NCBI GenBank assembly: GCA_028023455.1 | Contig: JAQFVV010000003.1 | Coordinates: 25,358,001-25,422,000, forward strand | DNA: 64,000 nucleotides | DNA from: Epiperipatus broadwayi | Taxonomy: Eukaryota > Animalia > Onychophora | Direction: 5' to 3' | In this document: in pieces, positions 1-64,000 of the stretch | Layout: each line of letters begins with the position of its first letter | Position numbering within the stretch: the stretch's first letter is position 1 | The notes under the pieces: generated by a model | What the model was told of the DNA's origin: nothing | The model's input: only the letters and a program-made list of their open reading frames with translations | Databases searched by the model: none | Position numbers and translations under genes: made by a program

Positions 1-2127
1 ATAAAAAGTTTGCATTTAAAATTTTTTTTTTAAGACTGAAAAATTGAAAATAAATTCTACCTTAAACTCGTATATATATAAATCGCACAGAGGAGAAAAA
101 TTATTAAAATAAAACTTTATTAAAGAAAAAGTATTTTAAAACTAAATTTTAAAAAGATTTGGAGATAAAATTATATCTTTAAATTTATCTTTAAATATAT
201 CTTTGGATTTGGAAAACAGGTTAATTAATGTTATGGAAATGATTATTTTAATTAGTCCAAGTGGATAAGCCTTTGGGCATTTAAATGTATAAACAACGGT
301 CAGATAGGAAAACAATAGAAACTTTTAGCAAATGAAAGAAATCCATCGGAAAATTGGACCTCAATGAAAAGGTTTTCACCATCATGATGTAATGTTGAGT
401 TAATCCACAAAATTATTATAAAAGAAAAGATTGGAAAATAAATTAATTAGTTATTACGAGAGGACAGATATGTGTTAGTGCGGAGTCGAAGGAGAAGGGA
501 TTGAAAAGATGCACTCTTCAATCCTTTCAGTTCTGCTAAGAAAGAAAAAGAAATGAACTATAGTTTTCTACATTGAGGACCAGTTAAAGCAAAAATCTCC
601 GGATGGATAAATAAATCAGCCTACAGAATATCAACCCGTTTAGGACGGCGTGGGAATTCACGTTCATGGCAAGCAACAGATAAAGATGAACTGTTTAAAA
701 CCATAAGAACTTTATAATTAATGAACATTAAATTAAAAACTTTCCGTATTTAAATAATACAAATAGAATCCTATCTGACCAACGTAAATTAATATTAATA
801 ATGTCATTTGATGTTTTTTTTTTTTATTTAAAATCATTTCCATTTATTTATTTTTTGTTCTTTTAAGTTTCTATTATGATTTTTGTTTTTCGTTAGACTA
901 AATTACATAAATGTTAAACTTTAGTCAGGCATGAATGGCTATATAGATTTGTAAAGTTATATTAGGGGAGGGTAATCTTAGGTTATTCGTTTCGTAGTTG
1001 AATTAGCTCAATGGATTGGATATATTGGTGTAATTAGTAGATGTAGTACGAGATTCGCTATGGGCAGAATCGCTATTATACGCCGCACACTTCTGTTTTG
1101 CCTATGGAAGGGATTATAAGATATAGAACGCTGTTCCTTTCGATGGTGTTTTTTTTATTGCTCTTCTTGTCTGATAGATCTAATATTCCTATCTGATGAG
1201 AAGCAGTTTCTTCTCTTAACCTAATTGTGCTGCCGTATTCATATTACATTGAACACATCGATATATCAGATGGATTGAAGTTTGGTTTGACTGCGAACCT
1301 TTAGCCTAAGGTTAAACAAGGGTTGAATATTTTCTTTTCAAATGCAAATCTATGTAGTCTATTCATACTCGACACTCTAAATAAATATGCATTAAATTTA
1401 AGTTGGGTATAGACGCTTGCATGGGTTCGTTACCGGTTGATTATGTTTTTGGTTTTCATATTCGATCAAAATATATATATAGACATTCGGTAAATACTGA
1501 TACCTTATGGTGAGTATCTAAAATGTATTTATTCGGATGTCTTTTAAGTTATTGGTGTTAATGCAAGCATCTTATGGTGAATGCTATTGGGTTACTTATA
1601 AATTTCCCTCTGCAATTGACGGTATCAATGATTTTGTATTTTGATCGTTTATGTTTATTTGAAATGTTTTTGACCATGGAATCTATGTAACCGATCTATA
1701 CTCAACATTTTTAAACAAATCTGTGCGAACTAATAATAGTATAAAATTTAAAATGTAAATTAAAAATCTAAAATAAAAGTTAAAAATAAAGTTAAATGTT
1801 AAAATAAACATATTAAAATAAAAATGTTAAATGTTATATATATATATGTGTGCGTAAATAAATTTTTGTATGTTAATTACTGGCAGTGGCTTATTTTATT
1901 TATTTTTTAATATTGAAATATAATTAGATATTATATTATTAAATCTCTGCTACTCCCTGAGCTAGTGACTTGGGCTAATGACCGGAATCAAAATTTAAAA
2001 AAAAAAAAAAAAAATTTTTTTTTTTGACTTACGTATCTGCCTACTTTATAAATTTTTCTAGGTTCAAATGCCTAGATGGCGCCCTGTAGTGCAGATCACA
2101 TTAAGTGTAATTCTCCGGATCGTTACA
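1..2127. mobile_element. Solo-LTR-like repeat, copy 1 (left end lies outside the window)
   Basis: Homologous along its length to 23724-25362, with a 69-nt identical block (2026-2094 vs 25263-25331). Ends in CGTTACA, the inverted complement of TGTAACG at the start of copy 2. No coding capacity seen. Confidence 0.6.
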
Positions 2128-2789
2128 ATACTTTATGGTGTCTTTGGTTCTTTAATAACTACAGTCACCACAATTATATTGGGAAGAAATGGTGATCATA
2201 TGATGTTTAGTGGTTTATACCTATAGCTGTTAATTTCAAACTTTCATGTGAATGATTATCTCTTTAAAATTTGTGTAGAATCAATACACTTGACCATTTT
2301 TCATTGTTTATTTTCAAGTTTATTTTATTGTTTTTATTTTAATGAATGAATTCTTATTTTCTATTTTATCTTTTAATTTTTTACAGATTTTGTTGAGTCA
2401 AACTTAATAAACAAAATTAGTTTAAACTTTAAACTACCAACTTCGAAAAAATCTTACTAATAAAGAGAAATAAATGAAGTAAATAATCAAAACAAAAGGC
2501 TTCGTTTTAGTTGCCATACTTAATAAAATACATTTTAACAAACAAATAGTGATTTTTCCAAAATTAATATTTTGTATATATGTTTTGATAAAGCATAGGT
2601 CCAAATAATAAAAACTCTTTGGACTATTAAAATTGAATTTAGAAAAAAACAACACAAAATACAATAAGAATGATATTAATAGAAGATATTCTATTTCATT
2701 TCCTCTCTAATATAATTAAATTTTCACTTGATTGAACTTGCTATTAAATCATACTTGACTGATCATCCAAATTATGTTTATTACAAATT

Positions 2790-3520
2790 CAAAAAATCTA
2801 AGATTTATTATTATAAAAGTGGTATCCCTGGAGGAAACACTATTAGACCAATTTTATTTTCATTATACACTTATGATATATCTGAAATTGTTAGCAGTTG
2901 AAATTTTATAGTTTTCTGATGATATAAAGTTATTTCTTAAAAGTTATAATTTATCTGATCATTTAAAGTTGCAGAGTTCTATAAATAACTTTGTGATTTG
3001 GTGTAAAAAAATCAGATGATTGTTATATTAAGAAAACATTTGTTGTCTCATTTTGTAATAAAACATTAGCCAGTTTTTTTCATTATTTTGTTAATAACAC
3101 ATTTATTAGGTGTTTGGTTTAATAGTAATAGTCTTTTTTTAACTCACTTCAGATAGAATTATTCCTAAATGTAATAGAATTACTGGAATTATATCAAGGT
3201 TAAAAAATGTTTTACATAAGCAATCACATATTTATTTATTTTATGTAATGCTTGTTACTACAATTAATTCTTGTTCTGTTGTTTGGAATGCTAAAACAAA
3301 ACGTTATGAGGAATAACTGCAGAATATAATGAAAAGGTACTTTAAGCATGTAGGTTTAAAATTACCTGTGAGTAGTGAACCATATCTTATGGAAAATGCA
3401 TGTTGAATGATGTACTGTTTTTTAAAAAAGCATTTTATGTAAATATGATACATCAGAATTTATTCATAATACAAATTATAGAATTCCTAATATAACTAGA
3501 AATAATGATTTATTTTATAT
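2790..3520 (+). pseudogene. Degraded CR1/L2/Jockey-type LINE RT fragment (3' part)
   Basis: Manual translation from 2818 gives SGIPGGNTIRPILFSLYTYDISEIV...FSDDIKLFLKSYNLSDHLKLQSSINNFVIWCKK. This corresponds to the CR1-type GVPQGS.LGPLLF / FADD.KLF / LQ..L..W motifs, with stops and frameshifts. Confidence 0.7.
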
Positions 3521-4754
3521 TAAAAAATAAAATTATAATTATTATAGAAATTCTGCCATGTATTATATACAATAAATAAATCATGAATTGTCATGATTTC
3601 TTACATCAATGTAAACTAATTCCTGGAATTACTACTAATCTGTTCTTACATGCTTAATAAATTGAATTGAATTTCAATAAAATCTAAATATAAACATTTA
3701 GAAACACTTATTATTTAACAAAAAATAATAAAAAAGATAAGGAGATTATATAAACTTATTTTGTTTTTAAAGCTAAATTAAGGGTAATATAGTGCAAGCT
3801 TATTAATATTTTTTCAACTCTATACAATATGAGCAGACTTATTGTTTCTGATTGGCTCCAAACTCTTTACCTCCAGTAGCTTCTGACAACTAGGTACTTT
3901 AATTAAAGCTAATAAATCACACAAAAATAAATCATTTTAAATTAAAATTTCTATCACTAACAGTTCATTGTGGATTTCTATTGATAACAATCATATATTA
4001 ATGATATATAGTACCAAACATAATTAATAACAAATTCTATATAATACATATTTTTAACACATATACTTATGACATAATTTAATTTAAAAATTGGTCTTAC
4101 TAAGATATCATTATGAATAACAATAAAAAAAAACATCACAGTACTGTAATAATTTGAAAAAAAAAAAAGAAAAAGACAGATTTATGTACTTATATACTTC
4201 AAACTAAGATGAATGTTTTTTTCTTTCATTGCTAAGTTAATTATTTTCATTTTCACTTAACACTTTGGTGTTATTTTAAATAAAAAAAATATTGATTAAT
4301 TTACAGCAATATCACTGTGAATGTAAATTAATATGTTCACTGTAATAGCAATCAGGTGACTGACTGACTGCACATTGAGTGTGTGTGTGTGGCGGGGTAA
4401 ATGTTGACAAAGAGATGATTAATGAAATAATGGTAGGTATGTGCAAAATTTTGAAATTTAAATTTACAGTTTTTTAAATTTTATTTTTTTAAATCATAGA
4501 TATACACCCATATGACTTTTATGTAATTATTACACTACCTATTTTATGTTCAATACATATTACATTTTTTAAGCATGTTATATATTAAATTGAAATGAAC
4601 CTCAGAATATTGCTATAGTGTATCTGTCATGTTATGTTCATGATTTGAATCTTGAGTAAACTTGGAAAGAAAATTTTCAGTTACATTTAGGCTTTTTTTT
4701 TCTTCAGGTTACCCTCCTATAGCCAATACACCTAATATTAGTTTCAGCATTATT

Positions 4755-6855
4755 TTCAACCATTATCAGTCCACAGCAGGATGAAGGTCTCTCCAAATTC
4801 AATCCATTTTCTTTGAACTCTGACCTCTCTTCTCCACATCACTTCTGCATATTTTCTTATTTCATCCATTTCACATGTGGTTCCAATCCCAGTTTAAGAT
4901 TTCAACTGTACATCTATTACCATCTTTTCTACTAATATGTCCAGACAACTCCACTTGTCTCTTAAATTCTTTCAATGATGCCAATAACACCAATTTGTTC
5001 TCTTATCCATGTATATCATTTTCAATTTCTTCTTGTTACTCTTGACATGCATCCATCCATACTTCTTTGAGTGGTCTGAAGTCTTTATATTGATTTTCTG
5101 TTAAATGTCCAAGTTTCAGATCCATAAGTAAGAACTAGTCAAACACATTTATTAAAAACCTTTCTTTTCAAATGTATACACATATTTCCTTTTAATATTA
5201 AGTTACTTCTACCAAAAATACCCCAACCAAGTTTGATTCTATGGTTAATGCCATCATGTATCCATTTGTAATAATAATCTGACCAAGGTATTTGTAGTTA
5301 CTAACTTCTTCTAACTCATCATTATCCATCTTTATTTTCATCTTTTGAAAAAAAATCCATTGAAATTTAATTTAGTTTTTTTTAACATTTACTTTTAATC
5401 CTACTTTCTTACTTTCATTTGATAATTCTTGCAATACTTCTTGAAGCTCTAAAGCATTATTTGCAAAAACAGTTATATCATCTGTAAAATCTAGATGATT
5501 TAAATAATCTACATTTACTTTTACTCCTTTGGCTTCCCATTTTAATTTACAAAATATTTCTGGCTTTTAGAACTGCTGTAAAAAGTTTTGAGAATCCCTG
5601 TCATACATTCTTTCAATATTAAGTTTCCTAGTATCATTATGAAATATCATAGTTGCTATTGCATTTTTATAAATATTCTTCAAAATAAGAATAGGTCTAC
5701 ATCCTGATGCTCCAATGCTTTAATCACTGAAGAAATGCTTATAGAATCAAACAAATGCCTTTTCATAAACTACAAATTCAAAAAATAATGCTAACTCATA
5801 TTCATTGGTTCTTTCTATAACTTCTCTTAATAATTCAATATGACCCACTGTACTAAAAAAAACATTTTTATTTTTTTAAGTTAAAATCTAAAGTTTCCTG
5901 TAGACAAGTTGTAATTATCTTTATAAAAATTTTGTATAGAAGTGATGAGATTCATAGGTGTGTAATTTTTAACATCTTTTTTAACACCTTTTTTGAACAT
6001 TAATATTAATACTGCATTCTTCCAATCATTTGATACATCTTTTTAACACCTGTTTTGAACATTAATATTAATATTGCATTCTTCCAATCATTTGGTACAT
6101 CTTCATCATTTAGGCATTTAGTATATAGCTTTACCAAAATTGTTCTATTTCTTGCTTCTTTTAAGATATTGATTATAATTCCACCATTACATGGATCTTT
6201 TCCCTTCTTCATAAATTTAATTACATGTCTCACTTCTTCACTTAAAATCTTGTGCAATTTAGAAGATATAGTAGTTGTAGGATCTTATTCTTTATTACTA
6301 TATAATTCTTGACAGAACTTTTCTATACATTTCATGATGCCATTTCACTTTTTAGTAATAGTTCCATCATTTTTTTTTATCCCAGAAATAAATTTCCTTC
6401 CACTACCAAGCTGTTGCTTTACACTCTTGAGACTTATTCTCTTTTATAGCTATCCTTGCTAGTTCGCAATTATATTTTTTTATATTGTTATCAGCTCCTT
6501 TTTGTCCTATTTTACAAATTCGAAATATTCAATCCTTTTTAACGCGTTTTTATATATTTCTATATTCCTTATTTTTTAATAAATTTTCTAGTCTCATTAA
6601 AAATTTACTGGTAAATTGCTATTTTTTTTATATGCCAGCTATCTTTATTGCAATTTTTTAAAGTGCACGAGTTGTCTTTTTAATGATTTCATTTAAATAT
6701 GAATCATTTTCAAAATCTGTTAATATTTGAAAACGATTTACTAGTTCTAATTTAAATTCATTGGAATGTTTCTGAAGATTAGGAATATCAGCTGTGAATA
6801 TAGTTTTTTTTAATAATTTCAGTCTCTAGTTTTGCATTAACATCTATCTTACATG
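4755..6855 (-). mobile_element. 5'-truncated, decayed RTE LINE copy (same family as 46164-49455)
   Basis: Collinear nucleotide similarity to 46175-48280, including the shared 3' end CATTATCA.TCCAC.GCAGGATGAAGGTCTCTCCAA. The ORF at 6006-6257 matches the 47054-47629 peptide. There is an internal ~60-bp tandem duplication near 5970-6100. Confidence 0.9.
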
Positions 6856-8304
6856 TTAATTCAGTAAATGGATGTCTAACTATTCTTAGTAATAGAATAA
6901 AACAAGGCTAAAATCACCCGCTCAAATCATCATTTGGCAAATCTAATGAGTAAGAGAATTTTTTCTTCACAGATTCTCACTCAGATTATGAGAGAGGTAT
7001 TGAAATGAACTATTTATTAAAGATTGTTTTGCCTTTAATCATTATATATTACGCTAAACCTTTCACGATAAAACAACAGTTACGAGCTCTTCACTTTTAA
7101 AATTTGTGAAAGGAGTTGTACTTTGTTTACTTATAAATCACATCTTTTTAAAAGCAAAAATTTTTTTAACAACAGCTTTCTTTAATAGCGCTGTTAATGC
7201 AAATCGCTTTTCACATCAACTGAAGCAAAAAAAAAGTAATGTAAATAAAAGAGTAGAAGAGGGAGATTGAAAGAGAAGATAAGTTTATTCTCATATTGTA
7301 ATTTAATTAAATTTCTTGGCAATGTCAATAGAAAAATAAATAATTGTGAAAATATTTAGTTTGTAACTGTTTTTTATATATTTACAAAAAAAACAACAAC
7401 AACATAATCTCAATTATAAATGAAAGATATAAAACTGATCAAAGTAAAACAACTAATGAAACCCAAATTATTCATTCAAAAAGGAAGTATTTTTACTTCT
7501 AAATGAAAAAATACCGATAGTAAATGGAAATGATGGTTTTATTGCTAGAAGTTTATAAGTTTAAGCACAGGATGTGACAGAGCTGAATTGCGATCCGTGA
7601 ATTTTGGCTGCACCAAATCCTGTAGGTTATAATACATAATAAAAATAATTCTTTCCCAATCTCTTTATCGTGGAAGATTTTTTGACATAAAAATTATTAT
7701 CTATAATTCATAACAACACAGTCTTTAAGCTCTATACATAACTGCAGGTAAATTTTAATAACATAACAGCATTCTTTTGCATTTGGAATAATAATTTATG
7801 CTATTTTTCTGTATTCCAGAGTCATTTATTGTAAGTTTAAATAATTAATGAGCACCATATGCATAAAGTAGTCACTGGTTTATTAGTCTTCTTCACATAA
7901 GAACAATAATCCAGTAATTAGTCTGGAGAAACAAATGACCCTTAATTGTCAAATGATAAAATTTTAATAAAATGAGATAATCATAGTTAAGATCAATATT
8001 TTTTTTTAAATTGATCAAACTGAACTTTTTATACTTTCCACATTTGGGAATCAATTCAGGAAACTAATTTTCAAGTCTGCTACTTTTAACATTGGACTAA
8101 GGAACTGCACAGGACATATGATCAGATTATGTGCACAAAAATTGATTACTGGGGCATAACAGCTTCAGTTACTTGACTTTTTCTATGCTGAGAATCGATC
8201 CAGGAAACTTCCTACTTGTTTATTTTCACCACAATGTTAAACTATTTATTATAGCAATACAATGGCAGACTCAAAAACTAAAAATTCACAGATCATTTCC
8301 TATT

Positions 8305-8412
8305 AAACATCACATGATCACCATTTTTTATGCTTGCTCATAACTGTTATTAAAACAAGCAAAACTCTCCACTGAGTGGCACTACTGTATGGACAGTTTT
8401 GCCTGTTTTAAT
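8305..8412. repeat. Family A fold-back remnant (3' terminal part only, no hammerhead)
   Basis: Shares AAAACTCTCCA and TGAGTGGCACTACTGTATGGA.AGTTTTGCCTGTTTTAAT with 37936-38097 and 39803-40225, and forms a hairpin. A further short family A fragment lies at 2184-2228. Confidence 0.75.
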
Positions 8413-10296
8413 CATTTCCTATTCAAATAATAAAGTGAAAACAAATATCTCAGTTTAATCAATTGAGGAAAATTATTGTGCTCAACCTACCATTTGGATG
8501 CTTAAATATCAAATGATCTCCAAAGCAACTGCCTACAAAGTTTCTAGAACAGATAAAGACTGATAATCAGAAGTTTCTGATAGATAAAAAGATTTACATT
8601 GGCAAACTTCAACTTCACTATATATAGATATGTTTAGATTGCAAAAAAAAACAAACTTTTTTGACATTTACAGCAAAAAAGCAAGACTATACTCACTAGG
8701 CCTGTCAAGTACCAGATGGTAAGAATTTATGGCATTTTAAATAAAGCAACACACAATTCTTATACTGAACATTCAATATTTGTATATATAAGTAATAATC
8801 CAATCTCTCATTCTACTCAAGAATCATTTGTTACAAAAGTAAGTAACAATTAGACAACAGTACCAATGACCAGAAACTAATTTAAGAATTTGATTAGCAA
8901 TCCCACCTGGCATATATTTATTATTTATATTTATGATAGATAACTCAAGAAATAAAATGGCAGATAAGATTACTGCTTTCGATAGCAAAAAATAACTAAA
9001 CATTTACTTACTGATCAATACTGGCTGGCTAGCTTGCTTGGAATCTAAAACAATTTCATGTTTAACCTATGTTCAAACTCTAGATCAAGAATATAGCAAT
9101 TCAATGTTGTAAACCCTCCACTATAAATTTCTATAAATATATTATAACCACAATAATTTAGAGAGAGAATCGATACCACAATGATCGATCTATCGATACC
9201 CCTAATTGATTGATTCCACCACATTGGGCATGCCAAAATTGCAACCATAAAGAGTGGTATGAATGATAAACTAAACAACTAAACCTCTCTATATACTCTA
9301 AAACATATAAAGTACAATATAACAATTTGTCAATTGCTAAAACAGAGAATCATTAATATAAATAAAATAACTATTGCCAAGTGCTTTCAACTCCTACAAG
9401 TCCTTATCAAGGCAGTAAAAAACTCCTATTTTCTCCTAAGTGATAAATTCAACATTTCATTGCATTGGCCAGGAACAACTAATCAGAAAACTGGCTACTT
9501 TTGAATTCATAGCACAAAAACATATAGTATTAATAATAAACTCAGGATTATGCAGCTATAGCTCAGAATAATATAGATTATAATAAGTTTATAAAAATAT
9601 ACATGGCTAGCTCAAGTGCACATATATGCTGCTATAATAAGAACAAAATAAGCATCAAAACCATTAGTTTTCATATTCTCTCTTAAAATATAATAACTCT
9701 TACAATCTAAGCATAAGGCACAGAAAGGATTAGGTTACTTTCAAAATCTTCTTTTTCCAACACATATCCTAAAATACAATCAAATCTTATAATTGTCATG
9801 ATTAGTTTTCCAAAATGATCAGATTTAAAGAATAGTTATTCTTTATTAAGTTGACATGTCTTCTTTTATGCCATATAACTTTTTCTTAATAATTTGATCT
9901 TAAACATAGCAATTCTTTCTCAAATAATTTGTAAATAAAATCGGGATTCTTTTATGATGGATTATCTCATAATCACTAATTTTGTTATTCTCTTTATTTG
10001 GCTAAAAACCAATCATGAATGTAATCCTAGTAACAAATAACTGTAATAAGATACGATCTTATCCTTAAGATGATATGTTATCGAATCAAACAATTATTAA
10101 ATTTAGAATTAAAATTAAGGCTGAATAAACTCTTAAATTAAAAATAACTATAATACAGTAGAATGACATTCATGATGTCATGAGTGTAAAACTTTAATAT
10201 GTGTTAGTATTAAATATGCACACATTATATAATTCGGATATGATATATAGGAAAATTATCTTGAACCATTCTATAAATAATAAGAATTTATTAAAT

Positions 10297-10337
10297 CTCC
10301 AAACATTTTCGAAGGCTTACCCTTCATTATCAAGAAG
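10297..10337 (-). ncRNA. Putative minimal type I hammerhead ribozyme (U3-A8 variant) in the PLE terminal repeat
   Basis: Minus strand reads CUUC-UUGAUAA-U-GAAGG(GUAAG)CCUUC-GAAA-AUGU-UU-GGAG: 4-bp stem I, 5-bp stem II and an intact GAAA. Confidence 0.55.
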
Positions 10338-10510
10338 TACAAACTCTCTTATCATTTTTCAATGATATACTGATATGCAAAACTGGGTGAATATGCAAAT
10401 TAAAATCAGAGCACCTCCACTCATCATTTCTTTGACAAGGCGTAAAACGACTCCCTTTTGTTCATTGCGTGCTCATCTGAGATGATGAAACACGCCTCCT
10501 TAATCTTTCT

Positions 10511-12669
10511 TCACAAATCACTCCACTCCCTACACAATACTCTTGGTCCATCTGGTCTGCACGAATGACCCAATGGCTGCACAAAAATTGAAGGGTGAGA
10601 TGAATCAGCTAAGGCCTTATTGTATGAACGCACATGTTGGGATAATCTAGTTTGAACCGATGCTTTCATCTCCCAATAATATGCAGCCAGGCAGTTGTTT
10701 TCACTGCATGCAATCTTGTAGACTGCCTGCTGTGCTTGCACAGGAAGCATATAATCTTTGGTGTTGTTTATACACCTATTGAAATTATGGGGCGAACGAA
10801 AAGACACACAGAACTCCGAGCAAAAGATCGTCCGCATTTTCCTATAAATATTTTGAATATATGGGAGCAAAATTTGCAGTTATCATGTTTAAACCTGTGC
10901 TTAGGCCTTTTTTTAAATTTCTCAATAATATTATCAATGGCTCGTTGGTTATAGTGTGCCTTAATGAGCTCATTTCTATAAGTTTCGATGTTGCTTCTTT
11001 TATCAGCTTCAAAACTACACAAACAGTTATTTCTATGTAAAAATGATTTGAGGCCAGCAAATTTATGTATATCTGGTGTATTTGATAAATAATGTATATG
11101 GCCTCTGATGTTAATCGGCTTAATGTTCATTTTGTAATAAAAGCGATCAGCCTCAATCATTACTTGTAGGTCCAAATATTTAATACTGTTCGATGCTTCT
11201 TCCTGACTTACATTTATGTTAAGGCCTGATGCTGTTATGAGGTCAGCTTTAATATCCTCAATGGTTTCCTCCAGAGTGGCTACAAAGATATCATCCACAT
11301 ACCTAGCATACAGAACTAATCTATTATTCATATATCTAGGCATAATAATCCATCCATACACATTCATCATAAGACTGGCGATGATACCGCTCATCAGAAG
11401 ACCCATTGGCCAACCATTGAGCATATGATACCATTCATGATTGAAAATTGCATAAATATTTTGGTTCATTCATTCTAGCAAAGCAACAACCAATTTGACC
11501 TGCTCAAGATCCATTCCATAATTAATGAGTGCTTCTCTTACTACAATGATCGATTTGGGTCTATCAATTGATCTATATAGCTCTGCTACATAAGTGCAGT
11601 CATCCCTGTGTGTTGCTCTGGATGTACATTTTTTCAATTTCTCAACAAAATCAAATGATGATTTGACAGCATACTCTCCATATCCAGTAGTTTGGGTGAT
11701 CCACTTATTTATGATCTTGGCTGCTTTATAGTAGTGTACTCTGCCAAAGTCAATCATCAACCTTAAAGGCACACCTTCTTTATGGATTTTGGCATTTGCA
11801 AATATTCTTGGGGGAGTAGTGGCTGAAGGATATATTTGCAGGTATTCCGCCTTAGTAAATGCTTTGAATGTGTGTGGCCTAAGCACAAACGATACAAATT
11901 TATCTTTGTTTAACTTGAAATTAATCTCAGGCACTTTTTGGAATTTTAGCTTGTCAATTTGTTGTTGAATTTTATACCTATAATCCACAGTGTCCATAAT
12001 AACAAATCTATTACCTTTATCCTCTTTCATTACTGTAATATTCTGTTGGCTCATAAACCTTTGTGTTGTTGCTATCCTGTCTCTCCACTGATCTCTCTGT
12101 GGCTGTATAATTTTAAGTCGCAAACCTCTTGCAACTTTTGCTATATAAGCATCCTTAAAAGGGTTCTTTTCCAATCCAGCTTCAGTATCAGCCACCAGCT
12201 CCATCTTAGGGGACTTCCATCTTTCCCCAACAAATCTAGGTCCTTTATTCAGAACTGGTTTAACTCCATCTGGGATCTGCGACATTGATAGGTTTATGAT
12301 ATCCTCTTGCATCAGTGGCTGCAGTTGAATGCCTTGTTTACCTGCCAAAAATTGGAACTTCTTGTCAAATTTCAATTCCAATTGTGCTTTTAGTCTATTG
12401 CATTTTCCAATAATATCAACAACTGGTGCCCTGTTGTGACAAACAATATTCAGTCTGTTGCAAGCTGTAGCCAGTTCTTTCCTACATTCAGCTATAACTC
12501 CATTTAGAATGAGCACCTGAACTTGTCTATTGATCACATTAATATTGTGTATTGACTGATTCAGCTTTACATGACAAAAGTTCGGAAACACTTTATAATT
12601 TCTACATTTCACCAAAAAATTCAGCCTTTGTCTATATCTGCAAACTTCCAGCATTGACTTCAAAGCCAT
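10511..12669 (-). pseudogene. PLE reverse transcriptase-GIY-YIG endonuclease polyprotein, interrupted
   Basis: ORFs 11470-12669, 10768-11469 and 10511-10870. Motifs: PPRIFANAKIHKEGVPLRLMI, GWPMGLLMSGIIA, RYVDDIFV, YLDLQV, and GIY-YIG-like VYKIACS...YY..MK...TRLSQH. In-frame TGA at 11470-11472 and 10511-10513, plus frameshifts. Confidence 0.9.
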
Positions 12670-13185
12670 TTGATACTGTATTATCGGTTCTATGACACAA
12701 TGAATGTAATATATATATTAAACCAACCTCCTCCAAAAACAATCAAACAAAAACATGATTACTTATATTATTTAACACTGGTTTACTATTTTCTACCTTC
12801 ACAACTCTTAACGCTATAAAAACTTACACTTTAAAAACTACTACTTAAACTTACGGAAAATAACAAACACTAAGCATCGACAAATAAAATATTAACAAAT
12901 ATTTTATGATATTTTGTCCTCCTAAATTTCCCTTTCAGAAAATGGTTGGTTTTCAGGCAGAGTGTCAACTATTATCAATAGCAAACTATTAATAACATTC
13001 AACACTCGACTACCAAATATGTACCGATCAAACAAACACTTTATTATTATTTTTTTCAAAGAAGAAAGAAAATCCCTTAGGTGCCAGCTAATTACATTAA
13101 ATTAGCACGTCCATCTGACCAGTACAATTTGGTGCCTGAACATCTGCTAGCTCAGTCTGTTCCAAAAACAAAACAAAGGTATATC

Positions 13186-15936
13186 TTTTTTTTTTTTCAA
13201 AAACCAAATTTATTGTACATTTAGACCATAGAAATACAGACCAAAAAGTAAAAAAAACAAGTAAATGATTATGAAATAGCATGCAAATAAAAAAAGGATA
13301 TATTTGAGTTAATGTTTGCACAGGAAACTTTTGTGACTTGTTTGTTGTTCCAAAAATAGACCATAGAAACCCAATTTGTCTAAAGTTCATAGCAGGGAAG
13401 ATTAAAATGAGATGCTGTTAGTAGGTAGTATTAATATCCGTGTTTGAGTTTTATGAAATGATGAAAAGCAACAGCCACCCAATAAACAGCAAAGTTGCGG
13501 GGAGCTCTATCCAATTGCAATGGAGTCCCAGGTTTGTGCAGCTGTGAAGGGGTCAGCAGTGCGCATATCTCTATCCCTTTCCTTGTTTAGTATTTGGCAA
13601 AACGCTGTGAATATATTATTCAAGGTCTCAGCCTGGAACACCAGCTTACAGCGCAATGCCCAGATGGAAAAGTTAATTATGGCCGAAAGCCGGATCTCAG
13701 AGAATATGCCCTTTTCAATTGCTGTCTTGAGGTTCATTTCAATTTGATTTCTTGTCATGTTTTGTTGAAAATGAGTTCTTAAATTGTTCAAAGTTGTGCA
13801 TTCGAAGAGGAAGTGATCGGTAGTCTCTTCCTGTCTTTGACACAATGTGCAATTAGGGTCAATATCTTGCCCCCTTTTATAGTGGAGGAAGGCATTTGTT
13901 GGGAGGGCATGCAGGTTCGATTTCAATAGGAAGTCCACGATTTTTGGCGGCAACTTCCAGAGCTTGGTCATCCTTATCATTCGAGGGATGTTGATTGAAA
14001 GGCAGCTGGGGATCCTCTGTTTTTGATGGTCAAGAAGATCAAACACTTCCCAATACGCAAGTTTTCTTTGAAATAGGGTTGATGTTGGTTTGATGTTATC
14101 AAAGATAAAGTTGATCTGCTGTTGAAGGAGCAAGGCACGTCCTCTGGGGGGTGGCCGATCAGTAGGTTGAATGTCCTTTTCCGGAAGTGGGCATTGAGCA
14201 CGTTCATTTTCCTTGAAGATGTTGTAGAGTACATTATGGATGCGTTGTAAGTTGAATATAGTTAGCGAGTGTAGTGAGAGACCATTTAAAGTTTTGGGCT
14301 TTTGGAGGATTCTCAAGCTAATTACGGGTGATCGGCCCGCCCAACACAGTTTTCTACAGGCGGTTTCTACTTTGTTGATGAATACCTTGGTGGGGATGAA
14401 CCCTGCCAAATAGTATATTATTTTTGGAAGAATGAGAGCATTTAAAAGGGCTACTTTCCCAAATAGGGAAAGGTATATTTTTGACAAAGATGCGATTGTG
14501 GTTTCAATTTTCTCTAATAATGAGTCCTGTATCTCTTTACGCATCACCGTGGGTGTTTTTGATAGGTGAAATCCTAGAAATTTCTGTGGCGCTGCTTCAA
14601 ATCCACCAGAGATCTTCTGGCCAGTAAGAATTGACCAAATAGCTGATTTTTTTGGGTTGACAAGGAAACCAGATAATTTGGCATGGTGATCAAGAAGTTG
14701 TTTTAGCTTACCCAGTTCATCATGGGATGAAAGAAACACAACTACATCATCCATATAGGAGATGTGATTGATGTTCTCATTAAGTAGCGGAACAGCGATA
14801 CCAGAAAACATGGCCTCGATGTTCAACAGCATTGGATTGATATAGGCAGCAAAGAGAAGTGCACTCAGGGGAGAACCTTGGGGGATGGAGATGTAGGGCA
14901 TAAAACCCGGGGCAATGCGACCATCTAGGGACAAGAACACTTCCCGATTGTAAAGAAGGTTCTCAATCATTTGAATGTATACGGGTGGTACATTTAGCTG
15001 TTCCAGAACACTGAGAAGAACATCAATTCTCACGGAGTCGAATGCCCCAGCTATATCAAGTTGGACTGCAATGGGCCAGGACTTCCTTTGTCTCCGCACA
15101 TGATCGACCAGAAGTCTGAAGCAGCTGACAGCATCAGATGTTGAAGTGCCTTTTTTTGCAAATTGATAGCGTGAAAGTTGTTTAATTATGTTATATTGAA
15201 TCTTGTCTTTAATGATGCTCTCGATGATCTTTGTCAATAGAGGAATCATCGAGATAGGACGCAGGTTATTGAGATCTGGTTGTGCATCACGCTTCTTTAA
15301 AAAGGGTACCATGGAGATGGGACATAGGTTTATTAGGTGATGACTTCCAGTGGCGATGAGGTCTATCATTCCATGGATTACTGGGATAGTAAAAGCTCTT
15401 AGGTGTAAAAGTAGAAATCTGGGAATTCCATGCATGCCAGGATGGACACTTTCTGGGAGTGATTGCAGTTTGTCAAGAATATCACCATCTGTGATGTTAT
15501 GTTCCATAGGGTTGTTAGTAACAAAAACTCTATGGATGTTAGTGACACCAATAGGTTGTAATTTTCTTTTGTAAAAGTCTCTTATTTTGGAAAGCATGGA
15601 GAGGCCGATATATTGTTTACTGTGTATCTTGATCGATGAGGGTGCCTTGTTTTGTTGGTTGGATCCTAGGGCCCATCTGATGTAACCTCGAGTCCAGCAG
15701 TGTTGATATGCTAAGTAACTGCGTGCTCGTTTAATTGATAGGTATTCAGCCAGGGATTGTTGGGTAGCTTTGTATTGTAGTTTAAGGCGAGTAATTTCTT
15801 GGATATTTTGCCTTTGTATGGGCAAATGTTTAAGTGTGTCGGCTATCTTGTCCAATTGACTTAGTAATTTGAGGGGACCTTTATTATGTTGAGTGCATTT
15901 ATGAATAGGTGATTGTAGAATATTTATGAAGTTATT
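13186..15936 (-). mobile_element. Young 5'-truncated L1/Tx1-clade non-LTR retrotransposon
   Basis: TSD AACAAAGGTATATC at 13172-13185 and 15937-15950. Poly(A) tail (poly-T at 13186-13197 on +) preceded by AATAAA on the minus strand. The sense-strand target TTT|AAGA resembles the L1 endonuclease TT|AAAA preference. Confidence 0.9.
13507..15855 (-). CDS. L1/Tx1-type ORF2 reverse transcriptase with C-terminal zf-RVT-like Cys/His motif; endonuclease lost by 5' truncation
   Basis: Uninterrupted 782-aa ORF that stays open to the truncation point at 15936. Motifs: NLRPISMIPLLTKI, QLDIAGAFDSV, SIPQGSPLSALLF, HISYMDD, KFLGFHL, CTLCQRQEETTDHFLFEC. Confidence 0.9.
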   Translation of the reverse strand: MDKIADTLKHLPIQRQNIQEITRLKLQYKATQQSLAEYLSIKRARSYLAYQHCWTRGYIRWALGSNQQNKAPSSIKIHSKQYIGLSMLSKIRDFYKRKLQPIGVTNIHRVFVTNNPMEHNITDGDILDKLQSLPESVHPGMHGIPRFLLLHLRAFTIPVIHGMIDLIATGSHHLINLCPISMVPFLKKRDAQPDLNNLRPISMIPLLTKIIESIIKDKIQYNIIKQLSRYQFAKKGTSTSDAVSCFRLLVDHVRRQRKSWPIAVQLDIAGAFDSVRIDVLLSVLEQLNVPPVYIQMIENLLYNREVFLSLDGRIAPGFMPYISIPQGSPLSALLFAAYINPMLLNIEAMFSGIAVPLLNENINHISYMDDVVVFLSSHDELGKLKQLLDHHAKLSGFLVNPKKSAIWSILTGQKISGGFEAAPQKFLGFHLSKTPTVMRKEIQDSLLEKIETTIASLSKIYLSLFGKVALLNALILPKIIYYLAGFIPTKVFINKVETACRKLCWAGRSPVISLRILQKPKTLNGLSLHSLTIFNLQRIHNVLYNIFKENERAQCPLPEKDIQPTDRPPPRGRALLLQQQINFIFDNIKPTSTLFQRKLAYWEVFDLLDHQKQRIPSCLSINIPRMIRMTKLWKLPPKIVDFLLKSNLHALPTNAFLHYKRGQDIDPNCTLCQRQEETTDHFLFECTTLNNLRTHFQQNMTRNQIEMNLKTAIEKGIFSEIRLSAIINFSIWALRCKLVFQAETLNNIFTAFCQILNKERDRDMRTADPFTAAQTWDSIAIG

Positions 15937-17491
15937 AACAAAGGTATATCTTAAATGCTCACCTGTTCTAAACTGCTATTATTTTCTAAAACTAAAATAA
16001 ATTTCCCCCCTAACCATTCAAATAATACTTCGCTCCTTTAAAACTAATAATAACAACATTATACTAAATACCAAACATTTATAGATTTAACTTGGCGAAT
16101 CTTTCTAAAATACTATTATTAATGATTGGATTTTTTTCCTCCTACTCTTATTAAGAAAATAAACATTTATACTTACCCGCACGTATCAGAATAAACATAA
16201 ATATGTTCAGGTGTATCAGTGTTATGAGATAGTGTGGAGAGTGGTGGGTCATGTGAAAGTCTGTGCTCATAACCTGTCTATTACATATATAGACACAGGT
16301 ATATATAAGCCTGTGTATTCCAGCTATTATAAATATTTTAAGAAAAATAATTTAAATGTTTTACTTTATTTTAAAATAAATGAATCGTTTTATCTTATAA
16401 TGAAACACACGCTTCTTTTTTTAAAAATTAAAATAAGCATTTTAATATATTACTTAAACAAATAAATTATCCACGTTACATCATATTTTATTATTATTAT
16501 TATTTTTTAAGTTTAAGTTTTAAGATCAAATCACACATACGTGCATACCAAAAATATTATTTCATAGAAGCTGCTTTTACTTATTTTATCATTACAAATA
16601 TTAATTTTCTGAAGTTTAAAGTTTATTCTTTTTTTTAAAGTTTAATTCAAAAAGCTCAATGTTTTTTACATAAAGTCTATCTTTATTTTTAAAGGAAATA
16701 GGAATGTTTATATATCAAAGTCAAATAATTACCTAGGTTTTTAAATACGACAGAAACAGTATAATGGAATTATTCCTTAATTCATTGACGTCCGGTAATT
16801 GATTCCTTTGGGGATCCTGTGACTTGTTATGATTTTGTGGCTGGTTTGGCGTTCCCCGCACTCCGCTGTCCATGTAGTCTATTTCAACATGATTACTTTC
16901 CAAACTAATCACAGATCTTAAATGCATAGAGAGCGGCTATCGGTCAACTGCAAATATGTTAGTTTTTTTAACAATGCATCATTTGTGAAATATTACTTCA
17001 AAAATATTTTATTAAAATAAGAAAGTCCGAACCAAGAATGAACAGAATTGAGCTATTTATACAGTTTTTAAACAATGGAAAATGTTATTTTTAGCAGCAG
17101 CGTTCATTTTTGTGAAAATAAAATCAGCTTCTAGCGTCTACTTTATATTAAAAATTGCATACACACACACACGCACATTTATTTATTATAAGATAAAACG
17201 AAATCTCTTTATTATTTTGTTAAAAATTCATTTAAAAATATTTAAATCATTTATTTATTACAAGATTTTTTTCTTCTTTTAAACAAAAAAAAATCTTTTA
17301 TTTTAAACAGCTTGTTATTTTAAACAACTTATTATTTTAAACGGCGTTTACAGTTTATTTTATTCAATACAAAATCCTCCCCCCCCCCTACTCTTTAGTT
17401 TTTACATTTTATTCTCTTAATTTTAAACTTTTATATTTTTAAACATGGAATTCATAATAAATTAATTACATATTAATGTACTTTGATACAA

Positions 17492-19117
17492 TATATAACA
17501 AAATAAAATAAATGTGTGTTATAGATACAAATGTAAAACTTTAATATGTGTTAGTATTAAATATGCACACATTATATAATTCAGATATGATATATAGGAA
17601 AATTATCTTGAACCATTCTATAAATAATAACAACAATTTAGTAAATCTCCAAACGTTTTTGAAGGCTTACTCTTCATTATCAAGAAGTACAAACTCTCTT
17701 ATCATTTTTCAATGATATACTGATATGCAAATATTTGAACAAAACTGGGTGAATATGCAAATTAGAATCAGAGCGCCTCCACTCGCCATTTCTTTGACAA
17801 GGTGTAAAACGACTCCCTTTTGTTCATTGCATTCTCATCCAAGATGATGAAACACACCTAATTTTTCCTTCACAAATCACTCCACTCCCTACACAATACT
17901 CTTGGTCCATCTGGTCTACACAAATGATCCACAGCCATTGCATGCTGCACAAAAATGGAAGAGTGGGATGAATCAGCTAAGGCCTTATTGTATGAATGCA
18001 CATGTTGGGATAATCTAGTTTGAACCAATGCTTTTGTCTCCCCATAATATGCAGCTGGGCAGATGTTTTTGCTGCATGCAATCTTGTAGACCACCTGCTG
18101 TGCTTGCACAGGAAGAATATAATCTTTGGTGTTGTTTATACACCTATTCAAATTAGAGGGTGAACGAAAACACACACAGAACTCTGAGCAAAAGATCGTC
18201 TGCATTTTCCTATAAATATTTTGGATATATGGGAGCAAATGCTTAGGCCTTCTTTTAAATTTCTCAATAATATTATCAATGGCTCATTGGTTATATTGTG
18301 CCTTAATGAGCTCATTTCTATAAGTTTCGATGTTGCTTCTTTTATCAGCTTCAAAACTACACAAACAGTTATTTCTATGTAAAAATGATTTGAGGCCAGC
18401 AAATTTATATATATCTGGTGTATTTGATAAGTAATGTATATGGCCTCTGATGTTAATGGGCTTAATGTTCATTTTGTAATAAAAGCGATCAGCCTCAATC
18501 ATTACTTGTAGGTCCAAATATTTAATACTGTTCGATGCTTCTTCCTGATTTACATTTATGTTAAGGCCTGATACTGTTATGAGGTCAGCTTTAATATCCT
18601 CAATGGTTTCCTCTGGAGTGGCTACAAAGACATCACCCACATATCTAGCATACAGAACTAATCCATTATTCATATATCTAGGCACAATAATCCATCCATA
18701 CACATTCATCATAATACTGGCGATGATACCACTCATCGGAAGACCCATCAGCCAACCGTTGAGCATATGATACCATTCATGATTGAAAACTGCAAAAATA
18801 TTTCGGTTCATCTATTCTAGCAAAGCAACAACAAACTTGACCCGCTCAAGGTACATTCCATAATTAATGAGTGCTTCTCTTACCACAATGATCGATTTGG
18901 GTCTATAAATCGATGCATATAGCTCTGCTACATCAAGTGAAGTCATCCCTGTGTGTTGCTCTGGATGTACATTCTTCAATTTCTCAACAAAATCAAATGA
19001 TGATAATTTTCTTATATATCATATCTGAATTATATAATGGGTGTATATTTAATACTAACACATATTAAAGTTTTACATTTGTATCTATAACACACATTTA
19101 TTTTATTTTGTTATATA
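17492..19117 (-). mobile_element. PLE copy 2, 5'-truncated, with an inverted duplicate of its 3' terminus
   Basis: Collinear with 10184-11665. ORFs 18284-18811 and 17870-18238 (VVYKIACS...YYGETK...TRLSQH). 19002-19117 is the reverse complement of 17492-17607. Confidence 0.9.
17647..17687 (-). ncRNA. Second copy of the PLE U3-A8 hammerhead motif, G12 mutated (probably inactive)
   Basis: Minus strand reads CUUC-UUGAUAA-U-GAAGA(GUAAG)CCUUC-AAAA-ACGU-UU-GGAG. It retains the palindromic ACGU stem III. Confidence 0.45.
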
Positions 19118-22100
19118 GATATCATGAGTAGAAAAGAAATTTTGTTGCTACCCAAAATATCACACCAATAGGTTTTCTCTTAATCTTCTACTAAAATAAA
19201 ATCAAGTAATCTTATTATTTTAACTCATGATAAATGAAGTAAAGTGATTTTATAGCTTTATCAAAAATAAATGAAATAGAATAAGTGATCTTATACCGGT
19301 TGAATAAAATGGTTTTATCATCTTCTTTGATGTTATCTGAACATCAGCAATATAACTTTAAATAAAATGATTTTTATATCATATTTCTTTATATTCTTGT
19401 ATTTTCAATGCATAAAAATAAATAAACACAATTGTGTGGTCATATTAATATATTTATGAAAGATGCAGAAGATGATAAGGAGATAGATAAGCATGAATTA
19501 ATAATTAAATTAACATGTATGGACACTTAATAAGGCAAATATCAAATTACTTTATAACTTGCAAAATTATTAAAACTTCCCCAAAATAAAAAAATACTAT
19601 AAAGAAAAATTATGTATTACAATTTAGAAATAATAGTAGAGACATCTGATAATTAAAAAAATCTTACTATGGGTTTGATAAATTCAATAAGTTCTGAGAT
19701 TTAGTACACTATTTTACTATTATAGAGTCCCTAGGTGAAAATAGTCAATACATTAAGTAAAATATAATCTTACCAATCATTGGTTGGTAATGAATGCTAA
19801 AGAGGATGTACACAATTTTATGTAGCCACATATGCAATTATAAATTTAATATCAAATATTTTATCAGTTTTAAAACATCTGGATATGCTAGCTATACACA
19901 TCTACAAGACCTACACATCAAAATCACTCATATTAACAAAGAGTGCAACTGAAAGTATAGAGGTCATTCTGCAATACTTCCAAAATATCAAATGCCAGGA
20001 TAAAGACATGGTTGTGCATTACATATGACTTTAAAGATAATATATCACTAAAATCTCCACATTAAGGTACAGACAAGCAAAGCAAAATAGAACGAAGCCA
20101 TCAACTCAAAGAAGAACCTACACATAATAACAATAATAATCTAGGATTTTGTCTCTAGTCAAGATCTATAAGAATAACTCATCAGAAAAAAAAGGTTTGC
20201 CTAAATATACCATTATATGCTCAGTATCACAGCAATATAACAAAACTCATTGGCATAATACAATAAACTATAAGTGATAGACAAATGCTACTATCTCTTA
20301 AAACATAATGATAAACAAGTGATGTATAACATTAAAAAACAATAAATGTAGCAAAATATAGCTTAAATATAAAATTGTGGCATAATAATTAAACAATAAA
20401 AATATACACCAGCTTTTGAACTCTTACAGCATTTACACACATTCAAAATAACTTCAAAAAAGGACAAGTATATGACACTTTAAAATATTATTCTAAAAAT
20501 ATTCTGAGAACTTAGCATGAAATTATCTGTTAAAATTGTACATAAAAAGTTATACAGAAATACAAAGAAATAAATATATGGCACATAAAATAATATAAGT
20601 ATTATAATTAATATTTAAAGCCATTACCAATAAAATAAATAATTCTTAATCTTGATATTCATACCATTATACTGTATAAAGTCAATAAAAAAGTTTTCAA
20701 ATATTCTGTAGATGTTCCAGGATTTCCAGGTAACAAAAAAATATCAAATTAAATCACATTAATTGAAAAATATGAAGTAAGCAAAAACTTGAAGTTCTAA
20801 CATGGGATTACTATTGACTAAATAAGTAGCATAACAAATACTAGAAACATAGCATATTCATAATAGCATATAGAATAGCAATGTAATGAATATTATGCAT
20901 TTCAAGTAGTATCTTGGATAAATGATTAACATTTCTTTTAAAGAGCACAGTTTATCATCTACTGATGACTACAATGAAGAATAATTATTCTAAAATGGAA
21001 TATGATAAGGTAAAGAGCATTTAAATAAATATTTAGGAGATCAAATTGAGCATACTCATAATTTAAAATTGAAGAGCAAACATATTTGAGAACTTAAAAA
21101 ATATATTTCATTCTTTTTTAAAACTAATGCTAACACAATAATAATCAGGCCAGTCATAGTCCAACCCAAAATTGTGTTCACTGAAACTAACGACTGCAAA
21201 AGGAAGATAAAAGAAGCGTATTTTATCACCAATGACAATAATGTAATTAATAGATGCAACACATGCTTCGCTATCTCCAGAAAATGGACAAGCTGATTAA
21301 TTTACATATGCATTTGCATATATTACCAGTTAATAATATCACAACAACTATTACCATTTTGGCCATGATTATGAGGAATAACACCTCGAAAGTGCTTAGC
21401 CTGGATTAACACAGTTTGATTGTTTACTATTAACAGCTTGATTCACCAGCATTTTAAAGCACTTGTATATACGAATAATCATTTTATAAAGCAAGCATTT
21501 GTAATACATGTCAATGATAAATTTAAATTTTTGCATAAACCAACAATAATAAATAAATTCCATATCTTCTTTAAAACAAGGCATTTAAAATAATAATTAA
21601 GCACATTTAATACATTTCAATCTTTTATTACGAGTACACAAATTAAACAAGCATAGAGTCAAATTTGGGTTTTTATTCTCCTTCTAAAACATAATTTTAA
21701 TTCAAATAAACAGATATTCTACTATAGCAATCAGTTTCATTAAATAAAATAAATGCATAATAAAGTCTTCTCCAACATTAAATTATTTCATAGCAGATAG
21801 ATATAATAATATTAAAATGTAACATTTATTCACATTTATCCATGATGAGACAAATGTTTCACTCCTTTAAAGTAATTTCAAAACACTCATATTTTGAAAA
21901 CAAACATCCATAAATCATATAAATAAATAATTCCTTAATGATTATTAATAAATATTCATCCATTAACAATTAGCATCTTTAAATTCTCTTGTTGTTGAAG
22001 GGTGCTTCAATATTTTTAAAATAGTTTAAATTCCATATAAAATGGTATTGTATCAAAAGAGAACACACTTAAAAAATGATAAAATATTCAATATTATTTA

Positions 22101-22934
22101 AATAGAATCATTTCATAAAGTTCTTTCAGAAAAAGAAGTTAAAATCTTTTTAATATTAATGTAAAACATCTTAAAAGTTCTAACATATAATTTAGACATT
22201 ATCCTTTTTAAAATGAAATTTGAACATAATAAATAAATTAAAATTAACAATGTTCTTGCAATGCAGAAATAATACCTTCAATTAAAGTCCATTGTTGCTA
22301 TAAATTTCCAAGACAACAAAGTATTCTTCCTAAAATATATGCTTTAGAATTTCCCATAATGAAATCTTGTAGAAGTTTAAAGTGTTGAAGAGTTTTCAGT
22401 TATAAAAGATATCTAAATAGATAATTTACTGTTTGACAATGTATACTTTACTTAGCATTATAGACAAATTAGGTGTGTGAAGATAGATGTCTGTAGATAG
22501 ATGTGTGTTGGCTTAACAATATCAAACTTTTATAAAGTAAGTCATGTGACGGTCATTGATTGAATGACTGACAACTGAAATGTCCATCCCAGATAAACAA
22601 TTAACTGAAAGTTCAAAATTTTCTGGTTGCTGCTGGAAAATTCTGAAAATAACTTTGACTAATTATAATTTAATCTAGACAGAAAATCAAAACAGTAATT
22701 AATTTATAATTACATCAACTTTTAAAAAAAATTATTTAACATGTTATTTAGTAAACTGAAATCTATTACAAAAAAAAAAATACATTCTTTAAATACAATA
22801 AAGATTTACATTGTTTAATAAAATAAAAATTATTATATTAATAAAATAATGAGAATATTTCTTTTATAAGATCCCAGAATATTATTTTATATTATATCTT
22901 TTAAAATGTATACATTTAAAGTATAAATAGTCAA

Positions 22935-23013
22935 GCATTGGTGGTCGAGAGGTCAGCACGACTGCCTTATAAGCAGTTGTCCCGGGTTAGCGGGTTCGCT
23001 TCCCGGACGATGA
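22935..23013 (+). pseudogene. tRNA-Gly(TCC)-derived pseudogene or SINE head with anticodon changed to TAT and an 8-nt T-arm insertion
   Basis: GCATTGG TG GTCGAGAGGTCAGCAC G ACTGC CTTATAA GCAGT TGTC CCGGG TT[AGCGGGTT]CGCTT CCCGG ACGATGA follows the eukaryotic tRNA-Gly(TCC) layout. The anticodon stem and T stem pair; the acceptor stem is imperfect. Confidence 0.75.
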
Positions 23014-23723
23014 TATGACACATGAAAAAAAAAAGTATAAATTACTTAAATTATCTTCTAAACATTAGACTTTTTAACTAGAAAGTAATTAGCAAATTTC
23101 AGGCATGCACACTCACATATACTATTATTAAATTCTTTATCCAAAAATAATAATTTAGATACATGAGCTAAATATTGGTTTAAAAATGATAAACTTTCTA
23201 ATTAGCTAAACTTTAAGATTTTCTAATTAAAACTAGATTACAATGCTATTAAATTAGCATTTATCACTATATTTTAATTAAACTGTAAAATAAATTACTT
23301 ATGCTACTAAAATTAAATATTTATTTAAAACTAACTTAAATATTTAGAACCTCTAAAATTTTAAAACTTATTTTAAAGTTCTTCTATGATATTTTAATTA
23401 AATAATAGATATAACAGCTAAACTAAGATTGTTTTATCTTTATTACTATAACAAAGTAAACTCATTTGTGCCTTAAATCAATAATAACTCTATGATTAAG
23501 TACTTATAATTATAAAATAGTTAACCTATTATGTTTAAATACTATAAAATTACATAAATAAAACTTTAAGTTAATACCATCTTATAATATTCATTATGAA
23601 GTGACTAATAAGTTACAGATGCACTCAATTTACTATTTAACAATAAAATTTATTCACTAAAAAATAAACTATTTAATTTCTTTTTAAAACAATTGCAAAA
23701 ACTGAAGGTCACAATATATATAT

Positions 23724-25362
23724 TGTAACGGAATATATGCCGTTACATTATTTTAAAATGAAAATAAAAAGATCGTAAATAAAATTTGATTTATTAAAAA
23801 GAAAAAAAAACTTAAAAAACTGAAAATTAAAAGTTGTTTAATATATATAGATCGCATGATGGACAACTTTAAAAACTTTTAAAAAATAAAAATATTTGAA
23901 AGTAATTTTTTTTTGTAAAAAGTAAAGATATAAAGATTGATATTTTAAAAATAGAAATAATGTTGATTTCTATAGTCTTAGAAAATGGAAATGATTGTCT
24001 TATTAATTAAATGATTGTTCAAAAGCAAACTACCTCGTGAGGCATGTAAAATAAATTAAATGGTCAGATAAGAGAATACAAAGGAATTAAATGACCAATC
24101 CAAACACGAAAATGACAGCACGGACCATAACTGAAACACGAATGGATTAGTGACGTCTTGCTCGTTGAATCTCAAGATCTAATGATAAGAGACTAATAAA
24201 AATATAAAAGCCAAATTATTATTATAATTGTTATCTTAGAGCTGACTATGAATAGATCGTTATAACTAGCTATATTGCAGATTTTCACGATGTGGAAGTC
24301 TGCAATAAATTTAATTTTCCGGACAACCAGCTGAGGCCTCTGGATGACAGCTCCTGACCAAATGCATGGCAAGTCGCAGTTTCATTTCAAAGGACAAAAT
24401 CTACGAAAGTGATCACGAAGATGGACTTCTCAATCTATTAAATCCGTAAAGTATAAACTATTGTGTCTATCTAATAAGAACTTTCCTAAAATTGCAAGTA
24501 ATTAATAACTGAAAATAACTCTTATCTGACTTAAAGAATGCAAATTCAATTATTGCTATTTTTTTTATGTAGATGTTTAAGCAATCATTTCCAGTTCATT
24601 TTTTTTGTGTGTGTATTATGTTCTAACTAAAATGTATTAAATTTAAGTTGTTTATAGACGCTTGCATGGATTCGTTTGCGGTTAATTATATTTTGGTTTT
24701 CATATTTTATCAAAATATATAGACATTCGATAAATAATGATACCTTACGGTGAGTATCTAAAATGTATTTATTCGGATGTCTTTTAAGTTATTGGTGACA
24801 ACGCAAGTATCTTATGGTGAATACTATTGGGTTACTTATAAGTTTCCCTCTGCGATTGTCGGCATCAATAATTTTGTATTTTGATCATTTATGTTTATTT
24901 TGAAATGTTTTTGACCATGGAATCTATGTAAGCGATCTATACCCAACATTTTAAAGCAAATCTGTGCGATCTATTTAAAATAGTAATTTAAATTTAAAAA
25001 AAAAAAAATATTAATGTTAAAATCTAAAAATAAATTTAATCTTCAATTTTAAATGTGCGTTAATAAAAATCTATTTGTGTGTTAATTACTGGCAGTGGCT
25101 TCTTTTATTTTATTGTTCTAAATATTTAATATATACTTTGAGAATAGAAGTCTATTGAAACTTATAAATGTTTTAAAATCTCTGCTATTCCACTGAGCTA
25201 GTGACATGGGCTAACGACCGGAATCAAAATTAAAAAAAAAAAAAAAATTTTTTTTTTTTTTTGACTTACGTATCTGCCTACTTTATAAATTTTTCTAGGT
25301 TCAAATGCCTAGATGGCGCCCTGTAGTGCAGTTTACGTAAGTCTCCTTCCCCGATCGTTAAA
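23724..25362. mobile_element. Solo-LTR-like repeat, copy 2, with 4-bp ATAT TSD
   Basis: Termini TGTAACG...CGTTAAA (copy 1 has CGTTACA). ATAT at 23720-23723 and 25363-25366. Homologous to 1-2127; non-coding. Confidence 0.65.
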
Positions 25363-25682
25363 ATATATATATATATATAACACCAGAACATTATGGTACA
25401 TGGGTTCAAACCTTTCAATGTTTATTTTACTAAAAATAAAGGAACATTTCTTTAATAAAATTAAAGAATAATTTTAACTGTATTTCTTTATTATATTTAT
25501 TGTACTTAATTAATGGATTCCAATGATATAAAATATATATCAATTCCTGCAATGCTATGTGATTCAAACCATGCTATTATGATTAAATAAAGATTTTCTC
25601 TAGATACTTTGTATGTATTTATTTTTTGAATTACATTATCTGAGAAAAAATGTATTGGATATTTTTAAAAATAAAGGGTAAT

Positions 25683-26450
25683 GGTTTACTTTAGCGACTA
25701 CATCATAAAAATCATATTCGCCCTCTAGTTTTCAAAATTAGAAGTAAATTATTATTCCAAAATCTTACGTACATGCTACTATATTACAATTACAGTAAAA
25801 TTTATTAAAACGTAAAAGATAATAAAAAAATATTTACCATTTTAAAGAAGTTGAAATAATTACACTATATTAATTAAAATAATTGTTTTAAATTATTTGA
25901 AACTTAAGAATTTAAACTATCTACATTTATAACTTAAGAATTTAAACTATCTAGATTTGTGATTAAAAATAACACCCTCTGGGTTCAAAAATTCAAATTA
26001 CATGCACATGTACAGTTTTATAGTTACACAAAACCTATTATTTCCATTGAAAATACTACAGGGGGACTGAACAAACAGGTCATTGGGTCTTTGGTGGTAT
26101 AGAAAGAGTGTCAAGGAAGTGCTCCTTGACAGAAGTTATAGATAGAACAGCTGTCACACTGGAGGCCCTAATCTAGCGGTACATTTTTCCAGGTACTCAC
26201 ATAAATTTCAGATGGCTGGTTGCATACAATAACATCAGCAGACTCAACAATGGGGTATATATGCACTCGGTTGTTGTCCATTAGGACAACTTTGTGAATC
26301 CTGAAGACCAAGACATACATACCCAGAATATTGAAAATATGTGGATAAGAGTGAAGTGTAAACTGAAATTCCAATCTGGTAACAGCAGAGCTTTATTTTC
26401 ATTGTTTTAAAAACTAGTGGGCGAATATGATGTGGTCACTAAAGTAAATC
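25683..26450 (+). mobile_element. Internally deleted Merlin (IS1016/ISXO2-like) DNA transposon remnant
   Basis: Imperfect ~50-bp TIRs (25683-25737 vs 26404-26450). 26063-26400 translates as HWVFGGIERVSRKC...DRTAVTLEALI*RYIFPGT...H*DNFVNPEDQDIHTQNIENMWIRVK, a typical ISXO2-like DDE segment with stops. No TSD found. Confidence 0.8.
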
Positions 26451-28033
26451 TTTATCAAATAAAGTATTCATACTTATTAAACATTAAAAAGAAAACAACT
26501 TTATAACAATTTTTTTTCTAAAAGTTAAATATTTAATAAAAAAAGAGTTATTTTTTTTTTGTGGCAACTTTATCTCTGTAATTAGCAGATAAGTAGGTAT
26601 AATGATCCAGTAATTTACGTCTTTTGTAAATAAAAAATGAGATTAATTAAAAATAAAAATTAAAATAAATTTTTTTTTTGTTAATTTGGTTTGTGTGGAT
26701 TTGGTCATATACTGAGAAATTGTTGGCTGTAAAAGGAATATTTCTTTTTTGTTCTTTCTTTTTATATTGGCAGCTAACTTGGAGGGAAGGAAAACAAACT
26801 TAGCACTAGAACTGCATTAGAACTGTTGCCATAAATTGTTTTTGATTGTCGAACCTAAAATTCAAGTTCACTTAAAGTATACAGAAATGGAAAAATAACA
26901 ATTTCTATAAAAGAAGAGTTAACATGAATGGATAAAGCACAACTTTTATAAATGCTGATCATATTTGTTCTCCAGGGACGACTTACTGATGGCTTTAAAT
27001 ATCCTTGCCTGCTAAATGTGTTATATAAAATAGTTGCAGAAAGAAAAAAGTGAATGAAATTCATATAAAAAAGTAACCTCATAGCCAATGCTTTCTGTGA
27101 GACCAGACCATGTGTGTATTGTGGAAAAAACAGTATATAAACAAAAAGAGTAGACTACCCCTATTGTATAAACATCACTTACCAACTATTAACAATGGAA
27201 GAAAACTTTAAAACCAAAATTATTACCAGTATGCAAAGTGATTTTGAATATATATATATGCACATATCAACATATTTATAATTCTAGAGGAAAGAACAAA
27301 TTTATGTACTTTGAACTATAAACTGAAGTGATTTTCAAACCTGAAGTGAGAATACACTATTTTCATTTATTGCATCAACTATAGTATTATTCTCTATTTT
27401 TATTAATAATGTTTTAGTGGTATATATTTAAAGTGTTTAGTGGTATGTATTTGAAGTGATTTTAAATATGTTCTTTTTTGATTATGTATTTTAAATAATT
27501 ATTGTTGATTTCTATGTAATAAAAAATGATCTTTATTTTTAGAAATTATGTGAGAGACATTTGACCTACTTTTGTAACTATTATTATTACATTGTTAATT
27601 TTATTATAATCTCCATCTTGTTATTCCTAGTACATAGTACAGCTGTGTGTACATGATTTATATAACTAATCATCAAACAGAAAGATCACAAGCTAGAAAT
27701 TTATGGGTAAATACTGGTCTAGAAATTAAGAATCATAATATGGGTTAAGTTATCACATAGTAATAAAATACCATAGGAATAAAAATAGTTATCACTCAAT
27801 TAATTATAAATATTTCCTTACAGCATAATCCATTGGCTAGCCACTGATAAAGTTATAATAAAAATATAATTAAGCTCAGTAAAATTGTATCTAGTTATAA
27901 GACAGATTATTAATCCAATAAGTTTATCTTTGGTTATCATAACTACGTACTTGTGAGTTGACCAGTACAGATATGATATGGTAATATATCTTCCTTATAT
28001 TAAAGGTTAGTCAAAAAGTGATCAGTACATTAC

Positions 28034-30756
28034 GGCACCCAACATGGGATAATTACATTGGATTTTTATTATTTAAATAAGTCAAAATGTTTAATTTATA
28101 TCTTAATAATACCATCTAAAATAATATTGTAAAATTATTATAGTCCTAAAACAAAAGTCAAAATATTATATAGAGATTAAATTCTATACCGTCACAAATA
28201 AAATAAGGTCAGATTTATGGTTGGTGATATTTCTAAGTTTATGTGACCCACATATAGAACATTAGTATCTCAGATAATTCTGAAGACCATATGATTTGAC
28301 ACTTGAGAAAGCTATAGAAATATTGAATGAGTATTTTGCTCCAAGGCCATTTATGACTATGGAAAGTTTTATTCCCACAACCAATTGGATTGTAGTAGAG
28401 AATGTGACCAAACTAAGAAGTCAGGTAAACAAATGCAACTTTGGTACTTCCTTGAATGAGATATTAAGAGACAAATTCATTTGTGGGATGATAAACCATG
28501 CCCTTTGCCTAAAATTGTTGATAGATAATTTGTCAACATTTAATACATCAACCTTAGCTAAGTTAAATGAAGAAGAGACAAAAAATCTGCAGTTCTAGTT
28601 CACGGGGATCAAGAGGTAAAATCCACAGAGCAAAATCATTCAATGGAGGGATAGTAATAAGGCTTCACTAATAATGTGCTTTAGGTGAGCCTTAGTTATG
28701 ATACATGTAGATTCAAAGAAAGAATTTTCTTCTATTGTAAAGACAGGGTTATATCAAATTAACATACATTACTAGGTGAAAATAAGGTGAGTCAAAAAAG
28801 TTGTAGCTTTAAATCAAAAAAAGAAAAACATAAAGAGTCTAAAAAGAAAGAGAAGTGGAATATAAAAAGTTTAAAGAATAAGAAAATATCATCAGTATTT
28901 ACAAATATGATGAAAATAAATGATGTGTTAGTTAAATTAGAAATAGATTCAGGGTAACACTAATCATAGTAATGAATAAATAGTAGAATGAGAAAGTAAA
29001 CTAGTTCTTATTTTAAGAAAGATATACAATTATCAAGGAAAGTCAATAAAAATACTGGACAAGCTAAAACAAATGTGAACCAAGGAACAAAAATAGCACA
29101 GCTGCTATTAATAATAACTAGGAAGATCACTGCAATCTTTTAGAAAGAAAATGGTATGAACCTTTAAGTTATACCATGATACACACAAATATATTTGTAA
29201 ATAATGATAAAGGCATTGAGATATATAAAAAGGACAACTCAGGTTTTTTTAAAAGAGATTTAGGCAAGTATATAGGGTTTAAAGTAAAATTACACATAAA
29301 TACAATCAAATGATAAGAATGCAAAGTTAATCAAAGTCCATGTTCATTCAGGGAATAAATAGCACAAAAGAGTACAGAAGTTAGTATATGTGAAAGGGAA
29401 ACATATTCCTCACCTGAATACTTTTAGTAAGTTATGAGGCACATCAGAAGCAATAGATAGGAATGTTATAACTATCAATATGGTAGGTTTAGCAAACAAT
29501 ATATAAATAGTCTATAGATACAAAATAGATGAAAGCTTATAAAAGAAATGTGATTTTGCAGAAATGAATGTGTGAAGGATGGCCAAAGTTCAGACTATTG
29601 ACATTGCATGTAGAAATATGGCAAAAGCAGAAATAATTTTAATGCAGGAAAATTACATTATGGAGTTCTATAGTGATCATTCTACTGAAAGGCATGTCAA
29701 AACTAATTCAATTATTATGTAGCAGTTGCCTGGACATTGTGACAATGAAAATGCTTACCATTCTCATATGGGTGTTGGCCAGAAATAGATAAAAATATAG
29801 AAAAGTGGATATAGCAATGCCATAAATGCAAGTTATAGTTAAATTTACCCTCCAAAACTAGAAAATCTTTGAGTATTGAAACAACAAAGCCATGGCAAAG
29901 AATAATCATAGATCATATAGGCTGTTTAAAAGATAAGTGATTTTTAGTTATAAGTGATGCTTCTATAAAATGGTTAATATGTATATATAGTAAATAAAGC
30001 ACACTCATTAGCATTCATAATGCACTTACTTGTAATGTGCATTCACTATGTTCAGCATATCAGGGACAACTGTTTCAGCCAATGGACCAATATTAATCTC
30101 AAATCAATTTAAAAGATTTTGTGGAAAAAATACAATAGAGCATGTAAATATCCTGCTGTTCTGTCCAAAAAGTAATAATTTAGTTAAAAGAAATATATAA
30201 GAGGTAAGAAGGCATTAATAAAAGTCTAAAGAAATGACTGGCAAAAAAAACTTAACAGTAACTCCATTGACATGAACCAGAAAATCTCCAAGTTAATTGA
30301 TGTTTGGTAGAGAGGTATGAAAATATTTATCAGATATAGTAAATATACAAATCCCAAGTAAAAGGATACATAAAGTGTTAGCCAGATGTACCCTGTAAAT
30401 AAGTTGATACCAACAGAAGTAATTGCACTCAGGCAAATATATAATAATGGTAGAAACAAAGAATGGGAGGCTTCATTGGTGGCACCAGGAACAACTATGT
30501 ATGAATACCAGTCACTTAAATGGAACACTCTATCAGGAAGACATATACACAAACAATCAAAAAGCCCAACTACCACACAGTGGGAGTTGTTAATCAGGAC
30601 AACTCAAAAGACAAAGAGTCAGACAAAGTTCAAAGACAATCCAGTCCAAGACCAAAGAGTGCAATGACAACCCAAATACCTTAAAAATTATGATATAACC
30701 TATTTATGTAACAAAGATGAAGAAAATTAAAGAATTAGTTTAAACCAAGGGGGAGA
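28034..30756 (+). mobile_element. Highly decayed Ty3/gypsy LTR retrotransposon internal region
   Basis: Gag-like ORF 28296-28598 (LNEYFAP...CNFGTSLNEILRDKFICGM). Protease-like VKLEIDSG at 28931-28954. Integrase-like KPWQRI..DHIG...FLVISDA..KW near 29880-29975. PBS-like GGCACCCAACATGGG at 28034 and PPT-like AAGGGGGAGA at 30747. Matching LTRs were not confirmed. Confidence 0.7.
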
Positions 30757-32429
30757 CATGCTTGCTATGGGAAGGGTTTTGCTAATTATAAAAAAGTGTG
30801 TGTGTAAGGTAAATAAAGACTAAAAGACATTAATGAATTTAGCCAGAGGCAAAGGTATTAGTTGTGAGAAGAATTACTAAAGGAAAATAGTCAGAGTAAA
30901 TAATTGCTTTTATAAAGATCTGATTGTTCCCTGAATTCAGAGAAAGGATATGAATACTCTAAAGATACATGTTAGCAAGATTAGCAAGAGAAAGTACATA
31001 GAAATATGCTACAGTATATGGTGAGAAGCCATAATGAGATTGTATATAATATTCAGTGCAAGAGGAAGAAGTGTACAAATAGTAACAAAGTGTGAGCAGA
31101 TATCAAGTAGGTCAGCATAGAAGTAAGGGCACATCTTTGCAAGTTTATAATGAATAACATCAGGAGGTATCCTGGAAGCAACTATACAAGTCTACATGCT
31201 TCACAGAAAGGAGAAAAGTAATAATCACACATTATCATTATATTATATGTGCATATAATGTTTGATTTTAGATAGCATTCAACCTTAGTCATAACAGCTG
31301 AGATGTCATTAGAATGATCCAGAGAACATATGACAATATCCTGTAGCCAGAGCAATAACTGGAGTCTATTAACACCATAAAAATAATGCAGATCAGGACC
31401 ACAAATGTTCTGAAGACAAAGCTCATAAACTGTGAGCGAGCACTAGACAGAGATCTGATCAAGGCCAAACAAGATTCTTGACAATCGCTATTGTGCAACC
31501 TGGAATCTAAGACAGCAACAATGGAGTGAAGAACAGCACTATTGTATTATTTATATATTGATATAATTATTTATGAATAATAAATCATGAAATGTACCTA
31601 AAGGTTTGTATTTATAAATAACTATGATTGCACAGAGGGTCAGAACACAACATTTTATCAGTAAGATTATAACATTAATAAATAGCAACAACAGCAACAA
31701 TAAACAAATTTGTATTGTAATCTTTTTTTAAAAAATAAAATATATTTTCATTGGCTGAAAAATGCAGTAGCGTCACATAGTGTTTAAAGTTGACCAAAGT
31801 ATTATAAATCAAATAGAATTTAAAAATTAAAAATAGCCTAATTAAATGGTTTCTAAAATTGTAGAATTAAATCCATCCACTTCTTATAATATGCAATTCT
31901 TTGCAATTATTTTACAAGTTTTTTTTTCAGTTTCAAATATTTTACCCCCTTGATGTTAAAAAATAAAACAAATGGAAAATAAAAATATACACCAGACACA
32001 CACACATATAAAAAATTTAAAACACTGCATCTGGTATGACAAGTCTTAAAAAAACAAGATAAACAGTGCATTTCAGGAAATGTTAGGTTTCCTTTCAAAC
32101 ATAATCTAAAAAATGAGTTGTTGTTTTTTTTTAAAAAAAAAGTTGAAGAGATTAGAGAAATAGAGAGAGAGAGATAATCCACCTTGATGAAATGGATGAC
32201 ACCTGCTTTCTATCAAACAAGAAACTTCCATAATTTATATGTTAATAATTTAGGCTTTAAAATTATTCTATTTTTATATAAAGATACAGGTGATATATGT
32301 AATTCATACACATACACACGTAACACATATATAAGAGAAAAAAATACATAAAAAATTGTTCATATATTTTTTAATTATATAATCAGCTAATTAAAAGTTC
32401 TATAGTGAGTACAAAAGTTCCACTAATAT

Positions 32430-33047
32430 ACATAATTAAAGGGGATTTGAACACAGATTTTCAGATTCCCTTCAGTTATCAACTCTATTTTAAATAACTG
32501 ATATGCATGGCCACTTACATGCGAAAAAGATAAATGATCTCTAATAAATCTCCATTAAATGTATTTCATGCTGATCCAGCACTCATCTGTTAGTCCCGAT
32601 CATTATCTCCCATACACATATATAATCAGTGCTTAGTTTATAAAATTAAGCCTGAATTCTACTCATCCCCCCTTCTGTGTAAATAAATGGATATATTAAG
32701 GTCCTACATATGAGGGGTCAGACTGACTTATAGACAACATGGATATGACAACAATATTGGCATCAACAAGGCCTTTGAGCATTCCACTGTTGGACGGTGG
32801 AGAAAAGTAAAGCCTGTCTATTAAAGTTTGAAGATTTGCTATCAATATAAACTGAGCATTGATTATATATGTATGTCAGAGATGATGATCTGGACCAACT
32901 AATGAGTGCTGGATCAGCATGAAATATGTATATGGAGATCATTTATCTTTTTGACATATAAAGTGATCATGTGTATCAGTTATTTAAAATAGAATGAATA
33001 ACTGAAGGGAATTTAAAAGACTGTATTTAAATCTCTTTTAATTACAT
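32430..33047. repeat. Family B fold-back element (~200-bp inverted arms), each arm with a degenerate hammerhead
   Basis: The arms are reverse complements. Hammerhead-like cores lie at 32551-32595 (-, CAGAUGA) and 32894-32937 (+, CUAAUGA), both with stem II G-UGCUG(GAU)CAGCA-U and GAAA. Confidence 0.75.
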
Positions 33048-33287
33048 CTAAGCTTCAGTATATTTCAATATACATGTATTTAATACAAGCTCTATATATA
33101 ACATAATAGAATACTTCCAGTACTTTATATATAAATAACATTGGAGATTAAAACTCGTAAAACCATACAGTAATATTTAAAACAGTCTTTAACCAAGCAT
33201 AAGGCAAAGTTTATCAAGAATAAAGCAGTGCTTTTTTCTAGAAAATTGACTAAGAACACTTTGGTTAGAAAGAATTATGAATAAAAT

Positions 33288-34850
33288 CACTAAAACATCG
33301 CATGATCAACATTTTCTATGCTTACACAAGCTGTTAATACAATAGCATACTCTACACACAGTAGTGCCACCCAGTGCAAGTCTTTGTAATCAATGGATGA
33401 AAGAAGGCTGGTGCAAAAACTCTCTATCTAGTGCACAATCATCCAATATCTTCAGACTAGTTTCTAGTTTGTCACTTTTATCAGTGAGGAACTTTGGATT
33501 TAAGAGAACTGTATCTAGATCTTAGAATCTAATGCAACCCTCTGGCAGATCCCTTTTACCTATTAAATTAATTATAAAGCTATGATCCCAAAATGAAAAC
33601 ACAATAATGTGTTCAATCCAAGCCCAATCACTTGTATAGTCATATAGAACTGAACCTAGTTCAGTATCTATAAATTTTTGGTTTATCCAATATATCCAAT
33701 CAGTTTTGAGTTTGTGATTTTTATTAGTGAGGAGCCCTGGATTTGGAAGCACTGCACCTAGACCTAAGGATGTAATGCAACCTTCCAACCACCATCATTT
33801 ACCTATTTAGCTAATTATAAAGCTATCAGACCAAGATAAAAACACAATCACGTTTTCAATTCAAGCTCATTCACTGGCATAGATCTCATAGTTCAGTATC
33901 AGAAAATTTTAATGACTAAAACCACAATCATTATTATTCTATAGGCAATAGATAGAGATTTTATGCATAAATCTTCTTGCAATTGTTGATTATTAAGGTT
34001 GCACTGGTGTACTGCTGTATGGAGAGTTTGCTACTGAATTAACAGCTTATGTAAGCATAAGAAATTGTTGTCATGTAAAGTTTCAGTGGTTTTATACCAA
34101 TCCTGCCTATAGAATGATAGTGACTCTGGCTTTTAAAAACCAATGATACCAAATGTATAAATACTGAACTAGGTTCAGATCTATATGATTATACATTTGA
34201 ATTAGCTGGGATTGAAAATACTATTGTGTTTTATATTGGGTTTATAGCTTTAGAATTAACTAAATGGGTAAAAAGTGGCTGCTGGAGTGCTGTATTAGAT
34301 CCTAAGATCTAGATGCAATGCTTTTAAATCTAAGGCTCCTCCCTGATGAAAGCCACATGCTAGAAACTAGTCTGAGGGTATTGGTTGAGTAGACCCTAGA
34401 AACGAGTTTGTGCACAAACCTCCTTTCATCCATTGATTACTAAGTCTTGCACTGGTTGGTACTATTGTATGGAGAGTTTGATAATGTATTAACAGCTTGT
34501 GTAAGCATAAGAATTGGTATTCATGTGATATTTTAAAGATTTTCACATTAATCTTGGCTATAGGATGATGATAACTGTGGCTTTTAAAAAAACAAATACC
34601 CTAAAATGTATAAATATTATACTGGGTTCAGATTTATATATTACCCAAATAAATGAGCTTGGACTGAAAAGATAATTGTGTTTCATTTCAGCTTTATAGT
34701 TAACTAAATAGGTAAAACATGCCTGCTGAAGGATTGCATTAGGGCCTAAGATCTAGGTGCAATTCTTTCAAATCCAAGGATCCTCATTGATGAAAGCCAC
34801 ATGCTAGAAACTATTCTGGGGATATTGGATGAGTAGATATAGGGATTTTA
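33288..34850. repeat. Family A hammerhead-bearing tandem plus inverted array (retrozyme-like or PLE pseudo-LTR-derived)
   Basis: The plus arm has a ~445-bp period (GCACTGG at 34001 and 34449; hammerhead cores at 34343 and 34787). The minus arm has hammerhead cores at 33450-33490 and a degenerate one near 33695-33735. Confidence 0.8.
34337..34378 (+). ncRNA. Family A minimal hammerhead ribozyme motif
   Basis: UCCUCC-CUGAUGA-A-AGC(CACAU)GCU-A-GAAA-CUAG-UC-UGAGGG. The core is intact; there is one mismatch at the base of stem I. Confidence 0.65.
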
Positions 34851-35037
34851 TGCAAATACTTACTTGCATATTCTATTATATATTTTCATTAGTTTGAATT
34901 ATTGTTGAAAATGCATATACTGAGATAACTCTCAGGCTTCTAACTATTGTAATTAAATCAATTGAAACATATTTAGATATGATGTTATGGACTGATTTAA
35001 ATATTCATTCTTTTTAACCAATGTATTTTACTCAACC

Positions 35038-35040
<3 letters not shown>

Positions 35041-35110
<70 letters not shown>

Positions 35111-35135
35111 TATAGAGAGAGAGAGAGAGAGAGAG
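35041..35135. repeat. (TA)n/(AG)n compound microsatellite
   Basis: Directly visible. Confidence 0.95.
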
Positions 35136-36589
35136 AACAAGAATAAATGGACACTTTATTCTTACTAAATTTTGATTTAACACTTGATTAAAATGTATTT
35201 TAAATATTTTTTCTCTAATGTTATGAGTTTTAAATTGAATATATTCAAAAAGTCCATTTTTCACAAGGTCATGTGCCATTCATACACCTTTATGTTCTGA
35301 GTGTATTACTCTAGCATTACATTTGCTAAAATTCTTATAAAAGTACATAATATATCAGTAGTAACAGTGGCTAGTAGCAAACGAGTATAACCATTCCCAA
35401 GTTCACACACACAAATAAAAAAAGATAGAAAGACAAAATAATAACAATTACTCCATTCATTAGGAATAAATTTTGTGATGATTATATAAAACAAACTGTG
35501 AATCATAAAATACATCCACATATAGAAGATGTTGGTTCATTATTAAGTTTATTTAATATTTTGAGAATAAGATTAAATGAAAGATGCAATTAGACAAGAT
35601 GTTAAAGTTTTTCAAAAAAAAAAAAATCTGCTAAAAAATGTAAAAACACAGAATATATTCCTAATAATCTATGAAAACTAATATAATAAACTAATTTATA
35701 ATATAACAAACCAATTTAAAGAAATTGTGGTATATATAAATAAGTTGTAATAAAAAAAATAGTCAAATAGTTGTTCTCATTGCATTTTTCAAAAAAATCC
35801 CATCAAAATGTCAACATTTACATCAATTATTAATGTCAGGTAAACTAAATGCAGTTCCATTTTTGAAATAAAGGTAGATCAGACAACTACTATTATTAGA
35901 TGGCATGATATCACTTTGTAATATCAGTTTTTAATTGGTTTGTTTCCTGAATTCATCATAACTAAAATTTACCTAAAAAATACACCAGTAAATCCATAAT
36001 CTGCAGTATGTATATAATTAATGGAACAATACATCTGATAAATATTGTAAACCAATAAAATCTTTTAGATTTATGTTTTTTTTAAAAAGATTATTATAAA
36101 TTGGGAATTATTGCTTTGTGAAAAACACCACAGATTAATTCCTATTGAATGTAATGCTTTTTTTAAAAATTGGTATCATAACTCGTAAATAACTATGATA
36201 ACTCCAGTACTGAAATACAATAAATTAAAAACAATGCTAATATTGTAAATTCAGAAAAAACACTAAAATATTAAATACGATCTTAATGCTTTTTTGGGTG
36301 TTGAGCACTCATTAAAAGCAACCATTATAAATTCAAAACAATAACAAATGAAAATATGAAATTATACATTTGTATTCATTCAAAAATGTTTTCAACAAAA
36401 CACTATTAGATTTTTTTTTAATCACTGATTCTATATTATTAAAAAAATCTCACCTGTTCAATCTTATATTTCTGTTATTATGTTCATTCAGTTCAAGCAA
36501 TTTGCACTTCTTTAGGATTAAAAACATGATTAAATATTTCTATGATAAGCATTTATTTGCTTCCAAAAAGATTTATTTATTTAGACTTT

Positions 36590-36755
36590 AAAAATAGGGG
36601 ATTTGAACTCAGACTTTCAAGCACCCACCAACTATCCACACTATCTCATACAACTGATATACATGACCACACACATGTAGAAAAGATAAATAATCACCAA
36701 TATATGTATTTCATGTTAAACCAGCACTCATCAGTTGGTCCAGATTATCATCTCC

Positions 36756-36801
<46 letters not shown>

Positions 36802-36970
36802 ATCAGTGCTCAGTTTATATTAAGATAGCAAATCTTCACACTTTAATGGACAGCCTTCAATCTACTCCAATCTCCAACTTTTCAGCCATCCATATCATTG
36901 AAAATTCGATGACGGAAAGCCCAAATCCCATGCTGATGCCAACATTATTGCCATGCCCATGTTGACCTGA
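36590..36970 (-). repeat. Family B copy containing (CA)n(TA)n; a partial further copy lies at ~37560-37667
   Basis: Homologous to both arms and the spacer of 32430-33047. Confidence 0.75.
36696..36739 (-). ncRNA. Family B minimal type I hammerhead ribozyme motif (best copy)
   Basis: ACCAA-CUGAUGA-G-UGCUG(GUU)UAACA-U-GAAA-UACAUA-UA-UUGGU: perfect 5-bp stem I, intact core, one stem II mismatch. Confidence 0.65.
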
Positions 36971-37935
36971 AGACACTCTAACTCCTCATGTATTGGACCT
37001 TATCCATTTAAATACATAGACTTTAAATAATAAATATCTGGCACTGCTTTGAACCTTTAGTAGCTAACAGTATGGCCTTATAAGTTGAAAGCATTTCTCA
37101 ACTACTTATTATTTAAAGTCTAAATAAATGAATATTTTCTTTAGAAGGGAATAAACACTTATCATAGAATTACATGGTAAAAGAATTATCAAATATTTTA
37201 GAAATTTAATTTATTATTGTTTAAACTTAACAATTACTTTTCAAAAAGCTACTCAGCACTGAAAATATTTTCAATATTTTTTCCAAGTACATAGTATTAA
37301 AATCACTTTAATTTATGATATTATATCTATAAAAAAGAATGACATATTATACTTTTTATTTAAAAATGTAATAGCTTATAACAAATCAGCCATCTTCAAG
37401 AGCTTTTGGAAGATAAAATTGTTTTTGAAGATGATGGGCTTGCTATAGAATGACTGTAGCAATCGCATCAGTGAAATAAATAATATTTGTAATATACTAA
37501 TGTTTTTAGACATATGGCACTAAACTGTTTTAATATATAGGGTATATGAGCACAGACAATCACATGACCCACCACTCTCCACACTATCTCATAACACTGA
37601 TACACTTGAACACATATATGTTGAAAAGATAAATAATCATCATCAGTTGGTCCAGATTACCATCTCTGTTTTAAATATTATAATGGAAATTTGCTTTGTA
37701 ATTACATTTTTGAATAAAAATTACTTGATTTAGAAAAGTATAAATTTTACTGTTTTCCTAACCTGTGTGCTATTACTAACAGTTGAATGTATTTGGAATA
37801 TTTAAAAAAAGTTAAAGTTTTTCTAAAGACATTTAATACTAATATTAAATGATGGATATAGTCCAATATATAAATACAACAAAAAGTTTTACCATTTCCT
37901 TTAGATATTAATTTCCAGAATGTAAATTTTTTAAA

Positions 37936-38097
37936 CCACTAAACATCCATTTCTTATGCTTGCTCATAATTATTATTAAAACAGGCAAAACTCTCCATAT
38001 AGTAGTGCCACTCACACAAGTCTTCTGGCATCCATTGATTACTCTGGCTTGCATTGAGTGGCACTACTGTATGGAGAGTTTTGCCTGTTTTAATAAT
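37936..38097. repeat. Family A fold-back remnant without hammerhead
   Basis: Arms ATTATTAAAACAGGCAAAACTCTCCATATAGTAGTGCCACTCA and its near-perfect reverse complement ending at 38097. Confidence 0.8.
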
Positions 38098-38799
38098 GTG
38101 AATTTACCTGGATCAGCAAAAATTCAAAAGTTAAAAATAATAGCAAAAAATTATAATAATTATAAACTTGTTCATTTTATATAAATAATATTTTATAATA
38201 TATAAAAATATAAATATCTAATAAATGAATTATTAATCATCTCATTCAACATATTTTACTTTATAACCAGATATTTCTCAGATATCCTGGGGTTTAACAC
38301 TGGAAACTCAATAACCAAGTAGCCCTCCAATACAACTGAGGCATTTCTGATTATAGTGTGAAATAATATTTTGTGTTAGAGTTGGTGATTGTTTAAATAC
38401 ATGATGATTTATATGGCATAAGTAAGAGATTTGATTATATATGGCATATACTGACTGAAATTATTTATTCATTGGATATATGCTGACATAAATTTTTTTG
38501 TAGAAAAACGATTTCTGTTGTTTTTTTAAAGTTTTCAAACCAATATAAATCTCATAAAATTTGCTTAAACATGCTGTTAGGAGCAAGTCTCTTCATTTTA
38601 TTCCATAGTCAACTATTGTAACTTGGATAATTAATAGATATTCGATTTTAATCTACACCTGGTGCTATCCTATTCACATTCCAGATTAATGATCATGTGA
38701 TATTGCTGATTTTTACATTATCTTTGCAAAAAGAATGAAGCTACCTATAGTAATTATAAATTGAAGATACTAAAATATGTATATATTGGTCTGGATTCA

Positions 38800-38801
<2 letters not shown>

Positions 38802-38890
<89 letters not shown>
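38802..38890. repeat. (TA)n microsatellite
   Basis: Directly visible. Confidence 0.95.
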
Positions 38891-38897
<7 letters not shown>

Positions 38898-39802
38898 AAA
38901 CAAGTTCTTGTCTTGAAGTTAGCTCTTTAAAGATTATTTTATCTACTTATATATTAAATGGAAGATTTTCATAGACAAAAGATAAAATGTGCTTTGAATT
39001 TGTCTACATATATATTTCCTTATTGTTAAAATGAGCATTTCTTCCACATTTCAATCAGATTGCCCTAGCCATCCATTAGTTCTGATTTTCCTTATGGCAT
39101 CTCTACAACATCTTTGAATGATCATTACTGCCTGATCAGTTGCTAGCATGATCCAGTTAAAATATGTTGATATGATGCTAACATTAACAAGTAAATATAT
39201 AAACAGAGGAACTCAAAATGAATAGTCATGTATATAAAGTTTAAACAGATGTAACAACATATGCAAAAAGTATATACAACAACATTCATATATCAATCAA
39301 AAAATTAAATAGACCATCTATTCCTTATATATTTGATGGTTTTAAGCACTCATTTATTGATATTATTGAGAAAAAAAAGAATGAAATTTGTAAATTAGCC
39401 TGATTTAAATATAGTGTAACTTATTTTGAAACTACAATTGAATATTTAGTAGATAAAAAGTTTAGCTTCATTCTTAATATTCTCATGCCAGTTTGAAGGT
39501 TTCTGCAAATTTTCATTTTTGTTGTTATATTTTTAAATCCTTTGGTTTGTAGTAAAGGTGCAGATCAATCTAATCTTATCTCTTTGAATATTAAATGCAG
39601 CGTAGATGTCAATGTGCAGTTGTGACATTTATATATTTTATCACAGCAATATATAAATATTTCAAATAAATTAAGATATTTCATCAGGGATGTTGTAAGT
39701 TTTCCACATTTATTATTTGAAAATGAGTGGTTTAACCCTTTATTGATGTAATGTAAAGGCATTGAAAACTTTGCATTGTTAATGCAAATACAATTACAAA
39801 AT

Positions 39803-40225
39803 AAACAGGCAAAACTCTCTATATGTATTGCCACTCAGTGCAAGCCAGAGTAATCAATGGATGCCAGAATGCTTGTGCATAAAATCTCCATCTAGTGCCT
39901 ACTCATCCAATACCCCCAGACTAATTTCTGGCTTGTGGCCTTTGTCAGTGAGGAGCCTAGGTGCAGTGCTCTCATATCCAAGGCTCCTCACTGACAAAAG
40001 CCACAAGCCAGAAGGCTCCTCATTGACGAAGGCCACAAGCCAGAAGGCTCCTCACTGACAAAGGCCACAAGCCAGAAACTAGTCTGGGGATATTGGAAGA
40101 GTAGGCACTAGATGGGGATTTTATGCACAAACCTTCTGGAATCCATTGATTACTCTGGCTTGCACCGAGTGACATAACAGTTATAAGCAAGCATAAGAAA
40201 TGGTGATCATATGATGTTTATTGGC
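39803..40225. repeat. Family A fold-back element with hammerheads in both arms and a 32-bp triplication
   Basis: Hammerhead motifs at 39913-39954 (-) and 40049-40090 (+), both with CUGACAA. 32-bp units at 39980-40011, 40012-40043 and 40044-40075. Confidence 0.85.
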
Positions 40226-43200
40226 TTAGTGACAAAATAAGACAAATCAGTATGTTCTTCAATCTGTGAGATCTCATAATATTGAATCTAATATGTAAGA
40301 GTTCATTTAACATAAAACAAAAAGTTCAAAAAGTATAATGCATAGTCAGTATAAGTTTTGCTTTGCTTAATGCCATATGAATCTTTTTAAATATATATTA
40401 TAGTGTTTATTTTCATTTATAAATAAAAATATCATATATTACATCATAGTGGATAGTAAACATAAAAATATAGGATAAAAGTCAGGAAACACTTTAATTA
40501 AAACTTCCTAAGTATGTCCTTTGTTGAATAACAGGTTCCACACCTACAGGCTGCAAACTACTATCTTTCTTCAAGGGTATCCTCCCATCCTTTCTCAGCA
40601 TAAAATGCAACTGAGTCAATATTTAAATAACCTCATCATGAACATATTTAATACAAAAATGAATATATTTTGTCCAAAAATGCTTTATTCCATTGTAAAA
40701 ATTCATATAGTGAATTCTATTCTTAGTAGAATACTTGCTTACTATAGTCCCATCTATAAATAGTAGTTCCAAATGTAATTATTCAATAATTTAAGATACT
40801 GGTAAAAATTTATAATATAGTTTTATATATTGAGGTGCTGAAAGAAATTCACTATGGCAAGTTATGAATACAATTAAGTATTATCACTTTTTATTTTTGT
40901 AGACTAGAATTGGTTTATATGCTTTAGTTCTGTTGAGCACACTTCAATACTTTTTCTTTGTATATTAAGTTTATCGTACTACAACCAAGTGATAACTGTT
41001 TTTGTAAAGGTGGCAGTTTGCCATTTCTTAATTACTTTAATTTTAGCATCTTAAGTTTAAAAATAGTGAATCATTTTTGCATATTTGATGCACGGTATCA
41101 ATATAGCAACAATATCTCTTATTGTCTAGTTATATTTATTTGCCTGCGGGTTAAAAAAAAAACCCTATAGATTCACCACTTATAGCAGGGTGACCATCTC
41201 CAAACAATTATGGTATCATATTTAAATGTTATTTTTAATTTTACAAACAATGTATTGACCGATATCTGACTAATCCAGATTAACCTGAAGTTTTTATTCT
41301 CCAATTAAAAATAGCTAGATACCCATTTACGAACCAAAACTATATATTAGCTAGATTAGCTATGAGTCGTTGCCATGATATTATAAACATATGTAGTCTC
41401 CTTCCCAGTTCTTTTCTAATTTTTTTTTCTGTGTATGTGTGTCGTGTGGATTGTATATGACTACTTTTATAGAATAACTAACAGTGTAAAATTAAATCTA
41501 TAATTATATATACATATGTACTATTGTTAATAAAATTATGAAAATTTATTATTAATAATTTATCAAATTCTACAATGATTAAAAGACTTATTCCCTCTCT
41601 TTAATAATATGAATCAGTTTACCTACCTTTACCTCGCAACAATGCTTTAAGCTTATTCATAATCCTAAGTGATTTGGTGGGAGTTTTATTCCTCCAGCAA
41701 CAAAAAGAGAACTCTTCTAGGCATCCCAAGCAACCATGGATTTTCCGGCCTCCAAGCAGTTTATTTTAAGCTTTGCCATACTTTATCGACGTTGAGAAAA
41801 CATTTATATAAAAAAAATTTAAATTGAGTCAGATTAATTGCCAGTCAAGTATATATTTTTTACTATTTCAAACTTTTTCGATTTCATTCGTCTTCGGACT
41901 TTTTCCTCGTTTTGAATTACAGTTAGTATATATGAATGAAAAGAGTAAAAAAAAATGCAATTCTTAAAATAATAGCAATATAGAAATTGAAAAAGAAAAA
42001 AATTATCCAATCAGAATTAATATTTTAAGAGAAAGAAGAAATGGTGTTGGGGGAGTCAAAAACTTAATATCAACTAACATCTGGTTATTCTGATCACCAA
42101 AATATCCATCCATCATTTTGACTATCATCACTTTAACATTCAAAACATATCACCAGGGGGCATAGTGATTCTACTGTATTACAATTTACTTATTTATTAT
42201 CCACAGTGAATATATAATAAAATTATACCGTAATATTATTTAAATCGGAAAATGAAAATAATTACGATCTAAAAGCGATTAAAATGTAATGCTGGATATT
42301 TAATAGTTTAAGTTTCTATTTTTTTTTTTTAATTAATTAAAATAAAATATCTTCAATTAAATTATACATAAAATATCAATTTTGGAGGGGGGGAGAATAA
42401 ATAGCAAATATTTGAAGGTTAATTGAATGCATTCCATTATGGACATTACTACTCAGAACTCCAACACGGACCATTTTTCAACTGACAACTTTGACCAAGT
42501 TACATTCCAAAGACTTGTTGTACATATAGATAGCAAATGACCAATGGTAAATGATGAAAAAATAAGAAGGAGGGGTGGGGGAGAAGCACAAAATTAGTTA
42601 AGCCATTTGACAAATGCAAAATATGTCTTTTAGGATAAATAAAACAAAAGAACTAAACTATATGATTTTCATTACAAGTATGCAAAGTAAAAATATTCAA
42701 AATAAAAATCTAACCAATAAAAACAAAAATTGTGTTAAATCATAGTTACTGCATTTCTTTCTTCATATTTAGCAGTATATTCGTCTATTATATCTAATTC
42801 CAGTAATGGCTTCGCGGTGAATAGTAGTGCATTCATTTGCCTTTTCTGAGATCTGAATTTCAACCGGGCCAAATAAACTTGAAAAATATTAAGTATAGAA
42901 TTTTTATTTCACATAACTTGCTTCAAGTTTTAGCCTAACCCCTAATATTGGTTAGACAGAGAGTAGAATGAGTCTGGAAAACTCTTGAAATTTTAGTGCT
43001 GTGATATTAGTGAGTAATGCTTTTCTCTTCATGAAGAGCTGTCGGAAAAGTGAGATCTCTGTCTTTCCTAATTTTACATAATATTCAGTGTATAGTTTTC
43101 AACATCCATTATAGCACAAAGATCTTTTTCAACACTTTCATACAAAAATTCTTTAAAAAAAGATATTACAATTCCATCTGGAGTCCTTCATGAAATTTTA

Positions 43201-46174
43201 TAACTCTGAATTAGAGATTTAAAATATTTTAATGCAAAGATCTTCCAACTTTTATGATTGCATTTACTTCTCTCTGATAGCAACAATAAATGAAGCACAT
43301 CCTATAGCAAAAATGATATATTACCAAGCATTTGTAATAATATACACCTCACTAAAGTTTATGATGTCACTCTAAAATTGAGATGCTAGAAAAAAGTGAT
43401 AGCAGAGTGTCAAACAAGGGCTAGCCACAACTGATGATGATTAATATTAGTAGTTGATCTCCTAATAATTCTACTTGCTTCTGACAGAGAGTTGAATACT
43501 TAATATTTATTTATTTTTGTAAGATGCTCAAAAGTCACTTGACTTCCTAAGCAATTAACCAAGTATATATGTTAAAAAAAATTATTTATCTAACAACAAG
43601 TACCTGGGCAATGGCTTCGAGTATTACCAGTATAACCATTATGCTAATAGTCAACCAATCTACCCACAATGATGAGTAAATGTGGAAGCAATTAATTAGT
43701 AATATCTATTTACTGAAAGATGGACATTTTTTTTTTCTGAGTTGTTTATTTGTATGCTTGAATGTCACATGACTCCTTGAGCAACTAATTGTATGATAAA
43801 ATTGTAATCTACTTATATTCGCTACTCTTCTCCCAAAAAACATATATACATTTTTAGTTGCATGAGAAGTCATTTGGTATAAAATTGTCAAAGTATCAAA
43901 TTGAATGAATCAATTTCTTACAATTAATGAAATCAAGAATTTTTTTTTTTTTTTGCTTTTGTCAGTCAGGAATTGATCCAAGAAAGTCTGCTTCTTGAGT
44001 CTACAACTTTTACTATTAGGCTAAACATAATTTAAAAAAAAAAAAAATGTATGTAAATTTAAATGCATATAAACTCAAATATTTGTCAGAAAATTTATGA
44101 TAATGGCATTTTAATTGTAACTATTTTCATTTATTAAATGTTTTATAAAAATTCAGGTTTACTTTATTTCTTTTCAAATGTGATAACCTGTTAGTAATAA
44201 CACTCAAGTTAGTATATAATATAATGTTTTTAGTGGTACTATTCTTTTTTTCAGTTTAGCATGGAAATCAAAATAGTGAATTTAAGATAATGATGCAGTA
44301 ATCAATTATGCTATTCTCTCTAAGGCAATCATCTATACAAATTTTATATACTTGTCTATAAAGGTCTTTCTGGTTTATTAAGGCAAAATTAATGAGTGGT
44401 TTTAAAACATGAATAATCATACTATGTTTTATTATTGATTATTAGACAGTGTCACATGACAGCTTTTTAAATTTTTTAAAAATAAGTATATAGAAATAAT
44501 CCAATATATAATTGTAAGTCCAAATATATGCATAGTAATTTATAGATTTAAAAAAAATAAAATAAAAAAATACACAATTTATAAGTACTTGTGCACCATA
44601 CTTAAGGTTAATGCACTTATCACTGCAAGTACTTGTCACTCATGACTTAGAATTTAAACCTGAAATAAATCAAAGATTTTTGGGAAACTGAAGATTTTTC
44701 ATATAGACTGTTTTCTCAGGTAGCTAACATAATATCAACCTATACAGTCATCAACAATTGGTCAGAAAAGATATGCAGTAGCATTTCATAACTAAAACTA
44801 TAATCCCACTATTAGATGGATATTACTGTTAAGTGAATTACATTTTACAAATGCATATAACAACAAAGTGACATGTTACTACTATTATGCCAAGTGTAGC
44901 TGCAATAACAATCTTATTTTATTAACACAATTAATTAAACAAATAAACATTTAAAATAAAAAAATTAAATAAACCCATTAATATTAACTAATTTAAAAAT
45001 TAATATTTTGGTAAATATATATTTTTATATACAAATAGTAGATGTAGATGCTATTTTAAAATTATATGCAATGCATAATATAATTCTATAATATTTTGAA
45101 AAGTTTTCAAGAGAAAGGTTTGAAAATAGAACAACCTTTCAAAAAATGCACTTCCTATATTTTTTAAATCAGATTTTAAGAGTATATTGCTACCCGTCCT
45201 ACCAAGTAGCATGCATACACAATTTAAAAGCATGGCTTATATAAACGTTTCATTAAACAAACAGTTATTACTACAAGAATCTTGTATTTTGCTATTATTA
45301 GCTGCTGAGAAAAGTTTTAAAAAAATATAAAAATTCTTGTGAACTCTTAATGTCTACTTCTATAAATTAATATTTGTGGAATTATATTGGAAAGGCTTTT
45401 GATCTGTACACTCTCCTTCCACATTTTTTTTACAATGTTTATAAACTCCAGAAGACTCTTATGTTGATGTAATTAGTGTGCTATCCTTCTGTGCCTGTGC
45501 CATGAGTTTAAAATAGAAGTGAAGCTGAAAAATTTTCAAATAACTTGGCAGCAAAACTAAATTGAATATCAAATAAGGGGCAACAAATGAGGAATTAACT
45601 ATTAACAAATTGGTGTTGAGGAACATAAGCAAGAAATGATGGCAATCAGTTCCTGATATTTATTTATCCCTTTTAAAACTATCTATGAAGATATCAAAGA
45701 CCACTAACATATATATAAACACAGGAATTCAAATACATTAACATGTTTCTAACTTTTCTTATTTCCATCCTCTTTGCTTAATTATTTTATATCAATTGCA
45801 AACTGTTCTTTATTTTTTAATTTAGACTGTATGTTTTATATTCATGAATTAAAATAGGTCATTAGTGTAATTTTAGATTTGAAGCCTGGAGGTCTAAATG
45901 AATATTCTATATAAATATGCTCCTACAAATATCAAATAGTAATTAAAAATAAATTATGATTATATTATTTCAAGATCAGGTGGATTCATTTCACGGCGAG
46001 CTCCAAGGCAAATGATTATTTTGACTGATGATAGAAATCTGATAGAAATAAATACTGTAATATTCTTAATCCTTTATAGAAACACAGTTAATTTTAAATA
46101 AAAGACTACTGCATTGTGTTTAAGTATTGCATATGGCCATTGTAAGCTAAGTTTATGTAATGTCATCATCATCA

Positions 46175-49130
46175 TCAACCATTATCAATCCACTGCAGGA
46201 TGAAGGTCTCTCCAAGTTTAATCCATCTTCTCCAATCTTTAGCTTCTCTTCTCCACAACACTCCTGCACATTTTCTTATTTCATCCATCCATCTCACATG
46301 TGGTCTCTTTCTGGGTCTTTTACAATCTCTTGGAATCCAGTTTAAAATTTCAATTGTCCATCTATTATCATCTCTTCTAGCAATATGTCCAGCCCAACTC
46401 CATTTCAATCTTTTAATTTTTTCAATAAGGTCAGTAACACCTGTTTGTTGTCTTACCCATACATTGCGTTTTCGATCTCTTCTTGTTACTCCCAACATAC
46501 ATCTCTCCATACTCCTTTGAGTGGTTTGAAGTCTTTGTATTGCTCTTCTATTAAGTGTCCAAGTCTCAGATCCATAAGTAAGAACTGGTAAAACACATTT
46601 GTTAAAAACCATCCTTTTCAAACACATAGGCATATTTCCTTTTAGTATCAAGTTATTTCTACCAAAAGCACTCCAACCAAGTTTAATTCTATGATTAATT
46701 TCCTCCATTATGTTTCCATCTGTGTTAATAATCTGACCAAGGTATTTGTAACTGTTAACTTCTTCTAATTCTTCATAATCAATCTTTATTTTCATATTTT
46801 GAGCAAATCGATTAAACATTACTTTAGTCTTTTTAACATTTATCTTTAGTCCTACTTTCCTACTTTCATCTGATAACTCTTGCAACATTTCCTGCAGCTC
46901 TGAAGCATTATTTGCAAAAACAACTACATCATCTGTGAAATCTAAATGACTTAAATAATCTCCATTTACTTTCACTTCTTTAGTTTCCCATTTTAATCCA
47001 CAAAATACTTCTTGCAGCACTGCAGTAAAAAGTTTTGGAGATATGGAGTCACCTTATCTTACACCTTTCTCAATGTTGACTTTCCCAGTATCATTATGCA
47101 ATCTAATTGTTGCTGTTGCATTTTTATAAATATTCTTTAAAATATGACAATATCCTGGATCTATACCTTGATGATCCAATGCTTTAATCACTGAAGATAT
47201 GTGTATAGAATCAAATGCCTTTTCATAATCTACAAATCCAAAACATAATGATAACTCATATTCGTTTGTCCTTTCTATGACTTCTCTCAATACCTGGATA
47301 TGATCTATTGTACTAAAACCACTTTTAAATCCAGCTTGTTCTCTTGGTTGGTGGAAATCCAAAGTTCTCTGTAGACGAGTTGTAATTATCTTGGTAAAAA
47401 TTTTATATAAAACTGATAAAAGGCTGATAGGTCTGTAATTTCTAATATCTTCTTTATCACCTTTTTTAAATATTAATATTATTACTGCATTTTTCCAATC
47501 TTCTGGTACATCTTTACCATTTAGACATTTGGTATATAACTTTGCTAAAATTGTTTCTATTTTTTCACCTGCTTCTTTTAATATATCAATTATAATTCCA
47601 TCATTTCCTGGAGCCTTTCCTTTCTTCATACACTTAATTGCACTTCTTCATTTAAAATTCTGGGCAATTCGGAAGATGTAATAGATATAGGAGGTACTTG
47701 TTCTTTATTACTATATAATTCTTGATAAAAATCTTCTACCAATTTCATGATGTCATCTCTCTTTTTAGTAATAATTCCATCTTTTTTTTTTTATTATTGC
47801 AGATATAAATTTCCTACCAATACCAAAATGTTGTTTAACATTTTTGAGACTTTTATTTTCTTCTACAGCTTTCCTTGCTATTTCACAGTTATACTTTCTT
47901 ATATCATTTTCAACTCTTTTCCGTACCATTTTACAAAATTCGAGATATTCAATTTTTTTTAATACATCATTTTTGTATATCTTCATATTCCTTCTTTTCT
48001 TCATAAATTCTCTAGTCTCAGTAGAAATTTTATTACTCAATTGCTGCTTTTTTCTACCAGCTATGTTTGTTGCAGTTTTTAAAAGTGTATCAGTTATTTT
48101 CATATTAATTTCATTCAAATCTGTATCATGTTCAAAATCTCCTAACACTTGAAACCTATTTGTAAGTTCTAATTTAAATTCATTAGAATGTTTCTGAAGA
48201 TTAGGAATATCAACTGTAAATATTGTTTTTCTTAATAATTTTTGTCTTTCTAGTTTTACATTAACGTGTAACTTACACCTTACTAATCGATGATCACTTC
48301 CTGTGTTAAATTTATTAAGAACATTACAATCTTGAAATATGTATTTTCTGTTAGTCAAAATATAATCCAATTCTGCTGTACCTTCATTTGGATGCTTCCA
48401 TGTCCATTTCCTTTTAACATTTTTCTCAAAAAATGAATTCATAATATAAAGTTTTTCTTTTTCTGCAAACTCCACAAGTCTATGTCCTCTCTCATTTCTA
48501 TTACCATAACCAAAATTACCTACAGCAATTTCATCTTTCATTTGTCTACCAATTCTAGCATTAAAGTCTCCCATAACAATTTTAAAATGTTGTTTACTCT
48601 GATCAAAAGCCTTTTGTACATCCATATAAAAATCTTCTACTACTTCATCACTATGAGAACTTGTTGAGGCATAAACCTGAATTATCTGCATTTGGTATCT
48701 GCTATTAAGTTGTATAACTAATCTTGCCACTCTGTCCGATACACCATCAATCTCCACAATATTGTTCTTCCACTTTTTATTTATAATGAATCCTACTCCA
48801 CTTGTATTTCCAATATGTGTGCCTTTATAATAGAGTATATGTCCACTTTTTAAATCAATTGTTTCTTCTCCTTTTCTTCTAACTTCACAAAGTCCAATAA
48901 TGTCCCATTTAATATAAGACAGTTCTTCTTCTAATTCTTGCAATCTTCCTTCACTTGAAAGTGATCTGCAGTTGTAAGTACTCTAAATAAAAAGTCATCA
49001 TCAAATGGCAGCCTGGGTCCGCAATCAGGGGATTCTTAGCACCCTCCACCTTCGGCCACCAACTGCTGCCTTGGTTGGTGACTTTACAGCCTCCTGGGAA
49101 TAAGGACCATGCTTTATTTTTGTCTGTCAT
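46175..49130 (-). pseudogene. RTE APE endonuclease-reverse transcriptase ORF with frameshifts
   Basis: TYNCRSL...WDIIGLCEVRR, GDFNARIG, LDYIL, GSDHRLV (47765-48943). [27 protein letters not shown] (47054-47629). HLDFTDD, YKYLGQ (46175-47020). Confidence 0.92.
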
Positions 49131-49287
49131 AATTGTATATATGTATTGGAAAAATATTTATCATTTACACAAACATTCATTCTGCCTTATCAGGCACTGA
49201 GAAGAAAGACCATGGTGTTTCTTGATCTTAAACTCAGAGGAAAAAGCCAATAAACTCACCACACTGACTAATGCATGTTGGTGAGCA

Positions 49288-49455
49288 GCCCATCCATGTT
49301 CATATACTATATGAATAATCACATAGTAATAACAGCTGCAACGACAAGAACGTATGGAGTGGACATTAGGAATTTGCCCTGCTCGGTTCCTTTAAGGCCT
49401 CCAAGAGGAATCAAAGGGTCTCCTTTCAGTTAATAGCAAACTCCTTTCTGCAGCC
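49288..49455 (-). ncRNA. HDV/CPEB3-like self-cleaving ribozyme fold at the RTE 5' end (catalytic C position is U in this copy)
   Basis: P1 GGCUGCA/UGCAGCU with a G.U pair at the cleavage site. P3 ACG/CGU with L3 UUCUUGU, then GU after P1. P4 UACUAUGUGA/UCAUAUAGUA. J4/2 UGAAC. P2 UCCAU/AUGGA. A long J1/2 contains the hairpin AGGAGUUUGC/GCAAAUUCCU. G1 abuts the TSD. Confidence 0.8.
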
Positions 49456-49485
49456 TATGTAATGTACACACACACACATATATAT

Positions 49486-49760
49486 ATGTTCACTAGAGAG
49501 AGCTTACCAATAGCTCCAATCAAGCTTTAATTTATAAGTGCCGAAAAAGAAAGAATTCAAATTCTCTATGGAATGTCCTCATCCCCAGACCAATTGGTTT
49601 CGAGTTTATGACTTACCTCAGTGATGAGCTAGAACTCCAGACACTAGATAAGTGGTCTGGGGATGAGGACATTCTGATAGAGATTTTGATTTCTTTCTCT
49701 TTTGGCACTTATAAATTAAAGCTTGATTGGAGCTATTGGTAAGCTCCCTATAGTGAACAT
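49486..49760. repeat. Family C fold-back element (~107-bp arms) with a degenerate hammerhead at 49578-49628 (-)
   Basis: Arms are near-perfect reverse complements. Minus strand reads CUCAUCA-CUGAGGU-AAGU(CAUAA)ACUC-GAAA-CCAAUUGG-UC-UGGGGAUGAG. Confidence 0.7.
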
Positions 49761-52507
49761 TTTAATACAATCTCAAAAGCAAGTTACACAATTTGTGTCT
49801 TGTTTTATTAATTATTATATATATAATCAGCCTTTTTGCTACACAATAAATAGCCCATTATAAGACAAAAGTCTTTCCAATAGCCCCTCAGTTCAGAAAT
49901 GGTGAAGAAAGTAGTGATCGATGCAGCCCTCCAAATATTGGTTAATGAGTGTTTGAGTACTATTTCATTTTTTGATTTCATCCTTTAACAAGATATCTAG
50001 ATATCCATTTACTGATCAATGTTTGATAGTTGGCTTGACTATGAACCAAATACCTGAGAAAAAAAAATCTAAATCTCTTGAAAAGAGTTTTGCTTAATTA
50101 GAACTCCAGGTAACTGTCATAACCTGAAGACATTCTATCTTTGTACAACAAAGTCTTCTTTCTATATATTTTATTAAAACCATTGAATTGATATCACCTT
50201 CTTGCAATTATATAAATAGCATTTTCCCAGAACAAAGTTTCATCTGTTTAGTTTTTCAGACTGCTCAAATATTCAAACAGTTTTCCACTGCCCTGCTTAT
50301 AATCCTCTTTTGTTACCAATAATCACATTATATTTTTCTACTAATAGATTTATCTCACAACATGTTAGGGCAATTTTATGCTGGTTATTGCAATCCTGTG
50401 TAATAATCTACTATAGTTCTGAGTTGCACTACCAAATTCTATATTGGGTAATGCAACATACAAATCTCCTGGCTAACTGGCTTTCTTCAATGAGAAGTAT
50501 TGATTTGAACCTACATAACAAGCAGACATTTTTATTTCTTTTACATTATTCAAACTAATAACTTGAGATTCATAAACACTATAAAGTTTTGATTTCAAGA
50601 AAATATGCCTGCATAATTAGTAACTCTGATACTAAATCAGTAATTATATATTTTAATGATTTCATTTCTATGTGGTAACTGTATTGTACATTAAAAAGTC
50701 TTTATGGCAAAGCTTTAATGATCTCTGTACTAATATGATGTTGATAGTTCTGTAATAATAGTGAATCTATATTTTAATTCTCATTTTTATGACTTTGAAT
50801 ATCAGTTTATTAATTTGGAGGGTGTAAAAAAGGAAAAAATGTCTGCTATATTTTGATGCAAAGTCCTATTGCTCTCCATAAAAGAAGTCGTAATAGCCAA
50901 AAACATCTGGAATTTGGATGCTGCATTATTAAATAGCATCCCTTAATTACTCATGTTTATAGGAGATGGCTTTAGGAAATAGTATGGACTGCAATTTCTA
51001 ATACATTCTTCACTTTATATGCATTTTAAAATGTATGATATCAATCTAATATTGAGAGACCAAAGTAAGTTGGGTTAAGGAAGTAGTAAACTATAATAAA
51101 CCATCAGCAAAAGATCGTCCGTTTTTCTGCATTTTGAGGAGGGGGGGGGGACGTATGCATATCATTTATAACCAGGGCATTTTCTTCCGGCTCAACTGAT
51201 CTTTGTAATTTCTTTTCTATCGTTAATTTTTACAGGCGAGTATTAAGTTTGCTGATCAAAGGAAGAAATAATTAGTCAACAAGCAATTACAAGTAAGCAA
51301 AAAACACTTGAACATTATCAATAACGTCATTAAGATGTTTTATTTCCCCCAAATAGCTTTCTTCTACACCAATTAATAAAAATTGCTATTTTCTTTCAAT
51401 AAGATTAATAATTATATTCTTTTTGGGTTTTTTAAAACAAAAATATTTATCTTTTCTTAATCAATAGATGAAAGTGAAATAATCAATAAATATTTTTCGT
51501 ATCATTATCTTGAAAAACTGTTCTTCTTAAACGTAATGACATTTCATAATACGAGCGTTTCCAAAAGATTGGAATTAAAAATAAATCATAAAACTTAAAA
51601 ATAATAATAATAGAAAGATGACATTGGCTTTTGATTGATTACTAGTCATTTCACATATAAAATACAAACGAAGCTATTGCGAAAACGAATAAAGTGTCCG
51701 AAGTGAAAGAATGCGCGCGGATTGGTAAATCATTTGTCGTGGAAAGAAGCAGATTACTTTCACAGTCACCACTGGATCATTTACAAACGCTTATGACTCT
51801 AAAATAACACAGAAGGAAAGAAATCAACTGAATAACTCTGGGAAAAATAACTACTTTTTTTACTATCTAAAAGATTAATCACCAATTAAAACCTACTTAA
51901 GGGTATCAGTTTTATTTATGAATTGCTATACACACACAAGCAATGTACAATATTAAAACTTATAGTGTAATTGCCAACACATTCTATACTAAGGATCTCA
52001 TGTTTAATTAATGCTTTGCTATACCAGGGATTCAAACCTGGATGACATTTAAACGTTTTTCTAGATTTTAAGCAAGCTTGAGATTTTTCTTTCAAATAGC
52101 TGTCCCAGATACATCCCACTAAATATTCAATCAATTCAGCAATACTTAGATATCTAGCCACTAGAGTATTAAAGTTCTAAAGTTAAAGCAGATAAATACA
52201 TGCATATTATTATGCTGACTGCATAAGGACATGACTGAAATACGATGCAGTCTTCATCAGTAAGGAATGACCAACCTTTTTTCTATTTTAATGTTCTGTA
52301 TTACATATATAAAAGAACCACATTATTAAGACAAAAGAGTCTTATGTTATAAAGTTAGAGCTTTGGCATTTGCTTCTGATCAATTCAAACTAGAGTAGAT
52401 TAGCTAGTATCTAATATTGATTTGCAAAGATATGACCTATTTACATGAGTTTTATATGCTGATTGTAAAGTACATACATAACTGCAATATTAAACCATTC
52501 AAAATTC

Positions 52508-52701
52508 AGCAAAACTCTCCATATAGTAGTGCCATCTTGTGCTAACAAGAGCAATCAATGGATGCCAGAAGGCTTGTGCATAAAATCCCTATCTAGTGCC
52601 TACTCATCCAATATCCCCAGACTAGTTTCTGGCTTGTGGCCTTCATCAGTGAGGAGCCTTGGATCTGAGAGCACTGCACCTAGATCTTAGGATCTAATGC
52701 A
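52508..52701 (-). repeat. Family A single copy
   Basis: Homologous to 39810-39980. Confidence 0.85.
52614..52655 (-). ncRNA. Family A minimal type I hammerhead ribozyme (best-preserved copy)
   Basis: UCCUCA-CUGAUGA-A-GGC(CACAA)GCC-A-GAAA-CUAG-UC-UGGGGA: 6-bp stem I, complete core, GUC cleavage triplet, palindromic CUAG stem III. Confidence 0.75.
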
Positions 52702-53589
52702 ATATGTTGTAATCTTATTCAATGGTGTTAGCTACTTACGGCTGCATAGTATACAGTTAAATAACTTGATTTTTTAAATTTTAAAAATGTGTTAAACCAA
52801 AAATAGGTTTGACCTTTTTTTTATAGGCTCATATCAAAGGAAGAACTTTGTTTTACACACTTACTGTTTGTTAATAATTAAATTTAATAGAATAAAATGA
52901 CACTCAGGATTAGAAAAACATATGAATTGTATGAAGATCCCAGATTATCTTTAAACAGTCTTGATAATAATCCATAACCTAATATTCAGTTATTCATTTC
53001 CACACAATGGTATTGCAAAGTATACAGTAAAAACTAATTTATAAATTTATATATTCAAAGTGGATAGGATGCTGAACATCTGTGTCTCCAAACAAGTTTG
53101 GAATTTTATTAAGATAGTTGATCCATAGACAGCCAAACTATTCATGATTTGTCAGTAAATAGTTCTGTAACTATTTTATGTGCAAGTTATTTGTGCAACT
53201 TACCTCATTCTAAATGTGTTGCCATTGTCCTTAATTTGGAAAATCTAAGTGAAGATAAAATTAAAAAACATTAACATGGGGGTGGAGGATCAGGCAGTGT
53301 GTAGAGAGTTATAAATTAAAGCAAGAAAGACTACATATAAACTTATTTTAAGCTCTATGCCTGAAAACAAATGAATAATTATGCACATGATCATTATCAG
53401 TGGTAGTTTAAAAATGCTTGTCAATTTTCATAAAATTTGATTTAGCATCTCAATATTTAGACCAATCCTTTACACCATAAAGATTTGTATGTAGAAAGGA
53501 AAAACAGTTTACACTCCACCATCATGCTCCTAAAAGAAACAAGGAGAAAACCTTACTTATCAGATTATTTACCTATGAGTAATTTGTCA

Positions 53590-55520
53590 TTTTTTTTTTT
53601 TTGTTTTAAAAAAAACTTTATTAATAGCAAACTATATACAAATATTAACATATTTACAGTGGCATAAATTTATGTTACATAAACAAAAACATGGTGAAAC
53701 TGCAACCACAATGGTACAGGTAACACAATAAGTTGTTTAACTCTAATGAAGTGTGATACAAAATTACATAATCATGATAATTAAACTGAAAAAAGTGTCT
53801 AGATATTTATTTTCAAAAGAGAAATCTGATGGTGAATATTGATGGAAATAATGGTTTAAGCTATGAAAGAGCACAATGGAGATAATTTGTTCACTGCCAA
53901 GATTTGGTCATGATGTTTCTGGCTAAAAATTTGAGAGAGTAAAGATATGAGTTAAATCATTCTTTGTTATTTTTTTAATACATTATATTGACATCAAATA
54001 ATATGGAGCAGCACATGAGCTACATAGTCCTTAGTGTATGAATAATTACAGATGCATTAAAGGGATGGAAGTATTTTATGTATATATAGTAATTGATTGA
54101 TGTTGATTATGCACTTATGAAACAAAAAGAGGCATAAAGATGAAAAGTATGGGAAGGTTTGGAAAAGGTTTTGGTTGGAATTATACCCTATAATAAATTA
54201 AAAAGAAATTTCATCATGAATTGAGGAACACAAAGTTTTGAAACTTCGTTAGAGTTTTAGAAACTGCCTTAGATGGCTGGGTGGATAAGGTATTTTATAT
54301 AAATCTTTAAATGATATACCAATGAGAGATTTGATTTTATACTGACCTAATAGATCAGCATGTTCAGTGGCATAATCTGTGAAAAATGATCATTTGGTAT
54401 ATGATATTAAAATAAGCAATAGTACTGGAAGAGAGATGTCACTAAGTATTGAATTAGGAAAGCATTGCTATATACATTTTGGCTTAATATATGTTACAAA
54501 AAAATTTGGGCACATCAAATTGAGTTCTCCTATGCAAATGAGAAAGCAAGCTGTTCTGATGACTAGGATGAAAATAAGCCCCAGATGTATGATTTTATAA
54601 GTTTGTCATAGATCTTGTTAAAATGCCACATCTATTGGGCTAGTAGGCAAGTATTCTACTAAGAATAGCATTCACTATATGCATTTTTACAATGGGATAT
54701 AGCATTTTTGGACAAAATATATTCATTTTTGTATTAACCATGTTCATAATGAGACTATTTAAATATTGACTCAGTTGCATTTTATGCTGAGAAAGGATGG
54801 AAGGATACTCTTGAAGAAAGATGGTAGTTTGCAGACTGTAGATGTGGAACCAGTTGATGTTTGAAATTTTATTTAAAATATTCAGATGTTTTGGAGGCCT
54901 ATCAACAATTGAACATTTAACTAAATTAGCTTGCTGATGGTATATTTACTTTTAATAAGGCTTTAGAAATCTCAAATATTTTTTGCTTTTTTTACGATTC
55001 ATTAAATTCACAAACTTAAATAATGGGAGTGAAAGACAAACATGCTAATCCATACAGCATGAGTTTTTTTATATAAGGCATTATTCAGAAAAGTATAAAA
55101 AAAGTAATATTAGACAGTTTAGCCAAATGAAAAAAGAACATGAATATTGGAGTAATAAATCATCAATTTAAAAAATGTGTCAAAAAAAAAGGAAACTTTG
55201 GATCATTGTCAAAGAAGTATCAACATATTTTAGCATCTATATAAACATTAATTTTGGAATGAAAAAAAGGCACCGTTATATATGTGATATACATGATCAG
55301 ATTAATGTAAATGGGCCATAACTATGATTTTCTGGAATGGGAAGTTATATGTCTTCAATTTCTGGTGATAATTAATGTCTTAATGTAATTGTTATGAAAT
55401 TAATTGGTTATTCTATGTATACAAGCGTAACTTCTGATTTTGTTAATTGATCTCCATTGAGATTGATATGTAAAGGTCCTTTTTTTTTTTTTTTGTAAAT
55501 GATTCTTATGGATTCTGAAT
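53590..55520 (-). pseudogene. Heavily decayed L1/Tx1-like remnant
   Basis: Poly-T/poly(A)-like end at 53590-53602. Minus-strand remnants resemble zf-RVT (CICNYSYTKDYVAHVL near 54010-54060) and DDLLL (near 55150-55170). Only fragmentary similarity. Confidence 0.4.
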
Positions 55521-56872
55521 AAATTTTCCTTTTGAAAGATAAAAAGGTAATCAATCACTCATATTGATTAAATAAATATAATGAATGTAAAGAGAGAATG
55601 ATTTATGTCTTTGAAGATGTTTTTTTTTCTTTTATATAAGGTTAAAGATAGTTAAATAAGGAAGTAAACTCGCCTGCTATATGAAGATGATTTATGTATT
55701 TGTATATGTGATTTGTGTACTTTCACTTTTTTGTCATTATTCTAATTTGCTTTTTTATTGAAGAATTATTTTAAAAAAATTTATCGCATTCTCAAAGAGC
55801 ATCAATTATACATTTCAAAGTGCTTCAAACTGTGCTTGATCATTGATAACTTAATAGAAAACAAACAAATATTTAAGAATCAATCAGTGCTTTGGTGAAG
55901 AATAGAGGAAATATTCTTATCTTGAAAACAAATATAGTATAGCTTATTTGCGTTAATCAATATTTTTAAGGACAGTTTAGAGAATTAAATAAGAGTGATT
56001 ATTGCTAGAAAAATACAAACATTTAATTCAGTATTACTTTATTGAGATCATGTTTTGAGTAATCAGAGTATAAAAACCAATGATGGTGGATAATTCTACC
56101 AATAATCCAGTTACTGATCAATGATGCACGGGTAATTTTTTTGTTAGATTCCTTAAGCAGAAAGAATAGCTTCATTGGTTGCAAAATGATATAGCTATAT
56201 ATAACTTTTCACCATCATATATTTTTCATTCAGGACACAATTGCATATCAATATGTATCTTGTCATCAGTTTTCCATTCAGAACAATATATATAAATTCA
56301 ATAAACCCAGCCATGCATGTTTACAAACACCAGTAAATATTTAACAATAGCAATGAAAGCAATTATGTAAATCTGAAAATTGTTGCAAAATATTTATGGT
56401 ACATATAAGCAGACATGGCTCAAAATATTTAATTTATATATTGTTTACATACGTTGCTGCTATGAAAATTGCGGTATAGTAAATCTGAGATTTCGTGCCG
56501 TAATATATTATATTAATAACACAATGAATGATAATTGTATATGTTTATATATTTAAAGCTTTCGTGCTAAGATGCTTAAGACTGGCTTCTATATATAAAA
56601 GTTAAGTTTAGAAAAGGTTGGTATCAACCTTTTCTTATCAAAATCTCTGTCTCGTGTCTTAGCTTGATTGTTTATTAGATAGCTGTTTAAAATCTGATTG
56701 GTTGTCTCAGTTATAATTGCGCATGTGAAAGGCTATCATACTTTCAATTTATTATTATGTTCATTTAGATGTAATATTTTTGGTTTTTATATATATAATA
56801 TATACTGCTGTCTAATGCTACATTAGTACTAATAATCAAAATAAAATAAAACAGAAAAAATACTAGCTAAAT

Positions 56873-57072
56873 CAGCCGTTCTCAATCTGTGGGTTGCGAC
56901 CCCTTTGAAGGTTGAACAACCCTTTCACAGGGGCCGCCTAAGATCATTGGAGTAGTGTGATGTCATTATTGCACCAACTCCATTCCATACAAAAAAATTT
57001 AAGATTGGGGGTCACCACAATATAAGGAACTGTATTAAAGGGGCACAGCATTAGGAAGGTTGAGACCCACTG
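56873..57072 (+). mobile_element. SPIN/URR1-like hAT MITE (200 bp)
   Basis: TIRs CAGCCGTTCTCAATCT / AGGTTGAGACCCACTG and a perfect 8-bp TSD AGCTAAAT (56865-56872, 57073-57080). Subterminal sequences match my recollection of the SPIN MITE (URR1) consensus; this is recalled, not searched. Confidence 0.85.
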
Positions 57073-57268
57073 AGCTAAATCAAAATGTATAAAAAAATTT
57101 AGTAGCACTATGATTTTATCTAATAAACAAATAGATCTTCTCTAATAAAAATTACAAAAATAATTTCTAGTTTAATAAATGATTAGTAATAATTATTAAT
57201 ATAAAATGGTTGGTGTCAAATTTTTGAGTATAAAAAAATTAATATTTGTAAATCAATATATATGTATA

Positions 57269-58216
57269 TTTATTTCATGTTTAAAGAGGTTTATTTAAAC
57301 TTCTATATATCAATATTTCATACTCTGTAGTCAAGTTGCAAGCTTTAAGTGTTCATATATATTCAATGGACCATTAGTAAGAATGGATTCCATTCTTGCT
57401 ATTAAAAGATGTGAAGGTTGCTTTGACAGCAGTGAGAAATATTGATTACTATATTTTACTGTGAATGTTTAAGTGGTTACTGGTTGGATCTTAATTATAT
57501 CATTATCCCAGATTAGCTTTAGGCACTATTTCGCTTATTATTTCTAAATAATAATACATGGGCAATTTAAAAGTAGTGCAGTTTGTAATATTAATTGACT
57601 ATTTATTAGTCTGCATTACAGTGACATGTTTATTTCATGTTTAAAGAGGTTTATTTAAACTTCTATATATCAATATTTCATACTCTGTAGTCAAGTTGCA
57701 AGCTTTAAGTGTCCAGATATATTCAATGGACCATTAGTAAGAATGGTTTCCATTCTTGCTATTAAAAGATGTGAAGGTTGCTTTGACAGCAGTGAGAAAT
57801 ATTGATTACTACATTTTACTGTGAATGTTTAAGTGGTTACTGGTTGGATCTTAATTATATCATTATCCCAGATTAGCTTTAGGCACTATTTCGCTTATTA
57901 TTTCTAAATAATAATACATGGGCAATTTAAAAGTAGTGCAGTTTGTAATATTAATTGACTATTTATTAGTCTGCATTACAGTGACATGTTTATTTCATGT
58001 TTAAAGAGGTTTATTTAAACTTCTATATATCAATATTTCATACTCTGTAGTCAAGTTGCAAGCTTTAAGTGTCCAGATATATTCAATGGACCATTAGTAA
58101 GAATGGTTTCCATTCTTGCTATTAAAAGGTGTGAAGGTTGCCTTGACAGCAGTGAGAAATATTGATTACTATATTTTACTATAAATGTTTAAGTGGTTAC
58201 TGGTTGGATCTTAATT
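57269..58216. repeat. 360-bp tandem repeat, ~2.6 near-identical copies
   Basis: Sequence recurs at exact 360-bp offsets (57269, 57629, 57989) with only a few substitutions. Confidence 0.95.
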
Positions 58217-60472
58217 TTATATATATATATATATGCAGTCTAAAATAAAAGTAAATAATCTGGAAAAAAAATAGTAATTAGCAAAAGTCAATCCAATTAA
58301 TTATATGCATTGTTGAATATGGTTATATATATTTTAGCTGAAGGATGAAGCATGTTGCAAATAATTTGGATTAGTCAGATAAGTGTTAAGTACTACCTGT
58401 AAAAAAAAAAAGTTTGTAATATGATGAAACATTTACTGTGTGTACAGGGAGAGTGTCAATTATCTATGAGCACTGACCATATTTTACCTTCTACTTTATT
58501 CCATTTTTATTTTGTTAAACTATATAAACATATAATAATCTTTAAAAAAAAAACCTGGTATTTGCAAAAGATTAAAGAGCCTGCAAAAAGACTTACCATT
58601 TCTATACTTAAGATATGATCTTTCACTTATTTAAATTAGTGAATGAATTGAAGTTTATAACTCAGCATTAAATTTTTATATATATATAAATTTGCAGTGT
58701 TCCAACATAGATCATTAATACACTCTCCTGGATATGGATAAGACTTAATAATTAGCCTTAATCTTCATAATAATAATCAAATACTTAGACACTCAAAAAG
58801 TCATGTGACATTCAATCATGTGATATTCGCGAATTTAAAAACCTTTATCTGTTAAGATTATAAATTCACTATTGAATCCAATCATATATCACAAATCTTT
58901 CATAAAATGGAATATCTGTCAATATTTTGTTACTTTATAAAGAGTATTAATTATATCTAAATCAAAATAGAGAAAGGATATGAGTTGCAATGTTAGCACA
59001 TCTTACACATCTTAAAAGATGTCCAAATAAATTCTCAACTGAACTTCTTCAGCAAAAGAAAAAGATATTGTAAGACTCAGAAATAGAAAGTAAAAAGCAA
59101 GAGGAAGACAGTATATGACCTAGAAACAAAAACTATAAGACAATAAAAATTGAATTGGAATGAATATTTTAATAGTAAAGTTAATTGTTGAATAGAAAAA
59201 TGCAAATAAATGACTTGAGTAATAATAAAACTTAAGATTTGACTGAAAATTCCAGAATTTTATTCCCAAATGACAAAAGAGAAGAAAACCATTTGAATGG
59301 AATCGTTTTTTTTCCCTTTTTACTTTGGAGTTTTAAATCCATTTAACTTCCTGAATATTTGACCATAGACTGAACCATTTATCTTTTTCAGATGTTTTAC
59401 TCATATTTCAAGATTTTGTGGTGGAATTGAAGTTTTAAGTATATCTAAAAAAAGATATTAAACAGAAATGTTAATCTTTAACTATAATTTAAAATTTATA
59501 TCTGGATTAGCAATGATATGATAATCTCTAGCTTAATAAATACTCAGTAATAATAATCAATGTATTTATTTGAAGCAAATGGTATCAAAGTTGTAAATGC
59601 AGAAAGTTTGATATTTGTAAATCAAATTGTAATAATAAATAATTTAATAAATTTCAATAACATCTTTCTCCCATCTTTTTTTTTTTAAAAAGTATTTTAA
59701 AAATTATTTATTACCAATTTGTCTTTATTAATAACATCAATATTAACACACTTTTTATTAAGTTATTTTTTAATATGTTAATTTGATTAATTTGAGTTTT
59801 GTTATCTGGGGATTGGAATTTAAACTTTTTTTTAGATATCTGAAGATCCCCATACAAGCTTTTTCAGATAGCCACTCTAGAGACATCTAATTAATTATCT
59901 ATAAATAAATATTTGGCTACTCTTAGATAGAGAATAAAACAAAAAAAGAAAATCACAGAAATCTTAATCAATCAGCAATTAAACACCCTGGTGAATAATG
60001 TCTTCCCATGTCTTAATCTTCTATGGAGAGATGCTAAAATGTCATTTACCACATTTTGTGCTACTAAGGCAGATTAAGTTTGTGGAACACCATTTTATTG
60101 GTAAAAATGGTGGTGTAATGAATCCAATCACAAAACTTAGAAAACCAGTGAAATAAATCATAAAGGAATAGTCTTTTTTTTAAAGTAAATTTTTTTTATT
60201 GAGTATAATCAAAGATTACAAGTTTTATATATAAGAAAATTTATAAAAAATTAATTTTTTTACTTATAGATAATACAGGCATATAAAATGGTTTACATGT
60301 ATTAATAAAAAACATTTAACACATAGAAAAAAAAGCTAATTATTACAGAGGGAAAGGAAGAGAAGCAAAGCTCCATATGGCATGTATAAAATATCTGGAG
60401 AGACTAATGCCTTGTCTCTATTTCTAATTTTAAGTATGTGATAATCTTACTTACACAAAAAGTTGAACATTT

Positions 60473-63340
60473 TCATACAACAGAGAATATGAAGTAGTGA
60501 ATATGCAAAAGAAGGAATTTAGATATTGCACGAGACCCAGGACAAATGCTATCTTGCAGTGATTTCAGCTTAAGCATAATATCAGACTTTGTAATACCAC
60601 AATCTTGGTAACTCTCACCTAAGTCATATACAAGAAGTTTGGGATATCTGCAAGTTTGCAACTTCATTTTAAAATGATAGTAAATAGAGGGAAGCTTATT
60701 AATATCTGTGCAGAAATTTTGATTTACAACAATTGAAGAAAGAACAGACTTTTTGGTTTTATATGAAAGAGCCCAGCAAATGAACCATTTTGACCAGTTA
60801 TGAGACTGAGCCAAAAAGATTTGGGCTTTTTTAGTAGACAGGTATTCAGCCAATATAAATTGAGTGTGTCTATAATGTTGTTTAATTAAAAGACAAAATC
60901 ATGGAAACTAAAACAGGGTCACAAGAAGTGGCTTTCAATTTCAAATTAATGACATCAAGTTTCTTAACTAAGCTGTAGGTGATTTATTCCTATTAGTATA
61001 ATGCATAATGACAGATTGAATTATATTGATAAAGGAAAACCAAGCAACAACATGTTATAGCAATAGAATATCGGTCTTTTTAAAAATAAATGTATATTTC
61101 AGAAAATACTGTTTCCAGAGATGTAGCCTTAAGGAATACTCTTAATGTATCATTATAGTAAGGAGCAGACTTAGTGTGGATGTTAATATCAATTTGAATG
61201 GAGAGTGCTAAGTGATCTAAAAGGCAAACTAGTTGCAAAAGTAAATTATTTATAAAGTGAAAATCTGGTAAGTAAAATAATATATCAATAAGTGCTGAAT
61301 GCTTTAATGTATAGAAAGAGAAAGCATTAGTAGGGAAGAAGCCTTCTCCATTCATTAATCTACAGTTAATAAGATGGAGGTATTTAGGAACAAAATCAGT
61401 ATAAGGCATATTAAAGTCACTAAAAATGAGAGTAGAAAAAGAGCTTGAAGGATGTGATTGATCTGGAAAATAAGCTGTTGTATCAGAGTATGTTTGTTAT
61501 ATAGGTACAGGTAAACACTGTTAAATGTAAAGGCATTATGATGAAAGGACATGATGATCACATTTTGATTAAGATAAAGAATGTTGAAAGTTTTCAAAAG
61601 GTGCTCTATGATGGATTAACACACCTACCCCAGCAGCTAATGTGTTAGAAGTAGAGGAAAGTGAATACACTTCCCAAGATATCTTACAGGATTGATGTTA
61701 GAATGCATAGAACATTTAATCTCAGAGAAAAAAGTTATATGAGAGAATTGAGATATCTGTTTGCTGACAGCAAACATCTGTTGGGATGAGTTCAAACCAA
61801 TTATGTTAACACCAGTAATATTCAATAGTGTAGTGATTTAGTTCAAACAACCATTGAAAATGGAATTTATAGAACTGGTAGACAGATGAACAATAATTTA
61901 GGTAAATCACCTGCAGCATATTTACATGCATACTAAATAACAAAATCAAAAGCTCTTAGAAAAAAGAAATAAATAAAAACTATACCCCAATACAACATTA
62001 CATATTATCACATGGATCAACAACAAACCTAATTTAAAACTCAAATAAAATCTGAGGAGAAAAAAATAATACAAATATATGATTTTAAAAAAAACATAAT
62101 GCACTAACTAAAACAAAAAATGTAAATCAGTGTTCATTAAAGCAAAAGAGCATGATCAGCATAAAGTTATTGGACATCTGCCAATACATTGGCATCATGA
62201 GATAATTCACAGTCCATATTTAAATTAGCATCAATACTCTTTGAAAATCAGTACTACTTATTACTTCCACACCCTAGATACCTGCCTACGAGTGTCAACA
62301 TCTTCAAAATTTTTTTTTTGTTCTGGGGACAAGGATACAACTCAAGCTAGTGCTTACCTATGTCCAATGTTGATCTGTAGATATGTTTGTTTTCAATACA
62401 GATTCAGCCTCAAGTAAAGTCTTTTTTTCTTAGAGATAAAGTTTAACTTCCAGGAATGACTATATCATCTATATTTTGATCTTTTTTAACATCTTTTTAG
62501 AGATTTTTTTTTTCTTGGATGATTGAACTGGAATAAATTCATCAGAGGATAAAACTTCATTCTCTATTACATAAGGATGCATTATAATAAGATTAAACTC
62601 CTGAGTGCTAAGATCAATAACAATTTTAAATAATGATGGTAATTTAGCAGAAGTGTATAAATCTTCATGACTAGTGATTGAATTTTGGTTAGTGATAGAC
62701 TGTGTCAAAGCTTTGGAACACTGATGACTTGGACATTTTTATCCTGCACAACTGACAAAATCTAGAAGGGCAATCTTTTACAATGTGTGTTCTTAATTTG
62801 CAGAAAAAAATACCATTGAGATGGACACCTCTGAAGGTAATTATCAATGAGGAGGACTCAGTGGCATGAAGAGTTGGGATGTCAGTTATCAGAACTCCTT
62901 AAAATAATGTTGAAAGTAGCTGCATTCATTAATACTTGAACACTAGCTCTTTATTCTAGCAAATATTTGAAGTTTGTTATAATTCCAAACTTATTAAGCA
63001 GAATCAGGAGGTCCTTATCATTAAAGTCTATGTAGCAGTTTTTAATTTGTACCATAAGCATTGAAACTTATGGATATCTATGTAACAAAGCATTTTATTA
63101 TTTAAACACAACATTTTTTTTAAAAAAAATCATTTTGGTTAGAATTATGAAACTCTACACATATGTATCTGTTGTTAGGATGTAGCAAATCTTCGTAGTC
63201 TATGTTCCAGAAATGTTTTACCATTAACATTGCATAAAACTTTTCCAGCAACAATTTAAAAAGGTTGCATTCCACATTAATTATTGTCATAATTAGCATC
63301 TTAACATTATGGAACTTCTTAAATGATTTTAGCAAAGTAG
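60473..63340 (-). mobile_element. Decayed L1/Tx1-clade element retaining ORF1 zinc-knuckle and APE remnants; relative of 13186-15936
   Basis: 61637-61825 MNITGVNIIGLNS...FFSEIK (APE N-terminus). 61080-61409 ...LDHLALSI. 60473-60853 AEYLSTKKAQ...CWAL...KLKSLQDSICPG...FLLLH aligns by eye with the N-terminal part of 13507-15855. FCKLRTHIVKDCPSRFCQLC lies near 62745-62810. Confidence 0.75.
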
Positions 63341-64000
63341 TGGGAACTGTTAAGTTAAACTTGTTACTGTACTCCTAATAAAGCTGTTTGTCAATAGATA
63401 TGACATTAAAGTTTAGTCCATTTGTAGTCACATCATCACTAAGCAAATTAAAACATCATTTTCTTTATTTCACAGACACTCAACATTTATTCGAGTCCTC
63501 AAATCATATTTTTATAATGCTTTTGCACTTTCTTTTTCTATTCCACTATAAAATCATTTGTTAACTCAATTTTATTACTTCCTGACTTATTAGATATGTG
63601 ATTATTATTAGTGATTGAATTTCAAAGATATTATTCAGATTTAGATGAATTATTTAAATGACCATTATTAGCATTGCTAACATTTAAGACTAGAAAATAG
63701 TTCACACTATTAACATCATTAGTGAATAAATTAACAATAATTTTTTTACCTATTACTGATGACTTCTTATGAAACAGATTCTCTGGTCAACTGAAAGTTA
63801 TTTCTCCAGCAGTGAATTGTGATAGTAAAAAGTCTTTCACAATTGCAGACTCACTATTACATCCAGTGGCCATCTAAAAAATTAAATATCAGCAAGGATA
63901 TTTAATAATATAGCTCAAGTTAGAGCTAAGTAGATAGAGGAGAGCTTCTAATCCCTGATAAACAGATCTTAGTAATAGACACAAAATCTTTTCAATAAAA

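Follow-up and report, generated by a model that had tools for sequence, protein, structure and literature searches.

The first bases of a dead RTE retrotransposon in the window (the whole 64,000-nucleotide stretch of Epiperipatus broadwayi DNA that was analysed) are the relic of a real HDV-like ribozyme, which lies at the exact 5′ end of the element. That this is a decayed 5′ ribozyme of the retrotransposon, with a history of processing followed by decay, we consider very probable. As judged by covariance model matches, the window ribozyme is homologous to a conserved module in scorpion RTEs that consists of a ribozyme with a P1.2 domain.

The RTE element and the fold at its 5′ end

The element is an RTE-type non-LTR retrotransposon of 3292 bp on the minus strand (46164-49455), and its reading frame is broken. 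On the minus strand it starts with GGCTGCAG and ends with GATGATGATG. It is flanked by a perfect 10-mer target-site duplication, TATGTAATGT on the plus strand, whose two occurrences on that strand, at 46154-46163 and 49456-49465, are the only ones in the whole window. The boundary features are as follows.

49456-49465, minus strand: 5′ target-site duplication, an exact 10-mer reading ACATTACATA on the element strand
46154-46163, minus strand: 3′ target-site duplication, an exact 10-mer directly 3′ of the GATGATGATG tail
46164-46180, minus strand: 3′ end, very short, with stop codons within the (TGA)n-like tandem tail

The APE endonuclease domain (47765-48943) and the RT domain (47054-47629 plus 46175-47020) lie in the same long frame. 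As in the RTE clade, Pfam Exo_endo_phos(_2) and RVT_1 share this one frame. In-frame stop codons interrupt it at seven places, six of them between 47650 and 47769 and the seventh at 47054-47056. The length of 3292 bp, the minimal 3′ UTR, the (TGA)n-like tail and the 10-bp duplication are all RTE traits; size, a single APE-plus-RT frame, a near-absent 3′ UTR and a tandem-repeat tail are what we take to define RTEs. The best protein matches of the element were RTE-like proteins named "craniofacial development protein 2-like" (55 to 63% identity), and no match above 63% identity was obtained in protein searches with the element. A second copy of the RTE in the window (4745-6853, minus strand) is 5′ truncated, beginning at about element base 1179, and is 79% identical; no other full-length copy was found in the window.

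Two sequences upstream of the insertion were also observed. A microsatellite, (AT)n or (GT)n, directly precedes the window RTE (49466-49490), as one does a related copy in the scorpion Centruroides sculpturatus (L014 3848-3861). About 100 bp upstream of the insertion lies a near-perfect long inverted repeat (49560-49686), which microRNA-precursor models matched weakly (MIR7723 with E = 0.003, far from reaching its threshold) and which may be a small foldback element.

All parts of the HDV double pseudoknot can be drawn in element bases 1-167 (49455-49289). The order expected of an HDV-like ribozyme, P1-J1/2-P2-P3-L3-P3′-P1′-J1/4-P4-J4/2-P2′, is present in the window copy. G1 (49455) is the first base of P1 as well as of the element, and it adjoins the duplication (49455/49456). 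The parts of the fold are listed here.

49449-49455, minus strand: P1 5′ strand GGCUGCA (element bases 1-7), in which G1 is the predicted cleavage-site base
49334-49340, minus strand: P1 3′ strand UGCAGCU (element bases 116-122), forming 7 bp with the 5′ strand
49363-49448, minus strand: J1/2, 86 nt, a structured P1.2-type peripheral domain (element bases 8-93)
49354-49362, minus strand: P2 5′ strand CCACUCCAU (element bases 94-102)
49289-49297, minus strand: P2 3′ strand AUGGAUGGG (element bases 159-167)
49341-49353, minus strand: P3 (ACG/CGU) and L3 UUCUUGU, in which the L3 U..C..G pattern is kept
49332-49333, minus strand: J1/4 GU, of which the G pairs with the L3 C (one-pair P1.1); the second position is U.U
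49303-49331, minus strand: P4 hairpin, A/U-rich (bases 125-153), with two pairs, a bulged U and ten pairs
49298-49302, minus strand: J4/2 UGAAC (bases 154-158), with U at the catalytic-C position 49302 and G as the next base

P1 is closed by a wobble between G1 (49455) and U122 (49334), which is invariant in all three sequences compared (the window copy and two scorpion copies). P2 is paired at seven of nine positions (five pairs, a 2x2 mismatch and two pairs). P1.1, between L3 and J1/4, has one standard pair in the window copy and two C-G pairs in the scorpions. J1/2 by itself folds to -29.5 kcal/mol (z = -3.2 against shuffles). The sequence-only reading had described the nested double-pseudoknot elements (P1 with its G.U pair, P2, P3 and L3, the GU, P4, and a J1/2 containing a hairpin), and each of its structural statements holds. 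It had also placed the predicted cleavage site at the 5′ end of the element, which the direct abutment of G1 on the duplication bears out, and had named a U at the catalytic-C position of J4/2, which is read off directly.

A descriptor containing all of these elements matched once in the window, both strands included, and the match was at G1 = 49455; it was obtained only when U was permitted at the catalytic place. In 150 dinucleotide-preserving shuffles it matched on average 0.127 times per window, a lenient figure because the descriptor was tuned after the candidate had been seen. A match precisely on the first base of the element is far beyond chance. The Rfam HDV-family models gave no match to the window copy at gathering score, and at E <= 10 they gave none on 701 bases or on the 106-base core. 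The Infernal search with HDV-like and CPEB3 models that had been proposed as a check was, for the window copy, negative. In those models the copy is penalised for the 86-nt length of J1/2, for its A/U-rich P4 and for the missing C.

Homologous folds and covariation in related RTEs

The nearest relatives of the element are RTEs of Centruroides vittatus (L001) and C. sculpturatus (L014), with 55% identity in the APE domain. R1, a covariance model made from the window copy alone, gave a full-length match in each: at 3877-3684 of the C. vittatus locus (60.3 bits, E about 1e-12) and at 3862-4039 of the C. sculpturatus locus, on the strand of the element (51.6 bits, E about 1e-10). Both matches begin exactly at base 1 of the related RTEs. 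In the C. sculpturatus copy, an (AT)n run is followed by G1 as the first element base. In the C. vittatus copy (L001 3584-3904), the first ~295 nt, ribozyme included, are inverted with respect to what follows, and this segment has G1 at its end. Given an RNA template starting at G1, this arrangement would be the expected product of a twin-priming-like 5′ inversion.

Two details of the scorpion loci are recorded separately. At the C. vittatus junction, the first 12 bases recur two to three times as their reverse complement, with AGAT between the repeats. In the C. sculpturatus locus, the annotated protein P0003 has its ATG start within P4 of the ribozyme (L014 4001), which is probably a gene-model artefact.

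MAFFT alone misaligned the core, and a model-based alignment of the window copy and the two scorpion copies was used instead. In this three-sequence alignment, 96.3% of cells were standard pairs. Of the 49 pairs, 24 differed on both sides between the window copy and the scorpion copies with pairing kept, compensatory change of the kind looked for in HDV-like ribozymes; this count covers two independent lineages only. As a control, partners were slid by 1 to 3 columns, which left 33 to 38% of cells paired and 1 to 4 double-sided changes. In P1, the long-range pseudoknot helix, five of seven pairs were exchanged (GGCUGCA/UGCAGCU versus GGUCCGC/GCGGACU) and G1.U was retained. Seven of the 11 pairs in the basal helix of P1.2 had changed on both sides, and one of the three P3 pairs was compensated. 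Because the alignment was fitted to the model, counts for P4 lean towards the structure, and the 3′ part of the C. sculpturatus copy is misaligned in it; the counts for P1 and P3 can be trusted because invariant neighbours anchor both helices. P2 is imperfect in both lineages (7/9 in the window, 6/9 in the scorpions).

The internal loops of P1.2, AACUGRAAGGAGACCC and GGAACCG, are strongly conserved. A pattern scan of viral contigs with these motifs found nothing, and a single match of the P1.2-motif pattern in a bacterial coding region was rejected as chance. A metagenome scan with the core 22-mer likewise yielded no homologue: the nine contigs that matched it all did so in a conserved G+C-rich bacterial gene and were set aside as chance matches. 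Nine further RTE loci (L002, L003, L013, L015-L017 and L019-L021), which come from S. purpuratus, three ENA samples and GCA_009772475.1, had no R1 match and no credible descriptor hit near the RTE 5′ end; their few relaxed-descriptor hits all lay away from that end.

A second structure in the 5′ UTR is shared more widely.

49254-49286, minus strand: conserved 5′-UTR hairpin directly 3′ of the ribozyme, common to RTEs from five sources
L014 4066-4099, L015 1736-1769, L003 3954-3986 and L019 344-377: homologues of this hairpin

The hairpin has 11 pairs, five of which show compensatory changes, and a nearly invariant CCA...CAGCGUGG. It is present regardless of which ribozyme-like motif lies 5′ of it.

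In some of the RTE relatives, a twister-P1-like core (RF03160) was seen at 3657-3724 of L002 and 1666-1733 of L015, both on the plus strand (ENA sample ERZ25069412). It scored 30.8 bits where 67 are needed (E about 0.005) and has a conserved AAC.CCGC...CCGGUGCCAAGCCCGG...GGAGG. This core sits just 5′ of the conserved hairpin, in the slot that the HDV-like fold occupies in the window and the scorpions. Upstream of the motif, L002 and L015 have more than 200 nt in common, so that it lies at no obvious DNA boundary. In Schistosoma, non-LTR elements with twister variants have been reported (PMC8501958).

The catalytic position, CpG decay and alternative readings

The first position of J4/2, the equivalent of C75, is not cytosine in the window copy; U occupies 49302, and no alternative catalytic C fitting CNRA was found in this copy. 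The scorpion J4/2 is CCAAC, which corresponds to UGAAC in the window, so the relatives carry the cytosine that the window copy lacks. The Rfam drz-agam-1 model places the scorpion CCAA on the CuaA of that family, with the first C on the catalytic C. C75U is a mutation that blocks cleavage and was used in HDV crystal structures (PMC4227795). Since the catalytic C is absent, the window copy is a relic and not an active member of the HDV-like ribozymes, and it is predicted from its sequence to be unable to self-cleave. The earlier judgement that the ribozyme was ancestrally active and is dead in this copy appears sound in light of the scorpion fold with its compensatory changes, the starts at G1 and the C in the scorpion J4/2.

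The window is 28.7% G+C, with a CpG observed/expected ratio of 0.29 and a TpG/CpA ratio of 1.22. The CpG ratio of the element is 0.21, and the TpG/CpA excess amounts to 1.22 to 1.26 across the two. The host genome is strongly depleted in CpG, for which methylation is presumably responsible. CpG decay is also well supported in the window copy, as the hairpin at 49286-49254 illustrates: the window copy reads CAGUGUGG and AUGC, versus CAGCGUGG and CCGC in four other RTE lineages. The sequence-only reading had ascribed the U at 49302 to CpG deamination, which is plausible given the CpG ratios of 0.29 and 0.21 and the presence of TG at CG sites that are invariant elsewhere. Deamination at a methylated CpG is the probable source of the C-to-U change; at this place the scorpion homologue has CC, not CG.

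The history that we infer from the anatomy, the boundaries, the covariation, the C in the homologues and the CpG decay would run as follows. Transcription of a source copy of the RTE would have started upstream of it, presumably as read-through, and the RNA would have folded over its first ~167 nt into the HDV-type nested double pseudoknot, with the P1.2 domain in J1/2 holding P1 and P2 together. The RNA would then have cut itself just 5′ of G1, leaving a retrotransposition template that starts at G1, and full-length target-primed reverse transcription of this template would have left G1 adjoining the target-site duplication. After insertion, the cytosine at the catalytic place of J4/2 may have become U, other CpGs would have turned into TpG and the reading frame would have gained stops.

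The fold could instead be a conserved, non-catalytic 5′-UTR structure that resembles the HDV topology, serving as a platform for translation initiation or for binding of the protein that the element encodes, with the 5′ end of the element set in another way. Every Rfam score is under threshold, as this reading would have it, and the strong conservation of the P1.2 loops suggests a role beyond that of a simple clamp. True HDV-like ribozymes, however, also have reported roles in translation or protein binding (PMC6765202), which makes a role of this kind compatible with catalysis. The G1.U wobble, the U..C..G of L3, P1.1 and the CNRA of the homologues' J4/2 all occur together, P1, the long-range pseudoknot helix, is compensated throughout, and three copies in three genomes terminate exactly at G1. 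These features make a purely non-catalytic structure improbable.

The U at 49302 might also be typical of a propagating subfamily that had spread with no functional ribozyme, and not a product of decay in the window copy. Methylated CpGs are mutational hot spots, at which independent C-to-T changes at one site are expected in DNA with a CpG ratio of 0.29, and the window copy is demonstrably decayed at other sites (stops, and TG at CG sites). Against that background we regard such a subfamily as distinctly improbable. An unlikely variant joins the two ideas: a propagating U subfamily would keep the HDV-like fold and the P1.2 loops for a non-catalytic job, in translation start or in binding the element's protein, and would no longer cleave. 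A chance resemblance to the HDV topology in an A/T-rich 5′ UTR, for which the 0.13 hits per window expected of a descriptor tuned on the candidate and the silence of Rfam on the window copy might speak, is hardly credible and is already contradicted by a descriptor match on the correct strand at exactly the base that the duplication defines and by recovery of the fold in scorpion RTEs at E about 1e-12 with 24 compensated pairs.

Relation to known ribozymes and significance

A decayed ribozyme that would once have processed its RTE remains the preferred reading, and the window copy can be compared with several known systems. Ruminski, Webb, Riccitelli and Luptak described HDV-like ribozymes at the 5′ ends of RTEs in 2011, as cited in PMC3774820 and PMC6765202. 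As described there, the ribozymes of RTE and other non-LTR elements are alike in that the first bases of the element make up a nested double pseudoknot, the cleavage site is at the 5′ junction, and promoter-less elements are released from a co-transcript. The window family differs from them, by this comparison of descriptions only, in being undetected by Rfam and in having U at the catalytic C. The kind of pairing, a ribozyme with an RTE, has been known since 2009-2011, and the window copy is one more decayed member.

Among the ribozymes of Anopheles gambiae, drz-Agam-1 is the one to which the scorpion core can be aligned, over P2, P3, L3, P4 and J4/2. The scorpion core matched the Rfam model (drz-agam-1, RF01787) at 29.9 to 30.1 bits (E = 3e-4 in a 351-base search), below the gathering score of 37, and the window copy was without any score. 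The likeness to drz-Agam-2-1 lies in the long structured J1/2 (P1.2) domain (PMC4908430), and a structured J1/2-P1.2 domain is reported to make cleavage faster by bringing P1 and P2 together (PMC4908430). Unlike in the drz-Agam ribozymes, the P1.2 domain of the window copy is ~86 nt long and its internal-loop sequence is conserved across distant hosts.

R2 ribozymes also have an HDV-like 5′ fold of ~180 nt with a large J1/2 and act in co-transcript processing (PMC3774820, PMC6765202). R2 is specific for 28S rDNA and its ribozyme often cleaves upstream of the junction, whereas the window RTE is a dispersed element whose fold begins at the junction.

The CPEB3 ribozyme is single-copy and intronic; its J1/2 is short and its catalytic C intact, in contrast with the window copy, on which the Rfam CPEB3 model gave no match. 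A likeness to mammalian CPEB3 presumably remains in an L3 of the UUCNNGU type, a J1/4 GU with a one-pair P1.1, and a J4/2 of NGAA.

Alone, the window copy is of little weight: the pairing of ribozyme and retrotransposon has already been described, and this is one more decayed example of it. The R1 covariance model recovers a ribozyme type undetected by Rfam across distant hosts, and the large P1.2 domain and the downstream 5′-UTR hairpin both provide evidence of conservation with covariation. The hint of a twister-like motif at the same place in related RTEs would bear on the exchange of 5′ processing modules between retrotransposons.
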